Source: Oculina patagonica (taxonomy: Eukaryota). Taken from it: a stretch of 64,000 bases of DNA. The translations under genes were made by a program, and so were the position numbers. Location: positions 5,332,001-5,396,000 of the forward strand of contig NC_135762.1 of the NCBI RefSeq assembly GCF_052425735.1. Direction: 5' to 3'. The notes under the pieces were generated by a model. That model worked only from the letters and a program-made list of their open reading frames with translations, did no database searches and had not been told where the DNA came from. This document shows, piece by piece, positions 1-64,000 of the stretch (the first letter of the stretch is position 1; every line of letters begins with the position of its first letter).

Positions 1-2103
1 ACACCCTTAATTTTGGTTTTTAGTGCAATAACTCAAAATACGATCTCGGGGACCCCCATTTTTTATTGTTGAGTTATGAACAACGTGTAACGAAACAACT
101 TTCTGCAAAGTTAAAAAAATTCACTGTCAGTTTGTTGGGTTTCTATCAACACTGGTTTCGAATAATTATAGCAAAGAAAACCGGCGAATTTTATATTCTT
201 CACCTATCATCCACTGCTAGCTATTGTCTCGTTAACTGTTAATTGACAATTAAATGAGACCAGTTTATCCCTAGAAGCCCCCCTTTATGGCGCGCCTTCG
301 TTTTGAACTGAAAAAAGGAACTTTTAATGTGTTCGTGTTTGAAAACAAAAATGTATTTCTAAGACTTAGAAAGATTGTGCTAGTTATTTCTTTTCTTGAG
401 ATAAATCAAAATTTTGCCAATTGGTAGTCTTTACTGCAAATCATTTCGTAATCTCTTTTCCAGTACAAACTCCGTTAATCCATCGGTATGCTTCAACTAA
501 TCAGTGATTTAATTGAAGTTGGTTGAAAACAACAGTGAATGAAAATTTAAGGAGTCACGGAAGTAAGACAGTAAGAGGATAGTGGTGATTTTATTCTAAC
601 AATGATTTAACAAGCAATAAAGTGGAGCTTGTCTGCCTTCGTGGCCTTATGGTGAACCTAAATTTAATACCAATACCGGCCAACGCAGAAAAAATAGAAA
701 GGGAAGTTTATTGTTTTCGCAGTAGGATTAAAGTGTCTCGTTTTTACTACAGTCAATTGAACCAATTAAAAAGCCAGTTTGTTGAAGGTGTTTGAACATG
801 AAACTAACGAGAAATTGCCCTTCGGCTTTTATACTTGTGGTTAAAACATTTCAGTGAACTTTTTCATTTTATCTTTTTGCCTTAAAGTAGCGCTTGATTT
901 CCATCGCTATTCCTATTTGCAAGTCCAAACATAGCTAAAGTTTAATATCACTGCGCCGGCAATTCGGGTTGCTTTTGTTTATGGAATTTGAATTCTCTCT
1001 GTGTGTTCGACTGTGTATTCGACAAGTGTATTCGACTTTGAAAACAATTTTTTACGTAGCAAAGACTATGTGTTGTCTTTTCTTGACCTAAATCACGATT
1101 TTGCCGATTGATAGATTCTCAAAAACAAATTGCCTGCTGTCTTATGAGTCTCGCGTCAAAACAAAATTAAAGATAAAACGCACTAAGCCCTTTTTTGTGT
1201 GAAATGAATGATGACTTGGTTTAACGAAATTCAGGCGATGAGGGTAAAAGGTAAAATGAATTTACAGAATGGCACGTGCATGAAATGGCTTGTCGCGCCT
1301 TTTTTGAGCTAACTTCGCAAAAGCAGCCGCTTTTTGAATAAAGCACGAGTTTTGCAAACGTCTTCTACGTCAGTGCAGCGGATAACCAGAACTGGATATC
1401 TGGTGACGTCACCAGAAATGGCAATATGGCCGCCGAAGCTAGGCACACTATACATTCTCTTTTCTGAGCTCTTTTTGTGGCCAAAAAGTGGCCTTTTCCC
1501 ACAAGGCTTTGCAAACAATACAATAGAACAATAGAGATTTGTTGCGTGGAGAAGAAAATGGCGTTTTGCGAAGCTTTCACGAGTTGCGAGGCCGAAACCG
1601 TACCATTTTGTGCTATTTTTGCTCTGTTTTCGACGCGACAGGACGACACATAAATGGAAAAATCAGGTATGTAGCATTTTTTGTCCTCTTTGGAAAAAAT
1701 TTGTATGAAATTTGCTTTTACATGGTGTTATTTTCGTGTTGTTCCATGACTGCATCGCTTGTTCCACGGCTTTCGAAGATGCAATTATGTAGTTCGCCAG
1801 ATGTGTTTCTCGTTGACCGATCACACATGCCATGCTGTGGACCCGATTTGAAGCTGTATTTATTCTTATTCCCCATCAGTATACTTGGCTAAAAACAATA
1901 CAAATAATTTATTCATCTTGTTTATCACATAAAAGCACAGCCACAAATAAAACAGCTCTGCATACAAATTAAGAAACTCCAGTTATAGCTGGTGTTTTTT
2001 TGTGCATCCAGTTTGCAATTTTGTCTTTTTGTCATGGGTCTGGTCATTCTGGTCAGGCTGTAGCATTAACTGTGGTTCCCTGTTTTAAGAGTCCAATGAG
2101 TCT

Positions 2104-2231
2104 GAATAAATGAGACAATTAAAGTGTTTTTCACACAAAGGTAAATTTGTATCCAGGCAAAATTATTGTGGTTCAATAGGTTATAATTAACTACCTTTGT
2201 GTGAAAAACACTTTAATTGTCTCATTTATTC
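2104..2231. repeat. 40-bp perfect inverted repeat with 48-nt spacer
   Basis: GAATAAATGAGACAATTAAAGTGTTTTTCACACAAAGGTA (2104-2143) has its reverse complement at 2192-2231. Confidence 0.9.
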
Positions 2232-2552
2232 CGGTTTCTGAAATTTGCAGAATGCAGAATGCAGAATGCAGACTAATAGAATATATTGTGTTACCTTTAC
2301 CATTATTGAAAGCTAACCGTAAACAGGCTAACCGAAAAGCTATTTAGGCTAACCGGAGTGTGTAGTAGGCTAACCTGAGTGAACAGTTCACTCCAGTTAG
2401 CCTACTACGCACTCTGGTTAACCTACTATACACTCCGGTTAGCCTGTTTACGGTTAGTTTTCAATAATGGTAAAGGTAACACAATATATTCTCTTAGTCT
2501 GCATTCTGCAGTCTGCATTCTGCATTCTGCATTCTGCAAATGTCATACACCG
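2232..2552. mobile_element. Palindromic MITE with (GCAGAAT/GCAGACT)n subterminal repeats
   Basis: Arms at about 2243-2335 and 2437-2541 are reverse complements with heptamer repeats. Confidence 0.75.
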
Positions 2553-2590
2553 TTTTTGAGTTAACATCTCTTATATAATTTATTATTTGT

Positions 2591-2846
2591 GGGAGGTGCA
2601 GTGATTGAGCGGTCCGGGTTTCCAACCCGGCCAGGGCACTGTGTTGTGTTCTTGGGCAAGGAGAGTCTCTCCCCCACCCATATGTATAAATGGGCACTAG
2701 TGAATTTACAGTCAGGGGTAGCCCTGTGGTGGGCTAGCATCTTGTCCAGGGGTAGTAGAAATATGCCTAGACACTTAATGCTACAGAAATCAGGATAAGC
2801 TCTGGCCTTGATGAGCCACTAGGCTCAACAACAGGCTTTACCTTCT
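2591..2846 (+). mobile_element. tRNA-derived SINE (same family as 57447-57739), degenerate
   Basis: Shares TGTGTTGTGTTCTTGGGCAAG and GGATAAGCTCTGGCC blocks with 57447-57739. Flanked by TTATTATTTG direct repeats. Confidence 0.75.
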
Positions 2847-4917
2847 GTTATTATTTGAATCATGCACTCATGGCTCATTGACTTATTTGACATCATTTAA
2901 ACTTTGATTTTATTTATAGTATTTTTGTAGTATTTACTTTATTGCTTTTGTATGACTTGTTTAGATGAGGGTGATTGACTGAATTTTAAATTCATGTTAA
3001 CATTTCTGGCACTTGAAAATAAGAATTTTAATTTGAGAGCACCTTTGATAATTATAATAATTTTACATGTATATCCAAAGCTCCTGTGATTGCTGTTCTC
3101 CCCTATTTTAACTGCTTAGCTATCCACCATATTATCCTTAATTTAAAACCATATTAGATTATGATCCTACATGTAGGATCCTTTGAATTCTGACAAGTAC
3201 AGATTTTTTTATTATGGATGAAACACAAGATAAAAAGTGAAACTAGCCACCTGGTAATTAAGGTGGACATGATTGGGGTATGGGGAGAATCTGGGCTGGC
3301 CTGGTACATGTGCTATTTTGACAAATCTTGTTTTCTCTGTATCATCACCCATGGTATAAATGTTACCACACTTTTCCACCAAATTTGACTATATCTTGCT
3401 GTCCAATAATGGGGGAATGTTCACATGGTAAAGCACCATACAATACAGTGAATGCACAATTCAACAAATGGGGCTATCATCTTTTCAATTCAGACCTTGG
3501 CATCATATTGTAAAATTTTAGTGGCTGTGGAGATTGCGAGAAATGGTAGAATATTGTTTGGGAATCTTGATCTAGCTAAAATCCACAGTTCAACAGCATG
3601 TAAATGCTGACAGAATCATTTTCCCTTCCCAGTGATAGCTAGTATATGTAAAAGGATGGAATAATTAGTGAGTTGAGCTGCTCTCATTGCACTAATACAA
3701 TTTGCTAAATCTTATTTTTTGCAGGTTATGGCAAGAAAGCAGTAACAGGAAAAGGAAGTTATGATATGATCAATAAACATAATAAAATAACTTTTGAATG
3801 AGTGATGTTGAATGCTATAATCAAGTTACTGTAATGTTCGTTTCAACCCTGCTTGCACACAAAATACAAACAAAGCAAAATTTTGAGTATAAACAGAAAG
3901 TGAATGAAGTGTCTGAGGCAGCAGCAAAGAAAGATACCTAACATGGGTTTGTTAAAATCTGAATTCTGTGCCGGAATTGAAAGCTGTAGTGGCAGTCAAT
4001 TTTTAGAAACGAATGACAATTAATTACATTTTTTACCTCAAGGAATATTGTTATCAGGATAATCCTGAACAAAGTATTAGAACTTTTGAACATACATGTA
4101 CCTGGAACATTTTCGAAGACTAAATGTTTTTATTAATCACTGAAACATTGAATGTGACACAGAAACGATCCCATCTAAAAATCTGTGCTAAATTGTATTT
4201 AGCCTGCGAGCAGGCTCTCATTTCGGGCGCACGACGTGGATCTCTATTTGAAACGTGTACTACAATACTTCAACTGTCATAATGGCCTGATGAAAAATTA
4301 TATTCAGCTGCATTAGACATATTAAGGCCGAAGCATCTTTCTTTCGTTTACGATGCTTTGGCTGTCAGCCTTGAAATCAACATCTTGTGCAAAAAATCCT
4401 TTATAATGAAAAGTACAGCGCAGTGCGGTGGAATCTTGAGTTACAAAACTTCAGAGGAAACGAAAATTGATTCGAGAAAGCGTGCGTTAAATTGAAGCGT
4501 AAATCCACAAGTAACATACATCAAAGGAAAACAACCACTGGTTTTAGTTATGCGGAGCTCGAGGTTCAAGAAAACGTGGGTTAATCGGGATTCTACTTAT
4601 ACCATTCGAGCTTGTTGTATTCGTTCATGGAAGACTCGGGGACCGACGCCATATTTGCTCAGCGTTCTACTGGAGCTTAGTCCTTTCGCGGTCTGAACAA
4701 TGTTTTGGTCGGTGAATGAGCCAATCAGAACACAGGAAATCATATATCCAGTTCTGGTTATCCGCCGAACTGTACGTTGTTGAGAAATGGGTTAAAAACA
4801 AAACTTCTACTTTAGATTGAAACCGGCAGTCCTACCATGACTCACTATCACCAAGCGGCTAAAAGGGGAAAACACCGGGCTTGTTTACTCTCAGTAAACT
4901 TAGAATAGTGTTTAGTG

Positions 4918-5125
4918 GAGCAGGGATAGCGCAATGGTGAGAGCGCTCGCTTCCCACCAATGTGGCCCGGGTTCGATTCCCGGACCCGGTGTCATATGTG
5001 GGTTGAGTTTGTTGTTGGTTTTCGTCCTTGCTCCGAGGACCAACACTTCTAAATTCCAATTCGATCGGGGATTCAGGGCCACAATGAAAACAACTGGGAC
5101 ACCAGTAATTGTGTTACCCTTCAAA
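4918..5125 (+). mobile_element. tRNA-derived SINE (second family)
   Basis: A-box-like TAGCGCAATGG and B-box GGTTCGATTCC, then CATATGTGGGTTGAGTTTGTTGTTGG. Absent from the paralogous repeat unit near 7165. 5'-truncated minus-strand copies at about 9150-9330 and 13680-13855. Confidence 0.8.
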
Positions 5126-6954
5126 AGTCGGGGTTTTTTTAGGAGAAGCAGCTAAGCCGCAAATCGAAACATATCACTTCAGACATTTAAAGAAGAAGAG
5201 AAATTTGTACGTTGGATTAAAATATTCTTACTACTTTCTGCTCAGTTGTGTTGCCGATAGATTATGAAATAAATCCTTAGAACTATAGAAGGGACTCGCC
5301 TCCTCCTTCCTTCAACACTATCTAATTTGCATTTTATTTTTGCATGCAGTTGAAGGATGGAGCTTTGCAAAATTATTGGGTTTCTTTACGATTTCAAATC
5401 CGCTTTGAAAATTTGAAATATTTCCTAGTTTGACATCAGTAAAATGTAAATTATTTTTAGATAAGATATATGGTAAAATTTGTACTTCAAATGTGACCTG
5501 TCATTACTCGGGGCTTTGCGTTAGCGTAAACACGCTCGCTAATTATGATAATAGATATCGTGTCAAGATCCTCAAGAATGTTATCCTAGTTTTCAAGTTA
5601 CATACGTTCTTTTTAAGCAAAATAGTTCAAGAAACCAATTTAAAAAAAATTCACTTTTGGGGGGGGGGGGGGTTCGAATGATTATAGGAAAGAAAACCGG
5701 CGAATTTTATATTCCTCATGCACTTATCATCCACTGTTAGCTATTGTCTCGTTCACTGTTAATTGAAAATTAAATGAGCCCAGTTTATCCCTGGAAGCCC
5801 CCCTTTTTAGGCGCGCCTTCGTGTTTAACTGAAAAAAGACTTTGTGCTTGCGTTTAAACATAAATGTTTTTCTACGAATTAGAAGATTGCAAGTTATTTC
5901 TTTACTTGAGATAAGTCAAAATTTTGCCCATTGGTAATCTTCAGTTACTGGAAATCATTTCGTAATCTCTTTTCCAGAACCAACTCCGCTAATCCATCGG
6001 TATGCTTTAACTAATCGGTGATTTAATTGAGGTTGGTTGACAACAACAGGGAATAAAAATGAGTCACCGAAGTAAAAGTAAAAGGATAGTTGTGATTTTT
6101 ACTCTTAACAATGATTTAACAAGCAATAAAGCGGAGCTTGTCTTCCTTGTGACTTTATGGTGAACCTAATGTTAGCCAATACCGGCCAATGCAGAAAAAA
6201 ACAGAAAGGGAAGTCTATTGTTTTCGCAGTGGGATTAAAATGTCTCGTTTTCATTACAGTCAACTGAACCAATGTGTTGAACATGAAACTAACGAGAAAT
6301 TGCCGTTCGGCTTTTATACTTGTGGTTAAAACATTTCAGTGAACTTTTTCACTTTTACCTATTTGCCTTAAAGTAGCGCTTGATTTCCATCGCTTCTCTC
6401 CTGCAAGTCTCAGAACATAGCTAAAGTTTAATATCACGGCAATTCGGATTTCTTTTGTTTATGGAATTTGAAATCTTTCTGTGTGTTCGACTGTGTATTC
6501 GACAAGTATATTTGACTTTAAAAACATCTTTTTTTCGTAGCAAAGACTTTGTCCTTGACCTAAATCACGATTTTGTCGATTGATAGATTCTCGAATATCA
6601 TTCTTTTAACGGCTGGTCCGCGCTTCCAATTTGCATGCTGTCTCGAGTCTCGCGTCAAAACAAAATTAACGATCAAACGCACAAAGCCCTTTTTGTGTGA
6701 ACGAAATGATGACTTGTAACAATGGTTTAGTTATATTCAGGCGATGAGCCGATTGGTAGATTCTCAAAAATCATTCTTTCAATGGCCGGTCCCTTTTAGA
6801 TAATCCTTGCAAACAAATTGCCTGCTGTCTTATGAGTCTCGCGTCAAAACAAAATTAACGATCAAACGCACTAAGCCCTTTTTTGTGTGAGCTGAATGAT
6901 GACTTGTAACAATGGTTTAGCGGTATTCAGGCGGTGAGGGTAAAATGCGAAATG

Positions 6955-9900
6955 AGTTTGCAGAATGGCATGTGCATGGTATAGCTTGCCGCGCCTTTTT
7001 GTGCTAACTTTGCAAAAGCAGCCGCTTTTTGAATAAAGCTCGAGTTTCGCAAACGTCTTCTACGTTGATGAGAAATGGGTTAAAAACAAAATTTCTACTT
7101 TAGATTGGAACCGGCAGTCCTACCATGACTTACTATATCACCAAGTGGCTGAAAGGGGAAAACACGGCGCTTCTCAAGTTTACTTTTAGGAGAAGCAGAT
7201 GAAGAAGAAGAGGAATTTGTACGTTGAAGTAAAATATTCTTACTAATTTCTGCTCAGTTGTGTTACTGATGGATAATGAAATAAATCCTTAGAACTATAG
7301 AAGGGACTCGCCTCCTCCTTCTTTCGACACCATCTAATTTGCATTTTATTTTTGCAGTTGGACGATGGAGTTTTACAAAATTGTTGTGCATTTTTACAAT
7401 TTCAAATCCGCTGTGAACATTTAAAAATTCCTAGTTTGACATCAGTAAAATGTAAATTATTTTTAGAAAAGAGTAAAATTTGCACTTCAAATGTGATCTT
7501 TCAAGATCTAAGATCCTAGAATGTTATCTTGGTTTGCAAGTTACATATGTTCTTTTTAAGCAAAATGGTTCAAGAAACCATTTAAAAAATTCACTTTTGG
7601 AGGGGTTTCGAATAATTATAGCAAAGAAAACCGGCAAATTTTATTCTTCACTGATCATGAGAGAGAGAAATCGTTTATTCAAAAATCCAATGCAGCAATT
7701 ATCTCGTTCACCGTTAATTGAAAATTAAATGAACCCAGTTTATCCCTGGAAGCCCCCCTTTACGGCGCGCCTTCGTGTTTAACTGAGAAAAAAAAAATAT
7801 GTTTACGACTTAGAAAGATTACAAGTTATTTCTTTACTTGAGATAAATTAAAATTTTGCCAATTGGTAGTCTTTATAATTACTGGAAATCAGCATTTCGT
7901 AATCTCTTTTCCAGAACAAACTCCGCTAATCCATTGGTATGCTTTAACTAATCGGTGATTTAAATGAAGTTAGTTGACAACAACATTGAATAAAAAAAAG
8001 TCACTGAAGTAAGTAAGTAAGTAATTAAGAAAAAAATGATTTTTTTAGTCTAAAAGTTTGAAGTGAACCTAAAGTTGAACTAAAGCAAACCAATACCGAC
8101 TAACTGCAGTGAAACGGAAAGGAAAGACTATTGTTTGTAGCAGTAGGGGATTGAACATGAAACTAACAGAAAAGTGTCCTTCGGCTAGGAAGAGTGTAGC
8201 AATGCATATAAAACATAGTTTTTCAGTACTCGCTTTTATACCTGTGGTTCAGAAACGTTTCAGCGAACTTTTTTATTTTTTCCCTTGCATTTTCTGGGAC
8301 GAAACCACTTTCCTACTGAATTCGCAAGTCCAAACGTACATTAATGGACTCAAACAAAATTTTAATATTCATTCAGGTTGCTTTTGTGCATGGAATTTGA
8401 ATGTAAAAGTAATCCTTTACTGTCAAAAACATGGTGTGTTCGACTTTAAAAGCAAAAATATTTTTTCTTTTCATAGAAAAGGGTATATTTAGTTGTTTTG
8501 TCTTGATCTAAATCACGATTTTTTTCAATTTGCCGATTGATAGATTCTCAAAACTCAGTTCCATAGTCCCTTTTACAATGGTGCATTAGATAACCGTTTA
8601 GACAAATTATGTGTCTGCAGGGCCGTAACTAGCAAGAGGCAAACGAGGCACTTGTCTCGTCTAGATCAGATTTTAACCCAAAATTAAAAACAAAATTCGT
8701 TTAGTTGGGGAAATAACTCCCAATTGAACAACATTGATTTTTTTTTTTTCAAGAAAAAACTTGAAAAATGTAACATAACCCGTTTTAGAGCTTCTAGACT
8801 TTTTTTTTTTTTTTTTTTTTTTTTGGGGGGGGGGGGGGTACAGTTGTATGCGACAGACCAGCCTGCGTTGCAGACGAACGCATGAAATGTGGGAAAACGC
8901 GTAGAGGAGGAGAGCAAGTGCCGCGAATTTTTTAAACCAATCGCAAAGCGTAGTAATGCAAAACCAAAGCAAACGCGAATTACTTTCGACACTCAAGTGA
9001 AAATCGCTCTATCGAGTTTTATAAAATATCTCAAATACTACGCGCGCTCGGCTGGTCAAAAACCTGTGTACACTACGCCCTGACAACATGTATGCGTAAA
9101 TTTAGTTCAATGTTTTATTTTGGTCTATCAGATAAAAGATATAATAAATAATAATAAATTACTTTTTTATGGAGGCGTGTATTCCTGATCGAATTGAATT
9201 TGGAAGTGTTGACTTTTGTCGAGGGAGGAACACCGGAGCACCCGGAGAAAAAACCCTCGGAGCAAGAACGAGAACCAACAACAAACTCAACCCACATATG
9301 ACGCCGGGTTCGGGAATCAAACCAGGGCCATAAAAGGCATATTGGTGATATTAACGTGACACCAGAAATTTTGAGACGATAAAATAAACGTCTATGCACA
9401 ACGAATACACGTCTGTTTTGAGTCGCTTACGTTAGCAAAACCTATAAACACTCTATAAAGTGGAACAAAAATAATATCAGAAATTCGCCTTGTTTTTCAA
9501 TAACAAACAGTAATACCGTAAGTAGAAATCTTTGGTGCCCATATACCTAAGCAGAGAAGTGATACGTTTTAGCGGATTGTTTTTGGTAAGTTTGGTATTC
9601 TAAAGGCGCTGACGTAATATGTTATATGTTGATAACAAGTTTTAAAGTATTGTTCACTAAAAAAAAATAACTTTTTGTGCTGTCCGTTGTCCGTCTTAGA
9701 GAGGTGTCCGTCTTACAGAGAGTTTTCTTACAGTAAAATGACTGAAAAACGGCAGGGACCATGACCAGGTGTCCGTCTTATGGAGGTGTCCGTTAAGAGA
9801 GAGTTGACTCTATGTAGAAATTGCAACATAGCTATACAATTAACAACTACTGTTGAAATCTTCACCAACAGCTATATTTTGTTAACTGGGCCAACTTGTT

Positions 9901-12900
9901 CGAAACTTGTTCAAAGGGTGGATATTGCCCCACCTAATTATATATAAACTGCCTGTTCTGCAGTTAGGATAATGTTATCCACTGGATAATTAAATCACTA
10001 TGACAGTTTTCACACAGCTGGATTTTTCCCCAAAAGCATGGGCTCTCATTGCCTACTTTGAGGTCACGTGACATCTAACAATAAAACTGTTTCCTGCCGA
10101 AGGTCTCTGAGTGTGCAACATTGCAAAATCTATGACATCAGAGGGTAACAGTGCACTGTTGCCCGCATATGTTGATCACCGACTGCGGTTTTTCTAATAA
10201 ATGCTTTTTAACAAATCCCTTAAATGACTGCATGGTCCCTTGGGATATCAGATCATTGGGATATCAGATATCAGATCATTGGGATATCAGCGTTCTTTGT
10301 GTTATTTTATTGCACCTTCTGGCAATTTAGGGGTAATTTGACAAGGGATTTTTTTGGGGGGTTATTTTTGGTTCAGGGATTTTTTTGGGTAATGTCGGAA
10401 GACTTAGGGATTTTTTTGGGTCCTGAATTTTGCCTCCATTCGATCATCCCCGTCATTTACAAGCCGGAGTACCCCCCCTGGGGATTTATCAGTGGCCCTA
10501 GTTGTTCAAAGGGTGGATAGCATTAATATCCACCAGATAATTAAGTCACTATCCACTTGAATTTTTTTTTTTTATAGTTTAATGTCTTGTCAACACTGAT
10601 CCACTGGATACTGATTTATCTGGGCCCAGTTAAGTTGCTCAATAACGCTATCCACTGGATAAATTGCTGTCCAGTGGATAACTGTCAAACAAAACCCACC
10701 TCGTTATCCACTGCATCAGTGATTTATCTGGTGGATAGCATATTGAGAAACTGGGGCCAGATGGATAGTGTCATATATTCATCTATTCACCTTTTGAATA
10801 ACTCACTGGGGCTAGGAGTATAAATACTTAGTATAATATACCACACAGGTGAGTAGTTCTTTTCCCACGCTCGGATTGGCTAGCTAACTCGGAGGTGATA
10901 TTACCAAAGCACTATTCACCTCCAAGCAGCTGAAGAGAAACAAAATAGAACCAATGCAATTATGGCGGCTGTTAATTTTCAACTCCCAGAAAAATCATTT
11001 GTCAACATAAATCAGTGTGTAAAGTTTAATTAAGGCTATACTTTCATCTAATGGGAAGTTACAGGGGCATTTATATTGCCAAAAACATGAAAATGAGGCT
11101 AGGAAGGCCAGGGTGACTTTTTCCATACAAATCTCTTAAAGTTTGCAGAATGGCATGTGCATGGTATAGCTTGCCGCGCCTTTTTGTGCTAACTTTGCAA
11201 AAGCAGCCGCTTTTTGAATAAAGCTCGAGTTTCGCAAACGTCTTCTACGTTGATGAGAAATGGGTTAAAAACAAAATTTCTACTTTAGATTGGAACCGGC
11301 AGTCCTACCATGACTTACTATATCACCAAGTGGCTGAAAGGGGAAAACACGGCGCTTCTCAAGTTTACTTTTAGGAGAAGCAGATGAAGAAGAAGAGGAA
11401 TTTGTACGTTGAAGTAAAATATTCTTACTAATTTCTGCTCAGTTGTGTTACTGATGGATTATGAAATAAATCCTTAGAACTATAGAAGGGACTCGCCTCC
11501 TCCTTCTTTCGACACCATCTAATTTGCATTTTATTTTTGCAGTTGGACGATGGAGTTTTACAAAATTGTTGTGCATTTTTACAATTTCAAATCCGCTGTG
11601 AACATTTAAAAATTCCTAGTTTGACATCAGTAAAATGTAAATTATTTTTAGAAAAGAGTAAAATTTGCACTTTAAATGTGATCTTTCAAGATCTAAGATC
11701 CTAGAATGTTATCTTGGTTTGCAAGTTACATACCGTAAAATTCCGGTTATAAGCCCTCCCGCTTATTAGCTCCCCCGGTTATAGGCCCATCTATCTGGCA
11801 ACAAAAAAATACATCCGATTATAAGCCCTCCCGGATATAAGCCCCCCTCTGCCGGATGACAGAACTGAACAGGGCTAAATGTTGCTTTATGATGCATTTT
11901 AAACTTAAAAACGTATTTCGATCAACACTTTCGTGGCTCGTTTCGAAACGTTTTTTTCATTCCGCTTATAAGCCCTTCCGGATATAAGCCCCTCCGTTTA
12001 TAAGCCCACCCAAAACCCCTTACGAAGTTGTACAAGCCCAGGGCTTATAACCGGAATTTTACGGTATGTTCTTTTTAAGCAAAATGGTTCAAGAAACCAT
12101 TTAAAAAATTCACTTTTGGAGGGGGTTTCGAATAATTATAGCAAAGAAAACCGGCAAATTTTATTCTTCACTGATCATGAGAGAGAGAAATCGTTTATTC
12201 AAAAATCCAATGCAGCAATTATCTCGTTCACCGTTAATTGAAAATTAAATGAACCCAGTTTATCCCTGGAAGCCCCCCTTTACGGCGCGCCTTCGTGTTT
12301 AACTGAGAAAAAAAAAATATGTTTACGACTTAGAAAGATTACAAGTTATTTCTTTACTTGAGATAAATTAAAATTTTGCCAATTGGTAGTCTTTATAATT
12401 ACTGGAAATCAGCATTTCGTAATCTCTTTTCCAGAACAAACTCCGCTAATCCATTGGTATGCTTTAACTAATCGGTGATTTAAATGAAGTTAGTTGACAA
12501 CAACATTGAATAAAAAAAAGTCACTGAAGTAAGTAATTAAGAAAAAAATGATTTTTTTAGTCTAAAAGTTTGAAGTGAACCTAAAGTTGAACTAAAGCAA
12601 ACCAATACCGACTAACTGCAGTGAAACGGAAAGGAAAGGCTATTGTTTGTAGCAGTAGGATTAGTGTCTCTTTTTCATTACATTCATTGAACATGAAACT
12701 AACAGAAAAGTGCCCTTCGGCTAGAAAGAGTGTAGCATATAAAACATAGTTTTTCAGTACTCGCTTTTATACCTGTGGTTCAGAAACGTTTCAGCGAACT
12801 TTTTTATTTTTTTCCCTCGCATTTCTGGGACGAAACCACTTTCCTAATTCGCAAGTCCAAACGTACATTAATGGACTTACACAAAAGTTTAATATTCATT

Positions 12901-15591
12901 CAGGTTGCTTTTGTGCATGGAATTTGAATGTAAAAGTAATCCTTTACTGTCAAAAACATGGTGTGTTCGACTTTAAAAGCAAAAATATTTTTCCTTTTCA
13001 TAGAAAAGGGTATATTTAGTTGTTTTGTCTTGAGTCTAAATCACGATTTTTTCAATTTGCCGATTGATAGATTCTCAAAACTCAGTTCCATAGTCCCTTT
13101 TACAATGGTGCATTAGATAACCGTTAAGACAAATTATGTGTCTGCAGGGCCGTAACTAGCAAGAGGCAAACGAGGCACTTGTCTCGTCTAGATTTTAACC
13201 CAAAATTAAAAAAAAAATTCGTTTAGTTGGGGAAATAACTCCCAATTGAACAACATTGATTTTTTTTTTTCAAGAAAAAACTTGAAAAATGTAACATAAC
13301 GCGTTTTAGAGCTTCTAGACTTAATTTTTTTTTTTTTTTTTTTTTTTTTTTGGGGGGGGGGGGGTACAGTTGTATGCGACAGACCAGCCTGCGTTGCAGA
13401 CGAACGCATGAAATGTGGGAAAACGCGTAGAGGAGGAGAGCAAGTGCCGCGAATTTTTTAAACCAATCGCAAAGCGTAGTAATGCAAAACCAAAGCAAAC
13501 GCGAATTACTTTCGACACTCAAGTGAAAATCGCTCTATCGAGTTTTATAAAATATCTCAAATACTACGCGCGCTCGGCTGGTCAAAAACCTGTGTACACT
13601 ACGCCCTGACAACATGTATGCGTAAATTTAGTTCAATGTTTTATTTTGGTCTATCAGATAAAAGATATAATAAATAATAATAAATTACTTTTTTATGGAG
13701 GCGTGTATTCCTGATCGAATTGAATTTGGAAGTGTTGACTTTTGTCGAGGGAGGAACACCGGAGCACCCGGAGAAAAAACCCTCGGAGCAAGAACGAGAA
13801 CCAACAACAAACTCAACCCACATATGACGCCGGGTTCGGGAATCAAACCAGGGCCATAAAAGGCGTATTGGTGATATTAACGTGACACCAGAAATTTTGA
13901 GACGATAAAGCTAAACGGCTATGCACAACGAATACACGTCTGTTTTGAGTCGCTTACGTTAGCAAAACCTATAAAGTGGAACAAAAATAATATCAGAAAT
14001 TCGCCTTGTTTTTCAATAACAAACAGTAATACTGTAAGTAGAAAACTAAATCTTTGGTGCCCATATACCTAAGCAGAGAAGTGATACGTTTTAGCGGATT
14101 GTTTTTGGTAAGTGTGGTATTCTAAAGGCGCTGACGTAATATTTTATATGTTGATAACAAGTTTTAAAGTATTGTTCACTAAAAAAAAAAATAACTTTTT
14201 GTGCTGTCCGTTGGCGGTTTCAAAGTGTCCGTTGTCCGTCTTAGAGAGGTGTCCGTCTTACAGAGAGTTTTCTTACAGTAAAATGACTGAAAAACGGCAG
14301 GGACCATGACCAGGTGTCCGTCTTATGGAGGTGTCCGTTAAGAGAGAGTTGACTCTATGTAGAAATTGCAACATAGCTATACAATTAACAACTACTGTTG
14401 AAATCTTCACCAACAGCTATATTTTGTTAACTGGGCCAACTTGTTCGAAACTTGTTCAAAGGGTGGATATTGCCCCACCTAATTATATATAAACTGCCTG
14501 TTCTGCAGTTAGGATAATGTTATCCACTGGATAATTAAATCACTATGACAGTTTTCACACAGCTGGATTTTTTCCCCAAAAGCATGTGCTCTCATTGCCT
14601 ACCTTGAGGTCACGTGACATCTAACAATAAAACTGTTTCCTGCCAAAGGTCTCTTAGTGTGCAACATTGCAAAATCTATGACATCAGATGGTAACAGTGC
14701 ACTGTTGCCCGCAAATGTTGACCACCGACTGCGGTTTTTCTAATAAATGTTGTGCTTTTTAACAAATCCCTTAAATGACTGCATGGTCCCTTGGGATATC
14801 AGATCATTTTGTTTCCCCGGAACCTCCATGTTTCCTTCGGCTCGATTTGCCTCGTGAAACATTGAGATTCTTCGGAAACAAAATTAACTGTTTCCCTCAG
14901 GACCTGCAGTCATTAAGTGTATTAAATGTTGATAAAACAACAATACACTTAACCTATCCACTGGAGTCACTGGATAGTGATTTATCAGTGGCCCTAGTTG
15001 TTCAAAGGGTGGATAGCATTATCCACCAGATAAGTCACTATCCACTTGAATTTTTTTTTATAGTTTAATGTCTTGTCAACACTGATCCACTGGATACTGA
15101 TTTATCTGGGCCCAGTTAAGTTGCTCAATAACGCTATCCACTGGATAAATTGCTGTCCAGTGGATAACTGTCAAACAAAACCCACCTCGTTATCCACTGC
15201 ATCAGTGATTTATCTGGTGGATAGCATATTGAGAAACTGGGGCCAGATGGATAGTGTCATATATTCATCTATTCACCTTTTGAATAACTCACTGGGGCTA
15301 GGAGTATAAATACTTAGTATAATATACCACACAGGTGAGTAGTTCTTTTCCCACGCTCGGATTGGCTAGCTAACTCGGAGGTGATATTACCAAAGCACTA
15401 TTCACCTCCAAGCAGCTGAAGAGAAACAAAATAGAACCAATGCAATTATTTGTCAACATAAATCAGTGTGTAAAGTTTAATTAAGGCTATACTTTCATTT
15501 AATGGGAAGTTACAGGGGCATTTATATTGCCAAAAACATGAAAACGAGGCTAGGAAGGCCAGGGTGACTTTTTCCATACAAATCTCTTAAA
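6955..15591. repeat. Near-identical ~4.2-kb tandem duplication (6955-11140 and 11140-15591)
   Basis: The junction ...CAAATCTCTTAAA|GTTTGCAGAATGG at about 11140 restarts the sequence found at 6955. The ORF track is duplicated (e.g. 8889/13415 and 10587/15073). Confidence 0.95.
11733..12064. mobile_element. Tc1/mariner-pogo-type MITE, TA TSD, present only in copy 2 of the duplication
   Basis: TIR CCGTAAAATTCCGGTTATAAGCCC, TA on both flanks. The empty site TTACA-TA-TGTTC is in copy 1 near 7545. Confidence 0.92.
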
Positions 15592-17319
15592 TTTGAATGA
15601 GTCATAACTTTAATTTGCAGGCATTTAACCCAAAACACTGAAACCTCTCAAAATAGCATAATATATTTAAGTGCCACCATCAGCGTTTTCAGAAACTTGA
15701 CCAAACAACAGAAATGAATGACAACCATTTTTGCATAAGGTCTATGGCCATGCTTTTTGCTTCTGCTATAGGTTTATTCACCTCAGTGTCGGTGAAAGTG
15801 GTGGATTTCCACCACTATTCACTGCCACTTTGGTGAATAATTGTTGATTATTAAGCAATAATATAGAAATGATACATAAAATTATAATTGATGCTTTATT
15901 TGCATGTCCACCAAAACCCAACACCTACAAAAAGCTAGTAACAACTCTATTACAAAACAAGCTACAAATACTGATATATACCGGTAATTATTTTACGATT
16001 ACCAATTTTCTATTGAAACTAGTTACAAATACAATTTTTATAATTAACTTTAATTCCTATGGAATACAAAAAGCACAAATTTTAAATGTTACCTCTGTGC
16101 CAAACAGCACTAAAATGTACTGTAGTAAGTTACTTAATTACCATGTCTTTACTGTCTAAATACTTGCCAATTTTTTTCTTTATAAAATTGACTTGTAGGC
16201 AAATAAATACAGTAATCATGCAATTATTGTTGTTTAGACCAAGCAAAAAGGTTTGGGTCACAGTGGCAGATCCAGACCTTGAAATAAGGAGGGGCCCCTA
16301 TTTGCGTGTGTACACCCAAAACTGTTTTAGCTGCATGGGCAAACCATTAAAAAATGTATTTTACCAAAAATATGGAGGGGGCCTGGACCCCCCTAGCCCC
16401 CTTCCCTAGATCCATTCCATTACTAGGTCATAACAAAGTTTATTGGCAGGGTCATACATAGTGGGGGGTTAGGGGGGGGGGGCAGGGGGGCAGTTGCTCC
16501 CGCCAGGAAAACTAAAAAAAAATGGGAAAACTGCGGAGTTTGCCCCCTGCAGACACAAAATCCTAGGTACGGCCCTGATTGGTTGGAGGGATGCTGGTTC
16601 TTGGGCAAGGCACTCTCGCATTTTAATTGCCTCTTTTCGTTCAGGCCCCAGTATGTTGTTCAAAGAGTAAATAATGCTATCCACCAGATAAATCACTATT
16701 CAGTGGATAGCGAAGATTTTGTATGACAGTTATCTTCCACTGCATAGCGATTTATTCGGTGGATAGCGTTATCCACCCTTTGAACAACCTGCTAGCTCTG
16801 AAAGATGGAAAGTGCCCTAATTGCGGGCCCAAGAGAGGCCCGCAACCCTAATCTAGCGGCAATTAAGCGTGACGCGTTACTTGGAATAATTGCCTTTTGT
16901 CCAGTGATTTATCATTAATAAAAGGCGAGCACAACATAGCAAGTTTACCGACTGAGAAAAATAACATCTCAATTCACACCGTGTGCTCGATTACACTTCC
17001 AAAACGATAAAAACATGCATTCCTTGCGTGACGCGTTACTCTGAATAATTGTCTTTTGTCCATTTTATCATTTATTTATCGACACTGCCATCTAAAATTA
17101 CACACTCTTGTACCAGTACCTTTTCTAAGTGCGTCAGCTTAAGGCCCGCACTTTCTAACCTGTGGTTACCACTAGTTTTTAAAATCCTTTTTTTAAAAAA
17201 AGCGTCAAAAACATCGGTGAAACATGTGGTGAATCATGTTAATGTTCCAGATTTACTTTTAAATTGATTGGGGAAGCCCCCCCCCCCTTCCGGGGGGAGC
17301 AAATTATTCTACAAACCCT

Positions 17320-17991
17320 TTATTTGTCGTTATCTTCTGCCTCCCTCAATGTAGTTACGGTCGCAATAGCTCCATACATGTATGTCGGTAAAACACTTTT
17401 GTTGTTTACAGTTATTTCCCATGTTGGGTACCACTGAAATGCCGGTCTTTTTATGACTCCCAACGTTGTACCACCCTTATCTTTGACGGTGATCGTTTTG
17501 TCGAACTCCAAACGAAAACGATCCGTGCTTGCAATTTCCTCGCCATCCGAATTCTCGATCACGTAAGCTTCTTTGAATAGACCTGACCCGCCCCAGCTAT
17601 ATTCCATCCTGTATCTTGTAGAATTGGCTTTCCACTGTTCTTCAATGTCGTACTTGTCCGTCCAGCTCCAAATTTTCTTCTTAACCACGACCGCTATCTC
17701 CTCGTTCTTGTTCAACATGTAAACGGTCCAGGTGCAAGAGACGCACTTCCTTGCGTGACCAATTTCATCTCCGTCGGGCGACAAATACAGCATGTCTTTG
17801 TAAATGTCAATACCTTTAGGTCTTCTAGCGCGATAATTAGTTGGTAGCTCCCATTTCTCCGTTGCGTATGGCAGATTCTTCTCAGCTTGGTATTTCTTGA
17901 CGTTCAAACCGATAGCAAGGCCAATAATCAAAAGGATTACTGCCACAACAACACCAATAAGAACTCGTGTTTTGCTGCATTCGAAGCCCAT
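17320..17991 (-). CDS. Single-exon protein with N-terminal TM anchor and LURP-one/Tubby C-terminal (scramblase-like) domain, 223 aa
   Basis: Clean ORF. Hydrophobic VLIGVVVAVILLIIGLAIGL, repeated beta-hairpin motifs (VKKKIWSWTDKYDI, YVIENSDGEEIA, IKRPAFQWYPTWEITV) and a C-terminal hydrophobic helix typical of the Tubby-C/LURP fold. Confidence 0.65.
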   Translation of the reverse strand: MGFECSKTRVLIGVVVAVILLIIGLAIGLNVKKYQAEKNLPYATEKWELPTNYRARRPKGIDIYKDMLYLSPDGDEIGHARKCVSCTWTVYMLNKNEEIAVVVKKKIWSWTDKYDIEEQWKANSTRYRMEYSWGGSGLFKEAYVIENSDGEEIASTDRFRLEFDKTITVKDKGGTTLGVIKRPAFQWYPTWEITVNNKSVLPTYMYGAIATVTTLREAEDNDK

Positions 17992-18452
17992 AGTTTCACT
18001 TGCCAGTAAATATACTAATTGCTACTTTCTTTACCTTCTTGCAATTCTTATACAACCATGTTGTTTTGAACGGAAACACGACAATAACTACTCCCAATTT
18101 ACGTTTACGCAATATATTTGCGTCGAACATGCGTGTAAATATTGGACCATAAAAGGCAGTATCAAGCATGGTTGCGTGACTGACATGCATAAAATCAGGT
18201 AGCCACGTTCTTTGGGCGCGCGCTCGGGCTTTAGAGGCCGGGATCCGAACTCTATTTCAAAAGTTGGAAATGACAATAAATTGTGCCAAATTGCCAATAT
18301 GTTAGTTTCTGGCATGGTCCTTTTTCAGTGTTAAATTTTGAAAATCGGAGTGATTAAATCAAGCCTAAACGAGATGACGCGCGCGTCGCGCTCGTGCTTA
18401 GTTGGCACGCGCGTCTGACACGCAAATACCGCGTGCTGAAAACCATGAACCT

Positions 18453-21242
18453 CAGCCTCGTCCCCAGTCGTCCTCGGCGAATTTGGATGTGACGTCACCC
18501 GCCAAGCTTGTCAGGGAAGTTCGCCTAGGACGCCTGGCAATAAACGGCAAATCCAATATGGCGGAGCCTGTCCAACGATTGAACTTCAGTCAACTTCTTG
18601 AAGAACTTAAAAACGCGTCAGATTTAGGCTGGGATTCCTTCATCCATGTCTGCCAGCAAACTCGTGAAGTAATTGGAGATTTTTTATTTAAGGTAGAAAA
18701 ATTAAATGTCGATTTTTATGCGCAGCAAATTTTACCATTTAAAGAGCTTAAAGAATATGTTCCACTAACTGTACATGTAACTGGCGATGGAAGCTGTCTC
18801 TATCGATCGATTTCTCTGTTGGTGTCTTGGTGAACGGAGATAGAATAGTGGTCGTTCGTGGAAAGTTGTATGATGAGTATTTTCGCTTCTCGCTAACACA
18901 ACAACAACAGCGGTGAAAAGATAAAAGGCTCAAAGCTGATATCCATCAGTACTTTCAACTGTGCTTTCGTGTGTGCTTTGTTTGTTCCTTTGCCTTCGCC
19001 TTTTTCGAATATTTTTCGCAGTTTTATCCAAGGTAAGTGAAGTTGTAACTATTTATTCGAAGTATCAGTAGCGAAATATATGACTAAAGCTACTTATCAG
19101 AAAATTAGAAAGCTGTGTAGTGGTTTGTTTTCTGGGAAACAAACGCTGCAATTCGCCTACTGTTGGTGACGATACCGAGTTGTAATGTGTCAACTCAGCT
19201 GCTTAACAGATTCAACTTCTCTCTTGTGAACTTCAGACTTGTGAGACTCTATAACATACCAAATTCCCTTCGGCCACTAAGCATTGACAAGATTATGATT
19301 GTAAGGAAACAAAAAACTGTTCCGAATGGACTGGTATCAAAATGTTTAGAATGGCTTCATTTCAGTTTAAAAGTCGTTTGTTACTGTTAGTTAATGTTAT
19401 ATTTATATTGTTACTATTGTTACTATACAAACATTATCCAGAGTATCTTCTAGATATACAATGTACTCTATTTGGATTCATTAAAGACCTTTAGCCACTT
19501 AGCTTGGCACAATCAATCAAAAGGCTTTATTCTTCTCTTATGCTTTAGAAAGATGGGTTGGTACAAGCAGATCAGGTTTCATCAGCTGGCAATGTCATAC
19601 ATTTTCTATGGGCAGACCTCAAATATCAAGAGAATATGAAAACATAATATAACACTTTCCACTGCCTCCAGCTTTCCCTGCCTCCTCCCCAAATCACCCC
19701 ACCCTACCAAATGCACTCCCCTAAATTCCAATAACTACTAGTTTTAGTATATATTGCAAGAGTTGAATACATGTAAATACTTTTGTATACTGTACTGTGT
19801 TTATGTGTGTGTGTGTGTGTGTCAGTCAAGCTCAGTTTAATATCTCTGCAAGTAGGAGTTAAAAAGGTGGTAGTTTAAGGAATGGGAAAAATAGCCAGTG
19901 TACCCATGTGAGGAAAAATACAAATATTTTTGGGCTGTCAAAAATGCAGAATGGGGCTCACAAATTAAAAAGAAACTGGTCCAAAAGCCCCAGTAACCAG
20001 CTTTTCTGGAGCGGTTCAAACAATATTTAAACATTATATATTTTGATATTTTAATTTATTTGCAAATAAACATATAAACACAGTATATATATATATTGTG
20101 TTTATGTGTTTCTTTGCAAGTAAATGTCAGAGAGAATAGCAGAAGAATCATACTTTGTTAAACGAGCTATGTCTACAATGATGCAGTATGTACCTTGTCT
20201 AAAGGGGAAAGCAGTGCACTTCTGTTTCTTTTTGAACATCTCAGCAGGTAAATTTGTCAAAACTACACGAAAATTGGCAGCAAAATATATAAACTTCAGC
20301 TGAAATGCTAACTCTGCAACTGAGGGAAATTGAAATAAATTTCCACACCTTTGGCTATTTAGTGGTGCTACACAATGGAAATGTTATCAATTCACACTTG
20401 GAATCTGCAATAAGTCATGACCAGCTGTAATTTTTATTTAATAAGCTCATTGAATTGACGAAAATGATTGAAGCATACTTGTTATATATAACCTGAACAT
20501 GGCCCAGGATTTGGATTAACATCTCCTGCTAATGAAATGAGCCAGAGTATACAAGAAAAAGACAGGCTACATCAAGATCAAAATAAAGTTTTGGTTTACG
20601 AGAGTTAGATTATTTTTTTTCTTTCTCTAAAAAGCTAAATAAAAAATTACAGGTAATCAATGACAAGCTTTAATACATGCATCGGGGGATTAGCCCTCTT
20701 CTCTCAAGTAAGCTGAATTGTTTCTTTGTTTTCGCACATAAATTTGTAAACAACAAAGGTCGAAAATCCCGACCCTAGCTCTATAAACATTGAGATCGAC
20801 GCCTTTCAGGTTTAAATAAAACTAACACAGTTACTAGTACCTGGCGAACGTAATTTGCTTACCACAAAGAACTTCTAGATACATGTAGACCCATGTATCA
20901 CTACGAGTAGTGAACGAAAACAATGATAACAGAATAATTTTCTTAACTCTATTAAATACGACCAATACCATTTTGCAAGGCAGGAAAAAAACGGCATTAC
21001 AGTTCGTCTCCACCATCTAAAATAGTCCACAAATGTTCAAAAGGGATGCAGTTTCCTCATGAACCAGAAATATTTTCTTTTCCTCGCAGAAAAACGTATA
21101 TTTTCGTCGAGCTATATCTGGGACTTTTTCTCGCTAAACTGGGACTTTTTTGCCATTTTGTGCCAGGCCTCGCGCTATCGCGCTCGGTTCCAGTCCTCCT
21201 CCGCTCACTCGCATAGCGCGGTATGGCCTGGGGACGAGGCTG
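18453..21242. mobile_element. 2.8-kb TIR element with 9-bp TSD CATGAACCT (AcademH-like or Mutator-like, non-autonomous)
   Basis: TIR CAGCCTCGTCCCCAG / CTGGGGACGAGGCTG. TSD at 18444-18452 and 21243-21251. Confidence 0.88.
18558..18833 (+). pseudogene. Truncated OTU-like/vertnin-like ORF inside the 2.8-kb element
   Basis: MAEPVQRL...YVPLTVHVTGDGSCLYRSISLLV contains the OTU-type GDGxCLxR catalytic-Cys motif, and the frame stops shortly after it. Confidence 0.55.
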
Positions 21243-21692
21243 CATGAACCTGAGTACCTGACCATGAACCATGAAGTGCTCTCTTGCTTAGCCTGCGAGT
21301 GCAGACGTATTTCCGGCTGTCGTTTCTCTTCGCCGGAAATACTTCTATGTTCGCAGGCTACTCCATGCTGTAAGATTTTCTTTTTCAGAGAACTTTTTGA
21401 CGGCTGAGCTGAGCCCAAATTCAGCAAGAAAAATAATACTTATTGCGCCAAACTAAGAACACACAGAGAGGATACTCACACACACATTTTCAGCTATCAG
21501 CATTGCACTTTGTCAAAGTTTCCCTAATCCCTAACCTAGCACGCACCAACTCCCCCCCCCCCCCTCCCACCCCCGGTCTCACCCCGGCCCCGGACCTCCA
21601 AGGTTAACCCTCTGTGCCGTTACCACGGTAACCAGTAATGTCATGTGACCTAGTTCCCAGTTGAGCGCCAAACTCAAAAGTAAAGAAACAAA

Positions 21693-24600
21693 ATGGCGAT
21701 TACAAAGTTCAGTGTCCTTTCATTTATTCTGTTGTTTAGTGGCGTTGCCCTCGCTTTAACGAAGATCAAAGACGGTAAAGGAGATGATTTTGAGAGTATT
21801 TCCAAAGACAGACTACAAGCTGGGAAATCCAAATTGGAGGAGTTCACTGCGAACGCCAAAAGCAGTGACTGTTGGAAGAAAGCCGTTGAAGGAATCGAAA
21901 AACGCTGCAAGAGTCTTGGGGATATAGAACAGAGCTATCTCGCGATCGATTTCACAAACTGTCATATGTCAAAGTCAGGAAGGAAAATATATTCGTGTTC
22001 AAGGGAAACGCAGTCTATTGAGCAATGTACGGGATCGATGGACGACACAACTTATCTCGCTTACACGACATTTTTTACTCATACAGCAAACATCTGTTTC
22101 TACGTGAAAAGCGAATTGTGGCAACAAAAAACGGAAGATACAATCTCTAATCTTGCAAGAACTTCACAAGATGTTGCATCTCAATTGGAGGAATCTGCAC
22201 AGAGACAAATCTTGGTGCTAGAGAAGCAAAATGTTTCGCTGGAAAACCAGAAAGAAATCATTTCCAACGAAATCCATTTAACTGAGACGCTTAGAAACTC
22301 GACATCAGTTGCTAAAAAGGCTTTTGAGGACATGAAACAAAATGCCTTAGAGCAAAAGGCTTTGTTTTCTGAAACATTTGATGGTGTCTTTAAAAGTGTG
22401 GAGAAGGTCAGAAAACTGCAATCGATGATTCTTGGGGAGTTCATAAGTCTGCAGTCTGTAGCATTCTATATAGCTGCAGTATGCACTTGTTATTTCCTTA
22501 CCAGTACCCCGCGTACAGCAGCAGCTAGACTTCCACTTTTCATTGGACTGTTTCTTCTCATCTTCTTTGAACGGCTTGTGACATCTTGGGGAGTGACAGA
22601 TGCCCAGTCAACTGACACGGTAAACTTTCATCTACTGTTACATTTTGCTTTTGCTACTTTTACTGATCTGTTGTGTCAAGCAGTGGTGTTACTTTATATT
22701 AAGAAGTTTCGTCACTGTTTTACCATACCTACAAAAATCTGGAGACGTCTAGAAATCTTTGCATTGTAAGGATATCATTTAAGACAATGTATGAATACTC
22801 TCCAAAAATCAGACCGGGAGATTTGATGAAAACCTTGGAGACTCCCGGGGAAACCTGAAGAGTTGACAAGCATTTCCACACATGTAGATCGCCTATGATC
22901 TGGTCAAGTACCATCCACTTTTTGCTTCTTGGCTGTGTGAAAAATTGGGGTTACAGTACCGCTCAGAAATAAGCGTCCATCGTATACGCACCTTATACGC
23001 AGACGCATATACGCACATGTGCAGACGCGCGTATGCAATGAAGCATAAGCACATAGGCAGTTCTTTGTTATTCATTGCTCTTGGTTCTCATTGTGTTGTG
23101 TTGTTGGAGAAAACAAATGAAATATTTTTGTGAGAAAATTATAAAACAGCGTTGGTCGATCGAGTAGTGCGAAATTTACAGATTTCAAATCTAACTTCCA
23201 TTAGCGCTTTCTATATTTTGAGAAGCAACTAAAACGTTCAAACTATCGACTGGCTTACTAAACTTAAGCGTTTGATCAAAACATTCACCTTGTGAAGTCA
23301 TTCTAAAGGATGAAAATCTTTGCCAAGTAAGCTTAAAATCATAAGTTATCATTTCGCGCCAAGATCGAGAAGGCATCTCGACTGGAACATGTGCTTTGAG
23401 CAAAAAATTGGATGAGAAATGATACACAGCTAGTCTAAGAATTAGTAGGACAATCTGTGGGACGCTTTCTATGTGGGTTAACATTAGACTACAGTGGCTC
23501 TCAATTAAAATTAGGCCCTTACATCACTGGCTCACAGTGGCAGAGCTTATTCCGGTTTCGATAGCATGAATCAAGTAGGAGTATTACTACATGTACTCCC
23601 CCTTGCATGGGATGCTAAGTCAATCACATGTTACCTCCTAGCCTTTTGTCAGACTACCTTAAGAGTTTGCCGACCACAATGATCCCAGTTGTCATTTGAA
23701 TATACACTGATTGATTTAGAGTGCAACATGCTAGCCATTAGACCATTGTAAGTTCCTCATAGTGCCTCTCTCAGGTGTATAAAATGGGTACTGGTGAATT
23801 TACTGCTGGGGGTAACCCTGCAATGGACTACATGTAGCATCCCATCCAGGGGGGAGTAGAAATACTCCTAGTTGCTTCATGCTACAGAAACTAGGATAAG
23901 CTCTGGCTTGATGGGCCTCTTGGTTTATATGCAGACTTTACCTTAACCTAAATTCTCATGTGCTATTTTGGACGAAACCTGTCAAGTCAAACTTACTTTG
24001 TGCACTTAATACCCACTTCATAGAAGTCAAGTGTCTAACAATTACCGATATTTATAAATTTCTTTCTTACAGGAGGCTATTCATGCCAGTCTCTGGTGGT
24101 GTAGGAAGCTTTATATCATTGTGGCCACCATAACACTTATGGTAGTGGGATACCAGTATCAAGACTACAATAAAATCAACTTTGATATGCTTCGTGACAT
24201 GCAGCTTCAGATTTTGGAAATGAAACGATGGCAGGATAAAATCAATAGTTTGAAGGCAATAACAAATGGAGAATCACCACACAAAGAGAAAAGGTAGTGA
24301 ATAATATTCCTCACTAATGATCTCTGTTTGTTTGGTTTGATCTTTGTTTTGTTTGTTAAGGGGGGTCCTTCTTAACTACCGGTACCAATTTGTTGCTTAG
24401 AAAGATTTCTGACCGTCAAATTTTGGAAACCGAACCTCCTATGAATGAGATTTTTGCACAATTTAGTTCTATTGAAGAGTCCTTCAAAAGTTTCAAAACG
24501 CGGCCATATTTGACAGGTCACATGACCAGAATAGAAAAAACCCCTAAAACTGAAGGGGCATTTAGATATAAGAATTAAAATTAGTCTCAACAGCTAAAGA

Positions 24601-27600
24601 ACGTCCATGTGCTTAATGCTTTGTATGGTTTTTAGGAAATTCCCATGGACTTTCTTCAGTAGCGTTCCTTTCTCACATGTAAATGGTATTTCCATACGAA
24701 GGATTATGAAGAAAGATATGTTATCTCTTATTCTTTGGAAAAAATCGGAACTTTACTTTTCTCTCAAAAGTTTTAGGGATTTCAAATTCTAGCGTGCGGT
24801 TTGGGACTGGCTCTAGTTAAGTGCGTGCAATATCATTTTTTTCAATTCAGTTTTCCTCCGCATCAAAAATTCACTGTTAAGCATTGCTGAACGCTACAAA
24901 ATAGATTGCCACCAAAAACCATCTTCAGAAATTCCTGAGCAACTGCTCTAGATTTGTAGTTAAGAAGAACCCCCTTAATCGCATACATGTACATGATTGT
25001 AGTGTTTCACCATACAAGCTCTAAAGATACACCTTGAACTATGGTTGACTTTTTACGTCCATAAAAATTATCTGCGTAGTACTGTACACAGAAACAAACA
25101 AAAGCAGCACTAGCATTTTCTACTCTGGGTCTCAAGACCCCTAATTGTTGCTTGTTTGTTAATGTGGTCCCAAAAGTTTCTTGGGAATCGTAGGCCCCTT
25201 CCCCCTCCCCTATGGGCTAAGGCTTACTAGGCTGCCCTGGCAGCTAGGACACTTCAAAAACTTGGTGTATTTTTATTGTTCAATCTTGCAGCTATTGCAA
25301 GGCTAATACATACTAGTTATGCAACGCTTTCGAGTGGTATACTATGGAATATCCCACGAGTCACTTGTATTTTCTCGGTATACACACGAGCCTTTAGGCG
25401 AGTGTGTATACGAAGAAAATACAAGTGACAAGTGGGATATTCCATAGTTTACCACGAGAAAGTGTTGTGTAACTATTTTATACCATGCCATAGAAATTAC
25501 GCTTACTAAATTTCATCGAGAATAAGATCGCAGCGCACGATGGGAAGGTTGGGTTGAATACCGTCGAATATACAACGGCTTTCCTGTATTCTGATTGGCT
25601 GTATTTTCTATGGCATGGTATAAAAAGAAATATTTAACAGGAGACAGCAAACAATGCACATGAAACAATTCTCTGAAAACTCCATTTGTTTAGCTAGAGA
25701 GAATATTGCTTGATTGCTGGGATACATTTTCAGATTTTTTGTAAACAACTAAATGTATAAATTCTTCTGCACATCAGTAATGAAAAATGTTAATGATTAA
25801 TATTATTGTGATCTCTTCCTTTGTTATGCAGCCAATCACAGCAGAGTATTACACATCCCAGATACTCAGATCACGGCAGACCATGTGACGTACCAGATGC
25901 TTCCATTGAAAACAATGCACAAGGTCTGGATGATGATGATGACGACGAGTCTGATCATAGCTTTGTTCCCAATGAGTCAGAACTGGAAAGTTTCTCAGAA
26001 GAAAGCAGCGAGGAGGAAGAGGAAGAGCATGACAGACCTGGAAGGCAGAAAATAGACCCTGATCTTACAACACCGGTGACTAGCAGGAGATCAAAAGGGA
26101 CGCCTAACATGACACCAAAAAAGACAAACTCTGCATCATCCAAAAGAACAAGAAGTAGGGAAAGGGTGAGTACTGACCAATGATTGCATCTTTTAGCTGC
26201 TACTTTGATCATTGATTTGCCAACAGTCTTCTAGTGGTATTTGGGATTAATTTGGTTTTCACTTGAGTGCAGTCAAAAGTGATTTGCATTCGCTTTGATC
26301 TTGCATAGTGGCTAGTTTAATAGAACACTTGTGCCAGTTTCTCAGCCAATCAGAAGTAAAACCAAAACCAATCATGATGAACTCACACACATTTTCTTGC
26401 ATTTCATACCAGTTACTGCCTCCTCCTCAGGCGCCTCGATTTTCTTTCTCCGACAAAGAACAAAGCGAGCGCGAAGCGCGAGTGACTGGTGCTGAGCGCG
26501 AAGCGCTCCTCCCTTGCGCGCCCATGTCCCCAAACTAGAGAGAGGCGTCTGGGTACGAGGCAGTACCAGTTACATGTACAAAATGTATTTGCTTCGAGTT
26601 TTGCTTGGATCACTGGATTGTTTGTGTCCTTTGTGATTACTTTGGTTTCGGTTTTACAACACTCAATTGAAAACTGCTTTATGTGCAGTTCAGATGTATT
26701 GAGTTGTGCAGTTTGAATGGCTGCTCAAGCTCTCGTGATTTTTTTATCTGAACTGTTGTGCAATACACAAAGAATACATACAACAGAACTTGGCCAATAT
26801 TCTTACCAGTCCCACCAACCACAGTGCAACAAGCTCTGCTGAGTCAGCTTTAGCCTGCGAGCAGGCTCTCTATCGGGGGCAACGTGACAATATATTCAAT
26901 TAATAATAATATATGCACGTTGCCCCAGAATAGAGAGCCTGCTCGCAGGCTAAGTCAGCTTACATGGCTGAAAGAACAACAAAAATATTTACAGAGCATC
27001 TGACGATTCCAGGATACCCAGCATTTTAAAAAATTGAACACCCCAGGTGTGGTACCAAAAGGGTGCAAGCAGCCGTACCCTCTGTCAAAGCCATATGGGG
27101 AAGTTCACCTCTATACCCCAGTGGTGGATCTAGGGAAGGGGCCTGGGCCGCCCAGGCCCCACCTTAATTTTAGGCCAAACTAAGGTGCGAAGGGAAAGGA
27201 AAAATTATTTACGAGAACAAGCCCCCTCCTTATTTCAGGGTTGGATGACCGGGGTCCCCACTTAACTAAATGTCTGGATCCAGCACTGTATCCACTCTCC
27301 CTCGCCTCATGCTTCATGCCTCTTCCCTCCTCCCCTCCCCCCCCCCCCAATCCAACCCTGTTGACTTATTTCACGTTTCATGTTTTCAGGCTCCAGATTC
27401 AAGTTCCCGCTACAACCTACGATCAAGAAGAAACACTCCCTCAGATATTCACAATGGCAGTTTCCTCAGCAATATGCCCTCGCCATCAAAGATGAGGGAG
27501 CTGATCAAAAATGTGCATCAGAGATCCAACAGGCGCTACACAGCAGTGATCCGATCACCAAGGAACAACAACACTGACAATACACCATTGTTCTCCTCTG

Positions 27601-27614
27601 ATGAAGAAAGCTAA
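21693..27614 (+). CDS. GEX1/Kar5/Brambleberry-family nuclear envelope fusion protein, 4 exons
   Basis: Exons 21693-22619, 24073-24293, 25832-26165, 27390-27614 (GT-AG, phases consistent). Signal peptide; Cys-rich domain CWKKAV..C...LAIDFTNCHMSKSGR...C...CT...YTTFFTHTANICFY; coiled coil; three TM segments; acidic/basic tail with RYNLRSRR. Confidence 0.85.
24360..24974. mobile_element. Kolobok-like MITE, TTAA TSD
   Basis: TTAA-GGGGGGTCCTTCTTAACTAC ... GTAGTTAAGAAGAACCCCC-TTAA. Confidence 0.75.
25313..25624. mobile_element. Double-hairpin non-autonomous element (Crypton-like by appearance)
   Basis: Two adjacent long palindromes: TAGTTATGCAACGCTTTC...GAAAGTGTTGTGTAACTA and TTTATACCATGCCATAGAAA...TTTCTATGGCATGGTATAAA. 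Confidence 0.55.
26416..26563. mobile_element. MITE, 9-bp TSD TACCAGTTA
   Basis: Termini CTGCCTC...GAGGCAG. TSD at 26407-26415 and 26564-26572. Confidence 0.8.
26851..26952. mobile_element. 102-bp hairpin MITE, 9-bp TSD AGTCAGCTT
   Basis: TIR TAGCCTGCGAGCAGGCTCTCTAT. TSD at 26842-26850 and 26953-26961. Confidence 0.9.
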
Positions 27615-29626
27615 ATATTCTGTTACACTTTTAATTGTTATTATTTGTGACTTGTACCTTAGCTTACCAAATGTAAGGATATTTTAAATGAAGAAACTTT
27701 TAAACTGATTAGAAAAGTTTCTATTTTCCTGAAAATTTTGCAAAGTTAGTCCGTTCAATTTTTTGTTTCTGTCTGTCTGTCTGTTTGATTGGGGATTTTT
27801 CTCCTGTTAGCCAGGCAAAAACTCATTATTACTCCAAATGTAATTTTACTAACTTTCGTTTTACATTCCTTGACTTATCAATTACCATCAAGTCCTACAT
27901 TTTTAAAGATTCTTTGATATTTATTCTTCCCTTTTCTCGACAAAATATGCGTGCAAAACTCAGTTAATTACGTTTTAGTTGCATGAATCTTTTCAAGTAT
28001 TAAATACGAAATTCGACAAAATTGAAAGGAATGAACAACCACTTATTTAATAGAAATTTTTACCATTTTGCCGTTACATACAACCAAAGGAATTTTTTTA
28101 TTTGAAATACATCTCCTTTCCTCATGTATATATACAGTTTACAGTGTAGTTAGAGCAGTTTTAATTCTTATTCAAATATTTTGTTGTACAACAGTATGTT
28201 TCATCATTAAACTTTTCTTAACTCTAAGGACTTCGCTTGGAGTTCGTACATTTCGATTGATTCCATAATAAATGGCTAATAGCCACAACGACAAAACTTT
28301 GTCACTGTTTTCTTTTATTTCAGCTAAAATAAAAACAACTGTTTCGTGTAAACGATATGGGAGAAAAACGACGAACTTTTTAAAAATATTTTTCAGGGCT
28401 CGAGACTAACTTTTTTGCTATCCAGCCTCTTGGCAAGTGACAGCTTTGATTTCAATAGCCAAAACCAATTTTCTACTAGCCAGGATTCTCAAGCTAACTT
28501 AGGTTTGAGCAAAGACATTTTGCCGTCTTCACTGGCTCTGGTATCATTAAATTAAGGGTTGATTTTAGTTACTTTTTGGTAATTTCAGCTTGTCCACAGT
28601 CTTTGATAATTTTAAACGTGACGACTGTGTACTTGTGAGTTCTGTTCGCTTGGAGTTGATTTTGATGTATGGTTTTCTTCCAATCGAATTCCTGAGATTT
28701 TACCTAGCCATTTGGGCTAGTGAAAGCCCAGAACCTTCCGGCCAAAACTGCAGTTCTGCTAGCCTGTGACTAGTTGGCTACCATAATTTGTACATATTTT
28801 GTTTTAATTTTGGGTAAAATCTAGACGGGGCAAGTGCTTCGTTTGCCTCTTGCTAGTTATGGCCCTGTACTTGAATTTTGGCACGCATGATTTTAATGTA
28901 ATAGAGTGATTTTACTAACCCGTAAAATATTTATTACACTTTTAGTTTTTGTTTAGTTTTGACTATTACGTACAAACTGATAGATATTGTTTCACGAATT
29001 AAATGAAATCACTCCAATTTTTCTTTCAGTTTTTCACAATTAAAACATTCCTAAACCTATTCTATGAAATGTATTGGACAGAAAATTGAGCCGAGAGGAA
29101 TTGAACGCTCGAAATCAGCGCGACGAAATTTTACAACCACGCGCGAAAGAGTACGGCTGCACGCGCTGTAAATTGCGTCTGTTTTATCTTCCTTCAACCC
29201 TCGGATGACGCCGGCCTAGTTAATAAAAATATCTGGTAAGAAATTGAACAAGTCCTAACTAAATTCTGGCATCTTAAAGGATTAGGGTTAAGTGGCCATC
29301 TATCACCGTCAGAACAAAACAACCTAAACGACAAAAACACCCGTCTTCAAAAAAGGCACTTCGTTCAACGGTTGACAATTTAATCACACTAATGAACACA
29401 AAGAATAGGATTTTAGTCCGATTGTTGACTTAATCTTTCGCCATTACTTTCGCCTTTTGTGTTTCTCCAAGCAACGCGTCAAAAGCAAAGATTAAATAGA
29501 ACAAACAGTATGCAAATTGTGTAACTTTTCTTTGAGGGAATGTAACCAAGGAATACAACAACTTTGGTAAACTGAATTTAACTTATACCGTGTGCGCGCG
29601 GTTTTGCAAAGCTTCTATTTTCTCAA

Positions 29627-32600
29627 ATGTCAGCCTTAACAGCAAATAACTCGCCATTTCATCTTCTCCTCCATGATGTCGGAAAGGAACTAAAGCTTAG
29701 CGATGTTCGTTACATGAAATATCTTCTACAAGGACACATTAATAAGGAGACATTAGAGCATCTCGATTCGGGACAGGAGCTCACGGAACTGCTCAGAAAA
29801 AGGGGCTTGGTGTCCGAAAAGAAACTCGCGTTTATGAGAAAACTTCTGGTAGAAGCCAAGTGTTTAAAGCAAGTCAACTTAGTGGACGAGTTCAGGGAGA
29901 AATTCACTTCAGTCACAATTATTGGTAAGTAATAAAACTTAATTGCCGTTCATCAATTGTGCGCGTACTTGATTTGTACCCTAGTGATTCACAAGGCTGG
30001 TTAACTTGATCCTACAGAATCAGTGCAACCTTTTTTTCTTCGCATTTTGTATCTGTTTTACAAGCCTGTATCACATGTGGATTTTTTTGTAGTGATTTTG
30101 TTTAGTTCATGTTTAATAAACATGAATTTCAATCAAAGAAGCCGGTGTTGCCAATGCATCACTTGACTTCCAAGCAAGAAAGGATCAAATCAAAATATTA
30201 ATTGCCCAATGATCATTTGATTTTTGGTTCTAAGAATCTAATGTGCAGCACTAAGACAATTCGCAAGTTAATTATAGTCCGACTGGCATCATATTGATGG
30301 TGTAAGGAAACTGAAATTTAATTTTCAACACTTAAAATGCTTGTTATATTAATTCGTGACTACCAATGTAATCTCGCTCAGACCAGTTAAGTGTTATGTT
30401 ATGTAGTAACACTGCAATAATCTTTTTTTCGTGCTTAGCCGAAGCCAAAATATGTTTAACACTACTTTGGCATGTTTTATTTGTTGTTATGTTGTTTGGA
30501 CTGAATTTACTTGATAGTAAATGAATTAAATCGTACGCAAAACTAGTTCAATCCTTGGAAACCAAGTTGCACAGAAAATTAAAGTGAGCTAGAGCGAATT
30601 GTACGAACTATAAATAAATATAATCTCGTGTAACATCGATTAACTCACGACGTCTCCGCTCGTTATATTTTTCTCTCGTCTGGCGCCATCTACCGCTGGT
30701 TTTGTGTGGGTGTATTTATGAGCGCTTTTGTTTGGGGATTAATAAGTTTACTTACGAGGACCTTCTAATCACTTACCGTCAATTGCAAAATTAGAAATGA
30801 TTTTTCTATCCTTCCAATCGACTTTGCACCCGACTTTTTAATTACTTGCAACTTGGTTCTCTTTTAAGACCTGGCCAAACGGTAACGCCAGCGGGCGCAA
30901 GTAATCGCACGTTGAGCTTGCGTACAGACTTGCGTTGGCTGGCCAAACGGTTAAAAACATGCGTTGACTTGCGTACAAATTTGATCTCGACCAAAGTCAA
31001 CGCAAGTCAACGCAAGTGCACGCAAGTCAACTTGCGCCCATTTGCGTCTCCGTTTGGCCAGGCCTTAAAACCCTGACCAAACAGCAACGCAAGTGGACGC
31101 AAGATGACTGGCGTGCACTTGCGTCTACTTGCGTCTCCGTTTAGCCAGGACTTGCGTGCGCTTGCGTTGACTTCATGTTGACTTGCGTACACTTGCGTTG
31201 ACTTGCGTTGACTTGCGTTCACTTTGGCCGTTTGGCCACCCATCGTAAGTCAACGCCTTTTTTGCAGCTTACTTCAAATACTGAATTGCACCTCGTAGCA
31301 TTTTAAATGATTTTTTGCAAACTTGCGTACACTTGCGACTGAACATGCGTGTCCGTTTGGTTACCCAAAGCAAGTCTACGCAAGTTGAACTTGCGACTAC
31401 TTGCGTCCACTTGCGTTTCCATTACACCAGTTCTTTAAAGTACGAAAGGGTTTCAATTTCATTATATAGTTGTACAAAAAAAGTCGTACCATCATTAACT
31501 AAGACTCTGTCCCATTCCTTTCTTTTTAGGTGAGCGGCAGCAGAGCGAGCGAGCCTCAAGATTGAACAACAGGCGTGAGACTCTACTGCGCATGATTGAG
31601 AGCGTGGAAAATGAAATTCGAACATGCGAGGACGCCGAGACAGAAATCACCAATCAGATTAAGGAATGTGAAGTGCAAATTCAGGCAAACAATGAGAATC
31701 TTGTCATTGTCGAGGAAACTATTCAGAATTTGAAAAACAACATTGTCGAATACGAGACCAAGATAGAATCGTTTGAGAGGAAACTGGAAACGGTTCGATT
31801 CTTCATGAAAAAGCGGCAAGTGGAGATGGATAAGATCAAGCAAAAACTCGACGAAAACCAAAGTAGTGCGTCGGTCAAGCGAGAATTGAAGGAGAAGCAA
31901 GAAGAACACGAAAAGACGAAAAAAGAAGAAGACGAGCTTATCGCGAAGCATCAGAACGCCTTGGACATGATTAGGACAACGCATGTCGAAATCAGACACA
32001 AGACTCAAGATATCATTGTGGTAGAAGATAACATTCACGACTTGCTGATGCAGATACGGCAACTGAAGCAGGGCACGAGGAAAAATCAGCGCACTTCAGC
32101 CGAGTTACAAGAGAAACTGGAAAATCTGTCTCTTGAACTTGAAGATACGAGGCGTTTGAAACCGCTGACGCCTTTCTCAAGACCAAGAAGTCAGTTTTCT
32201 TTAAATGGTAACCATGGTAACATCTCGAACGAGCCACACATTGCAAGGAGGCTGGAGTACAAGGTAGGGCCTTATAGGGAGGGGCGTAGTTCTCCATGGG
32301 CACATTTAGCGCATGTTGTGTGCCTTTTATTCACGTTTAATTCTATTACCTCTCTAGCTGTTCTTGTCACTGTACACAAGATAGAAAAGATGAGCGTTTA
32401 TTCGTTTTTCTCTCGATGGAATCGCTTTGAAGATTTTTCTATTCTTTAAACATTATTGCAAAGAATAACCTATGGATGTTGTCCTTCAGTAGCATGTTCA
32501 ATAAAAATGTTAAAAGTTCAACTGAGGCCTTACACTACTGTGTTAAAAAGTTTTAAAAAGTTTTAAGATCCAAGCTTTCGCCGATCTACGGCATCATCAG

Positions 32601-35600
32601 GGATAATAAGAAATATTCCGCGCGAGGCTTATATACAGATGTAAAATAAAACGCGAGAAAAGCGAAAGAATGTGGGCGGTAAATGTAAATGCTAAATAAT
32701 AAGATACACATATGAATAAAGATGAAAATGTGGTCTAACGAGCGAGTGTCAAAGTACAAAGAGTCTCTAGATATGTTAAAATAAGTATTCGAATAACAAG
32801 TCCGCGAATTCACTGCATTCTTCTCGTGAGTTGAGGGCAGGTTTGTAGTTCCGTATGTAAAAAGCTTCAAACAGTCGTAGATTTGCGGGGTCGTTTTCTA
32901 GTACAATGGTCTTGATTTCGATGCCTTTGTGGACTTTGTTTTGGCACTTTGAAATGTGTTTCTTCACGGAGGAATTGTAATTGTTCAGGTGTTCTCTTAC
33001 TCGATCGTGGATAAAGCGTGTAGTGCTCCCGATGTAGTATTGGTTGCAATTGTTACACGTGATTTGGTAAACAGCGTTGCGTAATAAGCACAATTTGGTG
33101 TTGGAGACAGGGCAGTAAGGCAGTTGGCCCTCGTGCATGTCCGTTCCGTGTGAATTCGCGGACTTGTTATTCTAATACTTAGGGACTGGTCAATAAGTAC
33201 CAGGGGGGGGGGGGGGGGGTGGTCCGGAGCAATTGGAAAAGTGGTGGCTTGAAAAATTGTGACCCACCCCTTTCTTCTGGCTCAAAACTGACTGACCCAC
33301 CCCTGATAGGGGATTGAAAATTACATGACCCACCCCCTTTGCTCAAAACGTTCATTATTCTGTAAGGGGTTGGAGGTTTTTGATTTGATATCGGCCTTTA
33401 AAGTGTGATTCCATACATACACCACCCTAATTTTCCTGATGGACACTGCTGGTTCCGGGTATACGACTTTTTCCATTTCTTAGCACACCAAAGAGGGAAA
33501 AATTTGGTATAGTCTTTTTTAAGTTTTCCACATATTTGTGTGCTAAGTCCATGAAAATTTAGACACAAACATATGCGAAAACTGGAACAGTACGTAACAT
33601 TAATTCATAAACAATTATTCAAAAAAATACAGAAATTGATAACAGAAACTATCTACAACCACTGTCAATAATAATATTCATAATTGCAAAATGTTTGAGA
33701 AAAGAGTTTACTGGTGAAAGCCAAAAGCACAGAGTGAATCTACGGAGGCTGAAGACAGACAGGCAAAACTGTAATCACAAGTCATCTAGGGGGGTCAGGG
33801 GGCATGCTCCCCCGGGAAATTTTTATATTTGGGCCTCCTGAAATCGCTAGAAAATCATTTAAAACTGCTCACTTCAAGAAATTTATCAAATTATACCGAT
33901 AAAAATAAGATGACCCACCCCCTTGTGTAGATCAAAACTACATAACCCACCCCTTTTCGAGGGCTCAAAAACTGATGACCCACCCCCTTTCTGCTCCGGC
34001 CCACCCCCCTCTACTTATAGACCAGTCCCCTTATTTTAACATATCTAGAGACTCTTTGTACTTTGACACTCGCTCGTTAGACCACATTTTCATCTTTATT
34101 CATATGTGTATCTAATTATTTAGCATTTACATTTACCGCCCACATTCTCGCTTTTCTCACGTTTTATTTTACATCTGTATATAAGCCTCGCGCGGAATAT
34201 TTCTTATTATCCCTGATGATGCCGTAGATCGGCGAAAGCTTGGATCTTAAAAATTTTTAAAACTTTTTAACACAGTAGTGTAAGGCCTCAGTTGAACTTT
34301 TAACATTTTTATTATTGCAAAGATATATTACTAAGAATTTTTTGAAATTTTTACTGATGTATTATTTGTTTTCCCTTTACCCGGCACAGTTTAGTGAAGA
34401 AAACTAATATGCTTCCTTATCACCTTGATAATATAATGTGAATATTTTTTCTGTTCCTGAAAGGTTCTTGACTATTGCGAGATCTCAGAACGAGAGTCAA
34501 CTGTGATTGGTCGAAAAGGAAAGCGCGCTTTTCCTACACAGTTCCAGTGCCCCACCAGTGTGGCAGTCGATAGAGGACTGGGAATTGTTTACGTTGCTGA
34601 TTATGGCAACGTGCGCATTCAAATCTTGGACGTGAATGGTAACATGGCGCGGGAACCACTCGTTTTAGGCGGGAAATGTCGGCCATGCGCCTTGGCGGTT
34701 AGTTTGCGAGGAGACCTGGTGATGACTGACTCCCAGATTTTACGGGTGTTTAACAAAAAGGGTAAGTTGAATTCTATGTATAAGTTGTTACGATCATTAA
34801 AATCAAACAAGTGGATTTGCATTTGATATTCTCGCTTCATGCAATTGCACTAGCCGCTTGAAACGAGCATACGGGTTAATACCACACGTTCGAAATTGAA
34901 ACCAATTTAATTTCTTGGACATGAGTGGCTGACATTATCATCATCGTCATCATCATCATCATTATCACCATCATTGTTATCTAAAAGGGTTTAAAAATGT
35001 TTTCAAACTCGGAGCGCAAATAAAATTTAAAAGCGTGAAATATTTCGTCTGATATCATCCAGACTTCATCAGTCACTGAGGTGGTGTTTTCTAAGATGAA
35101 TGTTAAGAAGACATTTCACTGCCTCGGGGGAGTTAAAATTCTGTCATAAATTGGAGCTAATTCAAAACCATTGTCTCTATTTAACAAAGGTTTTCTGAGT
35201 TTTATCTCAATGGCCTCTTTTACCCGGCGTTTAAAGGTGTTGATTTCGGTGGCTAACACTTTTGTCTTGCTTGTGTCTACCGAGTGGCCCTCCAGTCGAC
35301 AATGTTCATGAATGGCTGACGAGTTCCTCGACTGATGTTCTTTCATTCTGGTTTCCAGTAAACGGGACGTTTCGCCAACGTACTCCTTGTTGCACTGTTC
35401 ACATTGAACCTGGTACACAGTTCCGCATTTCTTTAGATTGGACGTTTTGTCTTTGACATGTACCAATTGCGACCTCAGGGAATTTACGGGTTTATGAATA
35501 AGTGTGACCTCGTGTGACTTAAACGCTCTTTGAAGGCGTTCAGAAATTCCTTTGATGTATGGCGCTGAAGCGTAGATTTTCTTCTCGTTTTCGGGCTCTT

Positions 35601-38600
35601 TCGTTCCAGACTTGGAATGTGGTATTGTTAGCATCCAATCTGGGTAGTTGTTTACTTTCAAAGCTTGTTTCACGTGTTGGGCTTCTCTTGTTTTGTCCTC
35701 TCCTCGGTAACCAAGGTCTGGGCTCGCAGCATCAGGGTGTTAACTACAGCTCTTTTGTGTTGAAGATGATGATTTGAGTGGAAGTTCAGGTACTGATCCG
35801 TGTGCGTAGGTTTACGGTACACGGAGATCTTGGTAGAACCATCTTGGTTTACGTGTACACAGGTGTCAAGGAACGGGATTTTACCCTCCTTTTCTTTTTC
35901 CGAAGTGAACTGGATGTGCTGATCAATCGAGTTCAAGTGATCAGAGAAAGAATCGACAGCATGTTCGTGAATCTTGGCCATCGTGTCGTCAACATATCGG
36001 TACCACATAGTTGGCGGGGTCGGGGCGGTGTCCAGTGCTCTACTCTCAAACTGTTCCATGTAGAGATTAGCCACTATGGGAGAAATTGGGGACCCCATCG
36101 CAGCTCCTTGTTTCTGTTTGTAGAATTCATGCTGGTATGTGAAGTAGGTACTCGAAAGGCACATCTCAAGTAATGTGGATAATTGTGTGATATCCAGAGG
36201 GCATCTATCCGGCAGGCTACTGTCACCTTCCAGTTTCGCTTTGGTAACTGAGATGGCTTCATTAATCGGGATGCTAGTAAACAATGCAGAAACATCATAT
36301 GAAACAAGTTTCTGTCCAGGAGGTACCTCAAGCTCTGCAATCTTGTTGACAAAGTCTTCACTGTTGACGATGTGATGACCGTTGAGGCCAACAAGAGGTT
36401 TCATAATCTTAGCAAGGAACTTGGCAGTGTCGTACATCACGCTACCAATGCTGGAGACTATTGGTCGTAACGGGGCGTCCTTCTTGTGACGACACGATGG
36501 CCAAGATTCACGAACATGCTGTCGATTCTTTCTCTGATCACTTGAACTCGATTGATCAGCACATCCAGTTCACTTCGGAACAAGAAAAGGAGGGTAAAAT
36601 CCCGTTCCTTGACACCTGTGTACACGTAAACCAAGATGGTTCTACCAAGATCTCCGTGTACCGTAAACCTACGCACACGGATCAGTACCTGAACTTCCAC
36701 TCAAATCATCATCTTCAACACAAAAGAGCTGTAGTTAACACCCTGATGCTGCGAGCCCAGACCTTGGTTACCGAGGAGAGGACAAAACAAGAGAAGCCCA
36801 ACACGTGAAACAAGCTTTGAAAGTAAACAACTACCCAGATTGGATGCTAACAATACCACATTCCAAGTCTGGAACGAAAGAGCCCGAAAACGAGAAGAAA
36901 ATCTACGCTTTAGCGCCATACATCAAAGGAATTTCTGAACGCCTTCAAAGAGCGTTTAAGTCACACGAGGTCACACTTATTCATAAACCCGTAAATTCCC
37001 TGAGGTCGCAATTGGTACATGTCAAAGACAAAACGTCCAATCTAAAGAAATGCGGAACTGTGTACCAGGTTCAATGTGAACAGTGCAACAAGGAGTACGT
37101 TGGCGAAACGTCCCGTTTACTGGAAACCAGAATGAAAGAACATCAGTCGAGGAACTCGTCAGCCATTCATGAACATTGTCGACTGGAGGGCCACTCGGTA
37201 GACACAAGCAAGACAAAAGTGTTAGCCACCGAAATCAACACCTTTAAACGCCGGGTAAAAGAGGCCATTGAGATAAAACTCAGAAAACCTTTGTTAAATA
37301 GAGACAATGGTTTTGAATTAGCTCCAATTTATGACAGAATTTTAACTCCCCCGAGGCAGTGAAATGTCTTCTTAACATTCATCTTAGAAAACACCACCTC
37401 AGTGACTGATGAAGTCTGGATGATATCAGACGAAATATTTCACGCTTTTAAATTTTATTTGCGCTCCGAGTTTGAAAACATTTTTAAACCCTTTTAACTA
37501 TGTATCCGGAGCAGGAAACCAATATTTTCAATTGTATCATTGTTATCGTCATCATTATCGTTATCATAATCACTACCATTATTAACAATCCTTAAGATGC
37601 TAAATGGAGTAAAAAGCATTAACAAGATCTCTCCGTTCCTGCTGGTCCTTGGCAAGTGGTGAAGCTTGCTCCATATCTAGTCAATGTTTAGAGCCGAAGT
37701 TCTGTCTCAGCGGTCCTTCGCCAAGTGGAATTGGTACGGCCCCTTATTTTTTACCTGCTGGTGTGCTTTACAGAGAAACTTTTTATAAAATTGGAATGTC
37801 ATGCATAATTGCATGCTCGTAAAATTCTCTGCTAAAACTTTAATCTAACTAGGTATATATCTTAATTTTCTTTGTTTTTCTTCAGGTGAACTGCTTCGTC
37901 CAATCTTACCCGTTTACAGCAAGAACGACAAACGACCCGAGCTCAGCGCAGTGGCTTTTGACATTCTGGGAAATATCTACGCCGCTGACAAAGCGAACCA
38001 CAGAATACAAAAGTTTACATTCGATGGGAACTTTCTTTGCTTCATTGGAGGACTTCACGACCTACATTGCCCCATGGGGATTGTTGTCAAGAAAAACGGT
38101 GACGTCATCGTCACTGAATACGAAAATCACCGACTCAAAATCTTCAGCCAAGAGAACCTAGGGGAGAGTAAAATCATCGGCGCAAGGGGGGTAGGGGCAG
38201 GCAAGTTTGCCTGCCCAAGAGGGGTGGCGCTTGATCACAATGACAATATTTTGGTGGCAGATAGTCAGAATCACAGAATTCAAGTGGTTTCTTCGATAGG
38301 CGAACCTCTTGGGACATTCGGAATGATTGGTTCAGATCCCGGATGTCTTGATACCCCGTATGACGTTGTCATGGATGCATCCGGGAACATTATTGTAGCT
38401 GATGCTAAGAATCATAGATTGCAGGTTTTTACGAGGCTTATCCCTGTATATGCTGAGCCTGCGATGTACGATGAAGAGTACGAAGCTGCGGTTGCGACAG
38501 TTGATGGGGAAGGACTGGAAATGAATAAAGATGAAATTGCGGCGGACAATTTGGACGACGGGGTTCAACATGGGATTAACGATGTCGTTGAAACCAATGA

Positions 38601-38775
38601 AACCCCCATGAAGGTCACCATCCAGGAAAACAACGAAGAAGAACAAAATCGAAATACAGGGACTGATAAATTGCAAGTTTTAGAGGAGTCTAACAACACA
38701 GGAATTGCAAACAGTGAAGAATCTACAAAACAAGTTTCCAAAGACACCCAAGAGATGGAAATTAATAATAATTAA
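29627..38775 (+). CDS. Death effector domain + long coiled coil + NHL-repeat protein with acidic tail, 4 exons, about 739 aa
   Basis: Exons 29627-29924, 31530-32263, 34464-34761, 37886-38775 (GT-AG, phases 1/0/1 consistent). DED-like [24 protein letters not shown]...LVDEF. NHL repeats [68 protein letters not shown]. Confidence 0.85.
30868..31425. mobile_element. Two abutting MITEs rich in ACTTGCGT/ACGCAAGT repeats
   Basis: TTAA-GACCTGGCCAAACGG...CCGTTTGGCCAGGCC-TTAA followed by a second related copy. Confidence 0.65.
32568..32604 (-). ncRNA. Minimal type I hammerhead ribozyme motif (PLE1, left arm)
   Basis: Reverse complement of 34209-34245. Confidence 0.8.
33182..34029. mobile_element. PIF/Harbinger-like MITE nested in the PLE1 right arm
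   Basis: TIR GGGACTGGTC(A/T)ATAAGTA with (C)TTA duplication. The left arm shows the uninterrupted site. Confidence 0.85.
34209..34245 (+). ncRNA. Minimal type I hammerhead ribozyme motif (PLE1, right arm)
   Basis: ATCC-CTGATGA-T-GCCG-TAGAT-CGGC-GAA-AGCT-T-GGAT: stem I ATCC/GGAT, stem II GCCG/CGGC, palindromic AGCT in place of stem III. Confidence 0.8.
35035..35076 (-). ncRNA. Minimal type I hammerhead ribozyme motif (PLE2, left arm)
   Basis: Reverse complement of 37402-37443. Confidence 0.8.
35116..36488 (-). pseudogene. PLE reverse transcriptase + GIY-YIG endonuclease, 5'-truncated and frameshifted
   Basis: ORFs 35670-36440 and 35116-35673 join through a 1-nt frameshift at LVTEE. Confidence 0.9.
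36487..37362 (+). pseudogene. PLE RT C-terminal part + GIY-YIG endonuclease, same frameshift
   Basis: ORFs 36461-36808 and 36805-37362. The copy begins at the DD of YVDD. Confidence 0.9.
37402..37443 (+). ncRNA. Minimal type I hammerhead ribozyme motif (PLE2, right arm)
   Basis: GTGA-CTGATGA-A-GTCTG-GATGATAT-CAGAC-GAA-ATAT-T-TCAC: stem I GTGA/TCAC, stem II GTCTG/CAGAC, palindromic ATAT. Confidence 0.8.
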
Positions 38776-39030
38776 CAATTATTCACCAAAGTGGAGGTAA
38801 ATATCCACCACATTCACTGACGCTGAGGTGAATAATTGTTTTAGTATATACTACACAAGATGAATATCTAGCGGACCAAAACATCACTTTCGGTAAAAAA
38901 AAAAGCGACACACGAAGGCAGTTTGTTTCTCTTTAGCTGCTCGGAGGTGAATAAAACATTGCTAATCACCTCCGAGTTAACCAATCAGCGCACGCGAAAA
39001 GCACTATTCACTTGTGTGGTATATACTAAC
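38768..39030. mobile_element. Short non-autonomous repeat abutting the stop codon of the DED-NHL gene
   Basis: AACAATTATTCACCAAAGTGG...GGTGAATAATTGTT followed by TTAGTATATACTACACAAG...CTTGTGTGGTATATACTAA. A related inverted copy lies at about 15310-15850. Confidence 0.6.
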
Positions 39031-39577
39031 AACATATGACGAAATCAGAATGAGATTGAAAATCGGAGGCGTTTATTAGAAAAACTGACAATTATGTTAT
39101 TGCTGGAATTGTTTTTGACAGGTTCAAGTCATGCTGTAATTTTCAGACTCTCTAGTTCTCGGTACTGGATGATGAGTCCAAAGAAACGCTTTCAATGAAT
39201 TGTAAGTAACCTGGGTTTGACATTATAATGTGCCTCGTGTTTACTACAGAGTGGAACCGTTAAATTTATAACTCTGAAAATCCTCCGCGTTTTACTTGGG
39301 CTGAAAATCTATGTATTTCTCGAGACGACTCTTTTTTCAGTTAGAAATAACTAGCTCAGATTCGCCAGAATAAACCTGCATTTTATGGACTACATTTTGT
39401 TTCCTTGGGAAAACTTCGTTATGATACAAACAATAAATAATTACCATAAGTCCGTGTTGTTAATTGTGTGCTTCCTTTCCGATGCGCTCATGTATTTTAC
39501 GGAATCTGTTTCTCCTGTTATAAGTTCCCCGCGAAAGCTTGTTTTCACTTCATTTTTTACTAGTTTTGCTATGGCGA

Positions 39578-41820
39578 TCACTCTGCTTCATTTTCAACCG
39601 CGTCTTTATTTTCTGATTCATTCTCCGTGATTGCCAGCCATGGTTCTTGTTGTAGCTGTTCTACTGTTATTCTCTCGGCTAAATTCCACTGTAGCATTTT
39701 ATGTATGACAGCTTTGACTGGGTCAGGAACGTTAACCTTAGAAGGGAAATTGACCCGGCGATGGACTTGTTGTAGAAGACTGCGTAAATTGGAGTCATCG
39801 AACGGCAATCGGCCACAAATCATGGTGTAAAGAATCACACCCATGCTCCACACGTCCGCGAGCGTTGCGTCATAAGCAATACCTACATAGATGACAATAA
39901 ATATGGGTTATTGACTATAAGCGTGAGGATCAAGATGGTGGGATAGTAGATAAGTTCTTTTCTTTTGCGTGTTTATGGACCTAGACAAAGTCGAACAAGC
40001 TTGGTCAATAAACAAGCGAGTAAGACCCTGCATTATACTAAGTTAACCTAAACAGGGTCTTACATCAATGGTTCAGTTAGCACAAATTTAGACTATTTAT
40101 GTAAGGTTCTAACTAGGTTCGTATTTTCGGAAGAAAAATTTACGTTGCTGTAAATAGAGTTTTTAGTGGTATTCAGCCTTTTCCTTTTATTTATATTTTT
40201 GATTGTATCAATAACGTTTTGATTTTCAACTTGGGCATTTCCATTGCAACTGGAGTGATAAGAATCCTAGGTGTCTCCAAAGAGAATCCAGAATGTCGAC
40301 TTCCCTTATTTCACTTAAAGTAAACATTTTAAATCAATTTGAGAAAATAAGAAACTATTTCCAAATTTAAGGCTAAACAGGTGCTCGGTAAAGATGGTGT
40401 CTAACTGGCAAATTTTAGCCTAAAAGGTTTCTAAAAAATTAGGTTATACTCGCAGGTTTTGTCGTGATTGGATTAAACAATGAAGTGAATGGATTTAGTT
40501 GACTGACAAGTTTTAAGATTGAAAATATTTTTATTTGCGCAAAATTTCAGCGCGAGAGCCAGCGGCAACAACAACAAATTTGCGGGAAAATTGCGGGCAA
40601 TCCCGAACGGCTATGATAGGCCTAGACTGCAAAATAGTCGTTTTTTCTCTAAAGTCGTTGGAAAAGCGCTTATCGAAGGCGTTCACTGCCCACAGTCTCA
40701 CAGTTTTGACATTGGCTCCAGACCTCTCGCTCTCGTTCGAAGACCGAGCGTGTTCGCAAAAGATACGACTGTTTTGCAGTCTATGATAGGCCCATCTTAG
40801 CCTGCGTAGCAGGCGCCTGTGTAGTTTTTTTAAACGCGTTTAAAAAAGAGCGCGATCGCGAGAAACCTAGGCCCAACTTTCTTACGTTGCTTTCATAATT
40901 TTGTGTTTTAACACGTGATTTAATAGTGTATACCGGTAATTGGTGGGAGCATAATTTAGCTTTAATCACAGTATCCCCCTGCAAACACTTCACAAGAACC
41001 ACACCCAAGTCAAATTACGCGGTAGTCCTATATATCTTAGGCGCGCTTTAAGAATCCTTTGCATCATATCTAGATTCTTTTTAAAAAATAAATCTAAGCC
41101 TTTATCTAGAAAGAAGCCACTACGTTTCCTACCTTTAAGTATTTCCGGAGGCGCATAAGCATAAGAGCCACAATAAGTATGGCAAAGTTTTCGCTTTCCA
41201 GTAGCTGAGGTCAAATTATCGCGCGCAAATCCAAAGTCAGATATAACAATATTCTTTTCTTTGTCCAGCAGCAGATTCTCGCACTTGAGATCTCGGTGCA
41301 CCACATCTTGGCCGTGAACGTAAGTGATTCCAACAACGAGCTGCTGGAACAAATTTTTCGCTGTTGCTTCGGGCATTGCCCCGTACTTCCTGATATACTC
41401 TAAAAGATCGCCACTTTCTGCTAGGTCAGTGATAATGTACATCCTGGTGTTAGTCTCTATAACCTCGATCAGTGAAATGACATGAGGGTGGCGAAGCCTT
41501 TTGAGGACTTTGATCTCACGAGGCAGAAATTTCGATAAAAAATCCTCCGGTGCCTTCTTTTTGCATATGATTTTGACGGCAACATACTTTTTGTGTCTTC
41601 TTGAGTATGCTTTCCTGACAACCGCGTACGATCCTTTCCCAAGAATGTCTCCAAGCTGATAGCCATACCGCTCAAGCAACGCAGTCACACCAGCTAGTGG
41701 GTTTTCTGTGCGACTTGTATTTGAATCTGGTTTTTCAGACTTCTCCGAGTTCGAAACAGCATCTGATTTGCGTTTGGAATCTTGCCCCGCCTCAGGGCTT
41801 TGATCTGGATTGTCAGACAT
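39578..41820 (-). CDS. TSSK: Testis-specific serine/threonine kinase (TSSK1/2-like), 2 exons
   Basis: Exons 41820-41133 and 39882-39578. Motifs LGKGSYAVV, KKAPEDFLSKFLPREI, HRDLKCENLLL, DFGFAR, TYCGSYAYAPPEILKGIAYD...DVWSMGVILYTMICGRLPFDDSN. Confidence 0.92.
40623..40783. mobile_element. MITE, 9-bp TSD TGATAGGCC
   Basis: TIR TAGACTGCAAAA(T/C)AGTCGT. TSD at 40614-40622 and 40784-40792. Confidence 0.88.
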
Positions 41821-42261
41821 TTACGATTTACCATTTGAGCAGGTCTGACTTTAGGGAGACATTCTACATCCCTCCTCACTTGATCTTATTTGCAATTCTC
41901 AAAGATAATTGTCTCCCAATTGTTCCATTTATTATAGTTATGACGTCACACTTATTAATCAAAAGTTTATTAACAAATTAATTAATCGATTATCAGAAAA
42001 CTAATAAACAGTGACGTGAAATCCTTTGAGGAAAATACAAACAATATACAATACAAACCAGAAATCTATTTTCAAAGTTTTCTTTTTTCCCGCAAAATTC
42101 TGCTGTTTTAGTTAAGCTCGTAACCATAGAAACCAGTCATGCGCCATGCACGCCGAGCCACCGATCTGACTGCTTTCGTTGCAATCAAGAAAGACGAGGG
42201 AAAAGTTGAAGGCAAGAAAAAGACTCAAAAACATTCTAATAGGTCCAAGAAAAGCTGTAAA
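41821..42261. promoter_or_regulatory. Bidirectional promoter for TSSK and CCDC169 with a CRE and an RFX X-box-like site
   Basis: 441 bp between divergent ATGs. TGACGTCA at 41941-41948 and GTAACCATAGAAAC at 42120-42133. Confidence 0.55.
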
Positions 42262-45200
42262 ATGAGCACGCCTCGCGGCTCTAAGCCGCAACAGCAGCAA
42301 CAAGCGCCAAGAACGGAGTTGGACTACGAAATCGAACGACTGAAAGCGGAGATTCAACAGGAACGTCAAATGAAGTAAGTGTGATCATGATCTAAGTCAT
42401 GGACTTTGATTTCTTAGACTTAAGCTTTCTCTACCCTCTCTTAACAATTTGTTACACGAAGCTACATTTCGTGATTATCTCTGACTTTTATTTTTGCTTT
42501 TAAATTATGATTAAAACTCACTTAGCAACTGTTAATGAACTTGCCAGCCCAGGGAATCTCCTTTGGATGTTGTCAGTGTGGATTTCAATCAGACGGAACC
42601 TGTTTATCGTGGGTTCGAAATCAATAGAAAACCTAAAACCCTTAAAATAAAACAGAATGAAAATAACTATAACTATATGTAGATTGATAGAATGGCTCGT
42701 ATTTTTGTGTTTCTTGGGGAGACATTCTTCGTTCCGTTTATAAATTAAACAACCTGCAAATTTGTTTCTAATCAAGGGAAATGTTGGAACAGTCATCCGT
42801 TGAGCTTGAGAATACAATCACTGATTTGGAAGAGAAAAACGACCATGTTGAAGATGAAGGTAACAGTTTACTTGTTTTTATTATGAAACCCTTGGTGAAT
42901 CTACTCTGATTTACTGCACCTGGTTGTTGATTTATCCAGTGGATAGCATTATCTGCTCTTTTGAAAACCAAGTTTACATTAGGTAGAAATGGGTTACAAA
43001 ATGATTGGAAGTGGTAATAAGTCCTTGACAACTACGGAAAGTCCTCAAACTACACAGAAGACTAAAACTCAATTAATGAAGGGGGAAAAAACTACAAATT
43101 GGGAACAGAAAAAATTATCCCAAAAACCATAATTTTCTCTTTCTTAAGCTGGCGACGCACTTGGCAATTTTATTCGCCGATTGTGGCGAATTTGATTGCC
43201 AGCGATCCGTGAATAAAATCGCAGATGTCTGACATGCCAGGTATCAGCAATTTATAAAATCGCAATTGCTGCACTGGGCACACTTGGCAATTTTTGTGAT
43301 CGGTGATCGGCGAATAAAATCGCCAAGTGTGTCGCCGACTTTACACCATACATCATTCTTAATCTGATCAGCTAATAAACTACACGTGACAAATCACAGT
43401 TTATTATTAAAGTTCAATTACAATAAATAATTAGTGCTCAGACTCTAGAGAAGCCAATAAAACAGATGAGGCCCTGTCAGGGTTTTAGGATTATGGATTA
43501 TTAGCGGTTTTTAGAGAAGGGATATGGATTATTGGTCTGTAAATTAAAGAATTATAGATTATTTGCATTGTATTTAAAAACTAGTGATACCTATCGGTAG
43601 AAATGCCAACGAGTACAACGGGACGCTTTATGATTTTGGTCGATCAATAAACATTGCGCGTTTTCTTTGAAAATCTTGAATGCTTATGGAATAAAATGCG
43701 ATTTTATGAAGGCTAACAAAAAGTTCCAAAATAATACCAAAGTAGTGAAGATTTAGTGAGAAATCTTGTAAACTTCATGCTATTTGCGAGTTTCAAGCCA
43801 TTGTTGTCCGATGCCGCTATTTTGGAAAGGTTTCTGCTGTTTTAAAGTCCTATAGGTCTTAATCAAAGTGGCTATGAGCCACTGAACACGAAAAATAAAT
43901 TACGAAACAAAAAGCAAATTTTTACAAAGATTTGCCAAAACAAAGCATTTCAAACTTTCCACACTGCAGTTGAATCCATTCAGCACATAGGTATTAAAAA
44001 AATTGAGGTTTTAAAAGGTAAAAGCCTGGTCGGACAAGTTTGTGGCCAAAGATGGAACAAGTTTATTTTATTATTCCGAGAATAATTCATCACGCGCAAT
44101 GCGTGATGTCTCAAATATCACGTTGAATTGTTGTTGTTGAGACACTGCAAATTGCGTTCGGGCAACCAGCTTTTAGGAAAATTAAAGGCCCTGTTTCCCG
44201 AGGAAAAAAACGCCGAAGTATCCAGGAAAAAATGTAGTATAGGGAATTTATTTTATAAATTCGAGAAACGAAATAAAACTCTCTTCTGATTGATAAAATC
44301 TGTGTTGTTTACTTTGCCAGACCTAACTTAATTACGCATGCAAATTTGTATGACTTCGAAATTTTCGAAGCTTTGGAAATCTTGAAGCTTTGGAATGCAT
44401 TTCTTACCTTCATCTTAAATGAAATTAAATTCTAAACAAAGTTTAATTCAAGTTTCTTTCGTATTTCAATCTCTAGTTCGGGAATTTTGGCTTTTTGAAG
44501 CGAACAGATTTGAAACCTCTTTGTTATCTGAGACGCATCGTGTCTGGGAATTTTAGTTGCCAATAACTCATGCATGTGCTAAACAAATTAGTAGCGCGCT
44601 GATTGGCCAAACTACAACAAAGTGTGCACGTGCTGAATTGTGTCGTCACGATCTACCTTACATTACATTACTTACATTTCTCGACATTTGGAGTGTTTCT
44701 GAGATTTTTTTCGCATGTACAAATCTTCTCGCGGCTCTATGATCTGCCGCCTCGTCAGGCCTTCTGGTCTTCCAGAAGGCCTGACTCGTTGGCAATTAGG
44801 GATTATTATTGGTCGTTGTCTCTAGGAATAATATGTTTTTATAATATAAAATTGGAATACAGAATATTTCAATAATTAAAGATAGAAACTTCACGGACAG
44901 TTACTCAGAGTTTCACGCACGAAGCGATCATCAGACTGTGCCGTTAGATGCGGTGAAATACAATTTAAACTACGTTCATGGAGGGCGGTTGGAACCTAGT
45001 TTTGAAACTATGTTCAAGAACCATAAATTTTCCTTCAAACATCGCAAGCATTCACACGACACTGTGCTGTCAAAGTACATTTGGGACCTGAAAGACAACA
45101 ACACCGAATTTTCGATCAAGTGGTCCATTGTCACGAGAGCAAGCGCTTACAGGGGAAACCCGTCACGCTGTAATTTGTGTCTGACGGAGAAGCTCTGCAT

Positions 45201-48200
45201 ACTATCAGCTGACAGTTCTACCCTCTTGAACAAAAGATCTGAGCTTGTTACCAAGTGCAGGCACGAAAACAAGTACTACGCGGCCAATCAGAGACAGGAT
45301 CGTTCCAACCGCCCTCCATGAACGTAGTTTAAATTGTATTTCACCGCATCTAACGGCACAGTCTGATGATCGCTTCGTGCGTGAAACTCTGAGTAACTGT
45401 CCGTGAAGTTTCTATCTTTAATTATTGTATTCCGCTCTGCATGTATTTGCATCGAGCACTTCTACGATTGTGTGAAACCTTTTACATTTTTCTTTGTTTA
45501 ATACAGAATATTTCCAAATTTTCACCAAGGATTATGGATTAGTCAGACCCTCCCCTAACTGGACCTCACATATGCTTCTTACCTTTGCCTGTCCATTCTG
45601 TTCCCCACAGTAAAGGTTTCTTTCTTCCAATGTTACATATCGTTTCGTTTTGCAACTACATATACATATCGTAAATGATCGATTAAGCCCCACTACTCAA
45701 ATAAGCACTGCTCTCAAGCACTGCACCTTTTCAAAAAATCATTTAATAAGTGCTGCTCTCAAATAGCCGCGGAGTTAGTTTGGGTAGTTACATACTAGTG
45801 ACTGTGAAACTGTGTTCATGTTACCTCTTGTATTTAAACAGCAATACTTTCACTATTAAAAAGGGTGTTCTATTACCTCTTGTATTTCATTTGAAACACA
45901 ATTTTATAGTAAATTGTGCATATCTAGTACAACCTCACTTAAAAAACTCATTAATAATTAATAAAGAAAATACAATTTAAGAAATTAATGTTTAATGAGT
46001 GTCTTTATATCTGATAAAGACACGGCTAAACTTTACGTCCAATTTTCAAGGCCAAAATAACCCCAAATCTAAATATTAGTGCAAGAATGAGATGATCGAC
46101 ATCAGAAGATGCCGTTCAATAAATTCGCAGTTCGTGTTTTATCAAGTCTAAAACACTCGGCTGCGCCTCGTGTTTTAAACTTGATAAAACACTGCTGCTC
46201 ATTTATTAAACATAACTTAATTACCGGTAGTTGAAATAAGCACCGCTCTGGAATAAGCGGCACTCTCGAATAAGCACCAAACTTTTAACAGGGAAAATTA
46301 ATAAAATAAGCACCGTGGCACTTAATCAATCATTTACTGCATGTGTAGGTCATGTACATAGCAGTTTTGCATATAATCATTTAACTGTTGTCTTAGATAA
46401 TGAATGGAAGACGCGGTTTGAGACCCAACAGGAAATGAACAGTCAACTTGAAAAACAGGTTGTGTTACTGAGGGACAAACTGGGACAGCTTAAGATTCCT
46501 TCTCGAGATGGTAAGCTTATTATCTTATGACAACACCTTTTGTTCAAATTCCTGAGGTGGTGGCCTAGAAGAGCTTAGACTGTACAACTCAATAAATACC
46601 TTATAATAGGAAATTAACGATGTTATTAACATGAATTTCAAAAATTCATGTTAATTTTATAACAAGTAAATTTTGTTTGCATTGTAAAAATGCTTTGTTA
46701 TATTCCTATAACAAGGTATTGTTTGCATGTTAGGTTTATTAATGATTAGTAGAAACTCAGTCGTGTTCTATTGGAAATCCGCGAATCTGATTGGTTCTCC
46801 CATTGATTTCTATTCACCGATAGAAAACAGTCGCGCACGCGTTGTTCTTTAAAGGGTGAATTTTTCTTGATTTTAGGCTTAAAAGTACATAAAATTGTAG
46901 GTTTTGAACTGCAATTCTTTAGAGTTTCTACTGCGCCTCGTTGACTATTCGCTCATAGAAAACTCGGGCTGGTAGTCTAATTGTTAAATAGAATAATTTT
47001 GTAGAGTGCTTAACACTGTTTATAATGATCTAGAGTAGTAAGATTTTAATTCATTGTTTTATTGCGACTGTGCTGTTTCGTGTGATCAAAGAATGACCAC
47101 ACTCATCAGGCATTATCAGGATTCGTTGATATTGCCTGATGAGTGTGGAAAATTTCAATATATATTTTTTCTAATAAATTTGGTACTTGACCATGTTTCC
47201 TTTTTTTATCCAGGAAAACCAAGTAATCACCTCAAGACATTTAATGGTTTGTCTGATGTAAGTTCTACAACTTAATTGACGTATTGCTTTCTGAACTTTT
47301 TACTTAACACAATATTAACGTGTTTAAAATATTGTACAACCATATTTCACACAAAATATTTATTTCTTTGTAACCATCAGGCAGAAATCAGAAAACTAAT
47401 GAGACAATTGGAAAGGGATAAAATAGAACTTCAGGGTCAGCTGCGAGACTTGGAATGGCGTTTAGACAATGAATCTAAGGTAAGTACATAATCTAGTACT
47501 GTTTCTTTCTACAAGTTCATAAATGTAACATTTGTGTTTGTGGTGCAGTCTCATTCACATTTATTGGGAGGCACTAATGGCTAGCTCAACTTTGGATCCA
47601 ACAGGTTCAAGCACTGGCTGGGGCCCGGGGGGGGGGGGGGCACTTCCTATAAATGGGCTTATGGGGATGTGCCGCTGGATGGGGTCGCATTTTCACGACT
47701 GGACTGACTATAATGGGGTCGCCATTTCAAGCATTTTTTATAGGGTGACTAGAATGGGGTCACACTTTTCAGGGATTTTGAGAGTACGAAAATCTGGCAA
47801 GTTGTGATTTCTGAACGGAAATATTCGCCGAAAAAATGTTACCGTATTTATTGCTGTTGTTCAATATTTGACAAACAGCTGCCAGAAAGTGACTAAGTTG
47901 GGGTCGTAAAAATTAAATGTACCCAAAAGTGACTAAGATGGGGTCTATAGTTGGCCATAGAATAAGACTATATTGGGGTAGGGGTTCTGAGAGGCCAGCG
48001 GCACATACCCAACAAAAATTTATCCAAGTACCCCCCGGGGGGCTGGGGTCTTGTGTTCTTGGGCAAGACACTTAAATCTGATTTACTGAACCTGCAATGA
48101 ACCAACATCCCATCCAGGGGGAATGACAGTCCATATTTCCTAGTTGCTTTAATGATTACAAAAACCAGGCTAAGGTTCAGTTGAATGGGCAACTTTAGCC

Positions 48201-50094
48201 TTTAGTGCATATTTTGTGGTTCAATTTTACCCTTGCTACAATTGGCTATTTTGCTTTGTGCTTTTAAACTTGTCTGTAACTCTGACTCCAGTTTCATTAT
48301 TCAACAGAATCATGCAGTCGCAAGCTTAACCAGTTGTTATAAATATTTTATGAATAATACTAAAATAAGAAAAAAATAATAGACAGTATTATTCATCTTG
48401 TTATTTAGGCATATCACAAGCTTAGTGAAGAACGGAAGAAATACATGACTGAGCTAGATGAGGTAAATATTGTGCTGAGCCTGTTTTCAACTACCTTATT
48501 ACATGAAATTTTCGCGACACGTTAATTTCGCGATTTTGAGGTGCACATATTTCGCGACACTTAAATTTTACGATTTTGCGAAAATTTTGTATTTTTCATC
48601 ACTTTAATTTCGCGTTTTTGAGTGAGACGCAATTTACATTTTCTTGGCAATATATTTTGATATGCCTTTGAATTATATAAAACGACTTCATCGAAGGAAC
48701 AATAAAGTCAAAATTAACAAAAACGCAGGGGGGACTTAATCTCGGCAATAGCAACAACAGAGCAGTTCTCACAATGTCTACAAGTGAGTCAATTGACGAC
48801 AACATCTATTTACATTGATTACTGATATATGCGAGTCACTGAAACTTTGCGTCATGTTATGTTCGCGACACTTATTGTTCGCGTCACTTTATTTTCGCAA
48901 ATTTTTTAGAATCGCGAAATTCGCGAAATTTAAGTGTTGCGAAAATTTCATGCAATAAGGTACTGTACATTCCATCTAATGTCTTTTTTTGCAAAGTTTT
49001 TTATTTATACAATAATCTCCTTAATTTATAAAAATGGATAGATGTGAAGTCTTATTTTGCAATCAATATTTTTCATGTATAATCAGGATTGGAAATAACA
49101 GCCTGTGATCGGTAATTACCGATCAAATTTACCAGCCAAAAATTTAACAAAATTTAATAAATTACAATAAATATATATTAAAATGGTGAAATCTTTCTTT
49201 GCACCTTCACAAAAAATCACTTAAAAGTAATAGTATCAATCTGTTTTTCCTTACTTCCAACCCTGTATAATGTTTGTATCTCAGACTGCTGCATTCATTG
49301 ATGAATCAAAAACAAAGACAAGAAGGGCACTTAACGAAGCTCAGCGAGAAAATGAGGCTCAGTTGGAGACAGCAAGATTAAGGTTGGTCTGTACTCTTAC
49401 TATGCTGTGATACTGCTTTGATTGTGCTTGATTTAAAACAATACAAGTGTATTCTGAGGCATGAAATGGGAGTACTGAAAAGTATTTGATAAGCAGTAAA
49501 AACTCATTTGACACATCCAATATGTTTCACCAAAACAATTTGGCATTTTGACCAATGTCACTGGTCGTCTTCATCTTGAATAAGAATAAAATTGTGGGTG
49601 GGGAGGGGGGTGTATCCCCATATGAAATGAACAGGAATCAAACATTTGAATCTATTTCCAACTAGGCGGCTGAAACTTTCTCGAACTCCACTTCCATGTT
49701 TACTGTACTTCAGGCGACATAAACACTTAATGATTATTTTCCATTGTGCTGTTCCAGAAAATGTCTAATGAAGGTCACTAGAAATTCTGAGGGGATGGGG
49801 GCTCTCAAAAGCAAATTTTTTAAAGAAAAGTATGGCGCATAACTGGAATTTCCAGAGAGGTGGGGGGATTCAAACCAAAGCTTTGGATATTTTCTGGAAC
49901 AACACATTTCCTAAGTCACTCATTTTGCATTTTCCAGGCACTCTAACCAGTTTGGCCTGCCAGACAATCAGAGGATCATTGATCCTAAGAAAGGCCCAGT
50001 GAAAAAGGTGGCAGCAGTACGTAAACTGCCAAAGCTGGACAGCTCAGGATCAGGGGGGAGTAAATCACCAGGCAACAGTCCAAGAAACAGCTAG
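42262..50094 (+). CDS. CCDC169: Coiled-coil domain-containing protein 169 homolog, 8 exons
   Basis: Exons 42262-42374, 42777-42859, 46397-46510, 47214-47257, 47381-47479, 48409-48462, 49285-49382, 49938-50094. Motifs NEWKTRFETQQEMNSQLEKQV, QLRDLEWRLDNESKAYHK, DPKKGPVKK...LPKL. Confidence 0.82.
44893..44944 (-). ncRNA. Type I hammerhead-like motif (PLE3, left arm)
   Basis: Reverse complement of 45353-45404. Confidence 0.7.
45353..45404 (+). ncRNA. Type I hammerhead-like motif (PLE3, right arm)
   Basis: ACGG(C)ACAGT-CTGATGA-T-CGC-TTCGT-GCG-T-GAA-ACTC-T-GAGT-A-ACTGTCCGT: GUA cleavage triplet, with a U-U pair at the base of stem II. Confidence 0.7.
47060..47115 (-). ncRNA. Free-standing canonical type I hammerhead ribozyme motif
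   Basis: Minus strand reads TAATGC-CTGATGA-GTGTGGTCA-TTCTT-TGATCACAC-GAAAC-AGCACA-GTC-GCAATA: full core, 9-bp stem II, GUC triplet. Confidence 0.8.
47624..48040. mobile_element. CCCGGGG-terminus MITE nested in a SINE
   Basis: CCCGGGGGGG..CACTT ... AAGTACCCCCCGGG splits a SINE (about 47570-48200). Related elements at 54211-54514 and 62762-63184. Confidence 0.65.
48494..48960. mobile_element. TA-TSD MITE with TTTCGCG repeats
   Basis: TIR CCTTATT(A/G)CATGAAATTTTCGC(G/A)ACAC with TA flanks. A related element lies at about 55965-56441. Confidence 0.8.
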
Positions 50095-50921
50095 CGTACA
50101 TGGATTAAATCTTTTGTAAACTTGTGTAAAATAATAATATCTTGAGTAATAATGTATAAAGTAAGATATTTATTATTTTAAATGATGCAATCAGGTGAAT
50201 GGAGCACAATCAACAGGCAAAAATATATGAAGCAGGATTAGTTATTAGTAGTCATTTAACTAAGAGCTGACCTGGCTTTTTTTTGCTGTGCTTTTGTGCT
50301 ATACATGAAAGGCACTACATTTTTTATTTATGACATCATACACATACATATAAGGTTTGCATTTTCCCTTGTCATCCATATATACAGTCAAATTGCACTT
50401 TTGCTACAAAAATGTGTAAATCATTTAAAATTTGAATAATGTTGTTTAAATTAAAAAAAAAAACATGAACATCTTCACAGAACTCCTTCATTTAGCTGGT
50501 TAAAATGTTCCTGAGATGCTAAACAAACCATAAATCTGTATAAATCTGTAATGTGGAAATGTAAAATTGTAGTTAGTTGGAAAAAAGTTCTCTGAAAGGA
50601 CACAGACACAACATACATGTATTGAGGTGGCTTTTATCTCAATATGTCGAAAATAGACCAAAAGCCATCAATGATGGTCCATGCACCCGGTGCTTTGTTG
50701 CAATATTGTAAATTAAAATTATGTTGTTTTCTGAACTTGTAAATACATTCTATTTGCCACTAGTAACATAGCAACATAACTTTGCATGCATTATAATGTG
50801 CATACTATAATAATATTATTATTGTGGTTGTATATTTGATGCAATTGTTAGAAAATGTTAGAAAATAAAATAAAAAATTGCTTTTCTTAGAATTAGTCAT
50901 GTTGTGTTTTTTTGGAGGTTA

Positions 50922-52091
50922 TCAGAAGAGTTCCTTGTAAAACCTTAACAACCCAATGAAGACAGATGCAGTTGACATCATTGCGAGATTGATGGTTATT
51001 CTAATCCCCAATACATTAAAACCAGACTTGCATCTCGTACAGTAGTTTAAAAAGGCATCAAGCTCTTGTGAGCTTGCTAGATTTGTGACTCCCCTGTTCA
51101 TCTTATCATACATTTGTTCAAAACTCCGAGTGACTAAGCTTGCACATAAAAATGGAAAAGCAAATTGAATTGCGACAAGCCAAGATGCCGTTACCTCAGA
51201 CATCCACACTTTACCAATATTCTGTACTTTCTGAGACGATTGAATAATGGTCATCACATCAAGAAAAGTTAACAGTATAATGAGTCCAAATAGCCCGGTA
51301 TGGATCGTAAACCAAAGTGTAAGCGATTTTGACATCTGTTCTGTGTACTTAAGGAGGCATTCATGAATTGTCTTTGCAGAAGCAAAATCTGTTGCATGGT
51401 TCATGAGTAATTTTTCAGTGAAGTCAATATGACGTGTAATGCTACGACATGCAATATAGAAAGCACCGCATGCGAGTATGGAGCTTAAATGAGCCCAGTT
51501 GAGAACAGCCAAAGCAATGTAGTATAAAACTCCCTGGGCTTCACTGATTTGAGAAACAAATGCATGCAAATCAGTGAAGCTGAAGAAAATGTTTGACTGT
51601 GTTGCATTGTAGAGCGCAATGCCTAGACCAGTGACGGCAAATGCAAGAAACACATTAACACCCAGCCAGTCAATTTTTTTGAGTTGCACATCCTCTTGTG
51701 TTCCCAGTGGAGCAAATTGAAACCCTGGGACGAGTTTGGTGGAGGAATGATGGAATCTGTTGCGTGGATTAAACAAATACATGATCATGACTGTGAAGGA
51801 AACCGTTGAGGATAGTACCAGTAGAATTAAAAGCATTATAGATCCAAGTTGTGGGTCGTGATGGTTGTCGTGACCCTGAGTCCATAATACTTGAGTTATG
51901 TGCATCTCCATGCCAAATGTCATCCATATCAGAACAGCAACAATGATGGATGGGATCATTGCAAAATTAGGGACTCTCAGCCAGTTTGATCCCCTTGGCC
52001 AGTTTGGAGGAATGGCGTAGAAAATATGTATCAGACCTGTCAGGATTCTTTTGGATGTGACAAAATCTTTGAGGGTTGCACATACACCCAT
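50922..52091 (-). CDS. Multi-pass membrane protein, gustatory-receptor-like (GRL / 7TM ion channel-like), 389 aa, single coding exon
   Basis: About 7 hydrophobic segments. The C-terminal pattern LDAFLNYCTRCKSGFNVLGIRITINL resembles the GR/GRL/DUF3537 TM7 region. Confidence 0.6.
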   Translation of the reverse strand: MGVCATLKDFVTSKRILTGLIHIFYAIPPNWPRGSNWLRVPNFAMIPSIIVAVLIWMTFGMEMHITQVLWTQGHDNHHDPQLGSIMLLILLVLSSTVSFTVMIMYLFNPRNRFHHSSTKLVPGFQFAPLGTQEDVQLKKIDWLGVNVFLAFAVTGLGIALYNATQSNIFFSFTDLHAFVSQISEAQGVLYYIALAVLNWAHLSSILACGAFYIACRSITRHIDFTEKLLMNHATDFASAKTIHECLLKYTEQMSKSLTLWFTIHTGLFGLIILLTFLDVMTIIQSSQKVQNIGKVWMSEVTASWLVAIQFAFPFLCASLVTRSFEQMYDKMNRGVTNLASSQELDAFLNYCTRCKSGFNVLGIRITINLAMMSTASVFIGLLRFYKELF

Positions 52092-53060
52092 TTCCTCTGT
52101 GAATAAATCAAATCAAAACAATGATGAGAAATTATGTAAAAAGAATTACCTTGACTTTTTGACCAGGTGGTGGTGAGGGGGACTGGAGGGGGAGGGGGTA
52201 AAGAGAAAATCGAATAAGATGCAGCCATGACTCCAACGATTCAGTCTCGATACGTTGACCAAAAAACAGTTTATCTTATTATAGGAAATTAACGATACAT
52301 GATATTAACGCGAATTTCAAAAATTTGCGTTAATTTTATTGATGTAAACACGTTTACTATAAGCATCTAACCAGAACTTTTCTTAAATTCGCGTTAATTT
52401 TATTACGCGTAAATTTTTTTCGCGTTGTTAAAATGCTTCGTTATATTCCTATAACAAGGTATTTACACGATCGCCAATGAATGCTCACCAGCCATTCTTC
52501 CGGTTCGTCACGCATTGGTTTCTTCACCATAACGATTGCGTGACGGATCGGCTACAACATGCAGGCTGGAACGCTACGCTACGCTACGAATTTCGCGTAG
52601 AAAACGGCGAGCTTCGTACTTAACTTTTTCCTTTTTATCTTGCCCCAAAATATTCTTGATTTTCCAGATTTATCTGCATGCGTTTGAAGCCGGGAACTCG
52701 AGATTTTTCGCGATATATCAACAACAATTACACGAAATATGAACCACATCATCCACAGTGGAGGATACAGCGAGAGTGACTCTGCTTTGCAGACAACTAT
52801 TTTAGAAGAAATGAAGCCTCTGTAGGGACATTGATAACTAGATAAAGGTCATTACCTGCTTGCCATTCCCTGCCCAGAGGTTCAAGGGATCCTAGCTCTT
52901 GCGTCGTCGTTGAATCGTCCATTTCTAAGGTGTTCGATCGAACTTGAAAAGCTTGACATTTGACACCAGTAACAATTCTTCCTTCCGGTCTGCGGGATTG
53001 CTACATGGAAGAGAGGCCGCCACCATCGACTGAAATCTATGAGATCCGGATCGGATCGAA

Positions 53061-56000
53061 ATGAGTCATTGCAAGGTATGTATATATGTTACCGTTACGT
53101 TTATACTTTTTCAGAGTTTCCACAAATGTTTTGTATCTTTCAAGGTATGGGAAATTCAAATGCAGTATTCGTGGCCAAGGGGTTTTTATTCGATCTTTGT
53201 TCATGGGTACAATGGTTTAAAAATTTTCAAACGAGTTTGATTTTAATTTACCTTTGTTTCAGATTATGATAATAAATTTGAGACAATGAAAACAAAAAAT
53301 CAAACTGGTTAGAAAAATTTTAAACCAAAGAAAAATCTAAACTATATAAACATGTACATCCAAATAGCTCTCTGGAATCCTTCATAACCAGGGAATAGAG
53401 GGACAGAGCAGCTTGCATGGAAATAGAGAGATCTTTGGGGTAAACTCATCCTTGGAGACCCTGGGGTAGTTAGTGGGGGCAACGGGCAGCTTATCGGGAC
53501 GACGAGATTTTCGGGCGAAAGTTTACAACAAGAGCGGAACGTTCCGCTCTTGTTGTAAACTTTCCCGATAAGCCGCCCGTCACCCCACTATTACTGCCCC
53601 TGGGTCTCTGATGATGGGGTAAACTAGGTCTGAGAGTTCTCACTTGGCGGGAGGGGGGAGTGAATGTTACCTATTCTTGCTCTAAGGGGGAGGTAAAATT
53701 CAGCAATAATTACGGGGTCCTCCACTAGATCTGCCACTGATCAATAACTTGACACTTTTTTCTGCAGGAATTTGTATTTTCCATAAAAACAACATGGAAT
53801 GGGGAACCAGTAAATCATGTCCCTGTGGAGTTTAAAGTTAGTGCCCAAAATGAGACTTCAGTGAGGGTTGATGTGAGTGGACCTCTATTTAATGATCCAG
53901 GACCTCCACCAGTGACCTCAGGAAGTCCCTGTCCTGAACTGTGGGAATATGAAGGTTAAGCTTTTTGGTGTTCATGGTGTATCTCAGTAATTAACGGGAT
54001 GGGTGTTCAAAAGCTGCACTGCTTTGGCTCCTGAGTTATTAGAGCTGTGTAAAAGTTAGCCTGTTCCTAGTTAAAGAAGCCCCAAACTCCTCACCTTTTT
54101 CAACTTGCCATTCTTCACGCTAATCCCTAACAAACCTTCAGGAGCCTGGAAAAATATGCTAGCCTGATTCTCTAACTGTCCAGGTCGCTCGCGGCCAAGA
54201 GAGTGTTTGGCCCCCAGGGGGGTACTTGCAGTATACGTGACGGGGAGGTCCGACGTATTTTTTTCGGTTGAAAATTTACACCCTTGGTATTTTTTTGGGT
54301 CAAGAGATCTGTCATATATTTTTTTAGGTCTTAAAGTCTGTTTTATTGAATAAATCAGTATAGAGGTGCTAGGTCTTGTACTTTTTGGGGTAGAAAATTT
54401 TGATGTCAGGTATTTTTTTGGGTGTAAAATTTCAGGCTCATGTATTTTTTTGGGTTCGCAATATGAAGCTTCGTCAGACCCTCCCGTCATGTATACTGCA
54501 AGTACCCCCCTGGGGTTTGGCCATGAGTGACCTAGACCATCTGAGAATCAGGCTAGGAAAATGTTATCTTAAAGTAAAATCAGAGGCTTACTTAATTAAG
54601 ATGTAAAATAAGGTGGGCACATTTACTTTGAATGTAGGACTGCCTAGAGAATAGCATACAACAATTTCTTTAAGTATTGTTAAAAAAAAAAACATGCTTG
54701 TGACTTTTGATTGTTGATTTTAGTGGCTGAGATTTTCTTCCTTGGAGAAGAAGAGAAATATCTGGAGATTGAATTATGCCCGTAAGTATTTTATGGTATC
54801 CAAACCAAATCAGATTTGCAGTGGCACTGCAACACAGCACCCAGTAATACAGAAAACTTATTTAGTCTTTGGCTGTCAGCAATAAAGTGGATCTCAAGTA
54901 CTTAACCCAAAATAACCATACTCATGTCCCCAGTTCTATATCACAGTTTTCTTCGTTGTTTCTGCCACTGGATGGGTTTGTGTTCCGTGATCCTGAATTC
55001 AACTCCTCCATGTTTGTTTCAGGAGTGGCAAATTGCAGCCCTTCAGGAGTGGGACAAAAGGGGTGGGAAACAGGAGAAGGGGGGGGGGAGAAGCATTTTG
55101 TATATTTCACAATAGATCTATATGGGACAACAAGGAGAGAATGACTACGGAAAGGGGCGGAAAGCCGGAATAAAAAAATGGGAGGTGGGAGGTTCAGACC
55201 CCCCCTGTCCCCCTCATATTTTAACACTAGTACTCTCCACTCCCTCTACCTCTTGAGAAACATTCTAAATAAACATATTTTAAATTATTCAGTCTCAAAA
55301 ACAGCTTTTAATTGTCACTTTTTTGTAGTCATGGCCAGCATCTTGTGCTTCTTCTAAATGGTACAAGAAATATGTTCAAGGTAAGGTGGTACTTGGATGA
55401 AATACATGTTTGTTTACTTCCTGGTTGCCAGGTAACTGAGTGCCAGTGCTTATTGCAAGTTTCTGTAGCATGAAACAACTACTAAGGGTTTTATCACTTC
55501 AGTCTCCAGATCACAGGTTCCTCCCACCCCTTCCCAGCATTGACCTAACAATTTGGTGGTACTCATTTAAAGGTGTCTTTTCAAAGAACATGTTAACATA
55601 ACATTTTCGGCATTGTACAGTGATTTACTGACTTCTGCCGTCTCAATTTTTTTTGTTTACCGTCGAATGTGTTTCCTAATTTGGGGTAGATCGGTCAGAT
55701 TAAAAAAACATATCCTGAAAAAGGTCAATTTGGGGCAATCTAGTGGAATAGGAGGCCCGGTTCGCAAGTATTATTGCTGTGGAGGTCAGAAACAGTGAAA
55801 CATCAGGTTGCAAAATTGGCAATGATTGAAAAGATTGATGTTGTAGTTAAAATCAGCTTAGAGAAGTGAAGAAAAAGATGAACCACTAATGCTTCTTTGT
55901 GATCTGCCAGCATCCATTCATGAGTTTTTTTTGTTTTGGAAAGCACCCAGGCAAATACATGTGTACCAATATTGTTACTTATTTTCGCGGGAACTTAATT

Positions 56001-58336
56001 TCGCGAAAATGGAACGGGCATATTTCGCAGGACTTAAATTTTGCCATTTTGGCCAAAAAAAAATACGTTTAAAGGAACTAAATTTCGCAAAAATTGTCAA
56101 AATACTGGTCTGCATTAACAAACAGTTAAGTCTCAAAATTGGCACAACTGATTATAATTTTCCACAGCAATAGTTTCCAATGACACTGAACAGAACCATA
56201 TAACAAGACGAAACCGGCTTAAAACAGTTTGACATGTTCCTTTGTAACAAAGTAGAGCTAGTTTGACGACTGTACCAACTAAGATAATTATATAGTAAAC
56301 TGACGGCAACGTTGATTAATCATAAGGGATTATATAGAAGGGTATTAAAGTTTGCGATGTTATTTTTCGCGGGTCTTTAATTTTGCGATTTTTTGAAAAT
56401 CGCGAAAATTAAGTCCTTCGAAAATAAGTAACAATAAGGTATGTGTAGGTCAGATTACAGTAAACAGAGAAAAATAGGTGTGTCTTTGATGCCCAGGTAC
56501 TCATTGAGATTTTCGCCTTTCTATGTTTCCTTGTGCTTAATAATCCAACAATCCCACATAGAACCCGAAAACTCCCCAGGAGAAAAAGTGGTGCCTGGGT
56601 ATACGAGGCAGAATTATTATTAAATTTTAAAAATTTTCTTTTCTCACTTCAGGATAAACTTGACCTTAACTACACAGCTGTAAAAGATGATGTTAATAAA
56701 ACATGGAAAGGAACTGCCATAATACCATTAGAATACTTCCCGCCTGGCGTGTCAAAGCTAAACGCATTTGCCATCCATGGGTCTGGAGACAAGAGACAGT
56801 ATGAAGCCCTTTACCCGGCTTCCAAGGAGTTCAACACACCTGACTTGTAAGTTTATTGTGTTTTCCCAGAAAATATCCATACTCCTCCCATGGAAGGTCT
56901 TTTGGTTTGCCCCCTTTCCCCCCCCCCCCCCTTACCCCTCTGGAAATTGCAGTTAAGCCCCATACCTTCCTTTAAAAATTTTGGCTTTTGCAGGGTTCTG
57001 GAAAGTCATGGAATTTAAGTGTTGGGATGAAAACTCATGGAAAATGTTATTGATTGTTCAAAATAAATAAGGCAGGTAACTTTTGGTGAAGAAAAGGGTA
57101 AAAACAAACCCGAAATCAAGATAATTTTTGAACATTTCCAAGAAAAATGGCCATATTTAGGTCATGGTAAACTTTGAAAAGTCATGGAAAAGGCCATGGA
57201 AAGTCATGGAATTTCGAAAGCTCGAAAGAGTATGAACCCTGTTTTGAGACACCCTAACTCCCTTGGAATTTAGCGTAGCGAGTGATTTACACGTGCTTTA
57301 GTTAGGGCGTAAACCAAATTGTTGGAATGCAGGTCTTTCAGTAGTTTCTCTAATGAAAATAAGTTCACTATGTAGGCTGGAGCAAGACCATGTATGGCTT
57401 TCAAACTAATCAACAATTTTTTTAAAAACTATATGTTATTTAACAGACGCGGTGGCCTAATGGTTAGTGCACCGGACCCCGGATCCAGCGGTCCGGGTTC
57501 GAGGCCTGGCCGGGGTCATTGTGTTGTGTTCTTGGGCAAGACACTTTACTCTCATAGTGCCTCTCTCCACCCAGGTGTATGAATGAGTACCGGCGACATA
57601 ATGCTGGGGGGGGGGTACCCTGCGATGGACTAGCATCCCATTCAGGGGGGGGGAGTAGAAATATTCCTAGCCGCTTAATGCTATCGAAACCGGGATAAGC
57701 TCCAGCAGTAAAGGCCAATTGGCTTGAGGCTTCCCTTTATTATTTAACAGGCAGCCAGTGCAATGACTAATAGAATGTTACTCCACCGGACTTTCCACCA
57801 GCAGGTGGGGGGAAGTGGGGGTCACTCAATCTGGAGTACACCACCCCACTGCACTACCCACCCCCACACAGTCCATACCAATGAACATGTTATCATTACT
57901 TAAGTGAGGTTCAAAACGAATTGCCAGTACAGCTACCAAAGATGATCATTGACAAATTATGATTGCAGGCCTGACTTTCAATAAAGTCCCTGGCAACAGG
58001 ATGAAGGGGTGGGGGAAGTCACTCAATCTAGAGTCCACCCCCACCCCCACTGCACCACTCACCCTCACACAGTCCAAAACCAACGAACTTGTTTTCGTTA
58101 CATAAGTGAGTCTCAAAGTGAATTGCCATTACAGCTACCAAAGATGATCGTTGACAAATTCTGCTTTTAGCCACAGATACATACCGATTTGAACAGATTT
58201 TAACCTTGCTCATAATTTGTTTTTGATCACCTCTCTTTTCAGCCACCGCCTTCAGTTTTTCAAGGACTTTGATTTCAAGGCATTGTTCCCGGGATCCTGG
58301 ACACAACCAGATTCAACTTACTGGACTAATATATAA
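53061..58336 (+). CDS. C4orf33: UPF0462 protein C4orf33 homolog, 6 exons
   Basis: Exons 53061-53075, 53768-53954, 54724-54781, 55329-55380, 56653-56846, 58243-58336. Motifs TWNGEPVNH, ELWEYEVAEIFFL, YLEIELCPHGQHLVLLL, YFPPGVSKLNAFAIHGSG, PDFHRLQFF. Confidence 0.92.
53447..53616. mobile_element. Palindromic MITE, 9-bp TSD GGGTAAACT
   Basis: CATCCTTGGAGACCC...GGGTCTCTGATGATG. TSD at 53438-53446 and 53617-53625. Confidence 0.8.
57447..57739 (+). mobile_element. Full-length tRNA-derived SINE
   Basis: A-box GTGGCCTAATGG and B-box GGGTTCGAGGCC. 11-bp TSD TTATTTAACAG at 57436-57446 and 57740-57750. Fragments also at 23520-23945. Confidence 0.88.
57820..58160. repeat. Local diverged direct duplication (about 140 bp x 2)
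   Basis: GTCACTCAATCT.GAGT.CACC...ACAGCTACCAAAGATGATC.TTGACAAATT occurs twice. Confidence 0.8.
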
Positions 58337-58525
58337 GATACTGTAAGGCGTCAAGGAACAAGTCTTAAGCACTTCATAAACTTTGTTCATCAACTAAGAG
58401 ACAAGATTTTGCCAAGAAATTCATTTTATTTCCAAAGCCAAGAGGCTACTTGCTTTTTACAATGTTTAACTGCCAGAAATTTCTTTAAAGAGGGAAACAA
58501 AAAATTGTTTGGAGAAGTTTGGGTA

Positions 58526-58788
58526 CCGTATTTTCTCAATTAAACGCCCCCGGCGTTTATTTCAAACTTGGCTCCATTGACCCACGCGTTTATTTGAATG
58601 TTGCAGTTTATTGGAGCAAAATGTTTATTAAAGGAGGGTTTTAAATCATTATTTGTGACATGAACGTAATTTGCCATCATACCTAAAGCATGTTACACCT
58701 CAAATAAATGCCTGGAAGGCTTACTTACCACTCTAGCTCGGAGACCCGGCGTTTATTCGGGGCCCGGCGTTTAATCGAGAAAATACGG
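58526..58788. mobile_element. TA-TSD MITE (CCGTA termini)
   Basis: TA-CCGTATTTTCTCAATTAAACGCC ... GGCGTTTAATCGAGAAAATACGG-TA. Confidence 0.85.
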
Positions 58789-58931
58789 TATTCAAGAAAT
58801 TTGGGTTAAATTGTAGTGTTAGACAGAAAGAAGCAAATCAGTTCTAAGGAAAACAACTTTTTGTTCGAGTCGCTGGGATATTTGTGAAAATGAGAGATTA
58901 AAAAAATCAGTATTGTTATGCAGAGTTTTTG

Positions 58932-61454
58932 TTAATGTATCAATTTCCATGAGAAGTTCACAGTGTATTTCCAGCTCCAGTTGATGTTAGGATCAAGTTG
59001 AATGACAGCTATTAAAAAGTGGATTGCACCAGGTCCCAGCTTTTTGTGTAAAGGAGTCCTTTCTGACACTTGCATGTTGTTGAGTGACAGCTGAAGCTCG
59101 ATGGTATATGAAACAAAACTGCATGAATTAGCAGCCTCAATTACCACACCACTCTCGTGTTCACGTAAAAGGATAAAAAGGCAGTTCTCATGCATGTTAT
59201 CAGCTCTTGTTACACAATAAAAAACATTGCCATAATGTTGCCATTTAGGGGTTGGTGGTTCTCTGGTTGTGGCAGTAGTTTCTGTCCTAGCAGAAGATAA
59301 GTAAGACTTTGTGACTGAGTTATTTCTTGGATCTCCTTGTTTACAGATACAGAGTCTTAAATCAACTCCCTTATCTGCACAGGTCCGATAAATGCCATAT
59401 TCACTAAACCTTGTGTACTCAATCAACTCCATGTTCATTGAGACACTTCCAGTGATCACTTGAACTGTGGCTGAAAACAATTCCTGATCTTGGATGTAAA
59501 TATCAAGCGAGATTGTGAGGGTTTCACCCTCTCTCTTTTCTCTCACATTATCAATCCTTTCTCCCTTGAGCCTTTCACAAGATCCAAAACCAGAAATTGT
59601 TCTTTTTCTTTGGGAGTTTTTAAGAAATTGACTCTGTATCTTGTCATTGAGTTGACCAAGTGCAAATTCAGCTATAATGAAGTGAAATGAGTTTGCATGG
59701 ACTTTTGCTTCCCATCCTTGACAAATACAAACAGAAGAGCTGAGAAGTTGCAGGTCTTCACAACTTCTATTTTTTGAAATTGGTTGAAACAGACCTAGAT
59801 TTGGCTGCAGGCCCTCATTGCCGATATCTGCAGCAACTGCCATTAAGGTGTAATGTAAATCAGTGATGGATACTAATCTTTTTTGATTCTGTTTTAATGT
59901 CCACACTTTGTTCTTGCCAAGCAGGTTTTGAACTCGTTTTGGTATTACCATAAACAGGTGTGGTTGAAATACTTCAAACCGTCCCTCCATTGTCTTAGGA
60001 AAAGAGCCATAAGTATTACCATGGTCTGATAGTATTATGCTTAAAGTGTTTGGGTCAGCAGCTAAAGTCTTCACAAATTTTGCGAGTGATTCATCAAAAG
60101 TCTGAATTCTTAATCCACTGTCTTCATGCCCCACATTCAGCATTGAAAAAGAAAACAGAGGTTTCTTGTTTGAATCCGAGTCTATTTCCTGGAGAACATT
60201 TTCCAAGAAGTGTAAAAAGAAGCTATGATAATGTTTTCCTCCATAGCACATCTTAGAAGGACCATGAAAAAGCTCTGGAACTCCAAAATTCTTTAAAACT
60301 TCACAGCTCGAGTGAGTGATTCCCGTAAAATCGATGGAGTTCTTCTTTAATGCGGATGTTAAGTTGTGCCATATTTCTTTTAGTGGTAAACTGCTGTTCA
60401 TAACTTTCAAGTCCCGAACCATTCCCCATTCATATGTCCAACACATGTCTTCTTGCCACATTGTCTGATAACCCAGAGATTTAAACTTGTCAAAAATGAC
60501 GCCTGCTTTGACAGGGACAGGATTAACAAACTGATCAATGTCCAGAAGTTCTCCAGAGAACAAGGCATGCATGTTCTCAAATGTCCTTTGTTTAATGGCA
60601 TGAAATAACTCAAAATCAAGTACCAATGCTGATGAATTTTTATTAATGCTTTTGAACGCCTTGACAGTTTGCGGTAGAGAGCGATAAAAGTGAGGTCTGG
60701 AGACAGAATCAATTAGCATAATGTTGATGTTAATTGGCTTTAATTTATACTGAAATTTACTACGGGATTTATCAGCTGTTGCACTTTTGGGTGGAAGAAG
60801 AAAAAGTTGAGTTTTGGCTGTTGGATTCCAAAATTCATCACACCTTAGAAAAGCAAAAGGGTAGTATTCTTCTGTAGGTGTACTTTGAATATAGTTATTC
60901 AGCACTTTCTCTACATCTTGAAGAAATGAAAAGTGTCTCCAACTAAGGGAACCATCACGTGGATTGATGAAGCCCACAGAAATAATGTCTGATGACCCAC
61001 AGCTTGTGGTATGACATTCAACTTTGGGAAATCCTCCGCGTGTTTTCTCCATTCTACACAAATTCACCTGAGAGGTATTGTTGCAAGTTCTATTCACTGC
61101 ATCCGTCGTGAAGACAGACTTCGCAAAGGCACACGCCTCTTCTCGCACAGTGGGCAGACGACAGGATGCCGACGCGGTTGAAAACGGCTTGCTGTGAATG
61201 GAAAGCTTAGGACATGCTGAGGTTGTTGTGTTGGTTAAAGCATGAATCAGTTTGTAACGCAATACCTTCGGCCAGTCTTTGACAGAATTCCACTTTCGAT
61301 ACTCATCTGAATACTTTGTTAGATAATCCGATCCATCCAAAAATAAGATTTGATAAACCAAAACTGTAGCCGCTAAAGACGTCAGAGAGAGAAGGCAAAA
61401 CATCCATATCTTCTTGACGTGACGAAGCCTGCACTTTAAACATGAACGAAGCAT
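58932..61454 (-). CDS. DUF229-family (alkaline phosphatase/sulfatase-like fold) type II membrane protein, single exon, about 840 aa
   Basis: N-terminal TM anchor. Motifs NIMLIDSVSRPHFYRSLPQT, FKSLGYQTMWQED, IILSDHGNTYG, NQKRLVSITDLHYTL, GLFQPISKNRSCEDL. Likely start is MLRSC at 61454. Confidence 0.85.
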   Translation of the reverse strand: MLRSCLKCRLRHVKKIWMFCLLSLTSLAATVLVYQILFLDGSDYLTKYSDEYRKWNSVKDWPKVLRYKLIHALTNTTTSACPKLSIHSKPFSTASASCRLPTVREEACAFAKSVFTTDAVNRTCNNTSQVNLCRMEKTRGGFPKVECHTTSCGSSDIISVGFINPRDGSLSWRHFSFLQDVEKVLNNYIQSTPTEEYYPFAFLRCDEFWNPTAKTQLFLLPPKSATADKSRSKFQYKLKPININIMLIDSVSRPHFYRSLPQTVKAFKSINKNSSALVLDFELFHAIKQRTFENMHALFSGELLDIDQFVNPVPVKAGVIFDKFKSLGYQTMWQEDMCWTYEWGMVRDLKVMNSSLPLKEIWHNLTSALKKNSIDFTGITHSSCEVLKNFGVPELFHGPSKMCYGGKHYHSFFLHFLENVLQEIDSDSNKKPLFSFSMLNVGHEDSGLRIQTFDESLAKFVKTLAADPNTLSIILSDHGNTYGSFPKTMEGRFEVFQPHLFMVIPKRVQNLLGKNKVWTLKQNQKRLVSITDLHYTLMAVAADIGNEGLQPNLGLFQPISKNRSCEDLQLLSSSVCICQGWEAKVHANSFHFIIAEFALGQLNDKIQSQFLKNSQRKRTISGFGSCERLKGERIDNVREKREGETLTISLDIYIQDQELFSATVQVITGSVSMNMELIEYTRFSEYGIYRTCADKGVDLRLCICKQGDPRNNSVTKSYLSSARTETTATTREPPTPKWQHYGNVFYCVTRADNMHENCLFILLREHESGVVIEAANSCSFVSYTIELQLSLNNMQVSERTPLHKKLGPGAIHFLIAVIQLDPNINWSWKYTVNFSWKLIH

Positions 61455-61683
61455 TGGCAAATAAAATTTAAGCTCGAGCAGTTGTGTGTTCCCGGCATCG
61501 GTGATGAAATTGGAAAGTTGCACCTGTCCTGGGAAGCAGACTAGCCAAAATACCACCTGTCCTTAACAAGAAACCACACAAAGTAGTCCAAAACAATCCC
61601 TCAAATTGCTTTGTACGTCCGCCATTTTGAAATTGACTCGTCAGCCGAGTGAGCCTGCAAAATACACCGCATGCCAATTCAAC

Positions 61684-62631
61684 ATGGCGGAATTTATGGA
61701 TATGGAACACGGTGAAGATTACAAGAGAAAGCCTTCTGCAGAATCGAACGCGAGATTGCACCGAAAATGTAAAGAAAGACTTGCAAAAGCCTGTCGTTCT
61801 TGTAAGTAGTCGAAAGGGGGACCCTTGACCTTATGAAAGGGCTATTTACAATTCGAGGTGGCGTGATGCAATCACGCGAGGTTTCTCGGACAATCAAAAA
61901 ATGACATTTAACATTCTGAACGCTTGTCTATCTCTTTTTTAGCTTCGTATGTGAGATTCATGTTGGATGCTATGAGTAAACTAGGATGGTGAGTACCTAA
62001 AAGAACCGAGCGATTGATATAAACTTTAATATATGAATCAAAATTAATGTTTATTATCAAATCTCGACGGATTATTGTTTTATAAAAGCACGTGTACAAG
62101 TGTTCGAACACCGCCCATCTGACATGAGGTCATGTGAAATTCGAGACATGGGGTGGGGAAAATCACTCAAGGAAAACAAAGAGATAGCAAAAGCCAGGCT
62201 CTTGTAGAAATTATCTGATTTTCTAAAAAAAGTTCTTGTGTTCTTATCGACCTTCAATATTTGAGCCCTTGATTGGATTAATCATTATCCTCAAAGCTTC
62301 TTTAGATTAATTATGAAGGAAATAGTCTAAAATATTCAGGGACAGAGGTGGGTATCTTAGGAGCTTTATCTTGTGGTTCCATAATTTTCGATACTCACCC
62401 ATGGTGTTGGCATCCCTTGTGATAACCATATGAAACACCCACCTCCTCAACACCACCCCCCCCCCCCGCCCCCCCTTCCTTCTTAAAAAAAAGTAAGGGA
62501 AGCAAAAGTAGAAATAGTTTAACAATAACTTCTTTGTGGTTTACTTCAGTGCTGTGGATCCAGAAAAGCACCTAGTATGTGAACCCTGTGATCCAAAGCT
62601 GGTTGGAGGGTTTGATCATGATGCTAAGGAG
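61684..62631 (+). CDS. ATP23: Mitochondrial inner membrane protease ATP23 homolog, first 3 exons (rest not seen in this window)
   Basis: Exons 61684-61801, 61943-61988, 62550-62631 give ...SSYVRFMLDAMSKLGCAVDPEKHLVCEPCDPKLVGGFDHDAKE. Confidence 0.8.
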
Positions 62632-64000
62632 GTAAACAAGCTACAGTTGTATAATATGTTTTTATTGCACCGCCACAGTGAAATCCCCCAAGGGGGGACT
62701 TCAATATGAAAGGGGCGGCCATGCTCATCATCTCACTTAGGGGTATAAAATTGGGATATTGCCCGGGGGGGGGGGTACTCCATATAGTGGCCTATACGGG
62801 GAGGCTCTGCCCGAAAGGGGTACCTTTTTCAGGCTTCAGGTATATAAAGGCTAGGGATTTCACAAGTCTAGGTATATGAAAGGGTATGTAAATCCATCAT
62901 TTAGGTTTTTTAAGGGCCTTGAATTAAAATATTTCGAACAGACGCACTTTATGGCTGTATTATTTTAATTTATAAAGCGCAACATGAAAATGACAAGAAA
63001 ACGTCCTGTTCTAAGTCTATGCCAAGTCTTTTAGGTATATGAAAGGGGTACCTTTTTTCAGTAAAAGGTATACAAAAGGGGTACAATTTCTGTGAAAGTC
63101 AGTGGTATATAAAAGGGGGGATAAGGGGTAAGAGCTTGGGGCGGAGCCTCCCCGTATAAAACTTTTTTGAGTGCCCTCCCGGGGGGGGCCCCCAGGGGCA
63201 ATGATTTTGGTCTCACTTAGGGTGTTCCGAGCAAAATACCACAAAATAGGGGGTGCACACTAAGAAATATAAAATAAATATAAATTATATTTTAAGTATT
63301 TAAGTATCCTTTTAGAGGTCCAAAAAAGTTTGAGCCATGCCCAAATTGGTCTCTGTTAGGGGTTCTTTTCAAAACTTGCAATGAGCATCCCCATCCCTTT
63401 CATATGGGTCCCCCCCCCCCCAAGGTGAAATCAACCCTCACAGCCATTCTATTGTCAATGAGGCTATATTGTCTTTACAACCACTTTACTTTAGTGCAAG
63501 CATATGGTCCCCCTTACCCACATTTAGAGGTTAAGTTTTGTGCATTAAGCAGTGAACAAGAATTGAGTCCAACAGTTAAGTACATATAATTAATCAAAGA
63601 TCTCTTCGAGATATCGACTTTTTTTGCATGAAGTTAGTATGAGTAGAAGGTTTATCCTGGGCATTGTTGTTCGAACATATCATGGAAGAATTCAAACGTC
63701 TTTCAGTTCAAGCATTTTTTTATTTTCGCGGAGTAAATGCTGTACTTGTCAGTCGCGACGGCTGGGTGCTTTGCGACTCATATACTTTGGCTTGGTTAAA
63801 AAAGGTAAACTTTGACGTTTGCCTTTAACATGTTTAATCGAAATAGTTGTTTCCTTTCCAGTTAGAAAGATTTCTACTCGGCTTAATGCAGAAAAATAAC
63901 GCCTGATCGCAAGTTAGGTTACGCACGATAGAGTTACCTTTTGTCTCGTCACGCAATCTTAACCCCACATTGAGAAGTAAATTTTCGTTTGGATATTACC

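Follow-up and report, generated by a model that had tools for sequence, protein, structure and literature searches.

The window of Oculina patagonica DNA analysed here (the whole stretch, 64,000 nucleotides) contains three 5'-truncated PLE insertions, at 32452-34323, 34970-37548 and 44858-45514. Each is framed by one TSD and consists of two inverted arms, whose 3' ends face outward, with a tail on a single side. Together with a fragment of a fourth family, they very probably represent four independent integrations of four PLE families, each a standard double-primed product, with the hammerheads travelling as cargo of the elements and not serving as host devices. The fold-back architecture has already been described (Craig et al., 2021; Frangieh et al., 2024); it is a textbook PLE insertion and not a new self-masking device. 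The layout that the preliminary description gave for the three insertions was read directly from the DNA, with TSDs of 13, 12 and 15 bp and tails of 35, 39-40 and 72 nt. Insertions 1 and 2 are located in introns of a DED-coiled-coil-NHL gene, and insertion 3 and the fourth fragment in introns of a CCDC169-like (DUF4600) gene. The intronic position claimed for all of them is confirmed by spliced contigs for insertion 2 only; for the other three we infer it from the flanking exons.

Insertion 1 belongs to family A and is built as follows:

32452-32464, no strand: left TSD, attattgcaaaga, 13 bp; the 13-mer is repeated at 34311-34323
32465-32499, minus strand: tail, 35 nt, where the long minus-strand copy has its 3' terminus, on the left side only
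32500-33149, minus strand: long 5'-truncated family A copy, with the arm at 32500-32815 and a unique centre at 32816-33149
32568-32604, minus strand: left-arm min-HHR motif
33150-34313, plus strand: short inverted arm, 316 nt (33150-33181 and 34030-34313), split by a nested element
33182-34029, no strand: nested TIR element, 848 bp, in the right arm
34209-34245: right-arm HHR motif
34311-34323, no strand: right TSD

The endonuclease ORF at 32776-33138 matches the GIY-YIG domain (Pfam PF01541, E 4.3e-8). When 32500-32815 is aligned with 33150-33181 plus 34030-34313, 308 of 320 columns match, leaving 4 mismatches and 8 gap columns. The nested element, whose TIR is GGGACTGGTC[A/T]ATAAGTA and whose flanks are CTTA/TTA, arrived after insertion 1, and is an abundant repeat to judge from its very high contig depth. 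The hammerhead motif consists, in order, of AUCC, CUGAUGA, a bulged U with a 4-bp helix II, GAAA, the palindrome AGCU, and U, GGAU; helices I and II are formed in its MFE fold, and the motif has 26 exact genomic copies. Copies of family A stop at query 499-505 when tail-less or at 531-536 when tailed.

Insertion 2, of family B, lies between two exons of the same host gene:

34461-34760, plus strand: host exon with an NHL repeat (PF01436 NHL, 1e-6), between insertions 1 and 2, covered by contig pieces
34970-34981, no strand: left TSD, atcattgttatc, 12 bp, within a degenerate (ATC)n tract
34982-36486, minus strand: long tail-less family B copy, 1505 nt, coding for the GIY-YIG endonuclease and, of the RT, the C-terminal part
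35035-35076: left HHR motif
36487-37496, plus strand: short arm, 1010 nt
37402-37443: right HHR motif
37497-37536, plus strand: tail, 39-40 nt, one nt being common to the TSD
37537-37548, no strand: right TSD
37885-38775, plus strand: host exon with NHL repeats and the C-terminus, acceptor at 37885

Pfam matches to RVT_1 (9e-9) and then GIY-YIG (7e-6) follow each other in the same reading direction. The arms (34982-35991 and 36487-37496) are 1010 nt long with two mismatches, at 36581 and 36911. Insertion 2 is young: where compared, family B copies differ by a median of 0.6-1.9%, and its own arms are 0.2% apart. Its motif reads GUGA, CUGAUGA, a bulged A with a 5-bp helix II, GAAA, the palindrome AUAU, and U, UCAC. 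The spliced form of this intron, a GT..AG joint of 34760 to 37885, is present in four runs that are guessed to be RNA and whose contigs possibly come from individuals without these insertions. The families of the three insertions had been called unrelated. They are indeed separate, but all are PLEs, and insertion 1 shares 35% identity with insertion 2 in the endonuclease (E 3e-14).

Insertion 3 represents family C:

44858-44872, no strand: left TSD, aatacagaatatttc, 15 bp
44873-44995, minus strand: short tail-less inverted arm of family C, with an HHR motif at 44897-44939
44996-45427, plus strand: long copy, encoding a GIY-YIG endonuclease of Hydra-clade type, of which the C-terminal two thirds are present
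45358-45400: HHR motif of the long copy
45428-45499, plus strand: tail, about 70-72 nt
45500-45514, no strand: right TSD

The arms (44870-44995 and 45302-45427) are 100% identical over 126 nt. In the window this insertion holds the endonuclease part only; in related copies, open frames of up to 716-724 aa terminate in this domain. The GIY-YIG assignment is based on motifs seen in the alignment (a CxCX5C linker, CxxC before a conserved E, and CxH after a conserved N) and on a UniRef name. A Pfam search with this ORF and its relatives, a profile search of PDB sequences with its endonuclease, and BLASTP of the ORF against the endonuclease of insertion 1 each gave no match. Relatives of the family C endonuclease are found in corals and in Apostichopus japonicus. 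Genomic copies of the family are mostly 91-98% identical and stop at query 434-436 or at 504. The U.U at 10.1/11.1 is the norm for the family C motif, with 62 exact genomic copies versus 2 of the C variant.

The fourth event is an older one, and belongs to family D:

46984-47118, minus strand: family D PLE fragment, older, 80-90% identical to other copies
47061-47114: the 'solo' hammerhead motif
47121-47148, plus strand: inverted arm, about 28 nt; the hairpin is visible in alignments

A hammerhead motif had been placed at 47060 and was taken to be solitary. The motif is there; its helix II is 9 bp long, with G10.1-C11.1, and its helix III has 2 bp and a loop of 6 nt. It is part of a micro fold-back of a fourth family, however, the 28-nt arm of which duplicates only helix I and the CUGAUGAG box.

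A scan of the entire 64-kb window for CTGATGA-N6-30-GAAA found seven matches, in agreement with the total reported earlier, and every one of them is inside the features listed above; 1.69 would be expected in the window, and none of 100 shuffles reached seven. Rfam 15 searched over these seven motifs detected no hammerhead family (Hammerhead_1, HH9, HH10, II or 3) at the gathering score or at E<=10, so the recognition by Rfam models that the preliminary description looked to was not obtained; the output consisted of chance matches only, of miRNA, snoRNA and CRISPR-repeat type. As Rfam is blind to all seven, the term 'hammerhead' relies on the core boxes, on helices I and II, and on the published description of min-HHRs. 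Accordingly, the motifs are filed as min-HHRs by descriptor, and are not members of an Rfam family. In the censuses of families A, B and C, each family has 26-62 genomic copies in which the motif is preserved letter for letter. The elements show what is expected of EN+ PLEs. They are truncated at the 5' end, their partial copies are inverted or in tandem, and a TSD and a tail on one side accompany them; RT is followed by a C-terminal GIY-YIG in one ORF; and the terminal repeat or 3' region of each of the four families contains a hammerhead motif in which the core boxes and helices I and II are recognisable.

We took a census of exact-HHR loci in the O. patagonica genome, in which families A, C and D were judged by coordinates only. 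The inverted form had been proposed to be the dominant insertion product. It is common, but not universally dominant: head-to-head pairs make up 18 of 43 HHR-defined loci in family B (42%), 5-7 of 19 in family A (about 26-37%), and 6-8 of 56 in family C (11-14%), while solo copies, at 25/43, about 13/19 and 50/56 loci, respectively, are at least as frequent. All 18 pairs of family B are in (-)(+) order, with zero tandem and zero tail-to-tail arrangements, and families A and C behave in the same way at lower frequency. The 31 family B loci that were studied include these 18 fold-backs; in all 17 that were examined closely, the arms abut, and a TSD of 10-16 bp, mostly 12-14 bp, is present. No two-tailed locus occurs among the family B loci studied, and exactly one arm is tailed in 33 of the 33 fold-backs examined from three families and two clades. 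Of the two arms, the shorter one is tailed in 20 cases and the longer one in 8. In the five family B fold-backs with an overlap of at least 1 kb, the closest relative of an arm is invariably its partner. Target sites, oriented by tail side and searched for a motif, showed nothing but AT-richness. One candidate for the common 5' end of a 1.83-kb unit, L015:5084, was rejected, as it is the truncation point of one copy and others are at least 613 nt longer.

Three side observations belong here. One tandem locus was also found in family A. In the 529 Mb of the genome there are 5935 matches to the strict core pattern, versus 1256 for the control. Four events per 15 kb is above the average density in a raw comparison, on which we base no claim of clustering.

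Palindromes with arms as close as these (0-0.2% divergence) may raise suspicion of assembly or sequencing artefacts made from fold-back chimeric reads, the more so as assemblies are known to have difficulty with the structures of PLEs (PMC8557442). That origin can practically be dismissed: a TSD of 10-16 bp surrounds every fold-back, the arms are of unequal length with one of them tailed in each case, the same layout is repeated at dozens of loci on many contigs, and in insertion 1 the arms have diverged and only one of them contains the nested element.

The typical layout of a PLE includes an inverted 5'-truncated copy and a one-sided 30-40-bp tail (PMC8557442), and a purified PLE protein cuts and extends both strands, the tail being the stretch between two RT start sites (PMC11167929). 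By the integration account that we prefer, the GIY-YIG endonuclease of the element would nick the two target strands 12-15 bp apart, which would give rise to the TSD. Each 3'-OH would then prime reverse transcription close to the 3' end of the element RNA. Of the two primings, one would start downstream of the tail and one upstream, and exactly one arm would be tailed as a result. The two 5'-truncated cDNAs would be joined head to head, with their 3' ends and hammerhead motifs outward. Nearly identical arms that abut without a spacer could also be produced by a single priming followed by snap-back (hairpin) synthesis, or by a later inversion or recombination of two separate insertions, both of which we regard as very improbable. 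Snap-back synthesis predicts a common 5' point and differing 3' ends, and the opposite is observed: each 3' end of a fold-back falls on one of two fixed sites, and 5' truncation points vary, as fits two primings. Two separate insertions would each have a TSD of their own, whereas a single TSD frames the whole unit.

Double priming may perhaps be ordered and coupled, with both cDNAs made from one RNA molecule at two successive sites; this extension is tentative, and we incline to doubt it. The second primer would land downstream of the first and copy through by strand displacement. The one-tail rule without exception, the usually shorter tailed arm and the closest relationship between partner arms would together mean priming on the same RNA.

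The preliminary description had seen in the fold-backs a self-neutralising cassette, in which the sense hammerhead cuts the pre-mRNA and the opposite arm masks it as dsRNA, followed by siRNA production or editing. Transcription of the introns would indeed yield near-perfect stems, 126 to 1010 bp in length, the host gene is seen in its spliced form, and inverted Penelope copies produce siRNA in transformed D. melanogaster (PMC3681739). We nonetheless consider a cassette unlikely. Single min-HHRs of metazoan PLEs did not cleave, and dimers did so only weakly (PMC4209133); insertions 1 and 2 carry min-HHRs of this kind, without a helix III loop. As the type is dimer-dependent, no activity would be expected of a lone intronic sense copy, and the ribozymes of these two insertions are probably inactive as single intronic copies. 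Masking would thus be superfluous, and, since a transcript receives a single sense copy from a fold-back, little would be left to neutralise. In addition, solo copies do without a masking arm at the frequencies given above, and the intron is removed by splicing. The idea of self-neutralisation is therefore not needed. Formation of dsRNA by the arms may follow from their inversion, and siRNA from these insertions is plausible by analogy with Drosophila, where inverted Penelope copies are a source of dsRNA and siRNA (Evgen'ev, 2013, PMC3681739); this part of the proposal is already in print. An A-to-I editing signal was sought in the contigs, where transitions run in both directions (in X1, 13 of A>G plus T>C versus 9 of G>A plus C>T) and are indistinguishable from differences between copies.

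As a device of the host genes, these structures are of minor importance, and are the normal scar of Penelope-like integration. Their interest is in the presence of several very young PLE families in O. patagonica, and of dozens of TSD-framed fold-backs that form a natural record of PLE integration. The mechanism of PLE integration is still poorly understood, and models of it are constrained by three results: the one-tail rule, which is strict, the abutment of the arms and the same-template signal.

The fold-back of canonical EN+ PLEs, in which pseudo-LTRs are combined with a 5'-truncated inverted copy and a tail on one side, was reportedly set out by Evgen'ev and Arkhipova in 2005 and by Arkhipova in 2006. 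Production of dsRNA and siRNA from inverted Penelope copies in Drosophila is likewise said to go back to Rozhkov and co-workers in 2010. The fly elements share the structural premise of the siRNA idea; in flies the effect has been shown, whereas in the coral it would be a prediction. Compared with the canonical EN+ PLEs of Craig et al. (2021, PMC8557442, Figure 2), the coral elements have the same RT with C-terminal GIY-YIG and its internal CxxC, the same heavy 5' truncation, inverted upstream copy and 30-40-bp tail at one end, and the same HHR motif in the 3' region or pLTR, TSD, and AT-rich or microsatellite targets. There is no essential difference, other than that the O. patagonica families are undescribed and very young; the tail is about 70 nt in family C versus 30-40, and one-sidedness of the tail is strict here versus 'often' in the literature. 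Family C shares with the Hydra clade (Craig et al., 2021) the CxCX5C, CxxC and CxH motifs of the endonuclease and the HHR motif in the 3' region, which makes it a candidate member of that clade, compared on its endonuclease; the clade is further marked by an RT that lacks the IFD and the CxC domain. Min-HHRs (Cervera and de la Pena, 2014, PMC4209133) likewise have CUGAUGA and GAAA boxes and are located in terminal repeats. Insertions 1 and 2 further agree with them in the palindrome (AGCU, AUAU) in place of a helix III loop, the long helix II with a 5' bulged base, and a helix I of 4-5 bp, whereas family D has a small helix III hairpin and is more canonical, and positions 10.1/11.1 are U.U in family C. 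In vitro work on PAc, a PLE protein of Anolis (Frangieh et al., 2024, PMC11167929), explains the outward 3' ends and the tail between two initiation sites. [quoted passage not shown]

Three large fold-backs of Penelope-like elements (PLEs) were found in an inverted-repeat scan over 31000-48500, and each was then examined by direct sequence reading. They are called here insertions 1, 2 and 3, and their families A, B and C. The figures for target-site duplications (TSDs), arms and tails (extensions at one end only) in the preliminary description were borne out by this reading.

Components of the three fold-back insertions, and the host gene of the first two
32452-32464 and 34311-34323: insertion 1, TSD attattgcaaaga, 13 bp (sequence reading)
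32465-32499: insertion 1, extension of 35 nt, left end only (sequence reading)
32500-32665/32632-32785 versus 34030-34313: insertion 1, arms as scanned (inverted-repeat scan)
34970-34981 and 37537-37548: insertion 2, TSD atcattgttatc, 12 bp (sequence reading)
34982-35991 versus 36487-37496: insertion 2, arms of 1010 nt, 495 nt apart (inverted-repeat scan)
37497-37536: insertion 2, tail (sequence reading)
44858-44872 and 45500-45514: insertion 3, TSD aatacagaatatttc, 15 bp (sequence reading)
44870-44995 versus 45302-45427: insertion 3, arms of 126 nt, 100% (inverted-repeat scan)
45428-45499: insertion 3, tail of 72 nt (sequence reading)
29627-38775, + strand: host gene of insertions 1 and 2, whose exons encode a coiled coil (ORF 31562-32449) and NHL repeats (34461-34760, 37885-38775)

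The real arm length of insertion 1 is 316 nt, the right arm being interrupted by a later element with terminal inverted repeats (848 bp, 33182-34029); once this element is taken out, 4 mismatches and 8 gap columns remain between the arms. The arms of insertion 2, 100% complementary in the scan, have two differing positions on direct comparison. In all three insertions the reading frame of one arm runs on through the unique centre, and therefore each insertion consists of a long and a shorter 5'-truncated copy, joined head to head with their 3' ends outward. The element sitting in the arm of insertion 1 has 18-bp terminal inverted repeats, GGGACTGGTC[A/T]ATAAGTA, is flanked by CTTA/TTA, and contains an extended G tract together with recurring GACCCACCCC motifs; very high contig depth in four of four runs marks it as an abundant MITE-like repeat.

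The ORF of insertion 1 encodes a GIY-YIG domain (PF01541, 4e-8), and insertion 2 encodes the C-terminal part of a reverse transcriptase (RT; RVT_1, 9e-9) followed by GIY-YIG (7e-6). The two endonucleases are 35% identical (E 3e-14), so that families A and B, though distinct, are not unrelated as had been proposed. The ORF of insertion 3 has no Pfam match; a word search collected 285 relatives, one of them named a GIY-YIG domain protein in UniRef and one from Oculina patagonica. Their alignment displays the pattern Y-x-A...YIG...R...H...E...N, with a CxCX5C linker, CxxC ahead of E and CxH behind N, and open frames as long as 716-724 aa terminate in this domain in the O. patagonica genome. These endonuclease features are listed by Craig et al. 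for the Hydra clade of PLEs, found in corals and Apostichopus (PMC8557442); CxCX5C, CxxC and CxH are all present in the relatives of the family C endonuclease.

The 64-kb window holds seven matches to the pattern CTGATGA-N6-30-GAAA (expectation 1.69), and all seven fall within 32452-47148, in agreement with the seven hammerhead motifs (HHRs) described at the outset. Rfam gave zero hammerhead matches, neither at the gathering score nor at E<=10, and structures were worked out by hand and by MFE folding. In insertions 1 and 2, helix I (4 bp) is followed by CUGAUGA, a bulged base, helix II (4-5 bp) and GAAA; the helix III hairpin is replaced by a 4-nt palindrome (AGCU or AUAU), after which come U17 and the return strand of helix I. 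In family C, U.U at 10.1/11.1 is usual: 62 exact copies have it, against 2 with C. Closer to canonical is the motif at 47061-47114 (- strand), with G10.1-C11.1, a helix II of 9 bp and a helix III of 2 bp. Previously regarded as solo, it belongs to a fourth PLE insertion, here family D, whose fragment runs from 47118 down to about 46984 and is 80-90% identical to about 40 scored copies of this further family, many of them paired, head to head or in tandem. In its short inverted arm (47121-47148) just helix I and the CUGAUGAG box are duplicated, and no TSD is recognisable for the fragment at this age. An unrelated and very abundant repeat (46850-46995; >2000 first-look candidates in the genome) adjoins its 3' side.

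All the motifs had been placed in introns. For insertion 2 this is supported by the contigs of four runs, which are RNA only by the tool's guess and uninformative on RNA ends, expression levels and rare variants: a GT..AG joint 34760->37885 is found in all four, as is exon 34461-34760, so that insertion 2 is intronic and the spliced form occurs in every run. Insertion 1 probably falls between the coiled-coil exon, with a putative donor near 32264, and the 34461 acceptor. ORFs of a DUF4600/CCDC169-like gene (42139-42378, 46315-46530 and 47276-47491, the last two with Pfam matches) flank insertion 3 and the family D fragment, both of which are probably intronic. Contigs of other, longer family B copies occur on both strands, and thus the family seems to be transcribed. 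As to editing, transitions in the contigs go in both directions; in run X1, 13 are A>G or T>C and 9 are G>A or C>T. The start of minus-strand serine/threonine kinase-like ORFs (39578-41820; HRDLKCEN, DFGFA) and the first ORF of the plus-strand CCDC169-like gene are separated by about 320 bp, which suggests a shared divergent promoter. A hairpin at 31000-31134 (63-nt arms, 84% complementary, 9-nt loop) gives a weak Rfam match of mir-592 type, far short of the gathering score (E 0.0085).

To see how common such structures are, the 529-Mb assembly, in which the window is C5:5332001-5396000, was searched, and natural copies only were compared. Family B was sampled at 31 loci, the window and 30 more; 18 are head-to-head fold-backs, and the remainder are solos with or without a tail. 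In all 17 fold-backs analysed closely the arms abut, and the whole unit is framed by a TSD of 10-16 bp, mostly 12-14 bp. This sample is biased towards long copies, and exact copies of the HHR of each family were therefore counted too.

Loci with exact hammerhead copies in the assembly
Family B: 61 sites, 43 loci; 18 head-to-head (-)(+) pairs, 42%; tandem 0, tail-to-tail 0
Family A: 26 sites, 19 loci; head-to-head 5, or 7 including known short-arm cases, 26-37%; one tandem locus
Family C: 62 sites, 56 loci; head-to-head 6-8, 11-14%

The inverted form, earlier thought dominant, is thus a major product and in family B forms the largest class, but is not dominant generally. Family C consists mostly of a fixed tail-less piece of 352 bp (query 84-435, about 97% identical), which includes the HHR and has the same two boundaries everywhere, for example at C12:22363442-22363793 and some 30 other places in the genome. 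Animal 'retrozymes' have recently been tied to PLEs, and this piece may be a similar short non-autonomous derivative. Young family B fold-backs carry later insertions, so transposition in this genome seems recent and ongoing: one (C13:16347800-16357790) was hit by a 4.6-kb insertion and another (L005) by a 1.6-kb insertion with a 10-bp duplication.

It had also been proposed that a fold-back neutralises itself, the second arm masking the sense HHR. This presumes an active sense ribozyme in the host transcript, which is unlikely given the motif type and the single sense copy in each transcript from a fold-back. The motifs of insertions 1 and 2 fit the description of min-HHRs, for which cleavage of a lone motif was undetectable and that of dimers only weak (PMC4209133). 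Moreover, solos, which have no masking arm, are as common as fold-backs, or commoner.

None of the family B loci has more than one tail, and in 33 of 33 fold-backs (B 18, A 11, C 4) one arm ends at the tail-less site and the other at the tailed site; had the arms picked start sites independently, at most half would be expected to be mixed. In an exploratory count the tailed arm is shorter in 20 fold-backs and longer in 8. Five family B fold-backs have arms overlapping by 1 kb or more, and in each of them the partner arm is nearer than any other sampled copy, with a divergence of 0-0.4% versus 0.33-0.75%. Snap-back synthesis is excluded; the 3' ends of fold-backs are fixed while the 5' ends vary, and hence two primings are required. 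Tail-less junctions of family B often retain the opening 1-5 nt of the tail (ACT...), shared with the TSD, and at tailed junctions the TSD overlaps the final 1-8 nt of the tail, which points to microhomology between target and RNA at both priming sites. One simple interpretation, which we consider less likely than not, would have both primers on a single RNA molecule, with the second annealing further downstream than the first.

In work with a purified PLE protein, both strands of the target were cleaved and extended, and the tail corresponded to the segment separating two RT start sites; the strands showed no difference in start site in vitro (Frangieh et al. 2024, PMC11167929). The coral data agree with that system on cleavage and extension of both strands and on a tail lying between two start sites, and go beyond it in that, in the coral, each of the two start sites is used once within one integration.
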